This document shows, one piece after another, positions 1 to 52,566 of a stretch of 52,566 nt of DNA. The notes beneath the pieces are model-generated. The model made no database searches. It was given only the letters and a program-made list of their open reading frames with translations, and was not told the origin of the DNA. Each line of letters begins with the position of its first letter. Position 1 is the stretch's first letter. Both the position numbers and the translations under genes were made by a program. Source of the stretch: Patescibacteria group bacterium (GTDB lineage Bacteria > Patescibacteriota > Minisyncoccia > UBA6257 > 02-FULL-45-10c); contig JAGWYA010000001.1 in the NCBI GenBank assembly GCA_018969615.1, positions 1-52,566 on the forward strand, in the 5' to 3' direction.

Positions 1-1
1 G

Positions 2-76
2 CTGGCGCGGGTAAAGAATAAGAAAGCTGACGAGCGGGGGAAGTTTGTTAAGCGTATTATCCTTGATGAGTCCTAA
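2..76 (+). CDS. Probable 3' end of a gene entering from the left (LARVKNKKADERGKFVKRIILDES*)
   Basis: Open frame 2 to TAA at 74-76, directly followed by a hairpin. Confidence 0.4.
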   Translation: MARVKNKKADERGKFVKRIILDES

Positions 77-80
77 TACA

Positions 81-105
81 AAAACCGCCTTGAAGGCGGT
101 TTTTG
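81..105. terminator. Bidirectional intrinsic terminator
   Basis: AAAAACCGCC-TTGAA-GGCGGTTTTT between convergent genes. Confidence 0.75.
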
Positions 106-119
106 TATAGATTTTCAAT

Positions 120-2144
120 CTATTGGTATTCGGTCCAGGTAGCCGGGCAGCTTCCATAGCCGGATGCCGCGTTTATTTGATAGGCATATCCCGGCGGGAC
201 AATAAAGAATGCAGATGCGTAAGATCCGGATGCACCGCCATTATTTACAGTAACCGACGCTTGAACAAGATACGTAGGGTTTGTCTTGGCGCTTGGAGTT
301 CCGAGATAGGAAAAGAAACCGGCTACAACGTTTCCGTTGCTCAAGAGCCCGGACTGTGCCGCGACGAAGATCGGCTTCGAGGTGTTGTTGGTATAAACGG
401 TGCTGCATGCCCGGCTTGTGCTGACCGGGCTTGAGAAATAAGTACTCCCATTTTCCGCGATCGAAGAGCCGGGAGCGCCGGTAAGCATAGAGCCGTCGGG
501 GAATTTAATGCCGTCCACACCCGGTGTGCCGCCGATGGTGAGCTTTGCGGACGGGCTGGTCGTTCCGATGCCGACATTTTGCGTCGTGTCTTGAACATAG
601 GTGCTGCTTCCGGACGTTCCCCAGATGGAGTTTGAGGTTGCGGAATCGGCGGTTGTTTTCATGCAGTAAGTTAAAGCAATGTTCGCCGGGCGGGTTTCTG
701 CTCCAGTGCGTGGAGTGCCGTTCGCCCCGTCTGCGCGGAAACCTATTGTTCCTACGCTGCCCCCCGTAGGTGAACTTCCCTGAACTAAGCTTTGATATCC
801 GCTCGCAGAAACTCCTATAGGCACACTCATCTCGAATCCTTGGAGTTGATCGTTTTGTTCTGCGTCAAGTGTTCCTGAGAAAAATGCTCCGTTTGCGTTG
901 GTATAGGTTCCGTTCGTTCCTGCGCCGCGGACGAACATACCGCGAAGGTCGGGGGTTCCGCTGGTGCCGTCGGCAAGGATCCAGCCGGTCGGGCAGGTTG
1001 ACTGATTGAAGGCTGCGATCGTATTTGCCGGGATGCCGCTTCCCAATGAGGCAGTTGATTGTACCGTCCCATCCGGGAATTTAAAACCTCCGGTCTCGGA
1101 GTAGATCGTTCCGTTCGCGTCGAGCGCCGAATTTGGCGTAGAGGTTCCGATCCCGACATATCCCTGGTTGCCGTCCACCTCAAGGATATTTGCGTGCTTA
1201 TAATTCCCCGCATCATCAGTCGAGCTGAATTCGAGTTTTTGGTTCGCCTGGCGGAGGAAGATCTGCTTGGTATTTGCCGCGCCGCCGGAGTGGATGAAGT
1301 CGAGCTCGGCGCTGTTCGCGCCCGCGATCGCAATGACCGCACCGATCGAGCCGGTTCCATTTACTTCCAGCGCCGGGCTGTAAGTGTAAGAAAGCCCGGT
1401 CGCACCGATCGCGCCCGGATTCGCCGTTCCGATGCCGACCTGTCCGGAAACAATGAGTCCGCCGGTCGGAGCGGTATTCGCTCCAGCGAATGTCCCAAAT
1501 GCCGCACCGCCATTGACGTCGAGGCTATTGGCCAGAGAGGTGACTCCAATCCCGGCGCCGCCGCTCAAAAGCAGGTTCTGCCAGCGGGCGCTGGTCTGGC
1601 CGACGCTGTAGGTGTTGTCGGTTCCCGGGACGATGTCGGAATCGAAGGTTGCGGCGCTTACCCGCGCGACGGCGGAGGTGAGCGTCTTCGTAAACGCGCT
1701 TTGTGTATTGGTGGTGTTATAGCTCAGAGAAATGTTCACCTGGACGGAGTCATGGCCCGGATAGGCAGTGACTTTTGTGAACTGCAATTGATCCGCATTC
1801 ACTTTACTATTCGTCAGAGCAAGAGGGCTCGCCGTGCCTTTTTTCATATAGATCGTTGTCCCGGAGGTATAGATCGTGGTCGGATCTAATGCCGGGTCCG
1901 CCATCCGAAGCTTCAAAGTCGTTGTCGCCACATTTGCATCGGTATCGATCTCGCTTGAATCGCGCACCTCGGTTTGGATGTTCTTTAAGACGAAGTCGAT
2001 CTGCTGATTCACTTCGGTCGAGGCATCCTGTGAATTTTGGAGTTTTAAAACGCTCAGAAGCGTTTGGTTCAAAAAAACACCCGCGACTCCGACGAGGGCG
2101 GTGTAGATCATAACCTCAGCTAATGAAAAGCCTTTTCTGTGCAT
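120..2144 (-). CDS. Prepilin-type N-terminal cleavage/methylation protein with tail-fibre/tail-collar-like C-terminal modules (putative adhesin)
   Basis: G|FSLAEVMI class III signal plus hydrophobic helix; repeated VGIGT..P and KFPDG motifs; GTPDLRGMFVRG...ETRPANIAL collar-like segment. Confidence 0.75.
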   Translation of the reverse strand: MHRKGFSLAEVMIYTALVGVAGVFLNQTLLSVLKLQNSQDASTEVNQQIDFVLKNIQTEVRDSSEIDTDANVATTTLKLRMADPALDPTTIYTSGTTIYMKKGTASPLALTNSKVNADQLQFTKVTAYPGHDSVQVNISLSYNTTNTQSAFTKTLTSAVARVSAATFDSDIVPGTDNTYSVGQTSARWQNLLLSGGAGIGVTSLANSLDVNGGAAFGTFAGANTAPTGGLIVSGQVGIGTANPGAIGATGLSYTYSPALEVNGTGSIGAVIAIAGANSAELDFIHSGGAANTKQIFLRQANQKLEFSSTDDAGNYKHANILEVDGNQGYVGIGTSTPNSALDANGTIYSETGGFKFPDGTVQSTASLGSGIPANTIAAFNQSTCPTGWILADGTSGTPDLRGMFVRGAGTNGTYTNANGAFFSGTLDAEQNDQLQGFEMSVPIGVSASGYQSLVQGSSPTGGSVGTIGFRADGANGTPRTGAETRPANIALTYCMKTTADSATSNSIWGTSGSSTYVQDTTQNVGIGTTSPSAKLTIGGTPGVDGIKFPDGSMLTGAPGSSIAENGSTYFSSPVSTSRACSTVYTNNTSKPIFVAAQSGLLSNGNVVAGFFSYLGTPSAKTNPTYLVQASVTVNNGGASGSYASAFFIVPPGYAYQINAASGYGSCPATWTEYQ

Positions 2145-2247
2145 AGGATGCGATAGATTAATTAAAATATACCTTTAGTATACCACAAACTGAAAGCCTA
2201 AAGCCTATTGAGCATCCGACATTTAACTTTTGACATTCGACTATTGT

Positions 2248-2856
2248 CTATACTGCCGTCGGATCGAAGAATAAGATCAGAAGGGTTCGGGCAACGATCT
2301 TCATATCCAGTGAAGGGGACTGATGTTTCACATAGAAGTCATCAAGCGAGAGTTCTTTCAGGAAAGGAAGGCTTGAGGCGCCTTGGACCTGCGAATAGCC
2401 GGTAATGCCGGCTTTTGCGAGCGGAAGGTGGCGGTACTCGGCAGGATAATGGGCTATTTCTTCAGGTTCATGCGGCCGCGGGCCAACCAGTGAAAGTTCG
2501 CCTTTGAGCACATTGATGAATTGAGGGAACTCATCGATCCGGAACTTTCGGAGCACTTTGCCGACGCGGGTTAGACGGGGATCGCGGCGCATCTTAAAGA
2601 ACGGGCCATCGTGGCGCTCGTTGAGCGGAGCAAGCTCGCCATATTTAAGCTGATGGGAGTTCGCGCGCATCGAACGGAACTTATAGACCTTGATCAGTTT
2701 TCCTTCGCTGACGCGGTCGAGGGCAACAATGACCGGTCCGCGGGAATCGATCAGGATCGCCAGGGCGACGAACGGGTAGAGGACGACCATGATCGCAACG
2801 CCGATCAGCGATCCGATGATATCCGCAGTTCGCTTTGCAATTTGATACGAAAGCAT
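2248..2856 (-). CDS. Bacterial sugar transferase (polyprenyl-phosphate glycosylphosphotransferase)
   Basis: KFRSM, DPRLTRVG, DEFPQFINVLKGELSLVGPRP motifs. Confidence 0.92.
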   Translation of the reverse strand: MLSYQIAKRTADIIGSLIGVAIMVVLYPFVALAILIDSRGPVIVALDRVSEGKLIKVYKFRSMRANSHQLKYGELAPLNERHDGPFFKMRRDPRLTRVGKVLRKFRIDEFPQFINVLKGELSLVGPRPHEPEEIAHYPAEYRHLPLAKAGITGYSQVQGASSLPFLKELSLDDFYVKHQSPSLDMKIVARTLLILFFDPTAV

Positions 2857-2879
2857 AGGATAATTATATAGTAATTAGC

Positions 2880-3011
2880 GCGTAGGCAGTAGCACGTAGG
2901 CAGTAAAAATAAAAAGTAGTGAGTAGGCAGTAGTACGTAGAGAATAAAAAACTCTACTATCCACTTCCTATTCGCTATCTCTACTGCCCACGTACTACTT
3001 CCTACTTACTA
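2880..3011. repeat. Intergenic cluster of GT(A/G)GGCAGTA short repeats, direct then inverted
   Basis: GTAGGCAGTA at 2882, 2896, 2923; TACTGCCCAC at 2982. Confidence 0.75.
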
Positions 3012-3013
3012 TC

Positions 3014-4105
3014 ATGAGAATCGCACTTGTCCATGATTATCTGAACCAATACGGCGGAGCCGAACGCGTTTTAGAGGCGTTCAATGAGCTGTATCCGGAG
3101 GCGCCGATCTATACGCTGTTCTATGATCAGGAAGGAACGATGAACCGCTTCGAGCACAAACCGCGCATCACCAGTTTTTTGGACCATCCTTTGGTGACCA
3201 AGCATCATCGTCCGTTTATCCCGCTGATGCCGATGGCGGCAACATCGATCAATCTCGGAAAGGATTTTGATGTGATCCTTTCGTCGAGCGCAGGGTATGG
3301 AAAAGGAGTGCGATATGGCGGCGATGCGGTGCATATCGCGTATTGCCATACGCCGCTTCGGTACGCCTGGGAGCATACGAAATATTTCAACTGGCATCCG
3401 ATGCTCAAAACCGCGGCGATGCCGGCGTTCTGGTATTTGAAGCAATGGGATTATCGCGCCGGACAGAAGCCGGACCGCATGTTCGCGAACTCTTCGTTCA
3501 TCGCGGAGAAGATCAAGCGCTATTACGGCCGTTCCGCGGAAGTGTTGTTCCCGCCGGTTGATCTGAAAGTGTTCTATCGGGATAAGCGGATCCCGAAGCA
3601 GGGGTATTTTCTTGCGGTAGGCAGGATCCTGCATTATAAAAAGTTCGATCTGATCATCCAGGCGTTCAATAAGCTGAACCTGCCGCTGTATATCATCGGC
3701 GACGGCCCCGACCTCGAGCATTTGAAATCGTTAGTGCGCTCACCGCAGATCCGCTTCCTGTCATTTTTAGGCGAGGATGAACTGCGGGCGTATTACAACG
3801 GCGCGGAAGCGGTCATTTTCCCGCAGGAAGAGGATTTCGGATTGGTCGCCGCCGAAGCGCAGGCATGCGGCACGCCGGTTATCGCTTTTGCGCAGGGTGG
3901 AGCCCGCGAGATCGTGCTTGACGGCACGACCGGCGTTCTCTTTCATCACCAGTCTCCGGAGGACCTTATGATGGCCGTGAAGAAATTCCAGCTGATGGTC
4001 TTTGATCCGCAGGTGGTCAGAAATTCCGCGAAGCGGTTCTCAAAAACGCATTTTAAAAAAGTGATCGCAAAAGCGGTGAGTGAGGCGACTAAAAATAGGA
4101 AGTAG
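3014..4105 (+). CDS. Glycosyltransferase family 4
   Basis: HDYLNQYGGAERV N-terminus; EDFGLVAAEAQACGTPVIA (Ex7E) motif. Confidence 0.93.
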   Translation: MRIALVHDYLNQYGGAERVLEAFNELYPEAPIYTLFYDQEGTMNRFEHKPRITSFLDHPLVTKHHRPFIPLMPMAATSINLGKDFDVILSSSAGYGKGVRYGGDAVHIAYCHTPLRYAWEHTKYFNWHPMLKTAAMPAFWYLKQWDYRAGQKPDRMFANSSFIAEKIKRYYGRSAEVLFPPVDLKVFYRDKRIPKQGYFLAVGRILHYKKFDLIIQAFNKLNLPLYIIGDGPDLEHLKSLVRSPQIRFLSFLGEDELRAYYNGAEAVIFPQEEDFGLVAAEAQACGTPVIAFAQGGAREIVLDGTTGVLFHHQSPEDLMMAVKKFQLMVFDPQVVRNSAKRFSKTHFKKVIAKAVSEATKNRK

Positions 4106-4165
4106 GGAGTAGGCAGTAGCTCGTAGGGATTAAAGCCCTCTACTGCCCACGGGCTACTTACTACG
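4100..4165. repeat. Second cluster of the same short repeat family
   Basis: GTAGGCAGTA at 4109, TACTGCCCAC at 4141. Confidence 0.7.
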
Positions 4166-4216
4166 CGCCATCTCTGCTGCCTTGGATTTGGTAATTCGGC
4201 GTGCTACCATCTCTGC

Positions 4217-6031
4217 ATGCAAGACATCCGCAACTTTTGTATCATTGCGCACGTCGACCACGGGAAGTCCACGCTGGCTGACCGTCTTTTGGAGATCACC
4301 GGAACCGTGGAGAAGCGCCGGATGAAAGCGCAGTATCTGGACCAGCTTGAGCTTGAGCGGGAGCGAGGGATCACGATCAAAATGGCGCCGGTACGCATGG
4401 CGTATACCTATCAGGGGCGTCCGTTCACACTGAACTTGATTGACACGCCGGGGCACACCGATTTTTCGTACGAAGTATCCCGCGCGCTCGCCGCGGTGGA
4501 CGGCGCGATCCTGCTGGTGGACGCCTCACAGGGGATCCAGGCGCAGACCTTGGCGAACTTTAATGCCGCCAAGCGCGCAGGCCTGACGATCGTCGGCGCA
4601 GTGAATAAAGTCGACCTTGCGCCGCTGATGGCGGATGAGGTCGTGAAGAGCACTGCCGAGCTGCTCGGCGTCGATCCGTCGGAGATCTTCCGCGTTTCCG
4701 GAAAGACCGGATTGGGCGTCGAAGAGCTTTTGCGCGCGGTCATTGAGAAAGTTCCTGCGCCGCGCCCGCGCCCCAGCCCCAGCGCAACTCCGCTGCCGTT
4801 CAGGGCATTGATCTTCGACTCTTTCTATCATGAACACAAAGGGATCGTTGCGACGGTCCGTGTTACGAACGGCAGCATCAAAAACGGCGATGCGGTCAAT
4901 TTGATCGCAACCAAGACGCCGTTCAAAGTGAAAGAGCTCGGACATTTTGCGCCGGAGATGCGGACCGATGCCGAGATCGGCGAAGGGCAGATCGGCTATG
5001 TCGCGACCGGGCTCAAGGACCCTGAGCTTCTGAAGATCGGCGATACGATGCTGGTCGCCCCGCTTGATGCCGCCGAGCAGCTGGCTCATGCGCTTCCGGG
5101 TTATAAGGACCCGCAGCCGGTCGTCTTCGTTTCATTCTATCCGGAAGAGAGCGATAACTATGACGATCTGAAGAGCGCGTTCGGAAAATTACGCTTGAAC
5201 GATTCGGCCCTCCGATTCGAGCCTGATGCGAACGAATTTTTGGGACGCGGTTTTAAGACCGGATTTCTGGGGAAGCTTCATTTCGAGATCACCGCCGAGC
5301 GGCTGGAAAAAGAGTTCCACATTCGCACCGTGCATAGTTTCCCGTCGGTATCGTACAAGGTGCATTTGCGGAACGGGGAGTGGCTTATGGTGACCAATCC
5401 GAAAGATTTTCCCGATGATCATCAGGAGGTGCTTGAGCCGATCGCGAAAGTGGACATTCTGACGCCGCCGGAGTACGTCGGAACCGTGCTGCGGTTGCAG
5501 GAAGTGTTCCGCCTCCGCAATATCACTACGAACACGCTGGGCGGCATTATGCTGATCTCAGCGAGCCTGCCGCTCTCGGATCTGATCCGCGATTTTGACG
5601 ATCAATTGAAATCGATCTCCGCCGGCTATGCGTCATTGAGCTATGAGATCGCTTCGTTCGAACCGGCTAATGTGGCGAAATTGGAAGTATTGGTCGCAAC
5701 TCATGACGTCGGCGGTTTGACGCGGATCGTGCATGCTGATGACGTGGAACGCGACGCGCGGAAGACCGTGGAGCGGCTGAAGGACCTTCTGCCGCAGCAG
5801 CAGTTCTCCCAGGCGATCCAGGCGGTCGTCAGCGGAAAAGTGGTCGCGCGCGAGACGATCCCGGCGATCAAGAAAGAGCTCGGTAATTTCGGGAAGAACG
5901 GGGGCGATATTACGCGAAAAATGAAGTTATGGAAGAAACAGCAGCGCGGAAAGGAGAACCTGAAGGAGCGCTCGCTGAAATCGAAGATCGATGTTCCCGC
6001 CAGCGTTTTTAAAGAGCTACTAAAGAAATAA
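4217..6031 (+). CDS. lepA: Elongation factor 4 (LepA)
   Basis: IRNFCIIAHVDHGKSTLADRLLE, ERERGITIK, DTPGH, GFLGKLH, GGDITRKMKL. Confidence 0.97.
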   Translation: MQDIRNFCIIAHVDHGKSTLADRLLEITGTVEKRRMKAQYLDQLELERERGITIKMAPVRMAYTYQGRPFTLNLIDTPGHTDFSYEVSRALAAVDGAILLVDASQGIQAQTLANFNAAKRAGLTIVGAVNKVDLAPLMADEVVKSTAELLGVDPSEIFRVSGKTGLGVEELLRAVIEKVPAPRPRPSPSATPLPFRALIFDSFYHEHKGIVATVRVTNGSIKNGDAVNLIATKTPFKVKELGHFAPEMRTDAEIGEGQIGYVATGLKDPELLKIGDTMLVAPLDAAEQLAHALPGYKDPQPVVFVSFYPEESDNYDDLKSAFGKLRLNDSALRFEPDANEFLGRGFKTGFLGKLHFEITAERLEKEFHIRTVHSFPSVSYKVHLRNGEWLMVTNPKDFPDDHQEVLEPIAKVDILTPPEYVGTVLRLQEVFRLRNITTNTLGGIMLISASLPLSDLIRDFDDQLKSISAGYASLSYEIASFEPANVAKLEVLVATHDVGGLTRIVHADDVERDARKTVERLKDLLPQQQFSQAIQAVVSGKVVARETIPAIKKELGNFGKNGGDITRKMKLWKKQQRGKENLKERSLKSKIDVPASVFKELLKK

Positions 6032-6054
6032 TGGGCGAGGCTCGCCTTCGGCGG

Positions 6055-6090
6055 CCGGCAAGCGTCTTTAAAGAGCTGCTGAAAAAATGA
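6055..6090 (+). repeat. Synonymously diverged duplicate of the last 12 codons of lepA (PASVFKELLKK*)
   Basis: Compare 5996-6031 with 6055-6090; same peptide, 7 silent differences. Confidence 0.85.
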
Positions 6091-6103
6091 TACGATAAAA
6101 GAA

Positions 6104-6427
6104 ATGAACTCCGGAATGAAACGGCTTCTCTTCGGTCTTATGCTTATCGTTACGGGCACGCTTTTGTACGGGACCGTAAAGCTTTATCTTGAGCACGAAA
6201 GTTTGGCCGCGGAATATTCGTCCGTGGAAGCGCATTTGAGGTCGCTGCAAACCGATACCGCGAACCTGTCGTCGGACATTCAGTATTATCAGGACCCTGC
6301 GAACCTGGAAAAAGAACTGCGGAGCAAGTTCAATTATAAAGCGCCCGGCGAGCATTTAGTGATCGTCGTTCCGGGAAGCGATGCGTCTTCGAGCGTTTCC
6401 TCGGCCACGTCTTCTTTAAGCAACTAA
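6104..6427 (+). CDS. Septum formation initiator (FtsB/DivIC family)
   Basis: TM helix, coiled coil, LEKELRSKFNYKAPGEHLV end. Confidence 0.75.
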   Translation: MNSGMKRLLFGLMLIVTGTLLYGTVKLYLEHESLAAEYSSVEAHLRSLQTDTANLSSDIQYYQDPANLEKELRSKFNYKAPGEHLVIVVPGSDASSSVSSATSSLSN

Positions 6428-6434
6428 TTCCACT

Positions 6435-7019
6435 ATGTCATTTAAACGTTCAGTCGCGATCTTCGGGATCATGATGGGATGCGGGCTCGGCGCTTATCTG
6501 ATCGCCTGGAACGGATGGTATCCGATCGCGATGGTCAATTACCACGTGATCTCCGCCGCCGCGCTTGAGCAGAACACGGGCATCGCCTATACGTACTATA
6601 AGAATGCGCTGTCGTTGTCCGGCGGCGATACGTCGGCGCTGAACGCTCCTCAGTCGTCGCAGGAACTTCACCGGGCGGCGCTTGATGAGCTTATTTCCCG
6701 TGCGCTCATTCTTCAGGAGCTTCAGCATCGCATGAGCTCGTCCGATCTCCAGGCGGTCGTAGACCGCAAGATCGCCGATCTGACCAGCGCGACGACCACC
6801 GACCTGAGCGCGGGCGTTGAAAAGCTGTACGGCATGACCCTTGATACGTTCAAGCAGGAAGTGCTTACGCCGGAGGCGTATACGGAGGTCCTCCAGGGAA
6901 GAATGAATTTTACGAGCCAGGATTTTACGACGTGGCTGGCAAGCGCGCGACAGAACGCCTCGGTGATCATTTTGTACCCCGGCCTTTCTTGGAACGGGAC
7001 CCGGGTCGCTGCGCAGTAG
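6435..7019 (+). CDS. SurA N-terminal-domain-like membrane-anchored chaperone
   Basis: TM anchor, PIAMVN..IS, ALDELISRALILQE, WL...RQNASV. Confidence 0.65.
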   Translation: MSFKRSVAIFGIMMGCGLGAYLIAWNGWYPIAMVNYHVISAAALEQNTGIAYTYYKNALSLSGGDTSALNAPQSSQELHRAALDELISRALILQELQHRMSSSDLQAVVDRKIADLTSATTTDLSAGVEKLYGMTLDTFKQEVLTPEAYTEVLQGRMNFTSQDFTTWLASARQNASVIILYPGLSWNGTRVAAQ

Positions 7020-7040
7020 GCCGGTGGATATAGTATACTG

Positions 7041-7496
7041 ATGAGTATGGAAACTTCATCGCATCGTTCATCGCGGGAGCGGACCACGACCCCGATCCGA
7101 AATGTGAACATCGAACACAAAGAGAACCTGACCCGTCTGGAGCGGGTCGCTTTATGGATCACGGAACGCGTGGGGACGATGGGTTTTACGGCGATCGTGG
7201 TCGGATGGACCATCGGTTGGCTGCTCTGGAACACCTTTGCGCCGCACGGGATGCGGTTCGATCCGTATCCGGGATTTGTTTTGTGGTTGTTCATTTCGAA
7301 CGTGATCCAATTGTTCCTGACGCCGATGATCATGATCGGACAGAACCTTCAGTCCCGCCATTCTGAAGCGCGGGCGGAAGCGGATTTTGAAGTGAACGTC
7401 CATTCCGAGGAGCAGATCGAAATGATCTTGCAGCATCTCGAAGATCAAACGGATCTTATTTTGCAGATCGTCAAAAAACTTGAGGAACGGAAGTAG
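7041..7496 (+). CDS. DUF1003 membrane protein
   Basis: FDPYPGFVL, PMIMIGQN, ADFEVN motifs. Confidence 0.8.
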   Translation: MSMETSSHRSSRERTTTPIRNVNIEHKENLTRLERVALWITERVGTMGFTAIVVGWTIGWLLWNTFAPHGMRFDPYPGFVLWLFISNVIQLFLTPMIMIGQNLQSRHSEARAEADFEVNVHSEEQIEMILQHLEDQTDLILQIVKKLEERK

Positions 7497-7523
7497 ACGG
7501 GATGGTGAGCAGGGCGTGGGCAG

Positions 7524-7558
7524 CCCCGACCGCAGTCGGGGAGCCGACAAGGGTCGGC
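7524..7558. repeat. REP-like double hairpin
   Basis: CCCCGAC-CGCA-GTCGGGG followed by GCCGAC-AAGG-GTCGGC, flanked by GTGGGCAG and TAGGCAGTA repeats. Confidence 0.6.
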
Positions 7559-7569
7559 TTAGGCAGTAA

Positions 7570-7603
7570 AAATAAAAAATACCCTTAAGGGTATTTTTTA
7601 TTT
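7570..7603. terminator. Perfect 34-bp palindrome, probable bidirectional terminator
   Basis: AAATAAAAAATACCCTT|AAGGGTATTTTTTATTT between the convergent DUF1003 gene and tRNA-Gly. Confidence 0.7.
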
Positions 7604-7606
7604 GGG

Positions 7607-7677
7607 AGCGGAATACCGGAATCGAACCGGCACCTCAACCTTGGGAAGGTTGCGTACTACCACTATACTAATTCCGC
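7607..7677 (-). tRNA. tRNA-Gly(CCC)
   Basis: GCGGAAT acceptor, CAACC-TTCCCAA-GGTTG anticodon arm, CCGG-TTCGATT-CCGG T arm; CCA not encoded. Confidence 0.95.
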
Positions 7678-7687
7678 ATTATTGATC

Positions 7688-7777
7688 ACCTTGGGAACCT
7701 GCCTGCTCGCCTCGCTGGCGCTTTGGCGAAGCGGGCCGGCAGGCAGGGGTCGCATACTACCACTGTACTATACCCGC
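7688..7777 (-). pseudogene. 5' half of a second tRNA-Gly(CCC) allele interrupted by a 50-bp palindromic element
   Basis: Removing 7698-7747 leaves 40 nt that match the 5' part of the adjacent tRNA at 34/40; no T arm follows. Confidence 0.85.
7698..7747. mobile_element. REP/MITE-like palindromic insertion
   Basis: 9-bp terminal inverted repeats CCTGCCTGC/GCAGGCAGG with internal hairpins. Confidence 0.7.
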
Positions 7778-7811
7778 AAAACTGCTATAGTTGAGTATAC
7801 TTAAAGATACT

Positions 7812-8510
7812 ATGCATCTCGAGCAGCATGCAACAGGGTTGGGAAGTTATATCAAAGATATCGTCTACGGCGCGAACGACGGGATCATTACGACGTTTGC
7901 GATCATTGCCGGCTCCGTCGGCGCCAAGTTTCCGCTGAAGGTCATTGTGATCCTCGGCATTGCGAACCTGATCGCGGACGGTTTTTCGATGGCGGCGAGC
8001 AATTTCCTCGGGACGCGGTCCGAGAACGCGTTGTTCCGGAGCGAACAGAGGCGCGAGATCGACGAAGTGGAGCATAAGACCGAGATCGAAAAGCAGGAGA
8101 TCCGCGAGATCTTCGCCGAGAAAGGGTTCGATCAGGAAAAGACCGAACAGCTGGTCGGTCTGGTGAGCGGGAACAAGCCGTTTTGGATCGATTTCATGAT
8201 GCGCTATGAACTGGGCCTGACCGTTCCTGAAGAGGACAGCGAATGGAAGGCCGGTTTACTGACGTTCTTCTCGTTCGTGATCGCCGGATCGCTTCCGTTG
8301 CTTCCGTTCCTGATCCTCGGAACCGGCGGGCATACGTTCATCTATTCCATCATTTCCACGGCCGTTTCGCTGTTCATTGTCGGCGCTGCGCGGCAGATCA
8401 TTACCAAGGAGCATTGGCTGAAAGGAGGGCTTGAAATGCTCTTGGTCGGGGGGGTAGCGGCAATTGCGGCATATATGTTAGGATATTTTGTCGGCGGGAT
8501 CGCCGGTTGA
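7812..8510 (+). CDS. VIT1/CCC1 family Fe/Mn transporter
   Basis: DIVYGANDGIITTFA, ADGFSMAASNFL, MMRYELGL; start placed at ATG 7812. Confidence 0.92.
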   Translation: MHLEQHATGLGSYIKDIVYGANDGIITTFAIIAGSVGAKFPLKVIVILGIANLIADGFSMAASNFLGTRSENALFRSEQRREIDEVEHKTEIEKQEIREIFAEKGFDQEKTEQLVGLVSGNKPFWIDFMMRYELGLTVPEEDSEWKAGLLTFFSFVIAGSLPLLPFLILGTGGHTFIYSIISTAVSLFIVGAARQIITKEHWLKGGLEMLLVGGVAAIAAYMLGYFVGGIAG

Positions 8511-8532
8511 CCGGCCGTTTTTCCTCCGCGCT

Positions 8533-8605
8533 GCCACTTTAGCTCAGCTGGTAGAGCAGTCCCTTCGTAAGGGAAAGGTCCCCGGTTCGAATCCGGGAAG
8601 TGGCT
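8533..8605 (+). tRNA. tRNA-Thr(CGT)
   Basis: GCCACTT/AAGTGGC acceptor, AGCTCAGCTGGTAGAGC D arm, anticodon CGT at 8566-8568, GGTTCGAATCC. Confidence 0.95.
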
Positions 8606-8618
8606 CACGTTTTGTATT

Positions 8619-9341
8619 ATGTTCAAACAACTCGACAAGAAATACGATCAGGGGCATGCGCATCTGTCCATTTATCCCGGCGTCGGCGGGGATGATGCGA
8701 AAGACTGGGCGAACATGCTTCTGAGCATGTATACGAAGTACGCGCAGAAGCGCGGCTGGAAAGTGGCGCTGATCGACGACCGCGCGATCGATATCCGGGG
8801 CGAGTATGCGTTCGGTACGCTGCGGAACGAAACCGGCGTGCACCGTCTGGTCCGCATTTCACCGTTCGATTCAAAAAAATTGAGGCACACCTCGTTCGCA
8901 CTTGTCGAGGTCCTTCCGGAACTGCCGGAGCTTGAAGCGCGGAACATGGTCATTCCTCCCGAGGACCTGAAAATGGAGCTTTCGCGCTCGAGCGGTCCCG
9001 GCGGGCAGAATGTGAACAAGCGCGAGACCGCGGTCAGGATCGTCCATCTTCCGACGGGTATCGCCGCGGCATCCCAAGCCGAACGCGGCCAGGCGCAGAA
9101 CCGGGAAAAGGCCCTCGCGCTCCTGAAGGCGAAATTGTTCACGGTCATGCAGCAGCGCCAGGAAAAAGAGCTGAAAAACCTTCGAACCCAGGTGAAGCCG
9201 GAATGGGGCCAGCAGATCCGTTCATACGTTCTGCATCCGTATCAGCAGGTCAAAGACCACCGGACGGGGGCGGTCAGCCATCAGCCGGACAAGGTTCTGA
9301 ACGGTGAACTTGATAAGTTCATTGATGCCGAGTTAAACTGA
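8619..9341 (+). CDS. prfB: Peptide chain release factor 2, lacking the N-terminal domain
   Basis: GVHRLVRISPFD (SPF), RHTSFA, GPGGQNVNK, WGQQIRSYV; upstream of ftsEX. Confidence 0.88.
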   Translation: MFKQLDKKYDQGHAHLSIYPGVGGDDAKDWANMLLSMYTKYAQKRGWKVALIDDRAIDIRGEYAFGTLRNETGVHRLVRISPFDSKKLRHTSFALVEVLPELPELEARNMVIPPEDLKMELSRSSGPGGQNVNKRETAVRIVHLPTGIAAASQAERGQAQNREKALALLKAKLFTVMQQRQEKELKNLRTQVKPEWGQQIRSYVLHPYQQVKDHRTGAVSHQPDKVLNGELDKFIDAELN

Positions 9342-9395
9342 TAGGGTAGTTTCGGGTGGTTCGCTCCGATCCTGTATCGGAGCTTCACATTCACT

Positions 9396-10079
9396 ATGAT
9401 CTCATTTCAAAATGTATCGAAGGTGTATAACGACCGATCGGTCGCACTGGAGAACATCAATTTTTCCGTAAAACCAAACGAATTCATTTCGTTAGTGGGC
9501 AGGAACGGAGCAGGGAAATCAACGATCATAAAATTATTGATCGGCGAAGACCGGCCGACCAAGGGGCGGATCGTTTTCGGTCCGTATGAAGTGAATAAGC
9601 TTTCGCCGAAGGACCTGTCCATGCTGCGCCGTCAGATCGGCATCGTCTTCCAGGATTTTCGCCTGCTTCCGATGAAGAACACGTACGAGAACATTGCCTT
9701 CGCGCTCGAAGTGGAGGGGCGTCCGCAATCCGAGATCAATCAGTATGTTCCGCAGGTATTGGATATGGTCGGGCTTTCCCATCGCGCGTATAACTTCCCG
9801 CATGAGCTTTCCGGCGGCGAAAAGCAGCGGGCGGCCATCGCACGGGCTATGATCCATCGCCCGGCGGTGATCGTAGCGGATGAGCCGACGGGCAATCTCG
9901 ATCCGATCAATACCGCTGAGATCCTGAAGCTTCTGCTGAAGATCAATGAGCTCGGCACGACCGTGATCCTCGTCACCCATAATAAAGATATCGTGAACAG
10001 CATTGAACGCCGCGTGATCAGCCTGGACAACGGGAAGATCATCCGCGACGAAGAGAAAGGAAAATATATTCTTGCCTAA
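9396..10079 (+). CDS. ftsE: Cell division ATP-binding protein FtsE
   Basis: Walker A GRNGAGKST, VFQDFRLL, LSGGEKQR; adjacent to ftsX. Confidence 0.93.
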   Translation: MISFQNVSKVYNDRSVALENINFSVKPNEFISLVGRNGAGKSTIIKLLIGEDRPTKGRIVFGPYEVNKLSPKDLSMLRRQIGIVFQDFRLLPMKNTYENIAFALEVEGRPQSEINQYVPQVLDMVGLSHRAYNFPHELSGGEKQRAAIARAMIHRPAVIVADEPTGNLDPINTAEILKLLLKINELGTTVILVTHNKDIVNSIERRVISLDNGKIIRDEEKGKYILA

Positions 10080-10088
10080 TACCAATCT

Positions 10089-10997
10089 ATGATCACCACG
10101 CTGTACCGCATCATCAAATACGGAGTTCAGGGATTCGTCCGGAACGGATGGCAGATATTGCCGACGCTTTCGGTCATGACGCTGACCCTGTTCGTGTTCC
10201 TGAACCTGATGCTTTTTAACGTATTGACGGGGAACGCCCTGTCCCTGTTGCGCGATAAGATCGATATCAGCGTGTATTTCCAGAATACGACCCAGGAATC
10301 TGACATTTTAAAATTGAAACAATCGCTTGAGAGCCTGGCGGAAGTAAAGAGCGTCGAATATATCTCCCAAGGAGAGGCCCTTGCGAACTTCCAGACGCGC
10401 CATCAGAACGATCCGACGATCACGCAGGCGCTGAATGTGCTTAATGATAACCCGCTTTCAGCTTCTTTGAATATCAAAGCGAACGATCCGAAAGACTATC
10501 CGATCATTGCGGCGTATTTGAACAATCCTTCGATCACGCCGTTGATCGATCAGGTGACCTATAATCAGAATCAGACGGTGATCGATAAGCTCGCTTCAAT
10601 GGTGGACACGGCCCAGAAGGCGGGTCTGGCGCTGACGATCATTCTTTCCATTATCGCGGTCCTCGTCACGCTGAACACGATCATTCTGACGATCTATTCG
10701 ACCCGCGATGAGATCGGCGTCATGCGCCTGGTGGGCGCCGGAAATAAGTTCATCCGCGGCCCGTATATTGTGCAGGGGATCCTCTATGGCATTCTTGCCG
10801 CAGTTGCGAGCCTTATCATCGCCGCTCCGCTTGTCTATGCCGCAGGGCCGTATGTCTCCGTGCTGATGCCCGAGCTCGACCTTGTCGCGTATTTTATGGC
10901 GAACCTCGCATCGCTTTTCGCCTATCAGATCCTGTTCGGCGTCGTGCTGGGAACCGTTTCCAGCGTGATCGCGGTGAGCCGGTATCTGACCATTTAG
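10089..10997 (+). CDS. ftsX: Cell division permease FtsX
   Basis: 4-TM layout, NPLSASL, EIGVMRLVGA, FIRGPY. Confidence 0.92.
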   Translation: MITTLYRIIKYGVQGFVRNGWQILPTLSVMTLTLFVFLNLMLFNVLTGNALSLLRDKIDISVYFQNTTQESDILKLKQSLESLAEVKSVEYISQGEALANFQTRHQNDPTITQALNVLNDNPLSASLNIKANDPKDYPIIAAYLNNPSITPLIDQVTYNQNQTVIDKLASMVDTAQKAGLALTIILSIIAVLVTLNTIILTIYSTRDEIGVMRLVGAGNKFIRGPYIVQGILYGILAAVASLIIAAPLVYAAGPYVSVLMPELDLVAYFMANLASLFAYQILFGVVLGTVSSVIAVSRYLTI

Positions 10998-11015
10998 CGA
11001 GTTTTTCCGAAGATG

Positions 11016-11050
11016 AAAAAGACCCCGTAATGAACGGGGCCTTTTTCTTT
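11016..11050. terminator. Bidirectional terminator
   Basis: AAAAAGACCCCGT-AATGA-ACGGGGCCTTTTT. Confidence 0.65.
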
Positions 11051-11067
11051 GAGATGCGGAGATCCGG

Positions 11068-11172
11068 CTAGCGCCCTGCTCCGAAGATAAAGAGCATGCC
11101 GCTTCCGAGCATGCCGATCGTGACGATAAGGATGATGATGATCGTCATGATCTGAGAGAATCGTTTGTTCAT
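11068..11172 (-). CDS. 34-aa single-TM small protein (MNKRFSQIMTIIIILIVTIGMLGSGMLFIFGAGR)
   Basis: Not in the ORF track; ATG 15 nt after the protease stop, ends before a terminator. Confidence 0.65.
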   Translation of the reverse strand: MNKRFSQIMTIIIILIVTIGMLGSGMLFIFGAGR

Positions 11173-11187
11173 AAATATCACTATACG

Positions 11188-12162
11188 CTAGTGCGTTGGA
11201 AAAATAAACTGCGCGCTGAGGACGCGGGCAAGCGATTCCAAGCTGCCGACATCGGCGAAGGTCGGGATGCCGAGGTAGCAGTCCTTTTGCAATGCGATCG
11301 CGGCTCCTCCTGAATTCCCGCGTTCAACTTTTGCCGAAGTAATGAAGAAGTCCGAGTCGTAGCCGGAGATGATGCCTTCAGTGGCGGTGATGTCGTTCCG
11401 TGTTCCGATGCCGGGATAGCCGATGATCACAATGTTCGTTCCGATCGGCGGCGTGGTCGCGCAGACAGAGAACTTTTGCGCGGCAAGGGTGACGAGATGC
11501 TGATCGGTATTGGAAAGATCGAGCCGCGCCCAGTCATATCCTGCCGATGACCGGGAGATCTGGGAGACATTGACTGTCGTGGTCGCCGGATCATCCGGAA
11601 CATGAACGCGGCAGCCGGAGGTGGGGACGCCTGACGGGTCAACGACCAGGTGCGCGCTGGTCACGACCGCGGGGTTGCCGTTCGTCTGCTGTGTTATGAC
11701 GCCGGACCCGCTTTCGGTCTGATAAACAGCTCCGGTATTATCCGTCCAATCGCACTCCACATAAGCGATCCGCGGCCGCCATTCGGCAACGATGGCGGAA
11801 GTGTCATAGGTCTTTGCCGCGGCTGCGCTCAGAGCCGAAAGCTGCTGCTGGGTCTGCGTCGCATTCGCCTGCTGTTGCGCCTGGGTCTGGTCGAGCTTTT
11901 GGGTCAAGGTTGTCACTTCTTGGGTGGCGGTATTTTGCTGGACGCCGAGCTCTTTGCGCAGGGATGTGACATTGTCCTGCAGGACCTGGATCTGACGCTG
12001 CTGGATGCTTACCTGGGTCTGATTTTGCTCGCTTTGGCGGATCACATCCAGTTTTGAGAAAAGATACAGCGATGCGCCGAAAATGATCACTGAAACGAGA
12101 ATGATCACGTTAAAAACGACGAGCGTACTGAGGGTCAATTCTCCTCCTTTGAGAAAACGCAT
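11188..12162 (-). CDS. Membrane-anchored coiled-coil trypsin-like serine protease
   Basis: TSAHLV, YDWA, GNSGG catalytic motifs; start at MRFLKGG preceded by TGCTATACT. Confidence 0.85.
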   Translation of the reverse strand: MRFLKGGELTLSTLVVFNVIILVSVIIFGASLYLFSKLDVIRQSEQNQTQVSIQQRQIQVLQDNVTSLRKELGVQQNTATQEVTTLTQKLDQTQAQQQANATQTQQQLSALSAAAAKTYDTSAIVAEWRPRIAYVECDWTDNTGAVYQTESGSGVITQQTNGNPAVVTSAHLVVDPSGVPTSGCRVHVPDDPATTTVNVSQISRSSAGYDWARLDLSNTDQHLVTLAAQKFSVCATTPPIGTNIVIIGYPGIGTRNDITATEGIISGYDSDFFITSAKVERGNSGGAAIALQKDCYLGIPTFADVGSLESLARVLSAQFIFPTH

Positions 12163-12215
12163 ATATTCAGTATAGCAAACATTCCACCCCTCTTTGTTCA
12201 TGGTATACTGTACAT

Positions 12216-13250
12216 ATGCCCGAATCGACGAAGGTACAGCATTATTTCTTTCTCGGCCTGCTGACGCTGGTTCTGGCGCTCAATGCGCTCATCTTTTTGC
12301 CGTATCTGGGTCCGATCGTTTTCGCTTTGATGCTTGCGGTCGTCTGTACGCCGTGGCACCGGAAGATCTCCGCAGTGATGCCCCGGCTTCCGAATATCTC
12401 GGCCTTGATCACGCTTATTCTGGTGGCGGTCATTATTTTCGTTCCGCTGACCTTTGTGGGAGTCCTGGTCGTACATCAGGCGCAGAGCGTCTATACCACG
12501 ATGGCGAACAGCACCAGCGGCGCGCAGTTCTTGACCAGTATCTCCGATGCCATCGCTCAGAACTTTCCCTCATCCCAATCCCATTCCGTCAGCGCCTTTT
12601 TGTATAATTTGAATGAGAACACGAAGCTGGTCCTTCAATATGCGCTCGGGAACGCCTCGCTGGTCTTTTCAAGCGCGGCGAACATCGTGCTGCAGATCCT
12701 GCTCGTGCTACTCGCCCTTTTCTTCTTTTTGCGGGATGGCGACCGATTAAAGAAGGTCGTGATCCATATCAGCCCGCTCCACAATGACGACGACGAGATC
12801 ATTTTGGACCACTTGGAGCGCGCGGTTGACTCTATCGTACGGGGTTCCGTGGTAATGGGTTTGCTCCAGGCGATCGTCGCCAGTATCGGCTTTTTGATCT
12901 TTGGTGTGCCGAACGTCGCTCTCTTAGGCGCATTGACCTTTTTCGCTGCATTTATACCGGGAATCGGCAGCGCCCTGGTTGTCGTCCCGGTCGCGCTCTA
13001 CCTGCTGTTATTGGTTTCGCCGGCGGCGGGGATCGGCATGTTCTTATGGGCGTTCCTGGTGGGGATCGTGGATAATTTTGTCCGTCCGAAGATCATTTCC
13101 CGCGGGACCGGGATCCATCCGCTTCTGGTCCTATTGTCCGTGTTCGGCGGTATCGGCCTCTTGGGTCCGTACGGCATTTTGATCGGCCCGCTGCTTCTTA
13201 GTTTCTTGTTCGCACTGACCGACCTCTATAAGCGGGGGATCGTTGAGTAG
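12216..13250 (+). CDS. AI-2E family transporter
   Basis: FFFLRDG, FIPGIG, DNFVRP, HPLLVLLSVFGG, GILIGP. Confidence 0.92.
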   Translation: MPESTKVQHYFFLGLLTLVLALNALIFLPYLGPIVFALMLAVVCTPWHRKISAVMPRLPNISALITLILVAVIIFVPLTFVGVLVVHQAQSVYTTMANSTSGAQFLTSISDAIAQNFPSSQSHSVSAFLYNLNENTKLVLQYALGNASLVFSSAANIVLQILLVLLALFFFLRDGDRLKKVVIHISPLHNDDDEIILDHLERAVDSIVRGSVVMGLLQAIVASIGFLIFGVPNVALLGALTFFAAFIPGIGSALVVVPVALYLLLLVSPAAGIGMFLWAFLVGIVDNFVRPKIISRGTGIHPLLVLLSVFGGIGLLGPYGILIGPLLLSFLFALTDLYKRGIVE

Positions 13251-13252
13251 CG

Positions 13253-13762
13253 TTAGTGAACGAACGCGTTTGCGAGCATGATCGCCAGCGCAGCGATCGC
13301 CGCCTGCATGGCGATGCCGCTGAGATGATAGGCATCGATATCGGTCTTTGAATGGATCCAGAGATGAAAACGCTGCAATGCGCGGAGGACGCGGTCTGGG
13401 AGTTTCCAGAAAACGAATTGAAGCGCATCAGGCACGACCGCGCCGAGCGCACCGGCAAGGATCGAGATAAGCGATGAATCGATCGCCGCCTGCGGGTGCA
13501 AAAAAACAACCGCAACGATGATGCCGAGCAGGCAGTCGACGCCGATATTGAAAAGATCGACAATGAACCACTTATTGATCAGCATGTCGTTCTTCATCGG
13601 ATCGTTCCGGTCGATCTTCGCCGAGAAGAGCGGATAGTGCCAGTGCGGGATCGCATCGGCGACGAAATGGCTTGCGAAGCCGAGCGTAAAAGCGAGTATC
13701 GGATCGTTCGGAAAGAACTTTCCTATGGCGCCTCCGATGATCGCATGAGTTGCAAGTATCAT
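13253..13762 (-). CDS. Membrane protein with His/Asp motifs (metal-dependent hydrolase-like)
   Basis: MILATHAIIG, SHFVADAIPH, PD, FHLWIH; start revised to 13762. Confidence 0.7.
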   Translation of the reverse strand: MILATHAIIGGAIGKFFPNDPILAFTLGFASHFVADAIPHWHYPLFSAKIDRNDPMKNDMLINKWFIVDLFNIGVDCLLGIIVAVVFLHPQAAIDSSLISILAGALGAVVPDALQFVFWKLPDRVLRALQRFHLWIHSKTDIDAYHLSGIAMQAAIAALAIMLANAFVH

Positions 13763-13840
13763 ATAGGGGAATAGAACCACTCTAACGAAGATGGAGTAAC
13801 AATGCAAAAGAACCCGTAGGGAATATGGTATACTGAAAAC

Positions 13841-14113
13841 ATGACTACTATGCTTATGTTCGCTCAGACGCTTTTTTATCTGACGGTCTCTTTGGCGATC
13901 ATCGGCCTCGGGATCCTGTTCGGCATGATCACGTATTATCTGATGAAGGTGGCGCGCGAGTTGAATCGGATCGCGAACAACGTCGGCGAAGCTTCCGACG
14001 ATCTCCGCGTCCAGCTTGAGGATATTCTGGAACAGCTCGCCTCGATCCCGTTCCTGTCCGCGTTCATCCGTCCCGCAGCTTTCCGGAAACATTCTAAGAA
14101 AGGTCGCGAATAG
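13841..14113 (+). CDS. Small TM/coiled-coil protein (DUF948-like)
   Basis: One TM helix plus amphipathic helix, upstream of a YtxH-like gene. Confidence 0.65.
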   Translation: MTTMLMFAQTLFYLTVSLAIIGLGILFGMITYYLMKVARELNRIANNVGEASDDLRVQLEDILEQLASIPFLSAFIRPAAFRKHSKKGRE

Positions 14114-14138
14114 TATAAATAACGATAGCTTACTTTAT

Positions 14139-14471
14139 ATGAAAAAAACAAAGAAAAAGAAAGATGGTATGCGCGTAGCGAAGGGGGCATTGGTAGGCGC
14201 GGCGCTGGGCGCTGCGGCGGGGTTATTGCTTGCGCCGGAATCCGGCGATCGGCTTCGCAAGGATATGACCAAGCACGCGGCGCGGCTGTATAAGCATGCG
14301 GCGCCGAAGCTGAAGAAACTCTCGGCAATGGGCGAGAAGGAATACAAGGATGTTATGCAAAAAGCGCTTGCCGCATACGGCAAAGCTCAGGAACTTTCCG
14401 GTCCGGAGCTGAAAACGCTCCAGAAACACGCCGAAGATACGTGGAATATCGTGAAGAAAAATCTTCAATAG
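14139..14471 (+). CDS. YtxH domain protein
   Basis: GALVGAALGAAAGLLLAPESGDRLR. Confidence 0.85.
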   Translation: MKKTKKKKDGMRVAKGALVGAALGAAAGLLLAPESGDRLRKDMTKHAARLYKHAAPKLKKLSAMGEKEYKDVMQKALAAYGKAQELSGPELKTLQKHAEDTWNIVKKNLQ

Positions 14472-14497
14472 AAAACAGCCCCTTTGGGGCTGTTTTT
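14472..14497. terminator. Bidirectional terminator
   Basis: AAAACAGCCCC-TTT-GGGGCTGTTTT. Confidence 0.75.
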
Positions 14498-14501
14498 GTT
14501 T

Positions 14502-14654
14502 TTAAGAATGGAACGATCCTTTACGGGTGATCCCGTACAGGATCAGCATCGCGCCGAGCATCATCAGCAGGCAGATCGCGCTGTGCGTGACTGCGACGAC
14601 GATCCCGCCGCCGATCACCGCTGCGGCCATCCACGCCTTATCGTTTTTGGACAT
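14502..14654 (-). CDS. 50-aa hydrophobic small protein (MSKNDKAWMAAAVIGGG...)
   Basis: Not in the ORF track; GAGGAGG Shine-Dalgarno 5 nt upstream; two hydrophobic segments. Confidence 0.65.
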   Translation of the reverse strand: MSKNDKAWMAAAVIGGGIVVAVTHSAICLLMMLGAMLILYGITRKGSFHS

Positions 14655-14780
14655 ACGGCCTCCTCGAGGGTTCTGTTGTCAGTAAACCACGGCGCTTATC
14701 TGAATACAATATCCCATTGTTTTCCGGCTCTTTTTTCGCTAAAATGGCTTCAGTACATTTCCAGCCGCAGAGGAGGAGGG

Positions 14781-15071
14781 ATGAGCCCATTACGCTCCTG
14801 GGCGAGGATCATGATCCGCGCATGTCCGAAGAAGCCGATCGATCCGTGTGATCGACGGCGCCGGATCTCCCGATGGACCGCATGGACCACCAGCTGCTTC
14901 ATCTCGTTATCGATCGACGGCGCCTATTTCACGCTCGACAAGGCATTGCCTGAATATAAAGCCGCATGGGCGATCCTTTTCCTAACCGTCGGCTTTCTCA
15001 TGTATTGGGTGTTTTTCAAACGATTCTGGGGCGTTCTGCGTTATAAAAAGCGGATCAAAACCCGCCGTTGA
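14781..15071 (+). CDS. 96-aa 2-TM basic hypothetical protein
   Basis: GGAGGAGG SD before ATG 14781; hairpin terminator overlaps its end. Confidence 0.6.
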   Translation: MSPLRSWARIMIRACPKKPIDPCDRRRRISRWTAWTTSCFISLSIDGAYFTLDKALPEYKAAWAILFLTVGFLMYWVFFKRFWGVLRYKKRIKTRR

Positions 15072-15124
15072 TCGGCGGGTTTTTTATCCCCGAGTATGGG
15101 ATAATAGAAAGGAGGGATACGCTT

Positions 15125-15946
15125 ATGAAACCGGAGACGAAGATCATCCATCACCGCCATCACAGCGGCATCAGTTACGGCAGTACGCGCGGACAGCGGT
15201 TCTATTCCGCGTTTGTCATGCCGCTTGTTTTGTTCGGGGTTCTGTTTCTGGCGCTGAACTATTTTTCCAAGACGACCCTGAATGTCACCACGCTGACGTT
15301 CGCGAAGTTGTCGCTCGCGCTGGGCGCGACGTTCCTGCGCCTGTCGGTGGCGTATATTTTTTCGCTTGCCGCGGCGTTCTTTCTGGTGTTCCTTATTTAT
15401 TACAGTCCCCGGGCGGAAGAGATCCTGTTGCCGCTGTACGATATTACTGAATCCGTCCCGACGCTGGCTTTTTTCCCGGTCATTATTCTGCTGTTCATTC
15501 GATTTGGTTTTTTCAACGGAGCGGCGATCTTCATTTTGTTTTTAAGCATGCTGTGGAACATTGTTTTCAGCCTGGTCGGCGGGCTCAGTACGATCCCCGC
15601 GGACCTGAAGTCCGCGGCTGAAGTCTTCGGCATCCGCGGGTGGATGTTCGTTAAAAAGGTGCTGTTGCCGGCGCTGGTCCCGCAACTGGTGACCGGGTCG
15701 CTGCTTGCATGGGCGCAGGGATGGAACATCATCATCGTGGCCGAGGTCTTGCATACGTATATTCCTGGCGGAACGCCCGCGCAGGACGTCTTTGGCATCG
15801 GCAGCGCCCTGGTGAACGCCTCCGCCTCAGGACAGAGTAACGTATTTTTTGTCGCCATCCTGCTGATGATCCTCGCCATCGCCTTGCTCAACTTCCTGGT
15901 CTGGCAAAAACTTCTTCAATATGCCGAACGGTACAAATTCGATTAA
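15125..15946 (+). CDS. NitT/TauT-type ABC transporter permease
   Basis: ESVPTLAFFP, EAA-like loop, GWNIIIVAE. Confidence 0.88.
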   Translation: MKPETKIIHHRHHSGISYGSTRGQRFYSAFVMPLVLFGVLFLALNYFSKTTLNVTTLTFAKLSLALGATFLRLSVAYIFSLAAAFFLVFLIYYSPRAEEILLPLYDITESVPTLAFFPVIILLFIRFGFFNGAAIFILFLSMLWNIVFSLVGGLSTIPADLKSAAEVFGIRGWMFVKKVLLPALVPQLVTGSLLAWAQGWNIIIVAEVLHTYIPGGTPAQDVFGIGSALVNASASGQSNVFFVAILLMILAIALLNFLVWQKLLQYAERYKFD

Positions 15947-16652
15947 AAATATCATCGTTTTCGACCATGTCGGCAAGGTGTTCGAGCCGGCCGGCGACGT
16001 GGCGCTCCGCGACGTCAGTTTTTCCGTGCGGCAAGGGGAGTTAGTGTCGCTGATCGGCGGCTCCGGCTGCGGGAAGTCGACAGTGCTGAAGATCATCGCC
16101 GGGCTCACCGAACCGTCCTCGGGCAGCGTGACGAAACCCGGCAAGGTTTCCATGGTGTTCCAGGCGGGCGCGCTGTTCCCGTGGCTGAGCGTGCTGGATA
16201 ACGTCGCTATCGCGCTGGAGGCGAAGGGCGCGGCGAAGGAGCACGCCCGGAAGGAAAGTTTGAAATATCTCGAAATGGTCCGGCTTGGCGATTTCATCGG
16301 GAAGTTTCCGCGGGAGCTGTCCGGCGGCCAGCGCCAGCGCGTCGGCATCGCCCGGGCGTTGAGCGTTGATCCGGAAGTGCTGCTCCTCGACGAGCCGTTT
16401 GCCGCGCTGGATCAGAAGACCGTCGACGAAATGCACCAGGACCTGCTGCGGATCTGGAAGGAAACCGGGACGACTATTATTCTGGTGTCGCATCTGATCG
16501 CCGAAGCGGTTGCGCTGTCGGAGCGGGTACTGCTGATGAAAGCCGGGGTGATCGCGGGGGAATTTCCGATCACGATCCCGCGTCCGCGCCGGGAACAGGG
16601 GGCTGAGTTTTCGGCCGAGGTCATGAAGATTCGCCGGGAGTTCTTTAAATAG
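15921..16652 (+). CDS. NitT/TauT-type ABC transporter ATP-binding protein
   Basis: GGSGCGKST, LFPWLSV, LSGGQRQR, LDEPFAALD. Confidence 0.92.
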   Translation: MPNGTNSIKNIIVFDHVGKVFEPAGDVALRDVSFSVRQGELVSLIGGSGCGKSTVLKIIAGLTEPSSGSVTKPGKVSMVFQAGALFPWLSVLDNVAIALEAKGAAKEHARKESLKYLEMVRLGDFIGKFPRELSGGQRQRVGIARALSVDPEVLLLDEPFAALDQKTVDEMHQDLLRIWKETGTTIILVSHLIAEAVALSERVLLMKAGVIAGEFPITIPRPRREQGAEFSAEVMKIRREFFK

Positions 16653-16718
16653 ACCTTTGCTTTCAAGCCTCGTTTTGCTAGAGTAGGGAAGTATTTCATT
16701 GGGAGATCGTCTAACTTG

Positions 16719-17095
16719 CCCCGCCAAACTGTACGCAGTATGGAATGCTATTTATACATACTTAAAAATGATTGGAATAGGTACTATACTGGTATTACAG
16801 AATTGGCGCCGCAAAAGAGGTTAGTGAAGCATAATAGAGGTGATGTTTTTTCAACAAAATTTGGAAGGCCATGGCAGATCGTCTATGTTGAGAAACATGT
16901 TGATATGGCATCTGCGCGCAAGCGCGAGAAGCAGATCAAAAGTTGGCATGGCGGAGAAACTTTAAAAAGATTTCTAGGCAAAGCTGCGGGATCGTCTAAT
17001 GGTAGGACATCGGCCTTTGGAGCCGAGTATCTTGGTTCGAATCCAAGTCCCGCAGCTTTGCCCGGAAAGAAAGGATCTAAGTTTGGCGGGGTGAA
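16719..17095 (+). mobile_element. ~377-bp insertion in the tRNA-Gln D-loop bounded by inverted repeats
   Basis: CCCCGCCAAACT (16719-16730) / AGTTTGGCGGGG (17080-17091); exact ends uncertain by ~3 nt. Confidence 0.8.
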
Positions 17096-17099
17096 GTAG
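16740..17099 (+). CDS. GIY-YIG nuclease family protein (119 aa)
   Basis: YLYIL..YYTG, R..KHN, W.IVYVE, A.KREKQIKSW; ATG 16740. Confidence 0.9.
   Translation: MECYLYILKNDWNRYYTGITELAPQKRLVKHNRGDVFSTKFGRPWQIVYVEKHVDMASARKREKQIKSWHGGETLKRFLGKAAGSSNGRTSAFGAEYLGSNPSPAALPGKKGSKFGGVK
16985..17055 (+). tRNA. Intact tRNA-Gln(TTG) nested in the insertion and in the GIY-YIG reading frame
   Basis: TGCGGGA/TCCCGCA acceptor with G73, GTCT-AATGGTA-GGAC D arm, TCGGC-CTTTGGA-GCCGA, CTTGG-TTCGAAT-CCAAG. Confidence 0.93.
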
Positions 17100-17200
17100 G
17101 ACAGCGGCCTTTGAAGCCGTCAATCATGGTTCGAATCCATGTCTCCCTAGCAAATTTGAAGTAGTTTCGAACGTCGAAGAGCTTCTAAAAATTACTTATT

Positions 17201-17878
17201 ATGGGAAAATATTCGGTTGATGACTTAAAAAAGATGATTCCAGGAGTGTCAGAAGAAAAATTTCTTGTAGTTATTTCAAAAGGAGTTTTAAAACTGAACG
17301 ACGAAGAAATAAATACTATAACTTTTGTTTTCTTTCTTTGTTTATTAGCAGAGCTTAATATGGGCGCAGTTCTAACTGAGCCCTGGAAGCAGATAGAAAA
17401 TATTTCTTCTTTTGAAAAAGTAAAAGAAGCAAAAAAGTTATTAAACGAATTTATAACTGATAAAAAATTTACTGAACCACCATTAGACGAAGTTCTTAAG
17501 GGTTTACCAAATGAAATTGCATCAAAAATTCGCGCAGTTGTTATCGACCGCTATCGAGATAAGTCAATACTTGATATGGATAATCTAAATACATTTGGTG
17601 ATAAAATACTAGCGTATCAAGCTATTAAATCAAAAAATAATGTTACAAAAATTCTTTGGATATTAAAAGGAATGCGAGATGATATAAGTCATGGCAGAAT
17701 TATGGAATTAAAATACGAAGGTCAATTGCTTGTTAATAGAAAAGTAAAAGAGAAGCTCCTTATTGATTACATGGAAGCTTTTAGTAATCCAGACCATACC
17801 AAGTCTAATTTAAGCAGTCATTTACAGTTTACAGAAGAGGAACATAGAGAGATACAAAGATTGCTTGGGATGTTATAG
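17201..17878 (+). CDS. AT-rich hypothetical protein with HEPN-like RxxxxH motif
   Basis: Helical protein, TFGDKI...MRDDISHG; markedly more AT-rich than its neighbours. Confidence 0.7.
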   Translation: MGKYSVDDLKKMIPGVSEEKFLVVISKGVLKLNDEEINTITFVFFLCLLAELNMGAVLTEPWKQIENISSFEKVKEAKKLLNEFITDKKFTEPPLDEVLKGLPNEIASKIRAVVIDRYRDKSILDMDNLNTFGDKILAYQAIKSKNNVTKILWILKGMRDDISHGRIMELKYEGQLLVNRKVKEKLLIDYMEAFSNPDHTKSNLSSHLQFTEEEHREIQRLLGML

Positions 17879-18026
17879 ATTTTTAATCTCAAGTTATAGT
17901 CTTATTATAAGTCGACCGAGGTAACTCGATCAGGTGGGGCAAGTTTGAATTAGTATGGTACCGGCAGATTTTTATTCAATAGAAAATAGTTGTATAATTA
18001 TAGTAAATATTATCTTTATAAAATTT

Positions 18027-18479
18027 ATGACAACAATTCTTTTGGTGGGTATCGCGGGGGCGGTCATTAGTGCGATTACCGGAACGCTTTGGTATTCGAA
18101 CGCAACTCCTATGGGGAGGTGGCATATGCAATACCTTGGTTTTGACCGATTATCGAATGAAGAGAAGGAAAAAATGATCGCCGACGCAAAGCCGAGGATG
18201 TGGAAAAGCTATTCCGCGCAAATGCTCCTTTCGTTTCTCACTTCCTTTTTTATCGCGTTCGTGACGAGCTATACCGTTCAGAACGGCGGACCGGCGAGCG
18301 CTGTCTTTTTTTATGTTCCGATGATCTGGATCGCGTTTACGGTGCCGGTGATCGGACAGAATATCCTGTGGGGGAGATCTAAGGGAAGCCTTGCATGGAA
18401 AAGATTCATCTCCGAAAGTTCCTACAACTTGATCACGTTTCTTATCATCGCTTCCGTAGCGGCTGCGGTGATCAAATAG
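18027..18479 (+). CDS. DUF1761-like 4-TM membrane protein
   Basis: GTLWYS...G.W motif and 4 TM helices; start revised to 18027. Confidence 0.7.
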   Translation: MTTILLVGIAGAVISAITGTLWYSNATPMGRWHMQYLGFDRLSNEEKEKMIADAKPRMWKSYSAQMLLSFLTSFFIAFVTSYTVQNGGPASAVFFYVPMIWIAFTVPVIGQNILWGRSKGSLAWKRFISESSYNLITFLIIASVAAAVIK

Positions 18480-18553
18480 AGGTTTTTTAGATCCGATACT
18501 CAGTGTGATATTAATTTGGGACGAAAGTTATCCGAGAAGGACGATTTTTACAT

Positions 18554-19069
18554 ATGAAGGCAAAAGTTGTACGAGTGAACGACACGATGCAAAAAGGATA
18601 CCGGTATACTTTGACTGAGCCGATGGGGAAGCATTTTGATCCGCGATTCAAACCCGAGCTCACCCCGAAGCAAATGCTCGCGCTCGGTGTTTTCGGCGGC
18701 GTCTATATGCGCGACTGTGTTAAAGAGTTTCCGCGGGATTGGTTTACCAAAGCAAAGCTTCAAAAGAAAGGTACCTTTGAACATGATCCAAGGATCAATC
18801 TCTTCGGCGTGAATGCCAGTCAGCCGCTTTCGGTTTGGCGCAAGAAGGGCTGGATCTATAAAGATGATCCGCGCGGATGGTTCCAATGGTATTGCCGGTA
18901 TTATTGCGGCCGCCGATCCGCTGATGACGACCGTCAGATCAAGCGATGGAGGGCTATAGCGCGCCATGTCGCGCAGCTCAAAAAGCATTGCCGGAAAGGG
19001 GACCGCTCCTGCCGGCCGGTGCAGCGCCAAGCGCTTTTGCACTGGGCATATGACAGCAGGAAAATATAG
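18554..19069 (+). CDS. Conserved hypothetical basic protein
   Basis: FKPELTP.QML.LGVFGG, DPRGWFQWYCRYY, RQALLHWAYD. Confidence 0.8.
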   Translation: MKAKVVRVNDTMQKGYRYTLTEPMGKHFDPRFKPELTPKQMLALGVFGGVYMRDCVKEFPRDWFTKAKLQKKGTFEHDPRINLFGVNASQPLSVWRKKGWIYKDDPRGWFQWYCRYYCGRRSADDDRQIKRWRAIARHVAQLKKHCRKGDRSCRPVQRQALLHWAYDSRKI

Positions 19070-19115
19070 CTTTTTGAGCCTATAAGGCGCGGGCGTGTGT
19101 TACTATAAAAGGACT

Positions 19116-20582
19116 ATGGCGAAGACGTCCCAGCATCAGCACATTGATCTTCAGGAGATCGCGCGGCAGGTTATGCGGGCGCGGGGGTTCGATCCGGATT
19201 TCCCTCCTCAGGTTCGCCGTCAGGTAAAGGGATTAAAAGCGCATGCATCGCGGGTTTCGCCGAATGTAGACATCCAAGATCTGCGCAAGCTTCCGTGGTC
19301 TTCAATCGACAATGACACATCGCGTGATCTGGACCAGATCGAAGTGGCTGAGCGATCGCGGAATGGCGATGTGAAAGTCAGGGTTGCGATCGCTGATCTC
19401 GATGTGTTCGTGGGCAAAGAGACGCCGATTGACGCTTACGCCGGCTTTGAGACCACGACGGTCTATGCGGGCGTCACAAATTTTCCGATGCTTCCGGAAG
19501 AGCTCTGTTACGATGCGTCTTCGCTGGTCGAGAATGCCGACCGGTTTGCGATCGTGACTGAGTTCGTTGTCCGGTCTGACGGCACGCTCCGTTCCGGAGA
19601 TATTTATCGCGCGATCGTGCGGAATCATGCTCAGCTGACCTATGTCGCCGTGGGAAGGTGGCTTGAAGGAAAGGGACCGGTCCCGCCGAAGGCGAGCTCG
19701 CCGGCCATCCAGGCTCAGTTGAAGCTGCAGGATGCGGTTGCACAAAAACTGAAGCAGCGGCGCTATGAGCAGGGCGCGCTTTATGTGGAATCGATCGAGA
19801 TCAGTCCGGTGTTCCAGCGAAATAAGATCGTTGATATTGTGAACCAGGAAAAGAGCCGCGCGACTGATCTTATCGAAGATTTTATGATCGCCGCGAACGG
19901 CGTTGTCGCTCGCAGATTGGAAGGGGTCTCTTCGATCCGCCGCGTAGTAAAAACGCCGCAACGCTGGGACCGAATCGTGAGCCTTGCCGCCGCTAACGGC
20001 AGCAAGCTTCCCGCCGCTCCCTCAAGCAAAGCGCTGAACCAATTCTTGTTAAAACGGAAAGCCGCCGACCCTGATCATTTTGCCGATCTTTCGTTGGCGG
20101 TGATCAAGCTGATCGGCCGGGGAGAATATGTCTTAGAACAAAAAGGAGGAAAGCGGCAGGGGCATTTTGGGCTTGCAGTGCAGGATTATGCGCACTCCAC
20201 CGCACCGAACCGCCGCTTCGCCGATATGGTGACGCAGCGGCTGATCAAAGCGATGCTTGCCGGTAATCCCGCTCCGTATACGGATAGTGAACTTGCTGCG
20301 ATCGCCCAGGACTGCACATTGAAAGAAGACCAGGCGAATCGCGTTGAGCGTGATATGTCAAAGCGGATCGCCGCGGTCGCGATGAGCCGGAGGATCGGCG
20401 AGGTTTTCAGCGCCGTGGTCACCGGCGTGAAGCCGCAGGGAACGTTCGTGCGCATCCTTCATCCTCACGTGGAGGGCATGTTGGTACAAGGCGGGGCAAG
20501 GCTTGATGTCGGCGATCGGTTGCAGGTGAAGCTGGTGCATACCGATATCGCGCGGGGATACATCGATTTTGCGGCGGTATAA
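19116..20582 (+). CDS. RNB-domain exoribonuclease (RNase II/R family) with C-terminal S1
   Basis: SIDNDTSRDLDQ, LIEDFMIAAN, HFGLA..DYAHSTAPNRRFAD. Confidence 0.9.
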   Translation: MAKTSQHQHIDLQEIARQVMRARGFDPDFPPQVRRQVKGLKAHASRVSPNVDIQDLRKLPWSSIDNDTSRDLDQIEVAERSRNGDVKVRVAIADLDVFVGKETPIDAYAGFETTTVYAGVTNFPMLPEELCYDASSLVENADRFAIVTEFVVRSDGTLRSGDIYRAIVRNHAQLTYVAVGRWLEGKGPVPPKASSPAIQAQLKLQDAVAQKLKQRRYEQGALYVESIEISPVFQRNKIVDIVNQEKSRATDLIEDFMIAANGVVARRLEGVSSIRRVVKTPQRWDRIVSLAAANGSKLPAAPSSKALNQFLLKRKAADPDHFADLSLAVIKLIGRGEYVLEQKGGKRQGHFGLAVQDYAHSTAPNRRFADMVTQRLIKAMLAGNPAPYTDSELAAIAQDCTLKEDQANRVERDMSKRIAAVAMSRRIGEVFSAVVTGVKPQGTFVRILHPHVEGMLVQGGARLDVGDRLQVKLVHTDIARGYIDFAAV

Positions 20583-20627
20583 GTTAGCACTCCGGTCCCA
20601 TGACGGACGTTGTAAGGATATGATACG

Positions 20628-21212
20628 ATGTTATTTATGGATGCACTTATTTTCGATAAAACAAAGACGGCATTAGTGGTGATCGATCTCCAGAAAGGGA
20701 TCGTGAACCGGAATGTCGGGCCGCATACCTCGGCTGAGGTGGTAAAGAATGCGGCGTCGCTCGCCGACGTATTCCGGAAGAATGCCATGCCGGTGTTTTT
20801 GGTTCGTGTCACGCCTTCGTTTGACCGGAAAGATGCGTTGCATCCTGATGCGGACGCGCCGATGCCGGCGCATATGCCTCCGGCGGATTGGGCGGAGATC
20901 GTTCCCGAGATGGGACCGAAGGAAGGCGACTTTATCATCACCAAGCGTCAGTGGGGTGCATTTTATGGGACCGAGCTGGATCTCCAGATGCGCCGGCGCG
21001 GGATCACGACGATCGTGCTGTGCGGGATCTCGACGAACATCGGCGTTGAAAGCACGGCGCGAGCGGCGTACGAGCTTGGGTATCATCAGGTCTTCGCCGA
21101 AGATGCGACCGCGGCGTTATCCGCCGAAGAGCATTCTTTCACCATGGCGCATATCTTTCCGCGCATGGGCAAAGTTCGTTCCACGGCGGATATTCTAACG
21201 GCCATTCACTAA
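20628..21212 (+). CDS. Isochorismatase/cysteine hydrolase family protein
   Basis: ALVVIDLQKG, KRQWGAFYGT, GISTNIGVESTAR. Confidence 0.9.
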   Translation: MLFMDALIFDKTKTALVVIDLQKGIVNRNVGPHTSAEVVKNAASLADVFRKNAMPVFLVRVTPSFDRKDALHPDADAPMPAHMPPADWAEIVPEMGPKEGDFIITKRQWGAFYGTELDLQMRRRGITTIVLCGISTNIGVESTARAAYELGYHQVFAEDATAALSAEEHSFTMAHIFPRMGKVRSTADILTAIH

Positions 21213-21213
21213 A

Positions 21214-22353
21214 ATGTTCAGCGCATTCTTTAAAAGTAAATTCACGCTGGTAACCTTTGGTCTTGCGGCGGTTGTCGCAGGGACTCTTTTTTTGGCTCAA
21301 GGAGCTCATATTACGGTTCTGACCGCCGACGAGTATCCTCAGACGGGGATCGTGAATCCCGATCTCGCGGCTTTGGCCGCGGCATCGATCACGCCGATGT
21401 ATCTGGTTCCAATGACGCCGGTCGACAAAGTTTCCTATGATGCGAACATGCTGTCCCTTGCGAACCTTTCCCGGTCAGAGCTCAAAGCCTATTACGCGAC
21501 CGCAACCTCGACCGCGACGACCACGGTGCAAAAGCCGTTATGGCCGGTGACGACCGCACCTTACCCGCTCGCGGGAGCGCTTCTGCCGTCCCATCGTATC
21601 GTGGCGTATTATGGAAATTTGGCGACGACGCAGCTGGGGGTCCTGGGGCGTTATCCGGTCCCGCAGATGCTCGATATGCTCGCAAGCACGACCGCGCAGT
21701 GGGCTGCCGCTGATCCGTCAACGCCGGTCATCCCCGCGTTCGATTATATTGTGGTGACCGCGCAGGGGCAGCCGGGAGCGGACGGGAAATACCGGCTCCG
21801 CATGCCTGATTCAGAGATTGACAAAGTTCTTCGCCTTGCCGGGCAGGCACATGCCATTGTGATCCTCGACATCCAGGTCGGACTGAGCACGGTCCAGGAT
21901 GAGCTGCCGCTGTTAAAAAAGTATCTGGAACTGCCGCAGGTGCATGTGGCGCTTGACCCGGAATTTGCGATGCATAACGGCATGGCGCCTGAGACCGTCA
22001 TCGGAACGTTGGATGCGTCCGATATCAATTATGCGGCGAACTACCTTGCGCAGATCGTTCAGGAATATCACCTGCCGCCGAAGGTGCTGATCGTTCATCG
22101 GTTCACTGAACATATGATAACGAACCCCGAAAAGATCACGCCGCTGCCGGAAGTGCAGATCGTTGTGGATATGGATGGCTTCGGCTCGCCGGCGAAGAAA
22201 GAAGGGACCTATGATTCAGTGATCGTCCCCGAACCGATCCAGTTCACCGGTTTTAAACTTTTCTACATCAACGATGTTGATGCCGGTCATATGATGAACC
22301 CTTCGGAAGTGCTGAAATTGAGCCCGCAGCCGAGCTTCATCCAGTATCAATAG
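21214..22353 (+). CDS. Secreted/membrane-anchored conserved hypothetical protein
   Basis: N-terminal TM; RIVAYYG, LDIQVG, VALDPEF, DMDGFG, GFKLFY. Confidence 0.75.
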   Translation: MFSAFFKSKFTLVTFGLAAVVAGTLFLAQGAHITVLTADEYPQTGIVNPDLAALAAASITPMYLVPMTPVDKVSYDANMLSLANLSRSELKAYYATATSTATTTVQKPLWPVTTAPYPLAGALLPSHRIVAYYGNLATTQLGVLGRYPVPQMLDMLASTTAQWAAADPSTPVIPAFDYIVVTAQGQPGADGKYRLRMPDSEIDKVLRLAGQAHAIVILDIQVGLSTVQDELPLLKKYLELPQVHVALDPEFAMHNGMAPETVIGTLDASDINYAANYLAQIVQEYHLPPKVLIVHRFTEHMITNPEKITPLPEVQIVVDMDGFGSPAKKEGTYDSVIVPEPIQFTGFKLFYINDVDAGHMMNPSEVLKLSPQPSFIQYQ

Positions 22354-22365
22354 CGGAAGAGGTTA

Positions 22366-23646
22366 TTAGGCCTTGTTGATCACGACCTTCTCGACCGTGA
22401 ATACTTCGCCCAGGTTATAGCGGCTTGAAAAGCTGACGTCCTTGCTGTTGATGAAGTACGGATCGCGCATGATATACCCGTTCGCGTCGCGGCCGGTCAG
22501 GACGATAAAGTGCGTTCCGCCGAAGACGTTCAGGCCGAGGATCACCGGATTGCCGGTTGCAAGCGTTGCATTAATGGTCGCGCCGACCCGGGATGCGGTG
22601 ACGCCGTCCACATTGATGGTATAGAGAAGATAGGCCGGATAATAGGATGCGAAATTGTTCGGATCGGCATCGATCGTCGCCGGCGTGACATCCCGGTAGC
22701 CGTAATGGGTCATGACCATCGCCATTGAGGTGACCAGGCACCCGGCGTCGGCAAGCGTATATTTTGTTCCGTTGAGCGATTGATCGCCCCACGCCGCATC
22801 GCGCTGATTGTAGTAGCATCCCCATGAATCGCAATTCGTTTGGTCGAGGAGAAGGCCTTTCGCGCCGGCGTTGGCGGCGAATGCAGAAAAGCTCGCGAGC
22901 TGCGCTTTTGCCTCAGAGAGGAGGGCTTGGTATTTTGATTCCTGACTGTTCGTTTGGACTAAGAGCTGGTCTTTGGCGCTTTTATTTGCGACGAGGTCGG
23001 CCTGCTGATTGATCAGGGCCTGTTTTTGATAGGAGAGCGTTGCCTGTTTTTGTTTGCTTGCCGTCTGGGAGTCCGCAAGCTGCGTGCCGAGGTTTTGCAG
23101 GGTCTGTACTTTGTTTTGGATCGCCCCCTGGATCTTGATCAATGCGTCGATGTTATTCCATGCGTCGGAAAGCGACCCCGAGATAAGGAGCTGTTCAAGC
23201 GGGGATTGCTCATCAGCTTTTTGAAGGCTGCGGATATAAACGGCGAGCGCCTGCTGATCGGTCTCGATCGTTTGCTGGGTGTCGGCGATGTCGGCGCTGT
23301 ATTGCTGGATCTGAATACTGGTGATATTGATCTGGCTTTGCGTGATGGAGATCTGAGCCTGTACCTTATTGCGCTGGATCGTCAGTGCGTTGATCGCATC
23401 CTGAAGCGTTTTTTTATCGGCGCCGATCTTGGTCAGCTGCGTTTCGTAATCGGCGATCTGCTGGTTCAGGGCCTGGACCTTCGCCGTATTCGCATCAAGC
23501 TGGCTTTGAAGCGTTGTGGTGCTCGTCGTGCTATCGGCATGAGCCTGCGGCACCTGCGGCCAGGGGGCTATACCGATGACGCCCGTGAGAATGCCGGCAA
23601 GAAGGAGCGTTATCCCGTGTTTATGCCGTTTTTGCATGCGATCCAT
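22366..23646 (-). CDS. Secreted coiled-coil protein with C-terminal C39-like peptidase domain
   Basis: Signal peptide, long coiled coil, YYNQRD..W, GCLVTSMAM, HFIVL, DP. Confidence 0.8.
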   Translation of the reverse strand: MDRMQKRHKHGITLLLAGILTGVIGIAPWPQVPQAHADSTTSTTTLQSQLDANTAKVQALNQQIADYETQLTKIGADKKTLQDAINALTIQRNKVQAQISITQSQINITSIQIQQYSADIADTQQTIETDQQALAVYIRSLQKADEQSPLEQLLISGSLSDAWNNIDALIKIQGAIQNKVQTLQNLGTQLADSQTASKQKQATLSYQKQALINQQADLVANKSAKDQLLVQTNSQESKYQALLSEAKAQLASFSAFAANAGAKGLLLDQTNCDSWGCYYNQRDAAWGDQSLNGTKYTLADAGCLVTSMAMVMTHYGYRDVTPATIDADPNNFASYYPAYLLYTINVDGVTASRVGATINATLATGNPVILGLNVFGGTHFIVLTGRDANGYIMRDPYFINSKDVSFSSRYNLGEVFTVEKVVINKA

Positions 23647-23787
23647 AATACCTTATTATACCAAACTTTTCCTCCCTTCCCGCAAGTAAAAAACAGACTC
23701 GCGCAAGCGCTGTGGATAGGCCCGTTCTTGACCGGCACCGCATACTTAGTTAAGATACTTATGTATTTATGCCAGTGCAGTCTTTTT

Positions 23788-24222
23788 ATGCCTGACCGGA
23801 AAAAGATCATTGAAGATATCGTGACGAACATCCATGTGATGAAGCATACGCTTCAGCCGCATCTGTTCCGTTCGGTCGGACAAACGCACGTTACCCCTTC
23901 TCAGCTTTTTGCGCTGATGCTGATCGAGCATGAAGAGGAAATAGGCGTCAAAGAGCTCGCGCAGCGGCTCGCCATATCTTCGAGCGCGGCAACGCAGCTC
24001 GTTGACGGGCTTGTGAAAGGAGGATATGCCCTGAGAAAAGCCGATCCCCGGGACGGCCGCGCGCTCCATATTGTGTTATCGCGAAAAGGGGAAAAACAGC
24101 TCTCGGTCCTGTGGAAAAAGCGCATGCAGCTCATGGGGGCTTTGTTCCGGGCGTTGAGCACTAGGGAATTGCTGGCCTATCGCTCGCTTCAGAAAAAAAT
24201 ACTTTCGCGCCTGACGTCCTAA
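23788..24222 (+). CDS. MarR family regulator
   Basis: ELAQRL.ISSSAATQLVDGLV, DPRDGR; start revised to 23788. Confidence 0.9.
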   Translation: MPDRKKIIEDIVTNIHVMKHTLQPHLFRSVGQTHVTPSQLFALMLIEHEEEIGVKELAQRLAISSSAATQLVDGLVKGGYALRKADPRDGRALHIVLSRKGEKQLSVLWKKRMQLMGALFRALSTRELLAYRSLQKKILSRLTS

Positions 24223-24226
24223 TACT

Positions 24227-25687
24227 ATGCATATCAATTCACGACAATTTACGCTTTTGGCGCTCATTGCTGCGACCGCGATCATCGCGGCCGCCTTCTG
24301 GGCTTTTTCAGGCGCGCTTCTTCCGTCGTCCGCCGTGCATACGGTGACGGTGACGCGCGGCGACCTCACTGAGGTGGTCACCGCAACCGGTCCCGTAACG
24401 CCGGTTCAGAGCGTTGATCTTGCATTTCAGATCGGCGGGAGCATCCGTACGGTAGACGCGAATGTCGGAATGCAGGTGGCGGCAGGTCAACAGGTCGCAA
24501 CGCTGGATAGCACTGATCTGCAGGCGCAGCTTGATAAGGCGAAAGCAGATCTTGCCACGCAGCAGGCGATCCTGCATACCGACCAGGTCACCTTGGCGAA
24601 CCATTATACGAGCGTGATCACCGCGTTGAACGATGCCTTTGCCAAAACGAACGACGCGGTCCGCAATCAGATTGATAATCTTTTCATCAACGGGGAAACC
24701 GATACGCCGAAATTGACGTTCATGACGTTCGATCTTTCCGCGCAGACGGCGGCTGAAGGCGGCAGATTGCACGCGCAATCCGAACTTGATACCTGGCGCT
24801 CTGAGCTCGACGCCCTTTCCGCCTCTCAGCCTGAGACTGCGCTCTATGCGGCGCTCCAGAACGGCCAAGAGCATATGCAAACGATCCGGGGCTTTCTCAG
24901 TTCTGTAAGCGATGCGTTGAACAAGTATTACGGGATCAGCCAGAGCCAAGCTGATACTGCGAAGGGCTATTTGGCGACGGCTACCAGCGAGGTGAACGCG
25001 GCGATCACAGAAACGATCGCGGAGCAGCAGGCGATCGATGCTCAGCAGGCCGCCATCGCGGCGCAGCAGGCGAATATCTCGTCATACGATGCGAACGTTC
25101 AGACGATCACGGCGCAGCTTTCGAAGACCGTGCTTGCTTCGCCGATCAGCGGCGTGGTATCCGTTCAGAATGCGAAAGTCGGCCAGATCGCGGCTCCGAA
25201 CGCGGTCATCGCCACGATCATCTCTTCGGCGCAGTTCCAGATCGAAGCCTATGTTCCCGAGACCGATATCGCCAAGGTTGCGGTCGGTGACGCCGCCTCA
25301 ACGACGCTTGACGCGTACGGGAACGGAGCTGTGTTTCCGGGAAGGATCGTGAAGGTCGATCCGGCGGCAACGATCGTGCAGGGCGTGTCGCAATATAAGA
25401 TCACAATGCTTTTTACCGCGTTCGATCCCCGCATTAAAGCTGGCATGAACGGCAACATCGCGATCACGACCGCCCATCGATCTCAGGTCTTGGTCATTCC
25501 TCAGGATTCCGTTATTTTAAAGAACGGTGCGCCGACCGTGCTCGTCGATGCCGGTCAAGGAACTATGGAGGAACGAGCGGTGCAGTTGGGAGTTTCAGGA
25601 AGCAATGGGATGGTCGAAGTGATCTCAGGACTGACCGAGGGCGAGCAGATCGCCGGTTTCGGTAATCCGCAATACGAACGAATGTAA
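24227..25687 (+). CDS. Efflux periplasmic adaptor (HlyD/MacA-like) with a long helical hairpin
   Basis: Split lipoyl motifs, SPISGVV, ETDIAKV, GMNG. Confidence 0.85.
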   Translation: MHINSRQFTLLALIAATAIIAAAFWAFSGALLPSSAVHTVTVTRGDLTEVVTATGPVTPVQSVDLAFQIGGSIRTVDANVGMQVAAGQQVATLDSTDLQAQLDKAKADLATQQAILHTDQVTLANHYTSVITALNDAFAKTNDAVRNQIDNLFINGETDTPKLTFMTFDLSAQTAAEGGRLHAQSELDTWRSELDALSASQPETALYAALQNGQEHMQTIRGFLSSVSDALNKYYGISQSQADTAKGYLATATSEVNAAITETIAEQQAIDAQQAAIAAQQANISSYDANVQTITAQLSKTVLASPISGVVSVQNAKVGQIAAPNAVIATIISSAQFQIEAYVPETDIAKVAVGDAASTTLDAYGNGAVFPGRIVKVDPAATIVQGVSQYKITMLFTAFDPRIKAGMNGNIAITTAHRSQVLVIPQDSVILKNGAPTVLVDAGQGTMEERAVQLGVSGSNGMVEVISGLTEGEQIAGFGNPQYERM

Positions 25688-25694
25688 TAGTGAT

Positions 25695-26396
25695 ATGCCA
25701 CACGATCACACCACAACAGAAACGCTTCTTCGCGAAGAGAAAAAAGTTCTCTCGGAGATCAAGGCCGAAGAAAAGATGCTCGCACGGATCTTGCGCAACA
25801 TATGGGTTATCGCAGGGATCACGATCCTTGTATGCGCGGGGATCGTTGCCGGAGCCTTATATTGGAATGCGCTCCAGAGCCGGGTGTATATTGAGAACGC
25901 AGTGGTCACTGCGACCGAGACCGATCTTGCTCCGCAAGGGCCCGGCATTCTTCAGCAGATTTTTGTAAAAGAAGGGGACACGGTGCCGACCAATGCGGTA
26001 GTCGCGCGCGTCGGAAATGAGCTGATCAAGACCACTGAAGCGGGAACTATCATCAGCGTGAACGCCGCCATCGGGAAACTTTTTAATCCGGGGGAAACCG
26101 TTGTGGGCATGATCGGGAGCGAAGAGCTTCGGGTCGTGGGTCATTTGGATGAGGATAAGGGATTGCAGTATGTTCATGTCGGCCAGGCGGCGGTGTTTAC
26201 GGTCGACGCGTTCAGTTCCAAGGAATATTACGGCGTTGTCGACGAGGTGAGCCCGTCATCGCGGCAGGGCGATGTGGTCTTCAATATCTCCGATCAGCGG
26301 CAAACCAATCAATTCGATGTGAAGATCCGTTTTGACGCCGCTCAATATCCGGAACTGAAGAACGGCATGTCCGCAAAGATCTGGATCTATAAATGA
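25695..26396 (+). CDS. Short HlyD/EmrA-like adaptor
   Basis: TM, VKEGDTV, VHVGQAAVFTVDAF, LKNGMSA. Confidence 0.8.
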   Translation: MPHDHTTTETLLREEKKVLSEIKAEEKMLARILRNIWVIAGITILVCAGIVAGALYWNALQSRVYIENAVVTATETDLAPQGPGILQQIFVKEGDTVPTNAVVARVGNELIKTTEAGTIISVNAAIGKLFNPGETVVGMIGSEELRVVGHLDEDKGLQYVHVGQAAVFTVDAFSSKEYYGVVDEVSPSSRQGDVVFNISDQRQTNQFDVKIRFDAAQYPELKNGMSAKIWIYK

Positions 26397-27910
26397 GCAC
26401 CGAGCGGTCTCTCGCGCAGAATACGCAGGATTCGTCCGCCGACCGATCGCTTCGGTGGTGGGTTTTGGTTACGGTCATTCTCGGGACCTTTCTGGGGAGG
26501 CTTGATCAGACGATCGTAAACCTCGCCCTTCCGAAGATCATCATTGATTTCAATATTTCCGTTTCCGCGGCAGGGTGGATCGCGACCGCGTATATCCTTG
26601 CGAACGCGGTTTTTGTGCCGGTATGGGGCAAACTCGGCGATACGATCGGAAGGAAGAAGGTCTATGTGATGGGATTCATCGGATTTTTATTCGGATCTGC
26701 GTTGGCCGGATTTGCGTGGAACCTGACCTCCATGATCGGATTCCGGATCCTTCAGGCGATCGCCGGATCGGCAGATTATCCGACGGCGATGGCGATCCTG
26801 ACCATTACCTTTACCGATATGAAAGAGCGGGCGCAGGTATTGGGATTGTGGTCGTCTTCGTTCGCGGCCGCGTCCGTGTTCGGCCCGCTGATCGGCGGAT
26901 TTTTGATCGACTCATTCGGGTGGCGGTCGATCTTTCTCGTGAACATCCCCGTCGGCCTCCTCGGTCTTTTTATGGCGTTGAAATTCATCGACGAATCGGT
27001 GTCGGATAACGAGAGCCATTATTTCGATTGGTGGGGATCGCTTACGCTGGGCGGCTCATTAGCCACGCTGGTCCTGGTGCTTGACCAGGGAGCGACCTGG
27101 GGATGGCTCTCGACGAACAGCGTTCTATGTTACGCCTCCAGCATTCTTCTGTTTCTCGCGTTCCTGTATGTTGAACAGCGCGCTCCGGAGCCGATCATCG
27201 ACCTGAAGTTCTTTAAGATCAACGCCTTTGTTACGACCTTGGTGAACAGTTTCATTGTCTTTATGGGTATGATGGGAAGCGTTTTTTTGATCCCGATATT
27301 TGCGGAAACGTTTTTGGGATTCAATGCGACCCAAACCGGGTATCTTTTTATGCCGATGGCTTTTGCGATCATGATCGCGGCGCCGCTGGGAGGCAGTTTG
27401 ACCGGCAAGGTCCAGTCCCGGTTCGTGATCATGGGAAGCACGCTGGTCGCGGCGTTCGGCGTCTATCTCTTTTCCTATCTTGATCCGCGCTCGAGCGCGC
27501 TGGCGATCATTGTTCCGCTTGCGATCATGGCGTTCGGGATCGGCTTCGGCATGGCGCCGCGTACGAATATCGTGGCATCGTCGGTCCCTCCGCAGGAGAT
27601 CGGCAGCGCATCGGCGATCCTTGCCTTGGTCAGGAACATCGCCGGGGCGTTCGGGATCGCGTTATTCGGAACTTTATTGACCACGACGACCGGACAGAAT
27701 GTCTTGCGGATCGCCCAGAACAGTCAGCTGAACCTCATGACGCCGGAAACGTACAAACAGTTCATCGGCCTTATTATATTGAAAGCGCAAGTATCGGCCT
27801 ATGGGACGGTTTTTGCGGTGGCAGCCGCTCTGCTGGTTGTGGGTGCGATCTCTTCTTTGTGGATCAGAGTTGAAAAAGAGGAAAAAGGCGAGGATCTCTT
27901 TATGGAATGA
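26393..27910 (+). CDS. DHA2 (EmrB/QacA) MFS efflux transporter
   Basis: LDQTIVNLALP, GKLGDTIGRK, WRSIFLVNIPVG. Confidence 0.93.
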   Translation: MSTERSLAQNTQDSSADRSLRWWVLVTVILGTFLGRLDQTIVNLALPKIIIDFNISVSAAGWIATAYILANAVFVPVWGKLGDTIGRKKVYVMGFIGFLFGSALAGFAWNLTSMIGFRILQAIAGSADYPTAMAILTITFTDMKERAQVLGLWSSSFAAASVFGPLIGGFLIDSFGWRSIFLVNIPVGLLGLFMALKFIDESVSDNESHYFDWWGSLTLGGSLATLVLVLDQGATWGWLSTNSVLCYASSILLFLAFLYVEQRAPEPIIDLKFFKINAFVTTLVNSFIVFMGMMGSVFLIPIFAETFLGFNATQTGYLFMPMAFAIMIAAPLGGSLTGKVQSRFVIMGSTLVAAFGVYLFSYLDPRSSALAIIVPLAIMAFGIGFGMAPRTNIVASSVPPQEIGSASAILALVRNIAGAFGIALFGTLLTTTTGQNVLRIAQNSQLNLMTPETYKQFIGLIILKAQVSAYGTVFAVAAALLVVGAISSLWIRVEKEEKGEDLFME

Positions 27911-28005
27911 CCGCCGGCCGGGCGGGTAGCCGGGCCGCGCTGTTTTTGCCCCGGATGTGCATCAGGTGTCCTTCTGTACTACAATAAAAAGGACGGTTAT
28001 TTTTT

Positions 28006-29292
28006 ATGCCTATGAAGAAGATCATTATTGCGGGAGCCGGGTTCGGCGGATTGAAGACGGCGCTGCTGCTGCATGCCGAACTTTTGCGTCTGGGCTTGTT
28101 GGAAAAATATGAGATCGTTCTGATTGACCGAAACCCGTATCACACGTATACGCCGCTTTTATATGAAGCCGCGACGACCTCGAAAGAGTTCGTTGATCTG
28201 GCGGGGCTTGAGTCGGTCGTCACCTTCCCGATCTCTATGATCCTGAAAGGGAAGAAGATCACGTTCTTGGAGCGATCGATGAGCCGTATTGATCTGGAAA
28301 AAGGAGTGATCTCTTTTGTAAATCACGGCGACCTTCTCTTCGACTACGCAGTCCTTGCGCTCGGATCCGAGACGAATTATTTCAATATTCCCGGCATGGC
28401 AGAACATGCATTAACTTTAAAATCGTTCCGCGATGCAGTAGAGATCCGCGATGCGCTTTGGAACAAGATGGAGCAGCATGTCCGCGGCCTGCGTGTAGTG
28501 ATCGGCGGCGGCGGATCGACCGGCGTGGAGCTTGCCGGTGAGGTGAGATTATGGCTGGAAGAGCTTGAACAGGAATTCAAAACCAACGGCAGCTCGGTGA
28601 CCATCATCGAAGGGATGCCCACGGTCCTCGGCGGTTTTGCGCCGAAGATCGTAGCGAAAGTGATGAGTCGTCTTCAAAAGATCGGCGTTACGCTGATGAC
28701 CCAAGAATTCATTCAGACCGTGAGTGCGACGGCCGCATCGTTGAAAAGCGGGAAAACCGTTCCGTTCGATGTTTTGATCTGGACCGGCGGCGTGAAGCCG
28801 TCCTCATTGACCGACCAGCTGCCGTTGCGCCGCGATAAGCGCGGGCACATTGATCCTTCGGACTCTATGGATTGCCCGGCCATATCTGACGGAATAAGCC
28901 TCCACGGGAGGATCTATGCCTTAGGGGATGCGACCTCTTTTTATCCGTCCGGCGCCGAGCGTCCGATCCCGATGACCGCGCAAACGGCCATCGGCCAGGC
29001 GAAAGTGGTTGCTCATAATCTTATTGAAGACATTGAGGCTGCGGAAGGAAGGCGCGCGAAGGGGTCATATGTTTCGTATACGCCGAAAGAATATCCCTAT
29101 GTCATCCCGGTCGGCGGGAAATACGCGGTCGCGAAGATCGGCCCCCTGGTCCTTTCCGGTATCGCAGGATGGATCGTCAAATGTTTCGTTGAGCTCTATT
29201 ATCTGCTGGGGGACGTTCTGCCGAACGGCCATGCCATGCGTATCTGGCTGAAGGGGCTCGGCATCTTTTTGCGCAACGATCGGCTGGGATAA
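28006..29292 (+). CDS. ndh: Type II NADH dehydrogenase-like FAD oxidoreductase
   Basis: GAGFGG, YTPLLYE, GGGSTGVELAGE, ALGD, P.TAQTA. Confidence 0.85.
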   Translation: MPMKKIIIAGAGFGGLKTALLLHAELLRLGLLEKYEIVLIDRNPYHTYTPLLYEAATTSKEFVDLAGLESVVTFPISMILKGKKITFLERSMSRIDLEKGVISFVNHGDLLFDYAVLALGSETNYFNIPGMAEHALTLKSFRDAVEIRDALWNKMEQHVRGLRVVIGGGGSTGVELAGEVRLWLEELEQEFKTNGSSVTIIEGMPTVLGGFAPKIVAKVMSRLQKIGVTLMTQEFIQTVSATAASLKSGKTVPFDVLIWTGGVKPSSLTDQLPLRRDKRGHIDPSDSMDCPAISDGISLHGRIYALGDATSFYPSGAERPIPMTAQTAIGQAKVVAHNLIEDIEAAEGRRAKGSYVSYTPKEYPYVIPVGGKYAVAKIGPLVLSGIAGWIVKCFVELYYLLGDVLPNGHAMRIWLKGLGIFLRNDRLG

Positions 29293-29310
29293 CGATCTTT
29301 TGGATGCTTC

Positions 29311-29916
29311 TTAAGACTTTGCCATGCGCGCCAGGGCGGCAAAGTCTTTTTTAAGCGCAGCGATCCGGCGTGCGTCATAGACCGCGACCGCCGGGTGGTA
29401 TTGAATATTGATCAGGACCTCGCCGTATGGGAGCGAGGCTTTGAATGTTTTACCGTGGAGGGCGCCGATCGGTCCGCAGCGCTTTTCAAGCCCGTATTTT
29501 TCCATGATATAACGCATGGAAAAACGGCCCAGGGTCACGATGATCTTCGGCCGGATGATCGCGATCTGCCGGTCCAGGAACGGGGCATAGAGCGCAAGTT
29601 CTTTCGGCGTCGGATCGCGGTTGAACGGCGGGCGATCTTTGACGATATTGGTGATGTAAACGCCCGCGCGGTCGATCTTGGCGGATCGCAGAAGCTCGTC
29701 CAATACCTTTCCCGCCGCGCCGCAGAACGGACGGCCCGTTTTCGCTTCATTTCTGCCCGGCGCTTCGCCGATGAGCATGATCCGCGCATGATGGCTTCCT
29801 TCGCCGATCACGGGGAGGGTCTTATTTTTGATCCGTTCTTTATAGAGCGGTGACACGGTCAGATGGAGCACTTCATCGCGGATCTTTTTCAGGGATGCGG
29901 TTCGGTCGTTGGTCAT
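29311..29916 (-). CDS. Uracil-DNA glycosylase (family 4 type)
   Basis: GEAPG..E...GRPF, YITNIVK.RPP.NRDP, YHPA; start revised to 29916. Confidence 0.92.
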   Translation of the reverse strand: MTNDRTASLKKIRDEVLHLTVSPLYKERIKNKTLPVIGEGSHHARIMLIGEAPGRNEAKTGRPFCGAAGKVLDELLRSAKIDRAGVYITNIVKDRPPFNRDPTPKELALYAPFLDRQIAIIRPKIIVTLGRFSMRYIMEKYGLEKRCGPIGALHGKTFKASLPYGEVLINIQYHPAVAVYDARRIAALKKDFAALARMAKS

Positions 29917-30065
29917 GGTCTTTTTTTTGTTCGGACTGTCCGGTGCTTGAAGTATTCGACTTGCCGCAAGCGGCGCTGCGCCTCTTCTTTGGTCGCGTAG
30001 GCGCCGAAAGAGCGCTCTCCGGTCTCCGAAAGTACGACATATTTTCCTTTTATTTTCTTGATCAT
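29913..30065 (-). CDS. 50-aa basic small protein (MIKKIKGKYVVLSETGERSFGAYATKEEAQRRLRQVEYFKH...)
   Basis: Not in the ORF track; ATGA overlap with the UDG start. Confidence 0.7.
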   Translation of the reverse strand: MIKKIKGKYVVLSETGERSFGAYATKEEAQRRLRQVEYFKHRTVRTKKRP

Positions 30066-30186
30066 CGCAGTGGCGGGCTGAGGCCTTTGTCTTTAGTATA
30101 GGTTCTTTAAAAATTTCGCTCAATGCTTCGGTGAGGAAAGAGAAGGGGTCACGACGCTCCTGTCATTAAATGGTATATTGAATTAT

Positions 30187-33100
30187 ATGGCAGCATCAGA
30201 CCCCGATCACATCATAGCTCCGCACACGCCGGAGCATCTGGGTAAAGAGCTCGCCGCGTCCGTGAAGCTTTCGTTCAATGAGCGGCAGGCCGCCGCCTTC
30301 ATGAAAAAGACGCGGGAGACGTTCGTTCGGACCCGGAAGGTCTATCGCAGCTTGGCGCGCAATATCGACGCACGGACCCAGTATAATCAGGGATTGGAGG
30401 TCCTTTTGGATAATTTTTATATCGTTGACGCCGCGATCACCCAGCTTGCGTCGCGGTGGAAGGAGAAAGAATCGTTGCGCGTTCCGCAGATCGTGGATGC
30501 GGACGGGAAAACGCAGCTTCGCGTCTATATGATCGCGCGCGCGCTAGTGAAGCAGACCAACGGCGCGGTCGGACGGGAAGCGATCCTTTCTTTCTTGAAG
30601 GCGTATCAGCGGACCGCTCCGCTTTCGATCCGGGAGCTGGACATCTTTCCGGACATGCTCCGTTTCGCCCTGACCGAATCGATCGCGCGCTTTATTGAGA
30701 CGAACCTCGCCACGCTGCAGGAAATGAAGGAGGCGGATCGCTGGTATGACCAGATCGTAAAGGCTGGCCGCCGCAAGAACGCCTTTGTGCATCTCAAGAA
30801 GATCACCTCGCGGCTTGCGGCGCAGTACAGTATCATCCCGCAGTCATTCGGTCTGCATTTACTGCATCGGCTTTCTCAGACGGGAAAGGAGGGCGGCATC
30901 CGTATCGTTAGCAAGTGGCTGAAGCTCTCCATTTCCAAGCACGGCGTCAGCCATGCACAGCTTGCGAGCATGAATTCGCGTACGGAGCGGGAACAGATGG
31001 CGATCATCGCCAGTGCGATCTCAAGCCTGCGGTACTTGGGGCAGGTGCGCTGGGACCGGGTTTCGCTCGAATTGAACATGATCGACGCGGTTCTTGCCAA
31101 GGACCCTGCCGGCGCATTTTTGCCGCTGACGGAGGAGACTCGTTCGTTCTACCGGCGGACGATCGTCAGGATCGCCGACCGGACCGGAACCCATGATATT
31201 GAAGTTGCGCGCGAAGCGGTGCGCCTTGCCCGGCATGCCGCGGATACGGTAGCGGGGAACAGCCCTCGGACCGGGCATGTCGGCTATTATCTCATTGATA
31301 CCGGCATCGCCGATCTTGAGGCCGCGCTTTCTTATGAGCCCACTCCGCTGGAACGCCTCAGAGCTTTTATTCTGCGGCATGGAACCCGTGTTTATTTCAG
31401 CTTCATCGGCATCGCGATGCTTTTTTCGTTAGGGGCTCTTTTGGAGGCAAGCGATACGCTCCGGCTTTCTCCCGCTCCTTTTATTGCGATGCTCATCGCG
31501 GGCCTTTTGCTTTCATCCGAGGTCGCGACGGCGCTTGCGCACTTTATTTTCACTCGTGTTTTGAAACCGCGGCCGCTTCCGGCGCTTGATCTTCGCAGGG
31601 GAGTGGGCGAGGAGCGCCGCACGATCGTGGTGGTTCCGTCGATGTTTCGGGGCGGCGGGTTCGCAGAGAAGATAACCCGTCGGCTGGAAACGAACTTTAT
31701 CGGAAATAACGATCCGAATATCTTTTATGCGCTGCTGATGGATTTTCGCGATGCCGATTCGGCTGACATGCCGGATGATGAGGATCGCGTCCGGGAGCTG
31801 GAAGAAGAGATCGCGGCGCTGAATAAACGGTATCCATCGGTTCCGCAGCGATTCTCTCTTTTTTACCGTTCCCGTAAATGGAACGCCGCTGAAGGATGTT
31901 TTATGGGGTGGGAGCGCAAGCGGGGTAAGCTCCGCGAGTTCAATGCGCTGTTGCGGGGGAAGACAACGACCTATAGCGGTGATGCCGCTGCGCGCGCCCG
32001 GGCATACGGGAATGTCCCGTATATCCTTACGCTTGATGAGGATACCGAACTGGTCCGTGATTCCGGAAAGATGCTGATCGGCACGATCGATCATCCGCTG
32101 AACCGTCCGGTCATTGATCCGGTGCGCGCGGTGGTGACGGAGGGATACGGTATCGTCCAGCCGCGTTCAGCGCTGCGGTTCCGCGACGGGAACGCTTCGG
32201 TCTTTTCGAGGCTTTTCGGAAATTTCCCCGGCGTGGATACTTATTCGTTGCTTATCTCCGATCTCCATCAAGATCTGTTCGGCGAAGGGATCTTCCACGG
32301 AAAAGGAGTGTATAACATTGATGCGATCGAAGCGACGATGGGAGACCGTATTCCGGAGAACACCGTTCTTTCGCATGATCTTTTAGAAGGATTATATGCG
32401 CGGGTGGGCATTGCAAGCGATGCACGTATCTTCGAGGGGTTTCCGGCGAATTACCGCGAGTATATGCAGCGTTCGCATCGATGGATCAGGGGTGATTGGC
32501 AGATCATCTCGTGGCTTTTCGGTTCCCGAGGGAGCGTATTTTCGCCGATCGGCCGCTATCGGATCTTCGATAATCTTCGCCGGAGCGTGCTTCCGATCGC
32601 GGCGGTAGGCGGGATCATCGGTGCCGCATGGACCGCGGCGTATGTATCGACGTGGAGCATTCTTATTTTTCTTGCCCTGGGATCAGGCCAGCTCATCTCG
32701 TCATTCCTGACCATCACTGAGCGGACGATCAACTGGCAAAGTTCCATGAGCGCTTTCGCCCGTTTTGAATCTATGGTGAGCGGATTCGTCATCGCACTGA
32801 TCAAAACGGCCTTTCTCGGCATTTTTCTTTTGAATTATGCGGTTATCGCATTCGATGCGATCGTCCGCAGTATGTACCGTCTTTTTGTCTCCAAGCGGAG
32901 ACTGCTCGAATGGCAGACCGCTTATGAGGCGCTCGCCCAGCGGAAGAACTCGCTTTTGGGATTCGTGCGGTTCATGTGGCGGAGCCTCTTTTTCACCGCA
33001 GCATTTTTCTTTATTGAAGTGCATGTCAGCGCATTGAGCGATCCGGCAGCGCTTGCATGGGTGGCGGCATGGCTTGCCGCTCCGTTCTTTGCCGTTTTGA

Positions 33101-36100
33101 TCAGCGCAGAGCCGCGGCAGAAAGATCCGCTTTCAAAGCGTGAACGCCTTTATCTGCGGAAGATCGCGGCACGGACCCATTGGTTCTTTACCGATCTGGT
33201 GACGGAGCAGGACCATTGGCTTGTTCCGGACCATCTCCAGGAGGATCCTCCGAGCAAGCAGCATTCTCACGGCCCCGGCATGTCGCCGACCAATCTGGGC
33301 ATGTATCTTCTCGGCATGTCCTGCGGCCGCGAGCTTGGATTTCTGTCGCTGGAGGAGTATCGCGATCGAATCGAACGGGCGTTCACAAGCCTGGAAAAGC
33401 TCGAGCTGTATCGCGGACATTTCTTTAACTGGTATGAATTGAAGGAACTGACCCCGCTGGCGCCCAAATATGTATCATCGGTCGACAGCGCAAACCTCGC
33501 CCTGTCCCTTCTGTCAGTGCATGCCGCTTTAAAGAGCAGTACTGCGGCTCCGGTCATCGATACGGAAACCTTCGAGGGGTTCCGCGCGCAGCTGATGGTC
33601 TTGCGGGATGGATGCGATACGGCATTGGCGGGGCCATTGGACCGGAACGAGCGCCCCCTGATCGAAGAGATCAAGGCGGCGAGCGGGGAATCCCTTTCAT
33701 TGATCGGCAGGGCTTTTACCGAGGAGATCACGCCGCGCGGAAGCGATTTTATTTGGAGCGGAGTCGTGCATCGCTCCATTCAAATTCGGAATGCGCTTGA
33801 GACCTTGCGTCTTGAGGGGAAAAGCGAACGTTTTGAAGAGATATTCCTTGCGGTGCGCCATATGGAGGTCATTGCGGTCGCGCACCGCGATACCCTAGCG
33901 CATTATGTGGGATATGCGATGGTTCCCGTCGTTTCTTCGGTGGTCAGCAACAGCCGTTTGCATTCTTTGTATCTGAAACTGGCGGCATTCTTACAGAAGG
34001 TTCCGACGATCGATGCCCTGACCGACGGGCGCGTGCGGCGTGAGATCGAAGCGCTTGGCATGGATGAAGCGATCGCGCTTTCCGAACTTCCCCCTCCGGA
34101 GAAGGAACATGCGCGGGCATGGTATGCCGAAGTTCTGGAGCGCTTAGCTCTTGCCGAGCATAATGCCCGGGAGACCGCATACTCTCTTCATACGTCTGCG
34201 GAGAAGGCCGCTGCTTACGCGTACCGGATGGATTTTCGCTTCCTATATAACAAGGAGCGCGGATTGTTCCACATCGGATATAACCATACGACCGGCCGGC
34301 TCGACGAAGCGTTCTATGACCTCTTTGCCTCTGAGGCGAATTCGGCAAGCATCGTCAGTATCGCGAAAAACGATGTTTCGGAAAAACATTGGGGGTATCT
34401 GGGAAGAACGGTTGTAAAGAGCAGCGCCGGCGAAGCGGTGGTCGCCTCATGGGCAGGATCGCTTTTTGAATACCTGGGGACGCTGATCTATTTCGACGTC
34501 CCGGCCGAAAGCTTCTGGGGGACCTCGGCGCGGCATGCGATCGCCGCCCATCAATGGTTCGCGCGACGATACCGTATTCCATGGGGAATGGGCGAATCCG
34601 CATCCTCCCGCCAAGACGCCGAGCAGAATTACCATTATCAGGCATTTGGAGAGCCCTCGCTCGGATATAAGCGGGACCTTTCCGAATCGATCGTGGTTGC
34701 GCCGTATACCAGCGCGCTCGCCCTTTCGTTCGTTCCGCGCGCCGCGCTGATGAATTTCAAGCACCTGGAGCGCGCGGGCGGGTTTGGAAGATACGGATTT
34801 TATGACGCGATCGATTTTACGTTCGCGGAGCATCCCGCGAACCGGGAAGGAGGCGGCCGCCCTGCGCGGGTTTATTATGCGCATCATCAGGGCTTTATCC
34901 TTTCGTCGATCACGAACGTCCTTCGCGATAATTGGGTGCGGAAAATGATAGCCCGGGACCCAAGCATGGATGTCGCTTCGCAGTTATTTGAAGAAAAAAT
35001 GCCGGAGAATATTCCGTTGGAACGCATCAGCGTTGTCGTGCCGCGCGTGACCAAAACCGCGGAGGCGCCGCCGGTCGTTGAAGCGCGTCGCCAGTATCTT
35101 CCTTGGCACACGAAGGAAACCGCGTCGATCTTTATTTCTTCCGATAAGTATCGGTCCCGGATCACGTCTGCCGGCGCGGGGGAGAGCTGTTTTGATGACG
35201 TCTATATTACCCGGCCATCCCGCGATATGCTGCGCGAATCGACCGGAACGTTCTTTTATCTGTATGACAAGGCTAAGAACCGGATCTGGTCGCCGACGTT
35301 CATGCCGACGAAAGATCCCGGCGAGAAACTCTCGGTTTCGGCGGGGGAGCAGCTTATGGTATTTGACCGCCATGCCGATCCGGTTACGTCGTCGCTTGTG
35401 GCGACTCCGCTCCCTCGTGAGAATGGCGAACTGCGTGAACTGACCGTTCTGAACACAGGCGATTCCGACCGGACGCTGACATTCGGGGTTTGCGCGGAGC
35501 TTTCGCTGTCCCGGATCTCTGACGGTGCGGCGAACGAGAACTATGAGCGCCTTTTTGTATCGACTGAAACACAGTGGGACGGTCAGGCGATCATCGCTTC
35601 GCGGCCTGACCCGCATGATCGAAGCCGCACGATCGTCGCCGGATTTCTTCTGGCGAGCGATGCGAAAATTTCCGATCTCCGTACGATCCGCGAGAAGGAG
35701 GTATTCTATGGTTCGCCCCGCCGCATTGCCGCGCCTCCGGTGCTTGCCGATCTGAGCCGCGCCGATCACGCATTCCCTGTACATACGCTCGACAGCGTTG
35801 CCGCATTCGCCGGAAGCGTCCGTTTGCGCCCGCATGAGTCCCGCCGCATTACGCTGGTGTCCGCCGCAGGATACTCAAAGGAGCAGGTTCTTGCGACCCT
35901 GCGGCGATACCGTGACCAAAAGAGCATCCGAAGAGTCATTGAAAATGCCGATCAGGAAGGTTCGCGCTTCTTATCTGACCTCGGGATCGTTTCACAGCAG
36001 GGGTCGGTCTATGGAACGCTTGCGTCGCTCGCGATCGCACGCATGCTGCATAACCGCGATCTGTCGCCCGCAGGGAAGCCGACGCGGCCTTGGGTCTCTC

Positions 36101-38970
36101 CGTTATGGAAAATGGGCATTTCGGGAGTGCGCCCGATCATCCTGCTCTCGGTGGGCGGGGTGACCGATCTTCCTATGGTCCGTCAGCTGCTGGGATGCCA
36201 TGCGTATTTTGCGAAAAAAGGCATCCCGGTCGATATCGTGATCTTCAATACGCATGCGGGCGGCTATTTGAAAACATTTGAAGACGAGATCGAATTTCTT
36301 TTGAACGCGCAGACGCCGCCCGATCCGGCGACCGCAACGAGCAAGGTCTATCATGCCCGTGCCGAACAGCTTCGCGAAGATGAACGCACTGCGCTATTAA
36401 GCGCGGCGGCGATCCGCATCGATGCGAAAAAAGGATTTTTGACCGATGTGGTCGCTCAATTGCAGCGGGAGCACAACAAGGCGATCCCGCCTCAGCGCTT
36501 TGAGCCGCAGCGGGTTTCTTCGGGGAGCGTCTACGAGCCGATCATGCGCACTGATGTTTCAGCGCTTCAGTCGTTCAATGGGATCGGCGGTTATGATCCA
36601 AAGACCCGTGAATATGTGATCGAGCATACCCGCAAAGTACGCCCTCCACGCCCGTGGTCCAATATCATTTCGAATGACCGGATCGGGTTCATCGCGACCG
36701 ATCGCGGCATGTCATTTACCTGGGCGCGGAACAGCCACGACAATAAACTGACCGTTGCTTATAATGATCCGCTTTCCGAATCAAGCGCTGAAGCCTTTTA
36801 TGTGCGCGATGATGCATCGGGAGCATCGGCAAGCCTTACGCCGCTGTTCGGCCCTTCGAATGCGGAATACGAGGTGCGTTTCGGTGAGCAGACCTGCGCC
36901 TATCGGACGAGAGCGCTGGGGATCGATATGGAATTGACGATGTATCTTGATCCGGCCGAGGCCGTGAAATATTATCGCATCGCTTTCACGAATACCGGCG
37001 GCGTTGAAAAGCGCTTGTCCGTGTTCGGATATTTCGAGCTTTTATTGGGAAGTATGCCGAATGAAACGAAGAAACTTTTCTCGCTGACGGCGCATGCCGG
37101 AAAATCGATCGCCGCCGTCCAGAACTATCGCCATACATTCCTTGAAAGCCGGGCGGTTGCCGGAATTGTCGGCGGAGCCGATGTGATCAGCGGCAGCAGG
37201 GAGGAGTTCTTGGGCCGGTTCGGTGACGGGAGCGCCCCCGCTGCGTTAGCGAAAGCAACTCTGAGCGATGCGATCGATACCGGCGATGAGGCTGCCGCCT
37301 CATTCCAAAAGAAGCTCGTGATCCCGGCGGGCGGATCGGCGGTTACTACATTCTTCCTCGGGGAAACGACCGAACCGAATATCGATCATTTTATCCGTTC
37401 CGTTGCCGATGTTTTCGCAGCGGACCGTGCGCTTCGGGATGTCCGAACCGTTCCGGTTGCCCTGGCGCTTCCGGCGTTCGATCTGCCTGATAAGACATTG
37501 ACGACGCTTATGAACCGTTTTCTGCCGCATCAGACCGTTATGTCGCGTATCCATGCGCGGCTCGGATTCTCTCAGATCGGCGGTGCGTTCGGATTCCGCG
37601 ATCAGTTACAGGATGCGCTGGCGGCGCTTTGGTATGATCCGCAGTGGGCGCGGGAGCATATCCTCGCCTGTGCCGCCCATCAGTTCAGGGAGGGCGATGT
37701 CTTATCGTGGTGGATGCCGTATAACAATTTTGGAGCCCGTACGCTTCTGTCCGATCCGCAGTTGTGGCTTCCGTATGTGGCCCTGTCCTATGTCTCGTTT
37801 ACCGGCGACCAGGCGATCCTTGATGAGGTCGTTCCGTATTTGGTCGGCGAGATCCCCGACTGGGAAGAAAGACCGAGCGTCACGAATGTGTTCGAAATAA
37901 GTTCTGAAAAAAGTTCGCTCTATGAGCATCTGATCCGCGCGGTTGAACACTCGCTAACCGCCGGTTCCCATGGATTGCCGCTGATGGGAACGGCCGATTG
38001 GAATGACTCCATGAATCGGGTAGGCAGCGAAGGCGCCGGTGAAAGCGTCTGGCTTGCATGGCTTACTGTCGCCGTATTGGATACCATGAGCAAAGTAACC
38101 GACGAACGAAAGGATCCCGACCGCGCTGCCCGATACCGGTCCCACGCTGAACAGTATCGCGCTGCGCTCGAGCAGGCGGGATGGGATGGCCGCTGGTACC
38201 GGCGTGCTTTTACCGATACCGGCGCGCTGGTCGGCAGCAATGGTTCGCGGGCATTCCGCCTTGATTCGATCGCGCAATCATGGGCGTATTTCACGAACGG
38301 AGCTTCCGATAAAACAAAAGAAGCGCTCCGGTCAGCGAAAGAAGTGCTTGGGATCTATGAAGGCCAGGTGCCTTTGGGCTGGCCGCCGTTATCACGAACC
38401 ACGCTTGATCTGGGAACGATCTCCGATTATCCGCCGGGTGTCCGCGAGAATGCATCGCAGTATGATCATGCGGCGTTATGGCTTGCGCAGGCGCTGTTTG
38501 CGGTGGGCGATCCGGACGCCGGAAAACTGATCCTTGATGCGGTGAATCCTTTCCTTCGCAGTGAAACGCGCGAGAAAGCACTGGTCTATCAGGGAGAACC
38601 GTATGCGGTCGCTGCGGAGATCTATTCATCGCCGACCTATCCGGGCAGAGCGGGATGGACCTGGTATACCGCTTCGGCGGGTGCGTTCTATCGGACCGTG
38701 ATCGAGTATCTTTTGGGTATGATGCGAAGCGGCCAGGCGCTCTCATTCTCGCCGTCGTTTCCTTCCGATTGGCGTTCGGCGCATGTCATGCTTCCGTTCG
38801 GATCGGCCCGGTATTCCATCGAGTACTCAGTGGAGGGCGGAAGCGTTTCATCGGTGGAAGTCCATTGTGATAAAGTTCTTTGCTCGGACGGCGTGGTAAC
38901 GCTCGTCGATGATGCACAAGAGCATACGGTTCAGGTGAAGATCACGCACGCCTCGCAGGGAAAGAAGTGA
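30187..38970 (+). CDS. ndvB: Cyclic beta-1,2-glucan synthase (Cgs/NdvB/ChvB; GT84 plus GH94 phosphorylase)
   Basis: GWERKRGKL, SHDLLEG, RWIRGDWQ, SPTNLG, GFRDQLQD, DWND, GVREN, WTWYT; ~2,930 aa with central TM block. Confidence 0.9.
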   Translation: MAASDPDHIIAPHTPEHLGKELAASVKLSFNERQAAAFMKKTRETFVRTRKVYRSLARNIDARTQYNQGLEVLLDNFYIVDAAITQLASRWKEKESLRVPQIVDADGKTQLRVYMIARALVKQTNGAVGREAILSFLKAYQRTAPLSIRELDIFPDMLRFALTESIARFIETNLATLQEMKEADRWYDQIVKAGRRKNAFVHLKKITSRLAAQYSIIPQSFGLHLLHRLSQTGKEGGIRIVSKWLKLSISKHGVSHAQLASMNSRTEREQMAIIASAISSLRYLGQVRWDRVSLELNMIDAVLAKDPAGAFLPLTEETRSFYRRTIVRIADRTGTHDIEVAREAVRLARHAADTVAGNSPRTGHVGYYLIDTGIADLEAALSYEPTPLERLRAFILRHGTRVYFSFIGIAMLFSLGALLEASDTLRLSPAPFIAMLIAGLLLSSEVATALAHFIFTRVLKPRPLPALDLRRGVGEERRTIVVVPSMFRGGGFAEKITRRLETNFIGNNDPNIFYALLMDFRDADSADMPDDEDRVRELEEEIAALNKRYPSVPQRFSLFYRSRKWNAAEGCFMGWERKRGKLREFNALLRGKTTTYSGDAAARARAYGNVPYILTLDEDTELVRDSGKMLIGTIDHPLNRPVIDPVRAVVTEGYGIVQPRSALRFRDGNASVFSRLFGNFPGVDTYSLLISDLHQDLFGEGIFHGKGVYNIDAIEATMGDRIPENTVLSHDLLEGLYARVGIASDARIFEGFPANYREYMQRSHRWIRGDWQIISWLFGSRGSVFSPIGRYRIFDNLRRSVLPIAAVGGIIGAAWTAAYVSTWSILIFLALGSGQLISSFLTITERTINWQSSMSAFARFESMVSGFVIALIKTAFLGIFLLNYAVIAFDAIVRSMYRLFVSKRRLLEWQTAYEALAQRKNSLLGFVRFMWRSLFFTAAFFFIEVHVSALSDPAALAWVAAWLAAPFFAVLISAEPRQKDPLSKRERLYLRKIAARTHWFFTDLVTEQDHWLVPDHLQEDPPSKQHSHGPGMSPTNLGMYLLGMSCGRELGFLSLEEYRDRIERAFTSLEKLELYRGHFFNWYELKELTPLAPKYVSSVDSANLALSLLSVHAALKSSTAAPVIDTETFEGFRAQLMVLRDGCDTALAGPLDRNERPLIEEIKAASGESLSLIGRAFTEEITPRGSDFIWSGVVHRSIQIRNALETLRLEGKSERFEEIFLAVRHMEVIAVAHRDTLAHYVGYAMVPVVSSVVSNSRLHSLYLKLAAFLQKVPTIDALTDGRVRREIEALGMDEAIALSELPPPEKEHARAWYAEVLERLALAEHNARETAYSLHTSAEKAAAYAYRMDFRFLYNKERGLFHIGYNHTTGRLDEAFYDLFASEANSASIVSIAKNDVSEKHWGYLGRTVVKSSAGEAVVASWAGSLFEYLGTLIYFDVPAESFWGTSARHAIAAHQWFARRYRIPWGMGESASSRQDAEQNYHYQAFGEPSLGYKRDLSESIVVAPYTSALALSFVPRAALMNFKHLERAGGFGRYGFYDAIDFTFAEHPANREGGGRPARVYYAHHQGFILSSITNVLRDNWVRKMIARDPSMDVASQLFEEKMPENIPLERISVVVPRVTKTAEAPPVVEARRQYLPWHTKETASIFISSDKYRSRITSAGAGESCFDDVYITRPSRDMLRESTGTFFYLYDKAKNRIWSPTFMPTKDPGEKLSVSAGEQLMVFDRHADPVTSSLVATPLPRENGELRELTVLNTGDSDRTLTFGVCAELSLSRISDGAANENYERLFVSTETQWDGQAIIASRPDPHDRSRTIVAGFLLASDAKISDLRTIREKEVFYGSPRRIAAPPVLADLSRADHAFPVHTLDSVAAFAGSVRLRPHESRRITLVSAAGYSKEQVLATLRRYRDQKSIRRVIENADQEGSRFLSDLGIVSQQGSVYGTLASLAIARMLHNRDLSPAGKPTRPWVSPLWKMGISGVRPIILLSVGGVTDLPMVRQLLGCHAYFAKKGIPVDIVIFNTHAGGYLKTFEDEIEFLLNAQTPPDPATATSKVYHARAEQLREDERTALLSAAAIRIDAKKGFLTDVVAQLQREHNKAIPPQRFEPQRVSSGSVYEPIMRTDVSALQSFNGIGGYDPKTREYVIEHTRKVRPPRPWSNIISNDRIGFIATDRGMSFTWARNSHDNKLTVAYNDPLSESSAEAFYVRDDASGASASLTPLFGPSNAEYEVRFGEQTCAYRTRALGIDMELTMYLDPAEAVKYYRIAFTNTGGVEKRLSVFGYFELLLGSMPNETKKLFSLTAHAGKSIAAVQNYRHTFLESRAVAGIVGGADVISGSREEFLGRFGDGSAPAALAKATLSDAIDTGDEAAASFQKKLVIPAGGSAVTTFFLGETTEPNIDHFIRSVADVFAADRALRDVRTVPVALALPAFDLPDKTLTTLMNRFLPHQTVMSRIHARLGFSQIGGAFGFRDQLQDALAALWYDPQWAREHILACAAHQFREGDVLSWWMPYNNFGARTLLSDPQLWLPYVALSYVSFTGDQAILDEVVPYLVGEIPDWEERPSVTNVFEISSEKSSLYEHLIRAVEHSLTAGSHGLPLMGTADWNDSMNRVGSEGAGESVWLAWLTVAVLDTMSKVTDERKDPDRAARYRSHAEQYRAALEQAGWDGRWYRRAFTDTGALVGSNGSRAFRLDSIAQSWAYFTNGASDKTKEALRSAKEVLGIYEGQVPLGWPPLSRTTLDLGTISDYPPGVRENASQYDHAALWLAQALFAVGDPDAGKLILDAVNPFLRSETREKALVYQGEPYAVAAEIYSSPTYPGRAGWTWYTASAGAFYRTVIEYLLGMMRSGQALSFSPSFPSDWRSAHVMLPFGSARYSIEYSVEGGSVSSVEVHCDKVLCSDGVVTLVDDAQEHTVQVKITHASQGKK

Positions 38971-38977
38971 CGGCCGG

Positions 38978-39142
38978 TCAGCTGCTGATCCGATAGGCGA
39001 TCCAAATGCCTGCGACGCCGCCGACGCCCGAAAAGAAGATCGCGGAAAAAGAAAGCAGGTCTCCGCCCCACAGAAGCGGAAGATATCCGCCGATCGTCGC
39101 GCCGATCACCATCCCTCCCCAAATGATCGTTTTGCGTTCCAT
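38978..39142 (-). CDS. 54-aa Gly-rich 2-TM small protein (MERKTIIWGGMVIGATIGGYLPLLWG...)
   Basis: Not in the ORF track; TGGTATACT 6 nt upstream of the ATG. Confidence 0.75.
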   Translation of the reverse strand: MERKTIIWGGMVIGATIGGYLPLLWGGDLLSFSAIFFSGVGGVAGIWIAYRISS

Positions 39143-39217
39143 GCACCCAGTATACCATGCGCGGAATACCGGCCGTTCATTTTTTGAACGATCCGTTTTT
39201 GGGCGTATACTTACGGT

Positions 39218-40138
39218 ATGAAACGATCGGTATTCTTTTTTCTTATTGCCGCGGTCATGAGCGCGGGATATTTTGCATGGCTCTTTTTCTCTGCGCCCCG
39301 CATTTCCGTAACGGTTCCGATCGCCAGTGTTTCATATGTATGCGACGCCGGAAAAACGATCCAGGCGGATTATTATACGGGGGTTTCCCGGTCAGGCGCT
39401 CCCGGACAGCCTCCGGTCCCCGGCGGCAGCGTTCATATCGTTTTAAGCGACGGACGGGATCTGATACTGCCGCAGACGCTCTCCGCATCGGGCATCCGTT
39501 ATTCCGACGGCGATCCGTCGGTGCCGGGAAACGAATCGATCGTTTTCTGGTCAAAAGGGAATACCGCGTTCGTTTTGGAACACAATAGCGATATGACCTA
39601 TCGGGGATGTATTAAAGTCGTTCCTGACACGGGAGGAACGCCGCAGACCTATGAAAGCGGCTCGAATGGTTTTTCGATCAGGTATCCTGCGGGCTATACG
39701 GCCGATCAGACGTATGTGTATACGGAACTGGGCCCGAATACTTCGATCGCCGGCGTGAAGTTTACGATCCCTTCCGCTCTTGCCTCCGGAACGAACTTAA
39801 GTTCCGGATCATATATCTCAGTGGAAGAGATCCCGAATACGCACGAGTGTACCGCCGGTCTTTTTCTTCCGCCGGGCGTGAGATCGGGCGCTCCGCTCAC
39901 GATAACCGATCAGGGGACGACCTATTCGGTCGCCAGTTCGACGGATGCGGCGGTGGGAAACCGCTATGAAGAGGATGTGTATGCGATCCCGGGAACGGAT
40001 CCCTGCATCGCTGTCCGCTATTTCATTCATTGGAGCGTCCTTGAGAACTATCCGCAGGGGAGCGTCAATTCTTTCGATCGCGACTCGCTTCTTGCGCAAT
40101 TTGATGCGGTCCGCCGGACGCTGACGCTGGGGCAGTGA
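39218..40138 (+). CDS. MliC/PliC lysozyme-inhibitor-domain protein with extra C-terminal domain
   Basis: Y.C..GK, LPQTLSASGIRY, FWSKG..A, second Cys. Confidence 0.75.
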   Translation: MKRSVFFFLIAAVMSAGYFAWLFFSAPRISVTVPIASVSYVCDAGKTIQADYYTGVSRSGAPGQPPVPGGSVHIVLSDGRDLILPQTLSASGIRYSDGDPSVPGNESIVFWSKGNTAFVLEHNSDMTYRGCIKVVPDTGGTPQTYESGSNGFSIRYPAGYTADQTYVYTELGPNTSIAGVKFTIPSALASGTNLSSGSYISVEEIPNTHECTAGLFLPPGVRSGAPLTITDQGTTYSVASSTDAAVGNRYEEDVYAIPGTDPCIAVRYFIHWSVLENYPQGSVNSFDRDSLLAQFDAVRRTLTLGQ

Positions 40139-40180
40139 GCTTTTTGCGCGCTCAGGGAAGGAGGACTATACTGGATACAT

Positions 40181-40735
40181 ATGTCCCGGAAATTCCTCAT
40201 ACGCTCCGCCGGCACGCTTCTTTTGATCGGAGCGGGGACGGTCCTTATTTTTGTGTTCCGCGCTTCAGCGCCATCCCGTTTCGCACCTGATTATCGCAAT
40301 GGAACGTATTATATCAATGACCAGGCAGTGACGCTGGTCAACGGAGTCTCCGCGGTTCCTGCGGCTCCGGGATCCGCGGCTCAGATCGTGACGCGGTACT
40401 TTGGCAACGGGGTCTCCGCCGATCTCAACGGCGACGGGCGTCCTGATGCCGCTTTCCTGATTACACAGGATACCGGCGGAAGCGGTACGTTCTATTATAT
40501 CGTTGCAGCGCTCAATACGCCGCAGGGCTATGAGGGATCCCGCGCTTTTTTCTTAGGAGATCGTATCGCTCCGCAACCGACCACGGTCACTGCGGACGGC
40601 ACTATCATTGTGAACTATGCCGACCGGGCGCCGGGAGAAAGCTTTGCGGTAGCGCCGTCAGTGGGGACGAGCATCTATCTCCGGTTCGATCCCTCCTCTC
40701 TTTCATTTGAAGAAATAACGCCCGCTCATTCCTGA
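40181..40735 (+). CDS. Membrane-anchored hypothetical protein
   Basis: TM, DLNGDGRPD, GGSGTFYY, LGDRI. Confidence 0.75.
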   Translation: MSRKFLIRSAGTLLLIGAGTVLIFVFRASAPSRFAPDYRNGTYYINDQAVTLVNGVSAVPAAPGSAAQIVTRYFGNGVSADLNGDGRPDAAFLITQDTGGSGTFYYIVAALNTPQGYEGSRAFFLGDRIAPQPTTVTADGTIIVNYADRAPGESFAVAPSVGTSIYLRFDPSSLSFEEITPAHS

Positions 40736-40751
40736 TCTTACTTTTATTTTT

Positions 40752-41009
40752 ATGCGATCACTTCGTACGATCTTACTTTCACTTTTCCTTATTTCTCTCG
40801 CCGGTCTGGCGTTCTCGGGCGTGCTGAGCTATCAGGAGCTCTGGGGCGGAACCGGGATCAGTTGTCCTGCGCCGGGGGCACCGGGAACGGTCGGGGGGTA
40901 TCCCGCATGCGTCTATGGATTTTTTATGTACCTTCTGCTTGCGTTGATCGCGGGGCGGGGAGTAATGCTCTCCCGCCGCTGGTCAGAAAAAGGCGAACCA
41001 CTTCCATGA
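40752..41009 (+). CDS. Small 2-TM protein resembling the N-terminal half of VKOR
   Basis: TM-loop(C..GYPACVYG)-TM; ATGA-coupled to the amidase. Confidence 0.6.
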   Translation: MRSLRTILLSLFLISLAGLAFSGVLSYQELWGGTGISCPAPGAPGTVGGYPACVYGFFMYLLLALIAGRGVMLSRRWSEKGEPLP

Positions 41010-42280
41010 GACGTTTCATTTTCAGTGCGCTGATCATAGCCATGATCGGCGGCGCGGGGTGGTATGGAGCCATGCTGCTTCAGACCACGTCATCCCTGAA
41101 CCTTGCCGCAACCGCGTCGACGGCAGCTTCCTCGACGCAAACCACTACGGTTTCTGAGGCTCCCGCTCCAGCGCCGGATCCTTCTCTTACCTTTGGTTCG
41201 CCTCAGGCTCCGGTGTTCACGCAGAAACCGCGCATTCTTATCATTCCCGGCCATGAGCCTGATTACGGCGGCGCACAGTTCGGCTCGCTCAATGAACGGG
41301 ATATGACGGCGGAATTAGGGGTTGATCTTCAGCAATTCTTGGACCAGGACCCGAACTATCAGGCGTTCATTACGCGAAGCGACACGGCATGGAACCCGAC
41401 GTTCGCGAATTATTTTACAACGGACTGGAATGCGATCGTCGCCTGGGAAGCGGCCGCCCGGAAGAACGGCACCATGCTTGCTGCGCTGAAAGATTCACCG
41501 ACACCGGCCATACAGCATAATGCCGCCGAAGCCGATGTGGCGCTCCGCTTGTACGGAGTTACAAAATGGGCGGACGAGAACAATATCGATCTGATGATCC
41601 ATATCCATTTCAATGACTATCCGGGTCATCCTGACGGCGTTCCCGGAGAGTATTCCGGTGTCGTGATCTACACTCCGGCTGCCCAATATGACAACAGTTC
41701 AAGCACTCAGCCGATCGCCCAGGCAATGCTCCGCCGGCTTGCTCTTTATAATCCCATTGATGATCTGCCGATCGAATCCACGGGGATCGTTCAGGATCCG
41801 GAGCTTATTGCCATCGGCGCGAACAATACCGCCAAACCCGCCAGCATGCTCATTGAATATAATTATATTTATGAGCCCCAGTTCGTGAATTCCGCGGTCC
41901 GCTCCGTTGCATTGAAAGACCTCGCCTATCAGACCTATCTGGGATTGCAGGATTTCTATACGAACGCGCAAAATGTATCCGCGCTCACGAACTATTTTCC
42001 TGCGAACGTCTACCGCTGGACGACGCCGGTCAGCGATAACTCGGGTGACCCGAACGATGTCTACGCATTGCAAACCGCTTTGATCATGGACGGCGATTTT
42101 CCGCCTGCGCCCTTAACCGGGTACGATTGCCCGCACAGCGGCTTCTTCGGTACATGCACGCAAAACGCGGTTCAGGCGCTTCAGGCGAAATACGGGATCA
42201 CCGGCGAGGACGCTTCAGGACCGCACACATTCGCATTGCTCCAAAAGATCTATAATGGAGAAATGACCCCGCGGTCATAA
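41006..42280 (+). CDS. N-acetylmuramoyl-L-alanine amidase (Amidase_3) with C-terminal peptidoglycan-binding domain
   Basis: PGH..E, ITR, IHIHFN, LIE; DV.ALQ..L..G.FG..T..AV..LQ. Confidence 0.85.
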   Translation: MRRFIFSALIIAMIGGAGWYGAMLLQTTSSLNLAATASTAASSTQTTTVSEAPAPAPDPSLTFGSPQAPVFTQKPRILIIPGHEPDYGGAQFGSLNERDMTAELGVDLQQFLDQDPNYQAFITRSDTAWNPTFANYFTTDWNAIVAWEAAARKNGTMLAALKDSPTPAIQHNAAEADVALRLYGVTKWADENNIDLMIHIHFNDYPGHPDGVPGEYSGVVIYTPAAQYDNSSSTQPIAQAMLRRLALYNPIDDLPIESTGIVQDPELIAIGANNTAKPASMLIEYNYIYEPQFVNSAVRSVALKDLAYQTYLGLQDFYTNAQNVSALTNYFPANVYRWTTPVSDNSGDPNDVYALQTALIMDGDFPPAPLTGYDCPHSGFFGTCTQNAVQALQAKYGITGEDASGPHTFALLQKIYNGEMTPRS

Positions 42281-42297
42281 ATTAAAATATCATTTGT

Positions 42298-42999
42298 ATG
42301 GAAATTAAAGACAAGGTGATCGTTATTACGGGAGCATCACAGGGGATCGGCCGTGCGGCAGCGCTTCAGCTTGCCGAACAAGGCGCCCGGTTAGTTCTTG
42401 CCGCGCGTTCAGCGGATGCCTTGACCGAGCTTGCGAAGTCATTGCCGGATGCCATTGCGGTTCCGACGGATATGATCGATCCCGCTGCGATCCGCCGCCT
42501 CATTGAGAAAGCCGTGGAGCAGTATGGAAAGATCGACATTCTTATTAATAATGCAGGGAAGGGGATGTACGGCTCCTTGGAATCGATCCAACCGGACCAG
42601 TATCGGGAGATCATGGATCTGAATGTCTTTGGCCCCTTGATCGCCATGCAGGAAGTCATCCCGCATATGCGCGCAGCCGGCGGCGGGATGATCATCAATG
42701 TCAGCTCCCGTGTTTCCAAGAACTTCTTTCCGAACCTTTCGGCGTACGCCTCGACCAAATATGCCCTGAACGCTCTCTCATTGACCGCCCGCGAAGAATT
42801 AAAGCCCGATCATATCGTGGTCAGCGTTCTCCATCCGAAAATGACCGCGACTGATTTTGGGAAGAATGCGTTCCACGCAGAACCGTTCCGCGATGTCCGT
42901 CCCGGCGACCGGGCGCATATGCCGGTTGATACCGCTGAGGATGTCGCGAGAAAGCTCCTTGAGCTCATCCGGTCCGAAGACGCTGAGGCGGAACTGTAA
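42298..42999 (+). CDS. Short-chain dehydrogenase/reductase
   Basis: TGASQGIG, NNAG, YASTK. Confidence 0.93.
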   Translation: MEIKDKVIVITGASQGIGRAAALQLAEQGARLVLAARSADALTELAKSLPDAIAVPTDMIDPAAIRRLIEKAVEQYGKIDILINNAGKGMYGSLESIQPDQYREIMDLNVFGPLIAMQEVIPHMRAAGGGMIINVSSRVSKNFFPNLSAYASTKYALNALSLTAREELKPDHIVVSVLHPKMTATDFGKNAFHAEPFRDVRPGDRAHMPVDTAEDVARKLLELIRSEDAEAEL

Positions 43000-43097
43000 A
43001 AGTTATGCCCCGAAGAGCCGTTTTTCTTGCCGGAGGAAAGGCGTATTATAATGATAAAGGTCCTTTAAGAAGGATATAATAATTAAGGTAATTTCTT

Positions 43098-43403
43098 ATG
43101 AACGTACAAGAATTAAAAAAAGAGCTTGCCAAAGGCGAGCAGGTTGAGCTGATCGATGTTCGGGAAAAGGATGAGTTCGCGCAGGGCGACAAGATCCCGG
43201 GATCGAAGAACGTCCCGATGGGTCAGATGTTCGTGGATGCCGCCGGAGGGCGTCTTCCGAAAGACAAGAAGATCGTGACGATCTGCAAATCGGGGAAGCG
43301 GTGCGAGATCGTGGCCAATGAATTGAAGAAGAGCGGATACAACATTGAGCATCTCGAAGGCGGGGTCAATGCGTGGGAAACCGACGGTGCAGCTCACTCT
43401 TAA
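43098..43403 (+). CDS. Rhodanese-like protein
   Basis: IDVRE, CKSGKR, LEGGVNAW. Confidence 0.9.
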   Translation: MNVQELKKELAKGEQVELIDVREKDEFAQGDKIPGSKNVPMGQMFVDAAGGRLPKDKKIVTICKSGKRCEIVANELKKSGYNIEHLEGGVNAWETDGAAHS

Positions 43404-43445
43404 GGATCTTGGCGGCGCGGTACAAGAAATGTCTTGTTCTTATGA

Positions 43446-43919
43446 CTAAGCTTTTTGCCGGCTCAGATACCGGTATTCGTGCCATACCAATACGATAATA
43501 AAGGCATCAAATGCGCTGAGCGCAAGAAGCCCCCAAAGATGCGTAAACGTGTACTGATAGAGCTGGTAGACGATAAAGAGCGCGAGGACGCCGATGGACA
43601 AAGGATATGACCAGAGCCGTTTTGTGAGAAGTCCGGCAACGATCAGGACCTTAATGATCCCATGGCTGAGCAGATAGAGCGCCGCAAAGAGGCGCGTCGA
43701 TGAGGACAGGGTCGGAAGCAGGTGCCGGGCGAAATTGGCGACGAGGTCCTGCGGATCTTCCAGAAGTTCATGCTGCGTGAGAATGAGGATCAGGTGGTTC
43801 GTCGTGCCGTAAAAAACGAACGCAAGCCCGCCGATCAGCTCAAGGACGCCGTCGAGGGCCTTGAGGAGAACGCTGATCTCAAAGATGCGGTAGATGTTTT
43901 TTTCTTTCAGATGAAACAT
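43446..43919 (-). CDS. DUF2127 membrane protein
   Basis: K..DGVLELIGG, ELLEDP.D, YLLSHGIIK, W.EY. Confidence 0.8.
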   Translation of the reverse strand: MFHLKEKNIYRIFEISVLLKALDGVLELIGGLAFVFYGTTNHLILILTQHELLEDPQDLVANFARHLLPTLSSSTRLFAALYLLSHGIIKVLIVAGLLTKRLWSYPLSIGVLALFIVYQLYQYTFTHLWGLLALSAFDAFIIVLVWHEYRYLSRQKA

Positions 43920-43978
43920 AGCTCTTTCGAAGAAATGCTATACTGATGATATAGGCATTATAATTAATATTCATCTTA

Positions 43979-44188
43979 ATGACCATTGAAGGACTTATTT
44001 TTTACCTTTTGCTGCTCGACAGCCTGACCGCGAATGCGGTCGCCTGGTGGGGGGAGCAGTGGTATTCCCGCCATTTCCGCGTCAGTTCGCGGCTTTTCCC
44101 GGTAACGAAGGCATGGGCGCTGTACTATCTGATCCTGGTTTTGTGGGCCGGATCGTTGCTCTATCGCGCCGGGGCATTGGGATTCTAA
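43979..44188 (+). CDS. 69-aa membrane protein
   Basis: Two hydrophobic segments, followed by a terminator. Confidence 0.7.
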   Translation: MTIEGLIFYLLLLDSLTANAVAWWGEQWYSRHFRVSSRLFPVTKAWALYYLILVLWAGSLLYRAGALGF

Positions 44189-44220
44189 TAAAAATATCCG
44201 GCAAGACCGGATATTTTTAT
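44188..44220. terminator. Bidirectional terminator
   Basis: ATAAAAATATCCGG-CAAGA-CCGGATATTTTTAT. Confidence 0.75.
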
Positions 44221-44843
44221 TGCGCTTCTTGCTCTTCTTTTTCTCCCGCTTTTTCTTCGGCTTCTTGCAGCCGCCGGGTGACATATTTCTTGAAGAAGTA
44301 ATAGGCGGTGAAGATCAGGATGCCGCCGCCGACGATGTATTGGATCTTTTCAAGGATCGCTGAAGCGGTGCCGAATGCGCTTCCGAAGAAATAGCCGAGG
44401 AACAAAAGAGTGCCGTAGTGAGTGAGCGCGATCAATGATCCGTACAGAATGAAGGAATTGAACGGCATCTCTACCATGCCTGCGACGACGATCAGTCCCG
44501 CAGCGACGCCATAGGAGAGCTTGCTAAAGAACATCGTTTTGCCGGGATGATGGTTCCACAGCAGGCGGATATCTTCCATTTCAGCATCGGTAATGCCGAG
44601 GCGATGCAGTAATCGGCGAATGAAACTTGTTTTTGCGGTATATTTCCCGGTGACATAACACAGCACATCAACGGTGACATCGCGGAGCAGGAAAAAGACC
44701 AGAAGAATATACACATTAAAATACCCGAGTGACGCAAGGGTTCCCGCAATGAACGCGATGATCGGTCCTTCGACGAACGAAAGCGGCAGAAGGATCCAAT
44801 AGCGGTAGGCGATAATAAGCGTTGAAATTGATCCGAGAGACAT
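44217..44843 (-). CDS. DedA/VTT family membrane protein
   Basis: EGPIIAFIAG, D..Y..G, AGM..MPF..F; start revised to 44843. Confidence 0.85.
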   Translation of the reverse strand: MSLGSISTLIIAYRYWILLPLSFVEGPIIAFIAGTLASLGYFNVYILLVFFLLRDVTVDVLCYVTGKYTAKTSFIRRLLHRLGITDAEMEDIRLLWNHHPGKTMFFSKLSYGVAAGLIVVAGMVEMPFNSFILYGSLIALTHYGTLLFLGYFFGSAFGTASAILEKIQYIVGGGILIFTAYYFFKKYVTRRLQEAEEKAGEKEEQEAQ

Positions 44844-44930
44844 AATTTCAGTATACCATCGTAAAAAGATCCCGTCCCGGAGGTCGGGCATCCGCTCTTC
44901 AAAAATGGCAGTATTTGGTACACTGGATAC

Positions 44931-45215
44931 ATGGTTAAGATCACCGGGAACGACATTTGGCGCGACGGACAGCGGATCGGCTGGATCGAGAACAATTATA
45001 TCCGCGCGCGGGACGGTAAAAGGCTCGGTTATTATTCGGGGAAATATATCTATGCCGAAAACGGGAGCAAGCTTGCCTTTATAGAGGGGGATTACCTTTG
45101 CTCCGAGACCGACCCCGCGAAAAAGGTCCGCCTTGAAACGATCAATGAAACCATCACCGGCGGTATTTTCCCGGAGATCTGCAAATGCACAGTGTATATT
45201 TTGCTTGGAAATTGA
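44931..45215 (+). CDS. Small beta-repeat hypothetical protein
   Basis: Repeated I...G.RIG.I/Y units. Confidence 0.7.
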   Translation: MVKITGNDIWRDGQRIGWIENNYIRARDGKRLGYYSGKYIYAENGSKLAFIEGDYLCSETDPAKKVRLETINETITGGIFPEICKCTVYILLGN

Positions 45216-45237
45216 TCTTCGGGTATACTATGGGCAT

Positions 45238-45804
45238 ATGAAAAAAACATCTTTTTTATTCGATGGCGCAATGGCGCTCGCGGTGATCACGACGCTTGTT
45301 TTCGTGACGATGTATGTGGCGTTTCAGCAGAATATTCGGCTTTCTGCGAACGATAATCAGGTGCAGCTTGCCGAATACTCGGCGAATTTACTTGCGCAGG
45401 GTCTTTCTCCGCAGGATGCGACCGGCCCGGCTCGCGTTGAGATCGCCCGCGATCTGGTCCCGTATATGATGGTCTATAGCGCGACCGATACGCTTCTTTC
45501 GACGGACGCAACTTTGAACGGCGCAGCACCTGTTCTTCCGAGCGGGGTTTTGGATGCGGCAAGTACGACCGGCGAGACGCGGATCACCTGGGAGCCTGAA
45601 CAGGGCGTCCGCAGTGCGATCGTGGTGGTTCCGTATAACGGCGTGAGCTCCGGTTTTGTCGTCGTCGGAAAATCGCTTCGGGAATCGGAAACGCGCGACA
45701 CCGAGATCTTCTCGATCATCTTCGTTGCATGGCTCCTTTCCCTCGGATATATCTTCGCACTCCCGTATCTGCTTCAATTCGTGAACGACATGCATAATCG
45801 CTAG
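45238..45804 (+). CDS. 2-TM protein with an extracytoplasmic sensor-like domain
   Basis: QQNIRLSAND.Q, ITWEP..GVR, VVVGKSLRE. Confidence 0.7.
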   Translation: MKKTSFLFDGAMALAVITTLVFVTMYVAFQQNIRLSANDNQVQLAEYSANLLAQGLSPQDATGPARVEIARDLVPYMMVYSATDTLLSTDATLNGAAPVLPSGVLDAASTTGETRITWEPEQGVRSAIVVVPYNGVSSGFVVVGKSLRESETRDTEIFSIIFVAWLLSLGYIFALPYLLQFVNDMHNR

Positions 45805-45905
45805 CAAATGAGTGACAGCGGGTATTCAGAAAAAGCATCGTGCACCTTTCGGCGCACGATGCTCGTAATAAGGTGTATACGTAATTAGCAGCAGCCTTTC
45901 ATCCT

Positions 45906-46508
45906 ATGCCTATGCCGTTCCGATCCGCAGCAAAGTTCGTTTGGTCCTTCTTTCTTATTGGTACTTTTGCGCTTTTTGCCTATTGGAACAGTTATCAGAG
46001 CAATCAGCTTGCCTACGTCGTCCCGAGCGCTACGACCGGAACCACGCCTGCGCCCGCCGCACAGCAAACACCCCCCGTTCCGGCGGCGTCAAATCCTCCT
46101 TCTCAGTCTCCGACGGCATCAACGCCGGCCGCTCCGGCTCAGTCAGCCCCGGTATCACAGCCGGCACCGGCTCCGACCCCTACGCCAGCTCCTCAACCCG
46201 CACCGGCCCCAAAACCTGCCGGAATGTATAAAGACGGCACTTATACCGGCCCCTCGGTCTATGTTTATTACGGCAATGTGCAAGTTCAGGCAACGATCAG
46301 CGGCGGCAAGCTTACGGATGTCCAATTCTTAGACCATCCGCAGGACCGCTATACGTCAATTGCGATCAATGATTATGCGATGCCGATCCTTCAGCAGGAG
46401 GCCCTGCAGGCGCAAAGTGCGAATGTGAACGGCGTTTCCGGTGCAAGCGAGACCAGCGGCGGCTTCGTTCAGTCGCTGGGAGCGGCACTGGCTCAGGCAA
46501 AAAATTAA
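45906..46508 (+). CDS. Membrane-anchored FMN-binding (flavinylated) protein
   Basis: TM, Pro/Ala linker, YKDGTYTG, YGNVQV, VSGASETS flavinylation motif. Confidence 0.88.
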   Translation: MPMPFRSAAKFVWSFFLIGTFALFAYWNSYQSNQLAYVVPSATTGTTPAPAAQQTPPVPAASNPPSQSPTASTPAAPAQSAPVSQPAPAPTPTPAPQPAPAPKPAGMYKDGTYTGPSVYVYYGNVQVQATISGGKLTDVQFLDHPQDRYTSIAINDYAMPILQQEALQAQSANVNGVSGASETSGGFVQSLGAALAQAKN

Positions 46509-46525
46509 TTTTTCTCCGTTTTATT

Positions 46526-48064
46526 ATGTGGGATGATCTCTCCGCCGCAATTGAACAGTTTCTGAACACAACGACCATGTACCGGGTGGTCTTGTACTAT
46601 CTTGCCTTTTTGCTGATCGCCGGCTTCGGCCTCAGTATGTTCGGTGTTCTTGCGTTTACGCCGGTCGCGCTCGTCGTTTCGACGATCCTGCTGCTGTTCA
46701 CTTGCTGGACCATCAATACGATCACGGCCTACATCTTTGGCGGACCCCAGAACGTTGAATCAGTGTTCATTACGGCGTTCATTCTTGCGCTCATTATTAC
46801 GCCGCCGGAAGCCTCTCATTACGCGACTGCACTTCCGATGCTTTTTTGGGCCGGAACGATCGCCATGGCCTCAAAGTTCATTTTTAGCATCGGAAAGAAG
46901 CATCTTTTCAATCCGGCAGCGTTCGCAGTCGCGACGACCGCCATTGTTCTGAACTTTACCGCAAGCTGGTGGGTAGGGAACCCGTGGATGCTTCCGTTCG
47001 TCCTGGTCGGCGTCCTCATTCTGCGGAAGATCCATCGCTGGGACCTGGGTACCGCTTTTTTCACCGCCGCTTTCCTGACCATCGTCGCATCAGGGGTTTT
47101 GCAGAATGCCTCACCGTTGGATATGCTTCCGCGCATCCTTTTGGAAACGCCGATCTTTTTCTTCACCTTCGTTATGATCACGGAGCCGCTGACGACGCCG
47201 CCGACGCGGCCGCTGCGGATCGCTTACGGCGTTTTGGTCGGCGTCTTGTTCGCCCCCGCGATGCATATCGGATCGCTGTATTCAACTCCTGAGCTGGCGC
47301 TTCTTGCCGGCAACCTTTTTTCCTATGCGGTAAGCCCGAAACAAAAACTCATCCTTAAATTAAAGGAACGGATCCCGATCGCGGGCTCGGTCTATGATTT
47401 TGTGTTCGAATCGCCGCAGCCCCTCCGCTTCGCTCCGGGGCAGTATATGGAATGGACCCTTGGCCATTATCATCCTGACAACCGCGGCATCCGCAGATAC
47501 TTCACGATCGCGTCATCTCCGGCTGACCGCGAAGTGCGGCTGGGCGTGAAGTTCTATCAGTCTCCGAGCAGCTTTAAAAAAGCGCTGGGCGCATTATATC
47601 CCGGTGACGAGATCATCGCCTCCCATGTCGCGGGGGACTTTACGCTGCCTAAGGACGCGGGGCAGAAGCTCGCTTTTATCGCCGGCGGGATCGGTGTTAC
47701 GCCGTTCCGGAGCATGATCAAGCATCTGATCGACCGGAATGAGCGGCGGAATATTGTCTTGCTCTATTCGAACCGTTCGCCGGCGGATATCGCCTATAAG
47801 GACATATTCGATCAGGCGCAGGAAAAACTGGGCATTGAAACGGTTTACGTCGTGAACGCGATTGATCCGAAATCGGTCCCTGCCTGGTGCAAAACGGGCA
47901 TGATCAACGCGCAAATGATCGCCGAGGAGGTTCCGGATTACCGGGAGCGTACGTTCTACATCTCGGGCCCGCAAGTGATGGTGGATGCGTTCCGTTCAAC
48001 GCTTCGCGCGATGGGGCTGAAGAAGCGGCAGATCAAGACCGATTTCTTCCCCGGTCTTGCATAA
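46526..48064 (+). CDS. RnfD/NqrB-like membrane domain fused to an FNR-type FAD/NAD(P)H oxidoreductase
   Basis: SK...HLFNPAA, MITEPLTTP; RYFTIASSP, AGGIGVTPF, YISGP. Confidence 0.88.
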   Translation: MWDDLSAAIEQFLNTTTMYRVVLYYLAFLLIAGFGLSMFGVLAFTPVALVVSTILLLFTCWTINTITAYIFGGPQNVESVFITAFILALIITPPEASHYATALPMLFWAGTIAMASKFIFSIGKKHLFNPAAFAVATTAIVLNFTASWWVGNPWMLPFVLVGVLILRKIHRWDLGTAFFTAAFLTIVASGVLQNASPLDMLPRILLETPIFFFTFVMITEPLTTPPTRPLRIAYGVLVGVLFAPAMHIGSLYSTPELALLAGNLFSYAVSPKQKLILKLKERIPIAGSVYDFVFESPQPLRFAPGQYMEWTLGHYHPDNRGIRRYFTIASSPADREVRLGVKFYQSPSSFKKALGALYPGDEIIASHVAGDFTLPKDAGQKLAFIAGGIGVTPFRSMIKHLIDRNERRNIVLLYSNRSPADIAYKDIFDQAQEKLGIETVYVVNAIDPKSVPAWCKTGMINAQMIAEEVPDYRERTFYISGPQVMVDAFRSTLRAMGLKKRQIKTDFFPGLA

Positions 48065-48112
48065 GGTCGTCCTGGCATTGGCGGTATCCGTTTGGTATAG
48101 TGAGGTATCATT

Positions 48113-48835
48113 ATGATCTTTCTTATCGCATGTGCGACTGCGGCGGCGACGCTCCTGGGAGGCATGTTCGCCCTTCGTTTTCGCGACAAACTGCATCTTA
48201 TCCTCGGGTTCAGCGCCGGAGCGCTTATCGGAGTCGCTTTTTTTGATCTTCTGCCGGAAGCGATCAATTTGGGATCGACCCAGTACGGCATCCCGACGGT
48301 CACCGCGACCGTCGCGCTCGGATTTCTGGTCTTTATGACGCTCGACCGTTCGGTGCACTTATATGCAAAGGATGATGAGTTCGATGCGCATAGCCATTCC
48401 CATCGGGGGAAATTGGGGGCGGGGAGCCTTTCCATTCACAGTTTTATGGACGGTCTTGCGATCGGTCTTGCATTCCATGTATCGGCTGCGATCGGCTGGA
48501 TCGTGGCGACCGCCGTGCTCGTTCATGATTTCTCCGACGGCATCAATACCGTAAATTTGATATTAAAAGACCACGGAACGCCGCGCCAGGCGTTCCAGTG
48601 GCTTCTTACTGACGCGATCGCACCCGTTCTCGGCGTTCTTTCCACGCTCTTTTTCACGCTCCCCGAGGCGTCCCTCGGCCTGGTATTGGCCCTTTTCTGC
48701 GGATTCTTCCTGTATATCGGGGCGAGCGACCTTCTTCCTGAAAGCTATCATCAGCACCAAACTCATTGGGCAACGGTCATGACCGCGCTTGGCATGGCGG
48801 TCTTATATCTTGCGGTCCATTTTGCAAGCCTCTAA
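48113..48835 (+). CDS. ZIP family metal transporter
   Basis: HSHSH loop, HSFMDG, HDFSDG, DLLPE. Confidence 0.9.
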   Translation: MIFLIACATAAATLLGGMFALRFRDKLHLILGFSAGALIGVAFFDLLPEAINLGSTQYGIPTVTATVALGFLVFMTLDRSVHLYAKDDEFDAHSHSHRGKLGAGSLSIHSFMDGLAIGLAFHVSAAIGWIVATAVLVHDFSDGINTVNLILKDHGTPRQAFQWLLTDAIAPVLGVLSTLFFTLPEASLGLVLALFCGFFLYIGASDLLPESYHQHQTHWATVMTALGMAVLYLAVHFASL

Positions 48836-48851
48836 ACGAGCCAAAAAGTGT

Positions 48852-49601
48852 TTACCGGGCAGTAAACCGCCGGAATCCTGATGTTTCGGTGCCCGTGCCC
48901 TGCTTATCGATCATATATCCCTCGAACCCTTTTAATCGTTCGATAAAATAGATCCCGCGTTCACCCATGGCAAAAGCCGCGGTCGCGAAACGATCGGCCT
49001 CATAAATGTTCTTTCCGATGACGGTCAGGCTTACGATCGCATTGGCGGGGGCATGCTGATGGACCGGATCATAGATATGCTCGCCGCGAACGTAGGTCCC
49101 GGACGTGGCGATGCCCTCATTTCCGCCCAGCAAGACCGTTTTGATGATCTGCGATCCGTCGAACGGATTCCTGATGCCGATCGACCAGGGGAGGATCTCT
49201 TTGTTCTTTCCGAATACCTGAATATCGCCGCCGACATCGACATAAAAGTTCGCATAGCCTTCCTTCCGCAGGATCTGCGCGGCGTTCCAGATCGCCCATC
49301 CTTTCACAAGACCTGAGGGGTCATATCCTTTTTGCGCAGTACGGATATCGAAGTAGCCCCCCGTTTCTCCCCGCGTTTGCTCCGAGAGAAGGAAGACGCG
49401 CCGCATATCATCGCTATAGTCGACTTCGGCGATCTCACCCCGATTGATCCTGGATATCTCGCTGGTCGTCTTATACGTGCTGAATTTCTCATCCACGTAA
49501 TGGAAATAGGAGATCACCTTTTTGATCGATTCGGCGCGTGCATCCGCATCGACGATCTCTATGATGATCGGCATTCCCATCATGACGAGTGATTCTTTCA
49601 T
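48852..49601 (-). CDS. apbE: FAD:protein FMN transferase (ApbE family)
   Basis: MG, FSTYK..SEISRIN, DPSGLVKGWA, GGDI, ATSG, HIYDP, AD..ATA; start revised to 49601. Confidence 0.9.
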   Translation of the reverse strand: MKESLVMMGMPIIIEIVDADARAESIKKVISYFHYVDEKFSTYKTTSEISRINRGEIAEVDYSDDMRRVFLLSEQTRGETGGYFDIRTAQKGYDPSGLVKGWAIWNAAQILRKEGYANFYVDVGGDIQVFGKNKEILPWSIGIRNPFDGSQIIKTVLLGGNEGIATSGTYVRGEHIYDPVHQHAPANAIVSLTVIGKNIYEADRFATAAFAMGERGIYFIERLKGFEGYMIDKQGTGTETSGFRRFTAR

Positions 49602-49653
49602 AAGGAGTGGTAAGTTTCGCTGCGGATATATCGTCCTGACAGCGAGGCTGATC

Positions 49654-50112
49654 CTACTGACCCGTTCCCGGAAGCGAGAGCGGCCGGATCTGAACGTCCT
49701 GCGCCTGGATACTGCCGTCGGTGTTTGTGGTACCGGTGATGACCACATGTGTTCCGACGCCGAGGTCCTGCAGCGTCCCGGCCGTCGTTTTCATGATCGG
49801 CGTCGCGGAATTCAGAAAAACGATCTTTGATCCCGTTGCCGCAGCCGGTGTCGTCGTGCTTCCATTCGAAAGCTGCACCGTGATGCTTTGCGACCCCGTC
49901 ACAATAACATCTCCTGCCACCAGAGTCGTAGGAGTTCCTGCGGCCTCGCCCGCAAAACGCGACCCGCGTGCTCCGGCGGTAAAATTCCCAAATCTGCCAG
50001 TGGGGGAGTTCGCCGCCGCGGCACTGGAGCGCCCATAGAGCATGCCTCCATAAAATGCACCTCCCGCGATCACGATCGCCCCGATGATCCCGATAACCCA
50101 TTTATTGTTCAT
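49654..50112 (-). CDS. Membrane-anchored hypothetical protein (OB-fold/DUF5666-like)
   Basis: GGAFYGGM.Y, DL.VG..V.I.G....DGSI.A. Confidence 0.7.
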   Translation of the reverse strand: MNNKWVIGIIGAIVIAGGAFYGGMLYGRSSAAAANSPTGRFGNFTAGARGSRFAGEAAGTPTTLVAGDVIVTGSQSITVQLSNGSTTTPAAATGSKIVFLNSATPIMKTTAGTLQDLGVGTHVVITGTTNTDGSIQAQDVQIRPLSLPGTGQ

Positions 50113-50138
50113 AATATTAGTATTTTTATCTTTTTATA

Positions 50139-51362
50139 TTATTCGTACCTCAATGCCTCGATCGGATTGAGACCTGCCGCACGGCGCGCCGGATAGTATC
50201 CGAATACGATCCCGATCGCCGCCGATACGCCGAATGCAAGAAGGATCGAGGGGAGCGAGACCTGAGTTTGCAGAACGCCGAAATATTGTATGAGGAAGGA
50301 TATGCTCCATCCTAGCGCAATGCCTAGGGCGCCGCCGGTAAAGGTAAGCATGACCGCTTCCATCAGGAATTGCGTATTGATGTCCTTGCGTTTTGCGCCG
50401 ACGGCTTTCCGCAATCCGATCTCGCGGGTCCGCTCGGTGACCGTGGTCAGCATCATGTTCATAATGCCGATCCCGCCGACGATCAGAGAGATGCCGGCAA
50501 CCGCACCGAGGAGGATCGTGAGCGTCCCGGTCACATTGGAGGCGGTCGCCACGATATCCGACTGGTTCATGATGCTGAAATCAGCCAGGGTAGGATCGGC
50601 GATGGCGTGGCGCTGCAAAAGCAGGGTCGTGATCTGCTGCTGAACAGCGGTCATCACGCTCGTGTCCTGGGCTTGCACGCTGATCGTGCTGAGATATTGG
50701 TTGCCTGCCAGATAGCGCTGTGCGGTCGTAAGCGGGATGTAGATACGGTCATCCTGGCTTCCAAAGCCGGTTCCGCCTTTGGCGACCGTAACGCCGATAA
50801 CGGTAAAATCGATATTATTGATGCGGATCGTTTGTCCGATCGGATCGGCTCCGGCGCCGAAAAGATCGTCGCGGGTCGTCGGGCCCAGAACGGCAACCTT
50901 TGAAAGACCAGTGAGATTCTGTGTCGTAATGAAATTGCCGGTATCGATCTCTACGTTCCGGACGGTCGGGTAGTTTGGATCAACGCCGATAACGCTTGTA
51001 TTCGTGTTGGTACCCCGCGCATTGACCTGATAGCGTCCGTCTACTTCGGGAGCAACGGCGGCGACGCCGGGAACGCTTTGCGCGATCGCATCGGCATCCG
51101 CCTGCGTAAGCGATCGCGCACTGCCGCGTCCGGAGCTTACCTGAAATCCGGGTCCGCGCTGGGCGCCCGGCTGGATCAGGATCAGGTTCGAGCCGATCGA
51201 TTGAATGCTTTGCTGGATGGAGTTTTGCGCGCCCTGTCCGATCGAGATCATGGCGATCACCGAGCTGATACCGATAACAATGCCGAGCATCGTCAGGCCG
51301 GTGCGCACCTTATTCGCTGAAAGCGCCGCATAGGTCTCTTGGAGCATGTCGAGTGTGGTCAT
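50139..51362 (-). CDS. MacB-family ABC transporter permease
   Basis: LTMLGIVIG, GGIGIMNMML..VTERTREIGLRKAVGA, P.EALRYE. Confidence 0.93.
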   Translation of the reverse strand: MTTLDMLQETYAALSANKVRTGLTMLGIVIGISSVIAMISIGQGAQNSIQQSIQSIGSNLILIQPGAQRGPGFQVSSGRGSARSLTQADADAIAQSVPGVAAVAPEVDGRYQVNARGTNTNTSVIGVDPNYPTVRNVEIDTGNFITTQNLTGLSKVAVLGPTTRDDLFGAGADPIGQTIRINNIDFTVIGVTVAKGGTGFGSQDDRIYIPLTTAQRYLAGNQYLSTISVQAQDTSVMTAVQQQITTLLLQRHAIADPTLADFSIMNQSDIVATASNVTGTLTILLGAVAGISLIVGGIGIMNMMLTTVTERTREIGLRKAVGAKRKDINTQFLMEAVMLTFTGGALGIALGWSISFLIQYFGVLQTQVSLPSILLAFGVSAAIGIVFGYYPARRAAGLNPIEALRYE

Positions 51363-51368
51363 GGATCT

Positions 51369-52079
51369 TTAGGAAATACTTGTTCGTTGTTTATGGTTCT
51401 TCGAATCTTCAAGGACTAAGCCGTCCCGGATATAAATGATCCGCTGGGCATATTCCGCAACATCCCGTTCGTGAGTGATCAGGACGATCGTCCGGCCGTA
51501 CTCCTTATTGAGCCGCTGGAATGTTCCCAGGACGATCTCACCGGTCTTCGTATCAAGGTTGCCGGTCGGCTCATCGGCGAGGATCAGCGAAGGATCGTTC
51601 ACGAGCGCTCGCGCGATCGCCACGCGCTGGATCTGGCCTCCGGACAGCTGATTTGAAAGGTTCGCATAATGCCCTTCATCCAGCCCCGCAGCATGCAGGG
51701 ATCCTTTTGCTCTTCGCTCGCGTTCTTCCGCCGGGATCTGATCGTCATAAATGAGCGGCAGCATGACGTTCCGGAGAACGGTTGTTCGCGGGAGAAGATT
51801 AAATGATTGAAAAACGAATCCGATCTTGTTCTTGCGGATGTCCGCAAGTTCATCATCGCTCAGGGTCGATACGTCCTTCCCGTCGAGAAGATATTTCCCG
51901 CCGGTCGGGGTATCAAGCGCCCCGAGGATATGCATCAGCGTTGATTTACCCGAACCGGACGGGCCCATGATCGCAACGAACTCTCCATCCTGAATGGTGA
52001 AGCTGACGCCTTTGAGCGCCCGGAACGCCATGGTCGTGCCGGCCTGGTATGTTTTTTCTACGTTTTGGACGTCGATCAT
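51369..52079 (-). CDS. MacB/LolD-family ABC ATP-binding protein
   Basis: GPSGSGKST, LSGGQ, ADEPTGNLD. Confidence 0.93.
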   Translation of the reverse strand: MIDVQNVEKTYQAGTTMAFRALKGVSFTIQDGEFVAIMGPSGSGKSTLMHILGALDTPTGGKYLLDGKDVSTLSDDELADIRKNKIGFVFQSFNLLPRTTVLRNVMLPLIYDDQIPAEERERRAKGSLHAAGLDEGHYANLSNQLSGGQIQRVAIARALVNDPSLILADEPTGNLDTKTGEIVLGTFQRLNKEYGRTIVLITHERDVAEYAQRIIYIRDGLVLEDSKNHKQRTSIS

Positions 52080-52085
52080 ATGGTG

Positions 52086-52566
52086 TTACCCTCCAGGGCC
52101 CCGGCCGGCAAATCGGCCGCCAATGCTTGAAAGAAGACTTGGCGCCGCCGTCGCCGATGCTGCTGCGGCTCCGGTGACCGTACGCGTCACCACGTTTTGC
52201 CCTTCGCTCAAACCCGAGACGACCTCGGTTGACGCATCGTTCGAGAGGCCGGTTTGGATCGGCGTTTGGACCGGCGCAGGGGACGCGCCCGGCTGGGCGG
52301 TCGCAGCGTCCAGAACATCAACATAGGTCTGAGTGCCGCTGGTCTTGATCGCGCTATTCGGAACCAAGAGGACATTTTGCTTGACCGCAGTAACGATCGA
52401 TGCGTTAACGCTCATGCTCGCTTTTACGCGCGTATCCTGAGTATCAAATGCGATCTCGATATTATACGTCACGACGCCCTGACTCACGGTGCCCAGGGCA
52501 TCAATCTGCGTTACTTTTCCGGCGATAGTGAGATCGGGGATCGCGTCGAACGTAAGCGTCACTTGC
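52086..52566 (-). CDS. MacA-like adaptor, C-terminal part (runs off the window)
   Basis: FDAIPD..G.V, MSV...I, VPNSAI, EVVSGLSEG. Confidence 0.85.
   Translation of the reverse strand, partial: QVTLTFDAIPDLTIAGKVTQIDALGTVSQGVVTYNIEIAFDTQDTRVKASMSVNASIVTAVKQNVLLVPNSAIKTSGTQTYVDVLDAATAQPGASPAPVQTPIQTGLSNDASTEVVSGLSEGQNVVTRTVTGAAAASATAAPSLLSSIGGRFAGRGPGG

What the first reader, a model, noticed from the sequence alone, without database searches (positions are those of the whole stretch)
16700..17149. Nested tRNA: a tRNA-Gln split in its D-loop by an inverted-repeat-bounded element carrying a GIY-YIG nuclease and a replacement tRNA-Gln
Seen: joining 16700-16718 to 17096-17149 gives a tRNA-Gln(TTG) cloverleaf with D-loop AACTTGGTA. 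The ~377-bp insert has 12-bp perfect inverted repeats (16719-16730 / 17080-17091), and pairing can extend into the D-stem (ACTT/AAGT). It contains a GIY-YIG ORF and a complete second tRNA-Gln(TTG) at 16985-17055. The two tRNAs differ by compensatory changes (T-stem CATGG/CCATG vs CTTGG/CCAAG; acceptor GGGAGA vs GCGGGA), so they are distinct alleles and not a slippage duplicate. Known: GIY-YIG domains act as homing endonucleases, and tRNA-targeting integrative elements usually restore only a gene fragment and encode an integrase, which is absent here. Inference: a minimal selfish element that invades tRNA genes and compensates by carrying a whole cognate tRNA, or a new type of D-loop tRNA intron removed via its terminal stem.
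Basis: partly seen in the sequence, partly recalled or inferred. Interest (0 to 1): 0.93.

Follow-up and report, generated by a model that had tools for sequence, protein, structure and literature searches.

The report
Nuclease cassette nested inside tRNA gene
A tiny nuclease gene plus a complete spare glutamine tRNA sits inside the D-loop of the resident glutamine tRNA gene, and the same arrangement recurs in many ultra-small (CPR) bacteria, which points to a selfish element that breaks an essential gene and brings its own replacement.

Summary
An outer tRNA-Gln(UUG) gene (16700-16714 and 17096-17149) is interrupted in its D-loop. The insert starts with CTTG and a 12-bp arm. It then holds an 81-codon single-domain GIY-YIG gene, a complete tRNA-Gln(UUG) at 16985-17055 and the complementary arm, and it ends with TGAA.

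The structure is neither a chance match nor a misassembly. Independent contigs from two or more samples cover both junctions. The same architecture, with the same junction motifs, occurs in 18 genomes labelled as several Patescibacteria lineages.

One genome (G017) has an uninterrupted tRNA-Gln at the site where its congener G019 has the nested form. The two sequences are identical apart from the inserts, each of which replaces a TG.

Outer genes are often decayed, while inner tRNAs stay intact. The arms covary, and so does a 13-18-bp helix that extends the inner acceptor stem.

Of 83 related GIY-YIG genes, 38 lie beside a same-strand tRNA, often with duplicated tRNA fragments.

The best reading is a selfish, probably homing, cassette that carries a replacement tRNA. 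Nuclease activity, mobility and RNA processing are inferred. A stem-closed RNA intron is not excluded. I found no prior description.

The parts
16700..16714 (+). Outer (resident) tRNA-Gln(UUG) gene, 5' part: acceptor 5' strand, D-stem 5' strand and the first two D-loop bases
   Evidence: 87% identical to inner tRNA positions 1-15 (D2). Pairs with 17141-17146. The equivalent part of the G019 outer gene is identical to the uninterrupted G017 gene.
16715..16718 (+). Left junction motif CTTG, the first 4 nt of the insert
   Evidence: CTTG precedes the left arm in 16 of 17 correctly paired rows, with CCTTG in L087. It also precedes the arm in the tRNA-Ile, Thr and Phe nested forms. The left flank was not part of the search pattern.
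16719..16730 (+). Left arm of the terminal inverted repeat (begins CCCCGCC)
   Evidence: 12-bp perfect complement of 17080-17091 (I9). Arms are 12-19 bp in relatives and their distal part covaries.
16740..16984 (+). GIY-YIG nuclease ORF core of 81 codons. It has no stop of its own and the frame stays open to TAG 17097-17099.
   Evidence: Pfam PF01541, E 9e-13. Conserved motif residues in 15 clade members. Read-through shown.
16971..16984 (+). Leader strand: the last 14 nt of the ORF core, which pair with the trailer
   Evidence: I1 (21 nt at 90%, including the acceptor stem). The same helix, covarying, is present in all 17 nested Gln+GIY rows.
16985..17055 (+). Inner (carried) complete tRNA-Gln(UUG), the only tRNA-Gln(UUG) gene that ARAGORN finds in the 807-kb genome
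   Evidence: 64.8 bits; 47 tRNAs; Gln ttg once, Gln ctg once.
17055..17068 (+). Trailer strand, which pairs with the leader. Its first base is the discriminator of the inner tRNA.
   Evidence: (I1).
17080..17091 (+). Right arm of the terminal inverted repeat (ends GGCGGGG)
   Evidence: I9.
17092..17095 (+). Right junction motif TGAA, the last 4 nt of the insert
   Evidence: Conserved after the right arm. It was part of the search pattern, so its conservation in the fetched loci is partly by selection.
17096..17149 (+). Outer tRNA-Gln(UUG) gene, 3' part: rest of the D arm, the anticodon arm with TTG, the T arm and the acceptor 3' strand, with one irregularity at position 72
   Evidence: RF00005, 36 bits. 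85% identical to the inner tRNA over 48 nt (D1). Matches 64 of 70 positions of a standalone tRNA-Gln(ttg) of G025.

Best explanation
The 381-bp insert (16715-17095) is one copy of a family of small selfish cassettes that live in the tRNA genes of Patescibacteria (CPR bacteria).

**Layout.** A cassette consists of, in order:
- CTTG;
- a GC-rich left arm;
- an 81-codon gene for a bare GIY-YIG nuclease domain;
- a complete cognate tRNA, standing on a helix formed by the ORF's last ~14 nt and the ~14 nt after the tRNA;
- a short spacer;
- the right arm;
- TGAA.

**Effect on the host gene.** The cassette replaces the TG of the D-loop (about positions 17-18) of the resident tRNA-Gln gene and so disables it. 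The carried tRNA-Gln takes over. It is the only tRNA-Gln(UUG) gene detected in this genome.

**Inferred steps.**
1. The nuclease makes or provokes a break in cassette-free tRNA genes.
2. The cassette is copied in by repair, with the two halves of the tRNA gene serving as homology arms (homing).
3. Recombination between the duplicated tRNA parts then yields the simpler forms seen elsewhere: 5' fragment - nuclease - full tRNA, ORF-less nested tRNAs, or precise loss.
4. Everything is transcribed from the outer gene's promoter. The arms and the 21-bp-plus leader/trailer/acceptor helix fold the transcript so that RNase III and RNase P can release the inner tRNA.

**Shown:** the anatomy, its recurrence, an uninterrupted allele, decay of outer genes, stem covariation and the tie of the nuclease family to tRNA genes.

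**Inferred:** nuclease activity and target, homing, and RNA processing.
For: **1. Recurrence.**
- The nested tRNA-Gln with a GIY-YIG ORF and the same junctions occurs in G000, G019, G035, G025, G130, G347 and G098.
- It occurs in 11 further public records: L098, L109, L113, L115, L123, L139, L143, L146, L157, L159 and L164.
- Their titles name Zambryski-, Curtiss-, Wildermuth-, Kerfeld- and Saccharibacteria, Minisyncoccia and Parcubacteria.

**2. Uninterrupted allele.**
- G017 is in the same genus as G019. Its flanking genes match G019's at 78-89% DNA identity.
- At the syntenic site G017 carries a single intact tRNA-Gln(ttg).
- That gene equals the G019 outer gene exactly, with TG where G019 has CTTG...TGAA. 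This holds both in the D-loop and at a second small hairpin in the anticodon loop.

**3. Outer genes decay and inner ones do not.** In the 19 nested rows, which include one duplicate and one ORF-less locus:
- 5 outer genes give a normal tRNA-Gln once the insert is removed;
- 1 has anticodon TTA;
- 9 carry further hairpins in the anticodon or T loops;
- 4 are truncated or degraded;
- ARAGORN calls every inner tRNA.

**4. The inner tRNA is foreign to the outer one in this window.**
- The acceptor, anticodon and T stems differ by compensatory pairs.
- The inner tRNA matches 69-70 of 72 positions in the tRNA-Gln genes of five other genomes. The outer matches 55-59 of 70 in those same genes.
- Two sister pairs of nucleases (L001/L002 and L098/L164) share the inner acceptor stem but differ in the outer one.

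**5. Selected structure.**
- The arms are 12-19 bp and their distal parts covary.
- The leader/trailer helix is 13-18 bp with 0-2 mismatches in all 17 nested Gln+GIY rows, although the leader is coding sequence.
- The 461-nt transcript folds at -165.4 kcal/mol, z = -6.78. None of 100 shuffles folds as well.

**6. Family behaviour.**
- GIY-YIG homologues occur in 53 of 61 related genomes, with up to 9 matches per genome.
- Of 83 loci confirmed by tblastn (90 fetched), 26 have a same-strand tRNA within 250 nt downstream and 12 have one upstream. They cover 13 isotypes.
- By my own rough estimate, about 2% would be expected by chance, given 47 tRNAs in 807 kb.
- Duplicated tRNA fragments flank many of these ORFs.
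- Nucleases cluster by isotype. The nested-Gln clade has 15 rows and SH-aLRT 99. Isotype labels change 18 times on the tree, against a minimum of 22 in 200 shuffles.
- The two other copies in this genome sit directly 5' of tRNA-Cys and tRNA-Ser.

**7. The nuclease is conserved.** The GIY-YIG motif residues are invariant in 15 clade members.

**8. Not a misassembly**.
Against: - **The protein is only a catalytic domain.** It has 81 residues, of which the Pfam match covers 3-71. No DNA-binding domain of the kind that gives known GIY-YIG homing enzymes their site specificity is present. Its nearest solved relative by sequence is a UPF0213 protein, at only E 0.025. It matches no PHROG, NCBIfam or PADLOC family.
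- **The inner tRNA has the same D-arm sequence as the presumed target.** In 7 of 17 elements it also has the same acceptor 5' strand as the outer gene. A nuclease aimed at the D-loop should therefore also cut its own cargo. How the cargo escapes is unexplained.
- **Nuclease identity roughly tracks host relatedness.** Between genomes the nuclease is 79/56/62/56% identical, against 68/59/58/49% for a housekeeping protein. Horizontal transfer is therefore not demonstrated.
- **The G017 state could be a revertant.** Two deletions between direct repeats would restore it.
- **ORF-less nested tRNAs and bare mini-hairpins share the same junctions**. The hairpin rather than the nuclease may therefore define the mobile unit.
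- **No empty site was found for this window's own locus**.
- **No RNA data exist**.
Confidence: 0.6

Rival explanations
1. Stem-closed intervening sequence in a functional outer tRNA. The outer gene is still used. The insert is removed from the transcript, or cut out by RNase III, P and Z without religation. In the second case the two outer halves stay held together by the arm helix as a two-piece tRNA. The ORF and the inner tRNA are intron cargo.
For: - The arms and the leader/trailer helix covary.
- The predicted fold of the whole transcript keeps the outer acceptor, anticodon and T arms and closes the insert with the arm helix.
- 5 of the 19 outer genes are intact apart from the insert.
- The CTTG-type hairpins found so far sit in loops at a TG, whereas the other palindrome family also sits in stems.
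- RNase III is present.
Against: - Most outer genes carry further damage or are truncated.
- Some loci keep an intact outer 3' half although the 5' half is gone (L082 and L083), so intactness does not prove use.
- This window's outer gene has an irregular 1:72 position.
- An intact cognate tRNA always accompanies the disrupted gene.
- No tRNA-splicing endonuclease or RtcB was found in a 96.6%-complete genome.
- No group I core was detected.
- The junction does not form a bulge-helix-bulge, judged by reading.
- Deleting each of 953 GC-rich hairpins in G000 revealed no hidden tRNA.
Confidence: 0.1
2. A by-product of break repair around a free-standing nuclease gene, with nothing carried. The GIY-YIG gene lives just 5' of tRNA genes, and its breaks cause local segmental duplications of the resident tRNA, as phage SegB does. 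The nested form would then be an in-situ duplication.
For: - In G019, G035 and G025 the inner and outer genes share identical anticodon and T arms.
- One locus (L025) has a ~70-nt direct repeat that includes 45 nt of non-tRNA flank on both sides of the ORF. This looks like duplication in place.
- SegB-driven amplification of a tRNA segment is documented (PMC13096335; abstract and section 10 read).
Against: - In this window and in L071 the inner and outer genes differ by several compensatory stem pairs.
- The arms and the CTTG/TGAA junctions are the same in tRNA-Gln, Ile, Thr and Phe hosts and across distant lineages. Random repair would not reproduce them.
- Sister nucleases share inner but not outer acceptor stems.
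Confidence: 0.15
3. The hairpin is the mobile unit, and it is moved by something other than the GIY-YIG protein. It would be a MITE-like palindromic element with CTTG / TGAA feet and a preference for TG. The nuclease gene and the tRNA would be passengers lodged in its loop.
For: - Mini-hairpins with the same feet and no cargo sit in the D-loops and anticodon loops of tRNA gene remnants. 16 have both feet, among 42 distinct CCCCGC...GCGGGG hairpins in the loci held.
- ORF-less nested tRNAs exist: L071, L080/L128, L112, L125 and L161.
- Other palindrome families also pepper tRNA remnants.
Against: - No transposase candidate lies near the element.
- The nuclease stays under purifying selection within the nested clade.
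- The loci were fetched with the right-hand motif, so the counts are biased.
Confidence: 0.1
4. Assembly artefact that joins reads from two tRNA-Gln genes.
For: tRNA genes are repeats in metagenomes. Logan contigs break inside the inner tRNA at 17029-17053. One relative (L003) has an N gap there.
Against: Contigs with 0 differences bridge each junction in runs X1 and X3. The same architecture was assembled independently in 18 genomes.
Confidence: 0.01

Closest known systems
Phage T4/T6 SegB and other free-standing GIY-YIG homing endonuclease genes in tRNA gene clusters
   Same: Both are GIY-YIG nuclease genes lodged among or next to tRNA genes. SegB homologues co-localise with tRNAs in phage genomes and drive duplication of a segment holding a full tRNA gene (PMC13096335; abstract and section 10 read). 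That T4 SegB cuts within a tRNA gene of a related phage is recalled, not read.
   Different: SegB is a phage protein and, as recalled, has a DNA-binding part. Here the host is a cellular genome and the protein is a bare 81-residue domain with no PHROG match. The gene lies inside a tRNA gene, bounded by an inverted repeat, and is fused to a complete replacement tRNA.
tRNA-targeting integrative elements and genomic islands
   Same: Both insert into a tRNA gene and keep tRNA function by supplying duplicated tRNA sequence.
   Different: By general knowledge, those elements use a tyrosine or serine integrase, usually target the 3' part of the gene, and restore only the displaced fragment. Here there is no integrase, the site is in the D-loop, a whole tRNA is supplied, and the element is under 400 bp.
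Group I introns with GIY-YIG ORFs, and bacterial tRNA group I introns
   Same: Both are mobile insertions in RNA or protein genes that carry a GIY-YIG gene and avoid harming the host gene (review PMC3984707; seen only as a search listing).
   Different: No ribozyme is present. Only tRNA matches appear in the Rfam scan at E up to 10. Outside the ORF and the tRNA, the insert has about 60 nt. Harm is avoided by replacement rather than by splicing.
Archaeal non-canonical tRNA introns and split or tri-split tRNAs
   Same: Both interrupt tRNA genes at loops, the D-loop included. Both have complementary flanking sequences that bring the halves together. Some archaeal tRNA introns transpose between tRNAs (passage in PMC10714607).
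   Different: The archaeal cases depend on a bulge-helix-bulge motif, a splicing endonuclease and a ligase. None of these was found here. The hosts here are bacteria, and every disrupted gene is accompanied by an intact copy.
Intervening sequences of bacterial rRNA genes, and rRNA insertions of CPR bacteria
   Same: Both are stem-bounded insertions in structural RNA genes, some of them with ORFs. That the stem is cut by RNase III is recalled. CPR rRNA genes hold many insertions, some of which encode homing endonucleases (PMC11270868 and PMC10714607; listing and passage).
   Different: Those insertions lie in rRNA and leave a working, sometimes fragmented rRNA. Here the host gene is a tRNA that looks abandoned, and the insert carries its substitute.
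UPF0213 / YhbQ-type single-domain GIY-YIG proteins
   Same: Both are about 80-100 residues long and consist of the GIY-YIG domain only. The nearest solved chain is 1ywl_A, a UPF0213 protein.
   Different: The match is weak (E 0.025). No tie of that family to tRNA genes is known to me. Two searches for papers returned nothing.

Membership tests
GIY-YIG nuclease superfamily (Pfam PF01541) | Sequence match to the catalytic domain above the curated cut-off | tested here: met
   48.8 bits against a cut-off of 22.6, E 9e-13, residues 3-71.
GIY-YIG nuclease superfamily (Pfam PF01541) | Conserved catalytic motif residues: the two Tyr motifs, Arg, and Glu. The names of these motifs are recalled. | tested here: met
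   Invariant Y, Y.GI, R, HN.G, E and K.W columns in 15 clade members.
Homing endonuclease gene | Presence/absence polymorphism at one conserved target site, with the insert splitting that site | tested here: met
   G017 is uninterrupted and G019 is occupied at the syntenic tRNA-Gln. The sequences are identical outside the inserts. Reversion cannot be excluded.
Homing endonuclease gene | Site-specific cleavage of the insert-free allele | not testable with these tools
   Needs protein and a DNA cleavage assay.
Homing endonuclease gene | A DNA-binding module that confers long-site specificity, as in I-TevI or the Seg proteins (recalled) | tested here: not met
   The protein has 81 residues and the Pfam domain covers 3-71. 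It has no other family hit. The read-through tail is tRNA-encoded and of unknown use.
Group I (or group II) self-splicing intron | Ribozyme core detectable by a covariance model | tested here: not met
   The Rfam scan of 16000-18000 at E up to 10 gives only the two tRNA matches plus noise.
Archaeal-type spliced tRNA intron | Bulge-helix-bulge motif at the exon-intron junctions | tested here: not met
   By reading, the unpaired G (5' side) and TG (3' side) lie opposite each other between ACTT/AAGT and the arm helix. They are not two 3-nt bulges 4 bp apart.
Archaeal-type spliced tRNA intron | Splicing endonuclease and RNA ligase encoded in the genome | tested here: not met
   PF01974 and PF01139 give no match in G000 (96.6% complete). 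The controls ring in 4 and 10 reference genomes.
Integrase-mediated tRNA-targeting integrative element | Integrase gene, plus a direct repeat of the tRNA 3' end at the far border | tested here: not met
   No integrase in the ORFs between 13253 and 22353. The duplication pattern is nested, not a 3'-end repeat.
TIR transposon / MITE | Terminal inverted repeats | tested here: met
   12-bp perfect arms here and 12-19 bp in relatives.
TIR transposon / MITE | Target-site duplication and a cognate transposase | tested here: inconclusive
   The TG is replaced by CTTG...TGAA. This can be read as TG on both sides plus 2 extra nt on each side, so it is not a clean duplication. No transposase was found.

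The most novel reading that the evidence does not exclude
The nested gene is a working RNA device and not merely a scar. RNase III, RNase P and 3' processing release the inner tRNA from the D-loop of the outer transcript. The two outer halves stay held together by the covarying arm helix as a two-piece (split) tRNA-Gln, or are rejoined by an unknown route. This would be the first stem-bridged split tRNA, or non-ribozyme tRNA intervening sequence, in Bacteria. Processing at the tRNA's 5' end would also strip the nuclease mRNA of its stop codon and so throttle the nuclease.
Probability: 0.08. Interest if true: 0.95.

Novelty: new variant of a known kind. Interest (0 to 1): 0.8.

Why it matters
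- **A third way for a selfish insert to be harmless.** CPR bacteria have tiny genomes with single-copy tRNA genes, so an element that breaks one should be lethal. This cassette gets round that by bringing a complete substitute tRNA on its own processing stem. The two known routes are self-splicing (introns, inteins) and restoring a displaced gene end (integrative islands, organellar homing genes).
- **A very small candidate mobile element.** At under 400 bp, with an 81-residue nuclease, it is among the smallest candidate autonomous mobile elements. It raises the question of how a bare GIY-YIG domain finds its target.
- **A source of annotation errors.** The family explains odd annotations in CPR genomes: GIY-YIG ORFs that run into tRNAs, stray tRNA fragments, and GC-rich hairpins in AT-rich genomes.
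- **tRNA gene turnover.** It implies that tRNA genes in these lineages are replaced by horizontally or intragenomically moving copies. That matters for tRNA-based phylogeny and for studies of tRNA identity.
- **A compact enzyme.** If the nuclease is structure- or tRNA-gene-specific, it would be worth characterising in its own right.

Tried and rejected
- **Earlier-findings tool.** It was closed, so nothing from it was used.
- **Empty site for this window's own locus: not found.**
  - The tRNA-Gln loci of 30 relatives are not syntenic with the window.
  - Only one same-genus genome (G002) has a related ABC ATPase, at 44% identity, and no tRNA follows it.
- **RNA evidence.** No RNA holder was listed among the public runs, so expression and splicing could not be examined.
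- **Laid contigs.** They showed no joined (insert-free) form. Contigs drop rare variants, so this is not evidence of absence.
- **Hidden hairpin-interrupted tRNAs in G000.** I deleted each of 953 GC-rich hairpins, with 25 flank variants each. No deletion produced a tRNA call spanning the junction.
- **Family libraries.** NCBIfam, PHROGs and PADLOC gave no hit for the nuclease.
- **Promoter and terminator scan of 16400-17400.** It found nothing useful. The two promoter-like sites are within the shuffle expectation.
- **Horizontal transfer.** I compared nuclease identity with a housekeeping protein. The figures roughly track host relatedness, so the test was not decisive. The first query of that test matched nothing.
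- **G-U enrichment in the helices as a sign of RNA-level pairing.** There are 19 G-U pairs against 27 mismatches. By my own reasoning this is close to what transition bias alone would give, so I dropped it.
- **An unrelated repeat.** The 18-mer with 2 mismatches (AGCGGAGTGAAGTAGGAC) occurs as inverted pairs in four genomes. It is the end of an unrelated inverted repeat of more than 180 nt.
  - One search used a mistyped reference and was resent correctly.
  - In one search two of my three query proteins were cut in the wrong frame, so only the window's protein did the search.
  - One search had a faulty regular expression, repaired.
  - In one search, four rows (L062, L098, L115, L157) picked the wrong left partner. 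For those rows I rely.
- **Literature.** Nine full-text searches found no description of nested tRNA genes, or of GIY-YIG genes tied to tRNA genes, in CPR bacteria. The library omits most subscription journals.
Full report
**What is in the window**

The window is the first 52,566 bases of contig C4 of an 807-kb, 14-contig genome with about 54% G+C. The genome's relatives carry record titles of the Patescibacteria (CPR) group.

At 16985-17055 lies a normal tRNA-Gln(UUG) (ARAGORN; Rfam RF00005 at 64.8 bits). Forty bases further on, 17088-17149 scores 36 bits against the tRNA model although it lacks a D arm. At 16700-16714 lies a 15-nt copy of the start of a tRNA-Gln (87% identical to the inner one, D2). 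Its bases 2-7 pair with 17141-17146.

Between the two outer pieces lie, in order:
- CTTG;
- a 12-bp arm (16719-16730);
- an ORF starting at ATG 16740 that matches the GIY-YIG domain (E 9e-13);
- the inner tRNA;
- a spacer;
- the perfect complement of the arm (17080-17091, I9);
- TGAA.

Halves joined in a script are called tRNA-Gln by ARAGORN, though at almost any junction, so that test is weak.

Three details are new.
- The ORF has no stop codon of its own and runs through the inner tRNA to TAG 17097-17099.
- The last 14 nt of the ORF core pair with the 14 nt that follow the inner tRNA. This lengthens the inner acceptor stem to 21 bp (I1).
- The outer acceptor stem is irregular at position 1:72.

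Contigs assembled independently from public runs cover each junction without a difference in two samples, one of which may be the source sample. They show no alternative join.

**The arrangement recurs**

The genome holds two more GIY-YIG paralogues. Each lies directly 5' of a tRNA on the same strand, one at tRNA-Cys and one at tRNA-Ser(GCU). The second is preceded by a 16-nt copy of the tRNA's start, interrupted by a 20-bp palindrome.

Homologues occur in 53 of 61 related genomes, with up to nine matches in genomes of 0.5-1.3 Mb. The three closest homologues (79, 56 and 56% identity) lie in exactly the same nested tRNA-Gln structure.

A pattern taken from the right junction found further cases in 401 genomes of the order, and one scan of 185,579 species genomes found more. 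In all there are 18 genomes with the nested tRNA-Gln plus nuclease. Their record titles include Zambryski-, Curtiss-, Wildermuth-, Kerfeld- and Saccharibacteria, Minisyncoccia and Parcubacteria. About 44 of the 80 loci from the wide scan were chance hits in high-G+C genomes with no tRNA nearby.

The same CTTG-arm...arm-TGAA junction also encloses a cognate tRNA with no ORF:
- in tRNA-Gln (L071);
- in tRNA-Ile (L080/L128, L161);
- in tRNA-Thr (L112);
- in tRNA-Phe (L125).

It also occurs as a bare mini-hairpin in the D-loop or anticodon loop of tRNA gene remnants. In every such case an intact cognate tRNA lies beside it.

**An uninterrupted allele**

G019 carries the nested form. G017 belongs to the same genus and shares the flanking genes at 78-89% DNA identity. 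At the same site it has one ordinary tRNA-Gln(UUG).

Read side by side, the G017 gene is identical to the G019 outer gene except in two places. G017 has TG where G019 has CTTG...TGAA, once in the D-loop (the cassette) and once in the anticodon loop (a 28-nt hairpin with the same feet).

So the outer gene is the resident gene and the inserts are additions. By this rule the insert in the window is 16715-17095.

One caution applies. Two deletions between the duplicated tRNA parts could regenerate the G017 state. It may therefore be ancestral or a revertant.

**Which copy works**

One search lists 19 nested rows, including one duplicate and one ORF-less locus.
- 5 outer genes become a normal tRNA-Gln when the insert is removed. 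This window's is one of them.
- 1 has the anticodon TTA.
- 9 carry extra hairpins in the anticodon or T loops.
- 4 are truncated or degraded.
- All inner tRNAs are called as normal tRNAs.

Two loci keep only the ORF's end, the inner tRNA, the right arm and an intact outer 3' half (L082, L083). One has a nuclease pseudogene (L076).

The inner tRNA is the only tRNA-Gln(UUG) gene ARAGORN finds in this genome. The outer genes therefore behave as abandoned genes and the inner ones as the working copies.

**Carried or duplicated in place**

In the window, the inner and outer tRNAs differ by compensatory changes in the acceptor, anticodon and T stems.
- The inner one matches 69-70 of 72 positions in the tRNA-Gln genes of five other genomes.
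- The outer one resembles a different standalone type, matching 64 of 70 positions in G025.

The nucleases of the nested tRNA-Gln form one clade (15 rows, SH-aLRT 99). Within it, two sister pairs share the inner acceptor stem but have different outer ones. This favours carriage.

In G019, G035 and G025 the inner and outer genes have identical anticodon and T arms. I attribute that to later gene conversion between the two copies, which lie about 40 nt apart, but in-situ duplication is a live rival for those loci.

**Structure under selection**

The arms are 12-19 bp long. The proximal CCCCGCC/GGCGGGG part is nearly invariant and the distal part changes on both sides together.

The leader/trailer helix is 13-18 bp with 0-2 mismatches in all 17 nested Gln-plus-nuclease rows, and its sequence differs between rows although the leader encodes the protein's C-terminus. 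In ORF-less forms the arm helix runs straight into the inner acceptor stem.

The 461-nt transcript is predicted to fold with the outer acceptor, anticodon and T arms formed and the insert closed by the arm helix (-165.4 kcal/mol, z = -6.78).

The genome encodes RNase III. No tRNA-splicing endonuclease or RtcB ligase was found.

I infer that the long helix is a processing stem that lets the inner tRNA be released from a transcript started at the outer gene's promoter. This is not shown.

**The wider family**

Ninety loci were fetched around homologues in 61 genomes. tblastn confirmed 83 of them.
- 26 have a same-strand tRNA within 250 nt downstream.
- 12 have one upstream.
- 1 has a tRNA on the opposite strand.
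- 44 have none.

Thirteen isotypes are involved. Many loci show a 13-34-nt copy of the tRNA's 5' part before the ORF, often with GC-rich hairpins inside it. Others show a copy of the 3' part after the ORF.

Nucleases cluster by isotype and orientation. Isotype labels change 18 times on the tree, against a minimum of 22 in 200 shuffles. Relatives share labels, so this is descriptive only.

**How it most likely works, and what does not fit**

The most economical reading is a homing-type selfish cassette. The nuclease breaks cassette-free tRNA genes, and repair copies the cassette in using the tRNA halves as homology. Because the broken gene is essential and single-copy, only cassettes that bring a working tRNA persist.

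Recombination between the repeated tRNA parts explains the derived forms. I give this reading 0.6.

Four things do not fit.
- The protein is a bare 81-residue catalytic domain. It has no recognisable DNA-binding part and only a weak link to UPF0213 proteins.
- The inner tRNA has the same D arm as the presumed target, so self-cleavage needs explaining.
- Nuclease divergence roughly follows host divergence.
- Cargo-free hairpins share the junctions, so the hairpin may be the true mobile unit.

The rivals are:
- a stem-closed intervening sequence in a still-used outer tRNA (0.10);
- repair-driven duplication with nothing carried (0.15);
- a hairpin element moved by another enzyme (0.10);
- misassembly (0.01).

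**Comparison with what is known**

The closest known system is phage SegB, a free-standing GIY-YIG homing endonuclease that sits among tRNA genes and amplifies tRNA segments (PMC13096335; abstract and section 10 read).

The cassette also resembles four other things:
- integrase-borne islands that restore a tRNA end;
- group I introns with GIY-YIG ORFs;
- archaeal loop introns and split tRNAs;
- RNase III-excised rRNA intervening sequences.

It fails the defining tests for each of these four (see Membership tests).

Nine full-text searches found no description of nested tRNA genes or of tRNA-linked GIY-YIG genes in CPR bacteria. Subscription journals and supplementary files were not covered.

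**Verdict**

- The selfish-cassette interpretation is supported by comparative evidence but not by any functional test.
- I rate it a new variant of a known kind, a homing-type element whose way of sparing its host is to carry a whole replacement tRNA.
- Interest: 0.8.

Noticed in passing
window 7690-7776 (- strand), just upstream of tRNA-Gly(CCC) 7605-7677: A 5' fragment of a different tRNA-Gly allele, running from the acceptor stem to the anticodon arm. It is interrupted by a CCTGCCTGCC...GCAGGCAGG inverted repeat with a 31-nt loop. About 20 nt after it comes the complete tRNA-Gly. This is the same 'fragment plus full cognate tRNA' scar, without a nuclease gene.
   Followed up: partly
window 17150-18500: An AT-rich stretch lies directly 3' of the outer tRNA (G+C 0.34 in 17001-18000, against about 0.54 elsewhere). 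It holds a 225-aa ORF with no Pfam family and a DUF1761 protein. It has no integrase and no flanking repeat of the tRNA end.
   Followed up: partly
window 17933-17948: A 16-nt stretch that is 88% complementary to the left junction 16710-16725. In other words, an inverted look-alike of 'D-loop + CTTG + CCCC.CC' lies 1.2 kb downstream. It may be a relic of a second element or a chance match.
   Followed up: partly
G000 contig C14, 20592-20813 (-) and 22886-23126 (+); outside the window: Two further GIY-YIG paralogues. One runs into tRNA-Cys, with its stop codon in the D-loop. The other lies before tRNA-Ser(GCU) and is preceded by a 16-nt copy of the tRNA start plus a 20-bp palindrome.
   Followed up: yes
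G000 genome-wide; in the window at 7698-7747: About 20 copies of the palindrome CCTGCCTGCC|GGCAGGCAGG, most of them within about 100 nt of tRNA genes. The same palindrome occurs inside tRNA fragments of other genomes (L004, L011, L170).
   Followed up: partly
G000 contigs C1, C4 (90652), C7, C9, C10, C13, C14; outside the window: Nine of the 47 tRNA genes share a pattern. Each is followed by a terminator-like hairpin, then a 140-230-nt GC-rich repeat family that starts with an inverted T-arm-like stretch, then an exact copy of the tRNA's last 16-19 nt. No Rfam family matches. In all, 19 of 47 tRNAs have a partial self-copy within 450 nt; four of these are cross-hits between neighbouring tRNAs.
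   Followed up: partly
G000 C4:82488-82600, C4:163990-164115 (-), C2:78245 (-); outside the window: Intergenic repeats built of a long hairpin, a CCCCGC(C)...(G)GCGGGG hairpin, and a TGAAG...CTTCA hairpin with a T run. The 11-mer GCGGGGTGAAG occurs 5 times in the genome, against about 0.4 expected by my estimate.
   Followed up: no
L164 (a Kerfeldbacteria-labelled record): The outer tRNA-Gln is intact once the insert is removed, but its anticodon reads TTA instead of TTG. It is either a decaying copy or a potential ochre-reading tRNA.
   Followed up: no
window 16325-16686, run X3/X4 record 11/19: A contig from a strain with 17 differences over 362 nt stops fitting the window at 16686, just before the outer tRNA begins. 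Its last 30 letters were not shown. It may be a strain with a different state of this locus.
   Followed up: no
L168 (record labelled uncultured Gammaproteobacteria, 310-kb contig): It carries a tRNA-Gln 5' fragment with the CTTG...TGAA mini-hairpin, followed by a full tRNA-Gln. Either the label is wrong or the element occurs outside Patescibacteria.
   Followed up: no
L066/L086 (G339), and also G304, G364, G316: Inverted repeats of more than 180 nt flank 1.7-3.9-kb segments. In G339 the segment holds a 356-aa low-complexity ORF. These repeats surfaced only because they contain an 18-mer two mismatches away from the search pattern, and they are unrelated to tRNAs.
   Followed up: partly
window 30178-38970 (+): A single ORF of 2,930 codons, very large for an 807-kb genome. 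It was seen only in the ORF list.
   Followed up: no

Follow-up and report, generated by a model that had tools for sequence, protein, structure and literature searches.

A tRNA-Gln(UUG) gene in the window (the whole 52,566-nucleotide stretch of bacterial DNA that was analysed) lies inside a second, decayed tRNA-Gln gene, is bracketed by a long helix and is read through from end to end by the open frame of a GIY-YIG nuclease. The reading we favor, and hold with moderate confidence, is that of a selfish cassette, in which the helix (here called the clamp) is tied to the nested replacement tRNA, the tRNA-encoded tail of the nuclease is a passenger, and a switch between tRNA and nuclease would follow as a consequence of the arrangement. 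No published description of such a cassette was found in the literature.

Organization of the locus

All of the elements named in an earlier reading of this DNA, which was made from the letters and their open reading frames (the sequence-only reading), are present where it had placed them. The features of the locus are as follows.

16700..16714, + strand: outer (host) tRNA-Gln 5′ fragment; homologous fragments lie at the same place in relatives
16715..16729, + strand: left inverted repeat of the cassette (CTTGCCCCGCCAAAC); conserved in relatives
16740..17099, + strand: GIY-YIG nuclease ORF, TAG included; from the ORF list, Pfam and a homolog alignment
16971..16984, + strand: clamp helix (leader/trailer), 5′ strand; also encodes F L G K A before the tRNA
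16985..17055, + strand: inner complete tRNA-Gln(UUG); ARAGORN, and Rfam at 64.8 bits
17055..17068, + strand: clamp helix, 3′ strand; starts at discriminator G73
17081..17096, + strand: right inverted repeat of the cassette (GTTTGGCGGGGTGAAG); included in the 20-nt pattern used in the metagenome search
17097..17149, + strand: outer (host) tRNA-Gln(UUG) 3′ part; Rfam and predicted fold

The outer 5′ fragment comprises the acceptor 5′ strand, positions 8-9, the D-stem 5′ strand and the start of the D-loop, and in the predicted fold it pairs with 17142-17147. The outer 3′ part holds the D-stem 3′ strand, the anticodon arm, the T arm and the acceptor 3′ strand; Rfam recognizes 17088-17149 as a tRNA without a D-arm (36 bits). 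These two parts flank the nuclease ORF and the complete inner tRNA, the cassette of about 380 nt being located in the D-loop of the decayed host tRNA-Gln gene. The left inverted repeat is complementary to 17081-17096 and forms the closing stem of the insert, a 15-bp helix with one bulged G, in the predicted fold of the 461-nt transcript, which is that of a tRNA within a tRNA (-165.4 kcal/mol, z -6.78). A promoter and terminator scan of 16500-17300 returned no terminator and one weak promoter-like site within the ORF, which did not rise above shuffles. A search for RNA runs covering 16600-17250 returned none.

The inner gene is called as tRNA-Gln(UUG) at 16985-17055/6 by both ARAGORN, which gives the anticodon as TTG, and Rfam, whose score is to be compared with a threshold of 29. 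Pairing in its acceptor, D, anticodon and T helices is 100% across 64 cassette sequences. It is also the only tRNA-Gln(UUG) found among the 47 tRNAs of this genome, which is 96.6% complete.

Two other accounts of the insert were rejected. The first, a self-splicing or archaeal-type intron (group I, group II or bulge-helix-bulge), was set aside because Rfam finds none, its only matches at E<=1 over 16400-17400 being the two tRNAs and one sub-threshold sRNA, and because the host is bacterial, its genome measuring about 0.8 Mb. The second, a split but working outer tRNA from which the insert is trimmed at the RNA level, was rejected as the main reading because the outer remnant has T72 and A73, while the cassette tRNAs have A72 in 64 of 64 distinct sequences and G73 in 63 of 64, and because further hairpins are found in the anticodon loop of the remnant in four relatives (L006, L008, L013 and L045).

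Counted from TTG, the nuclease ORF (16716..17099) is 127 aa long; the start codon is likely the ATG at 16740, giving a protein of 119 aa whose translation includes ...GKAAGSSNGRTSAFGAEYLGSNPSPAALPGKKGSKFGGVK. ORF residues 11-79 match the Pfam GIY-YIG domain (PF01541; E 1.1e-12, 48.5 bits, cut-off 22.6), and the catalytic domain is encoded by about 16746-16952. In an alignment of 28 full-length homologs Y6, Y16, R27, H31, N32 and E63 are invariant, and the conserved Tyr, Tyr, Arg, His and Glu are those that we take to be catalytic, after the I-TevI motif. The frame indeed has no stop through the tRNA and the right repeat, as had been read from the sequence, and ends in the host D-arm at TAG 17097-17099, the first triplet of the outer tRNA-Gln 3′ remnant. 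Over its last 38 codons (16983-17096) the ORF has its sequence set by the clamp, the tRNA and the right inverted repeat, and the last five codons ahead of the tRNA are the clamp 5′ strand. This strand is constrained by coding as well, and the 3′ strand follows it.

The inner acceptor stem had been described as extended by eight perfect pairs (GGCAAAGC, 16977-16984, with GCTTTGCC, 17055-17062) to a 15-bp helix. The eight pairs stand, but the length does not, because the helix continues over 14 positions: TTTCTAGGCAAAGC (16971-16984) and GCTTTGCCCGGAAA (17055-17068) are paired at 13 of 14, with one A.C mismatch and one G.U, and together with the 7-bp acceptor stem they make about 21 bp. Discriminator G73 itself pairs with C-1. 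The calculated chance of at least 13 of 14 pairs, with G-U allowed, is about 3e-5 per tRNA. Two of the 47 tRNAs in the genome have at least 9 of 14 clamp pairs, namely the inner tRNA-Gln and a nested tRNA-Ser, each with 13; the other 45 have 8 or fewer.

Relatives and distribution

The same layout is found in 13 genome loci (the window included), with read-through of the tRNA and clamps of 12-14 of 14 pairs. In metagenomes, a 20-nt pattern consisting of the right repeat and the host D-arm retrieved 101 stretches; 80 were fetched and 64 of these contain an inner tRNA-Gln, representing 58 distinct elements. Since a single fixed right-repeat sequence served to retrieve this set, it samples one subfamily of related elements and its counts overstate independence. 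The 58 elements comprise 31 that are intact, 5 ORF-less minis, 12 that are decayed or rearranged and 10 that are not assessable, four of these classifications having been changed by eye. Five pattern matches with upstream sequence and without an inner tRNA proved to be remnants of the right end, none being an intact tRNA that bears a solo hairpin. The left-repeat word is present in 38 of the 80 fetched loci.

Nuclease matches (E<=1e-14) are found in 26 of 401 genomes of the order, in 12 listed families and one among two unlisted; four congeners were searched at this threshold and none was positive. This is a patchy, horizontally spread pattern at one conserved target site, as for a free-standing homing endonuclease gene, and the ORF-less and broken copies among the 58 elements correspond to the degeneration cycle of a homing-type gene. 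The 5 fully read loci with flanks read share one D-loop position; insertions of other subfamilies follow G19, fall at position 26/27 or lie in the T-loop. In two loci (L006 and L008) the inner and outer arms are identical, and hybrid inner tRNAs are seen as well; these sequences are compatible with co-conversion. A protein scan of genome contigs gave 10 loci, one of them close (67%, cut at the contig end).

One congener, found by tRNA similarity and read by eye, carries an uninterrupted, free-standing tRNA-Gln(UUG) with ordinary flanks and no cassette. A search with the upstream gene for a syntenic empty site in four congeners returned only short conserved-motif matches. The contigs of four DNA runs, compared with 16300-17500, break at the tRNA and contained no joints and no empty-site allele.

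Read-through, stop codons and the nuclease message

Homologs keep both the open frame and the helix, the latter with numerous compensatory changes, and the overlap is therefore no one-off accident; the sequence-only reading had left this point to homologs that might stop before the tRNA and lack the helix. The tRNA is read through in 31 of 31 intact metagenome ORFs and in 13 of 14 genome-set cassettes. It had also been proposed that a stop codon exists only once the element is inserted in its target. This holds in the window and in 16 of the 31 intact metagenome ORFs, which end at the host TAG, and fails in the other 15, which stop inside the cassette: at a TGA in the right repeat (6), at a TAA 5 nt ahead of the search pattern and just before the right repeat (6), or elsewhere (3). 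Given these varied stop sites, the spacer between tRNA and repeat must occur in all three phases. Within the tRNA, openness is intrinsic to tRNA-Gln: all 58 cassette tRNAs leave the nuclease frame open, as do all 5 cassette-free tRNA-Gln genes examined, while the other two frames of the cassette tRNAs are open in 39 of 58 and 0 of 58.

The missing stop ahead of the tRNA could itself reflect selection for a stop-less message. On this account, which we consider unlikely, the missing stop and the clamp would be jointly maintained to make the nuclease message stop-less upon tRNA maturation; RNase III or RNase P would cut the message before any stop, the nascent nuclease would be tmRNA-tagged and destroyed, and nuclease would accumulate only from rare unprocessed transcripts. 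The consistency of the read-through counts speaks for such a governor, as does the variable position of the downstream stop, which is expected if that stop is rarely used, and other GIY-YIG/tRNA pairs often stop inside the tRNA (9 inside versus 10 before). The genome also encodes RNase III (PF14622, 131.7 bits), SmpB (159.4 bits), a full-length tmRNA candidate that adjoins smpB (40.2 bits, E 3.9e-15) and a full-length RNase P RNA candidate (86.2 bits), both candidates scoring below the Rfam gathering score; ARAGORN in tmRNA mode returned no tmRNA. However, about half of the non-nested relatives stop 6-33 nt ahead of the tRNA, and only 2-3 free codons lie between the conserved C-terminal helix and the tRNA, in which the absence of a stop is the chance expectation (about 0.87, calculated). 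Joint maintenance is also opposed by clamps found without any ORF, and by clamps found with an ORF that stops upstream (L029 and L051).

The same observations dispose of the clamp as a nuclease-specific device, as the sequence-only reading had presented it. The clamp is kept, with 12-14 of 14 pairs, in the 5 ORF-less minis, and contig C5 of the window's own genome carries a nested tRNA-Ser(UGA), again ORF-less, whose clamp has 13 of 14. A nested tRNA-Ala in L029 likewise has 13 of 14, with a nuclease ORF that stops 28 nt upstream, and L051 combines a clamp with an intact ORF of 81 aa whose TAG lies 17 nt ahead of the tRNA. Non-nested GIY-YIG/tRNA pairs have clamp scores of 3-8. Because the helix is found in ORF-less derivatives and at nested tRNA-Ser and tRNA-Ala genes, it belongs to the nested tRNA, and it is the tRNA that it seems to serve. 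Derivatives without the left part of the cassette (L063, L091/L109 and L095) have a clampless tRNA, as do L064/L075, in which this left part is replaced by another nuclease gene; there are thus contexts in which the tRNA can dispense with the clamp.

Conservation of the clamp helix

Covariation, which had been suggested as a check on the extended stem, is found at 13 of the 14 clamp pairs, each of which changes on both sides among 64 distinct sequences. In the same sequences 89.3% of clamp cells are paired. For the whole structure the figure is 95.7%, versus 76.0% in shuffles, none of 500 shuffles being as high, and sliding the pairing partner drops paired cells to 36-49%.

Paired arms of this kind might instead act at the DNA level, as a cruciform or hairpin for the nuclease or a transposase, or as recombination ends. 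The cassette is bounded by inverted repeats too, GC-rich palindromes are abundant at these loci, and covariation alone cannot separate RNA from single-stranded DNA pairing. We nevertheless regard a DNA-level repeat as highly improbable. Among the non-Watson-Crick cells of 48 distinct clamps, G-T/T-G outnumber A-C/C-A by 47 to 17 on the tRNA-sense strand, an excess that is unexpected for a duplex-DNA repeat and that therefore indicates an RNA helix on the tRNA strand. Moreover, the arms abut the tRNA ends exactly, in register with the acceptor stem, in 60 of 64 sequences, and arm sequences differ by lineage with pairing retained.

It is scarcely credible that the 38-residue extension contributes to nuclease function, for instance as a basic tail that binds DNA: it is found in every read-through member, is rich in K, R, G and S, and would supplement a minimal GIY-YIG domain, such domains being without a DNA-binding domain, but RNA constraints fully explain its sequence, its post-tRNA part ranges from 1 to 17 aa among the 31 intact ORFs in three reading phases relative to the right repeat, the nucleases of L051 and of the alanine cassette are intact without it, and tRNA-Gln genes that have no cassette are open in this peptide frame too. 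Taken with the helices of ORF-less elements and of other nested tRNAs, the universally open frame, the three stop phases and the stop in L051 argue that the tail is not selected as protein, and it seems to be a passenger.

A proposed selfish cassette with an insulated replacement tRNA

In the selfish-cassette reading, the D-loop of the decayed tRNA-Gln would be occupied by a minimal GIY-YIG nuclease gene together with a replacement tRNA-Gln of its own, and the clamp, about 14 bp long, would characterize replacement tRNAs that lie between the two halves of a gene whose place they took. Its most likely effect is to force the two ends of the replacement tRNA onto each other, which would keep them from pairing with the homologous outer halves. 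The clamp may, in addition, provide a double-stranded processing site of the RNase III type, like the stalks of rRNA. The helix is probably a folding clamp or an RNase III stalk.

The nuclease gene would be packed against the tRNA with no stop ahead of it. Because the ORF enters the always-open tRNA-Gln frame, an arriving ribosome would stop at the first downstream stop, which in the window would be the host D-arm TAG. Excision of the tRNA would leave the nuclease message without a stop codon, and tRNA and complete nuclease would therefore be mutually exclusive products of any one transcript, an exclusion that would keep the nuclease scarce. Judged by gene content, such an either-tRNA-or-nuclease switch is plausible, since enzymes for it, or candidates for them, are encoded in the genome. 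Should the stop-less message prove to be a selected governor, host demand for the very tRNA on which the host was made dependent would throttle the selfish nuclease, which could fire mainly when tRNA processing lags. A true coupling of tRNA maturation to nuclease dosage would be a simple self-limiting circuit of a new kind.

For annotation, the cassette accounts for odd “GIY-YIG proteins” with glycine/serine-rich tails in CPR genomes, as well as for “missing” or duplicated tRNA-Gln calls in these genomes.

Comparison with known systems

In the “tRNA punctuation” of mitochondria, ORFs abut or overlap tRNAs and excision of a tRNA sets the end of the neighboring message. The cassette differs in having a whole tRNA inside the ORF, and would be a case of an essential bacterial tRNA located wholly within a protein-coding frame. 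Mitochondria complete such stops by polyadenylation, and stop-less mRNAs of bacteria are rescued by tmRNA-SmpB trans-translation; we know of nothing that would restore a stop in the cassette message.

The operons of rRNA carry RNase III processing stalks, and 23S rRNA can contain intervening sequences that RNase III cleaves (PMC11270868). The likeness of both to the clamp is that a structural RNA is bracketed by a long covarying leader/trailer duplex or closing stem, and that the genome has a gene for RNase III. The 5′ strand of the cassette clamp, unlike such a stalk, is protein-coding, and the clamp is known here from sequence. To our knowledge no tRNA is bracketed by a leader/trailer duplex of this kind; around the inner tRNA-Gln there would be a covarying helix for processing or folding such as rRNA has.

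The rRNA genes of the CPR contain insertion sequences, some of which encode GIY-YIG proteins outside recognizable introns (PMC11270868). These insertions resemble the cassette in their ultra-small Patescibacteria/CPR hosts, in the GIY-YIG superfamily, in having structural RNA targets and in the lack of a ribozyme intron. Their targets are rRNA genes, however, and that account describes no replacement copy, clamp or overlap of ORF and RNA; the word “tRNA” does not occur in its main text (PMC11270868).

SegB of phage T4 is a free-standing GIY-YIG homing endonuclease encoded in a tRNA gene cluster, and like the cassette it is an example of a GIY-YIG nuclease gene among tRNA genes (PMC2330249). 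For both, the presumed mode of spread is cleavage of alleles that lack the nuclease, the gene then being copied in along with flanking tRNA sequence. In contrast to the cassette, SegB is located between intact tRNA genes and is a larger protein with its own stop, with no split tRNA, no clamped replacement tRNA and no tRNA overlap.

A precedent for a nuclease gene that brings along a replacement for what it disrupts exists in the mORFs of fungal mitochondria, which supply a replacement gene end, for example in atp6 of Allomyces macrogynus and in atp6, atp9, cox2 and nad3 of Glomus (PMC3630166). In both systems an endonuclease ORF has entered an essential gene and has brought a foreign copy of the part that it displaces, with a relic of the native part found downstream. 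The mORFs described in that report target protein genes and produce a fusion of protein to protein (PMC3630166). In the cassette, target and replacement alike are a whole tRNA, the new one nested in the old; an RNA helix encloses the replacement, and the nuclease ORF runs through it. The cassette illustrates a way in which a homing-type nuclease can enter an essential, single-copy tRNA gene and leave the host alive, by supplying a replacement that is structurally insulated from the remains of the old gene.

Organization of the nested tRNA-Gln locus

The window covers 52.6 kb from the start of contig C4, in an 807-kb genome of 14 contigs estimated to be 96.6% complete. Its cassette (~380 nt) lies in the D-loop of an outer tRNA-Gln and has the following features, all on the + strand where a strand applies:

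16700-16714, +, 5′ fragment of the outer tRNA-Gln (15 nt)
16715-16729 / 17081-17096, left and right inverted repeats closing the insertion (15 bp, one bulged G)
16716..17099, +, nuclease ORF (ORF listing; stop TAG 17097-17099)
16985-17055, +, complete inner tRNA-Gln(UUG) (ARAGORN; Rfam 64.8 bits)
17097-17149, +, matching 3′ part of the outer tRNA-Gln

The ATG at 16740 is the probable start of the nuclease ORF, residues 11-79 of which match Pfam GIY-YIG in a profile search (E 1.1e-12). Between the inverted repeats lie this ORF, the inner tRNA, and a leader/trailer helix of 14 positions extending the tRNA acceptor stem, referred to here as the clamp. The sequence-only reading held that the ORF frame stays open across the inner tRNA and ends at the TAG at 17097-17099; indeed no stop occurs in the ORF through 16985-17055, and the TAG is present. 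RNA folding of 16695-17155 predicts a nested tRNA-in-tRNA structure (-165.4 kcal/mol, z -6.78), equalled by 0 of 100 shuffles.

The outer remnant carries T72 and A73, whereas distinct cassette tRNAs have A72 in 64/64 and G73 in 63/64 cases. Together with the inner gene being the only UUG isoacceptor that ARAGORN found in the genome, this indicates that the outer tRNA-Gln is a relic and the inner one the working copy.

Directly 3′ of the outer relic, positions 17160-18500 are AT-rich (GC 0.34 in 17001-18000 vs ~0.55 elsewhere) and encode a 225-aa ORF without a Pfam match and a DUF1761 protein; this stretch may have entered at the tRNA as an insertion of its own. Farther along C4, at 71586-71663, ARAGORN calls a tRNA with the four-base anticodon cgcg, its type undetermined.

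Family and distribution

Small GIY-YIG genes are nearly universal in relatives, with matches at E≤1e-3 in 96 of 101 genomes. Close relatives of the nuclease are patchy: among 401 genomes of the order, 26 have a match at E≤1e-14, spread over 12 listed families and one among two unlisted, and 0 of 4 congeners have one; the closest named relative in a protein scan is from an uncultured Saccharibacteria assembly. The cassette layout is common to 13 genome loci (L001, L006-L008, L010, L012, L013, L045-L050), L009 being excluded for a run of N and L035 and L053 because their contigs end within the element. When metagenome contigs were searched with a 20-nt pattern that covers the right repeat and host D-arm, 101 stretches were returned, 80 of which were fetched; 64 of the 80 have an inner tRNA-Gln ≤130 nt upstream, representing 58 distinct elements.

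A congener has a free-standing tRNA-Gln(UUG) with CCA encoded and ordinary flanks. At L177 (congener G001), loose D-arm and T-arm fragments surround the congener's tRNA-Gln(UUG); neither a nuclease gene nor an evident clamp is present, and the locus may reflect an older, eroded invasion. In the "Russian dolls" L045 (about 1380-2000) and L074, the clamped tRNA is itself invaded by a second cassette, giving three levels of nesting: the innermost tRNA-Gln, clamped and accompanied by its nuclease, lies within a second clamped tRNA-Gln, which precedes the 3′ end of a third. In the host 3′ remnants of L006, L008, L045 and L063, the anticodon loop of the dead outer tRNA contains short hairpins consisting of nothing but the cassette's inverted repeats (CTTGCCCCGC...GCGGGGTGAAG). 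These replace a TGG triplet, as happens in the D-loop, and resemble footprints or miniature derivatives whose target is centred on TGG. Five further loci (L084, L089, L098, L110, L129) hold right-end debris only, the right repeat and a host D-arm remnant; the inner tRNA and left part are gone in all five, and L089 also keeps the 3′ clamp arm.

The clamp is a covarying helix

The eight perfect extension pairs described earlier are exact, but the helix reaches further: 16971-16984 and 17055-17068 pair at 13 of 14 positions, so that the acceptor stem comes to ~21 bp with discriminator G73 paired. Only 2 of the genome's 47 tRNAs have ≥9/14 clamp pairs, the remaining 45 having ≤8.

Pairs were counted on an alignment of 65 tRNA segments with 18 nt of flank on each side, comprising 13 rows from the genome set and all 52 distinct rows from the metagenome set. 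The four poor-helix rows, derivatives with the left part deleted or replaced and the 3′ arm alone kept, were left in. Covariation, proposed as a check on the extension, is evident: 13 of the 14 clamp pairs show two-sided changes, and 89.3% of cells are paired. Over the full structure, pairing extends to 95.7% of cells vs 76.0% in shuffles (0/500 reach the observed value), and sliding the partner by 1-3 columns leaves only 36-49%. Arm sequences differ widely among lineages while pairing is kept. A repeat acting as duplex DNA is disfavoured by the non-Watson-Crick cells of the 48 distinct good clamps, where G-T/T-G (47) outnumber A-C/C-A (17); this bias speaks for an RNA helix, or at any rate one on the tRNA-sense strand.

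The clamp accompanies nesting rather than the nuclease, as judged from its occurrence. Five ORF-less miniature cassettes retain 12-14/14 pairs. An ORF-less tRNA-Ser(UGA) on contig C5 of the same genome (22995-23250), nested between the 5′ fragment and 3′ relic of an older tRNA-Ser, has a clamp of 13/14. At L029, a tRNA-Ala(CGC) inside the anticodon loop of an older tRNA-Ala likewise has 13/14, and there the nuclease ORF ends 28 nt before the tRNA. The clamp is lacking (3-8/14) where a GIY-YIG gene lies 5′ of an intact tRNA and no clear host 3′ relic follows downstream, as is the case for Cys, Ser, Glu, Ala, Phe, Thr, Met and, among the Gln loci, L011 and L014; the best ungapped matches to such a relic are 10-17/24, indistinguishable from background.

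A GC-rich palindrome (CCTGCCTGCC...) follows the 5′ tRNA-Ser fragment on C5. Contig C14 has two more small GIY-YIG genes (20507-20830 and 22832-23219), each directly 5′ of a same-strand tRNA. One stops at a TAA within the tRNA-Cys D-loop. The other is flanked by the intact tRNA-Ser(GCU) on its 3′ side and, on its 5′ side, by a duplicate of that tRNA's first 20 nt, after which comes the same palindrome as on C5.

The ORF/tRNA overlap

Frame openness in homologs was also put forward as a check, and the tRNA is read through in the same frame in all 31 intact metagenome ORFs (27 from a script motif filter that proved too strict, and L062, L101, L116 and L119 by eye). In the genome set, 13 of 14 clamp-bearing glutamine cassettes read through; the exception, L051, has an intact 81-aa ORF with a TAG 17 nt before the clamped tRNA. 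The ORF frame is open in 58/58 cassette tRNAs and in 5/5 cassette-free tRNA-Gln genes, the other two frames in 39/58 and 0/58 cassette tRNAs. All three phases are seen in the spacer from tRNA to right repeat. The 31 ORFs stop at the host TAG (16), a TGA in the right repeat (6), a TAA 5 nt before the search pattern (6) or elsewhere (3), leaving tails of 1-17 residues past the tRNA.

The tail sequence is thus fully explained by three things: the tRNA, the bases complementary to the codons of the conserved C-terminal helix, and the repeat. That the 2-3 free codons preceding the tRNA contain no stop matches chance expectation (~0.87), and the tail shows no sign of selection as protein. Read-through is universal and looks unselected.

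Proposed mechanism

The clamp probably secures correct end pairing of the inner tRNA where homologous outer halves coexist; at L008, inner and outer arms are identical. It may double as an RNase III site that releases a pre-tRNA, to be finished by RNase P and 3′ trimming; a cut of this kind would deprive the nuclease ORF of its stop. RNase III and SmpB are both encoded in the genome, and full-length candidates for tmRNA (adjoining smpB) and RNase P RNA score below the Rfam curated thresholds. The mechanism put forward in the sequence-only reading is partly supported; its switch, yielding either tRNA or nuclease from one transcript, would be a reasonable consequence of the overlap.

Comparison with known systems

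The observation is real and non-random. In the full-text literature searched, no paper was found to describe a nuclease cassette nested in a tRNA, a tRNA held by a clamp, or a bacterial ORF containing a tRNA; print beyond it may differ. A paper on insertions in CPR rRNA genes (PMC11270868) has no occurrence of "tRNA" in its main text. What appears new is the covarying clamp around a tRNA, together with the way in which an essential tRNA is systematically embedded in a nuclease ORF. Similar to the clamp are the processing stalks of rRNA and the intervening sequences that RNase III cleaves. By its sequence, the nuclease belongs to the GIY-YIG superfamily, and the cassette behaves like T4 SegB, a free-standing homing endonuclease gene (PMC2330249). 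The element can be described as a homing-type cassette supplied with a replacement for the target it invades. Closest in this logic are the mORFs of fungal mitochondria, each of which supplies the gene it invades with a replacement end (PMC3630166).
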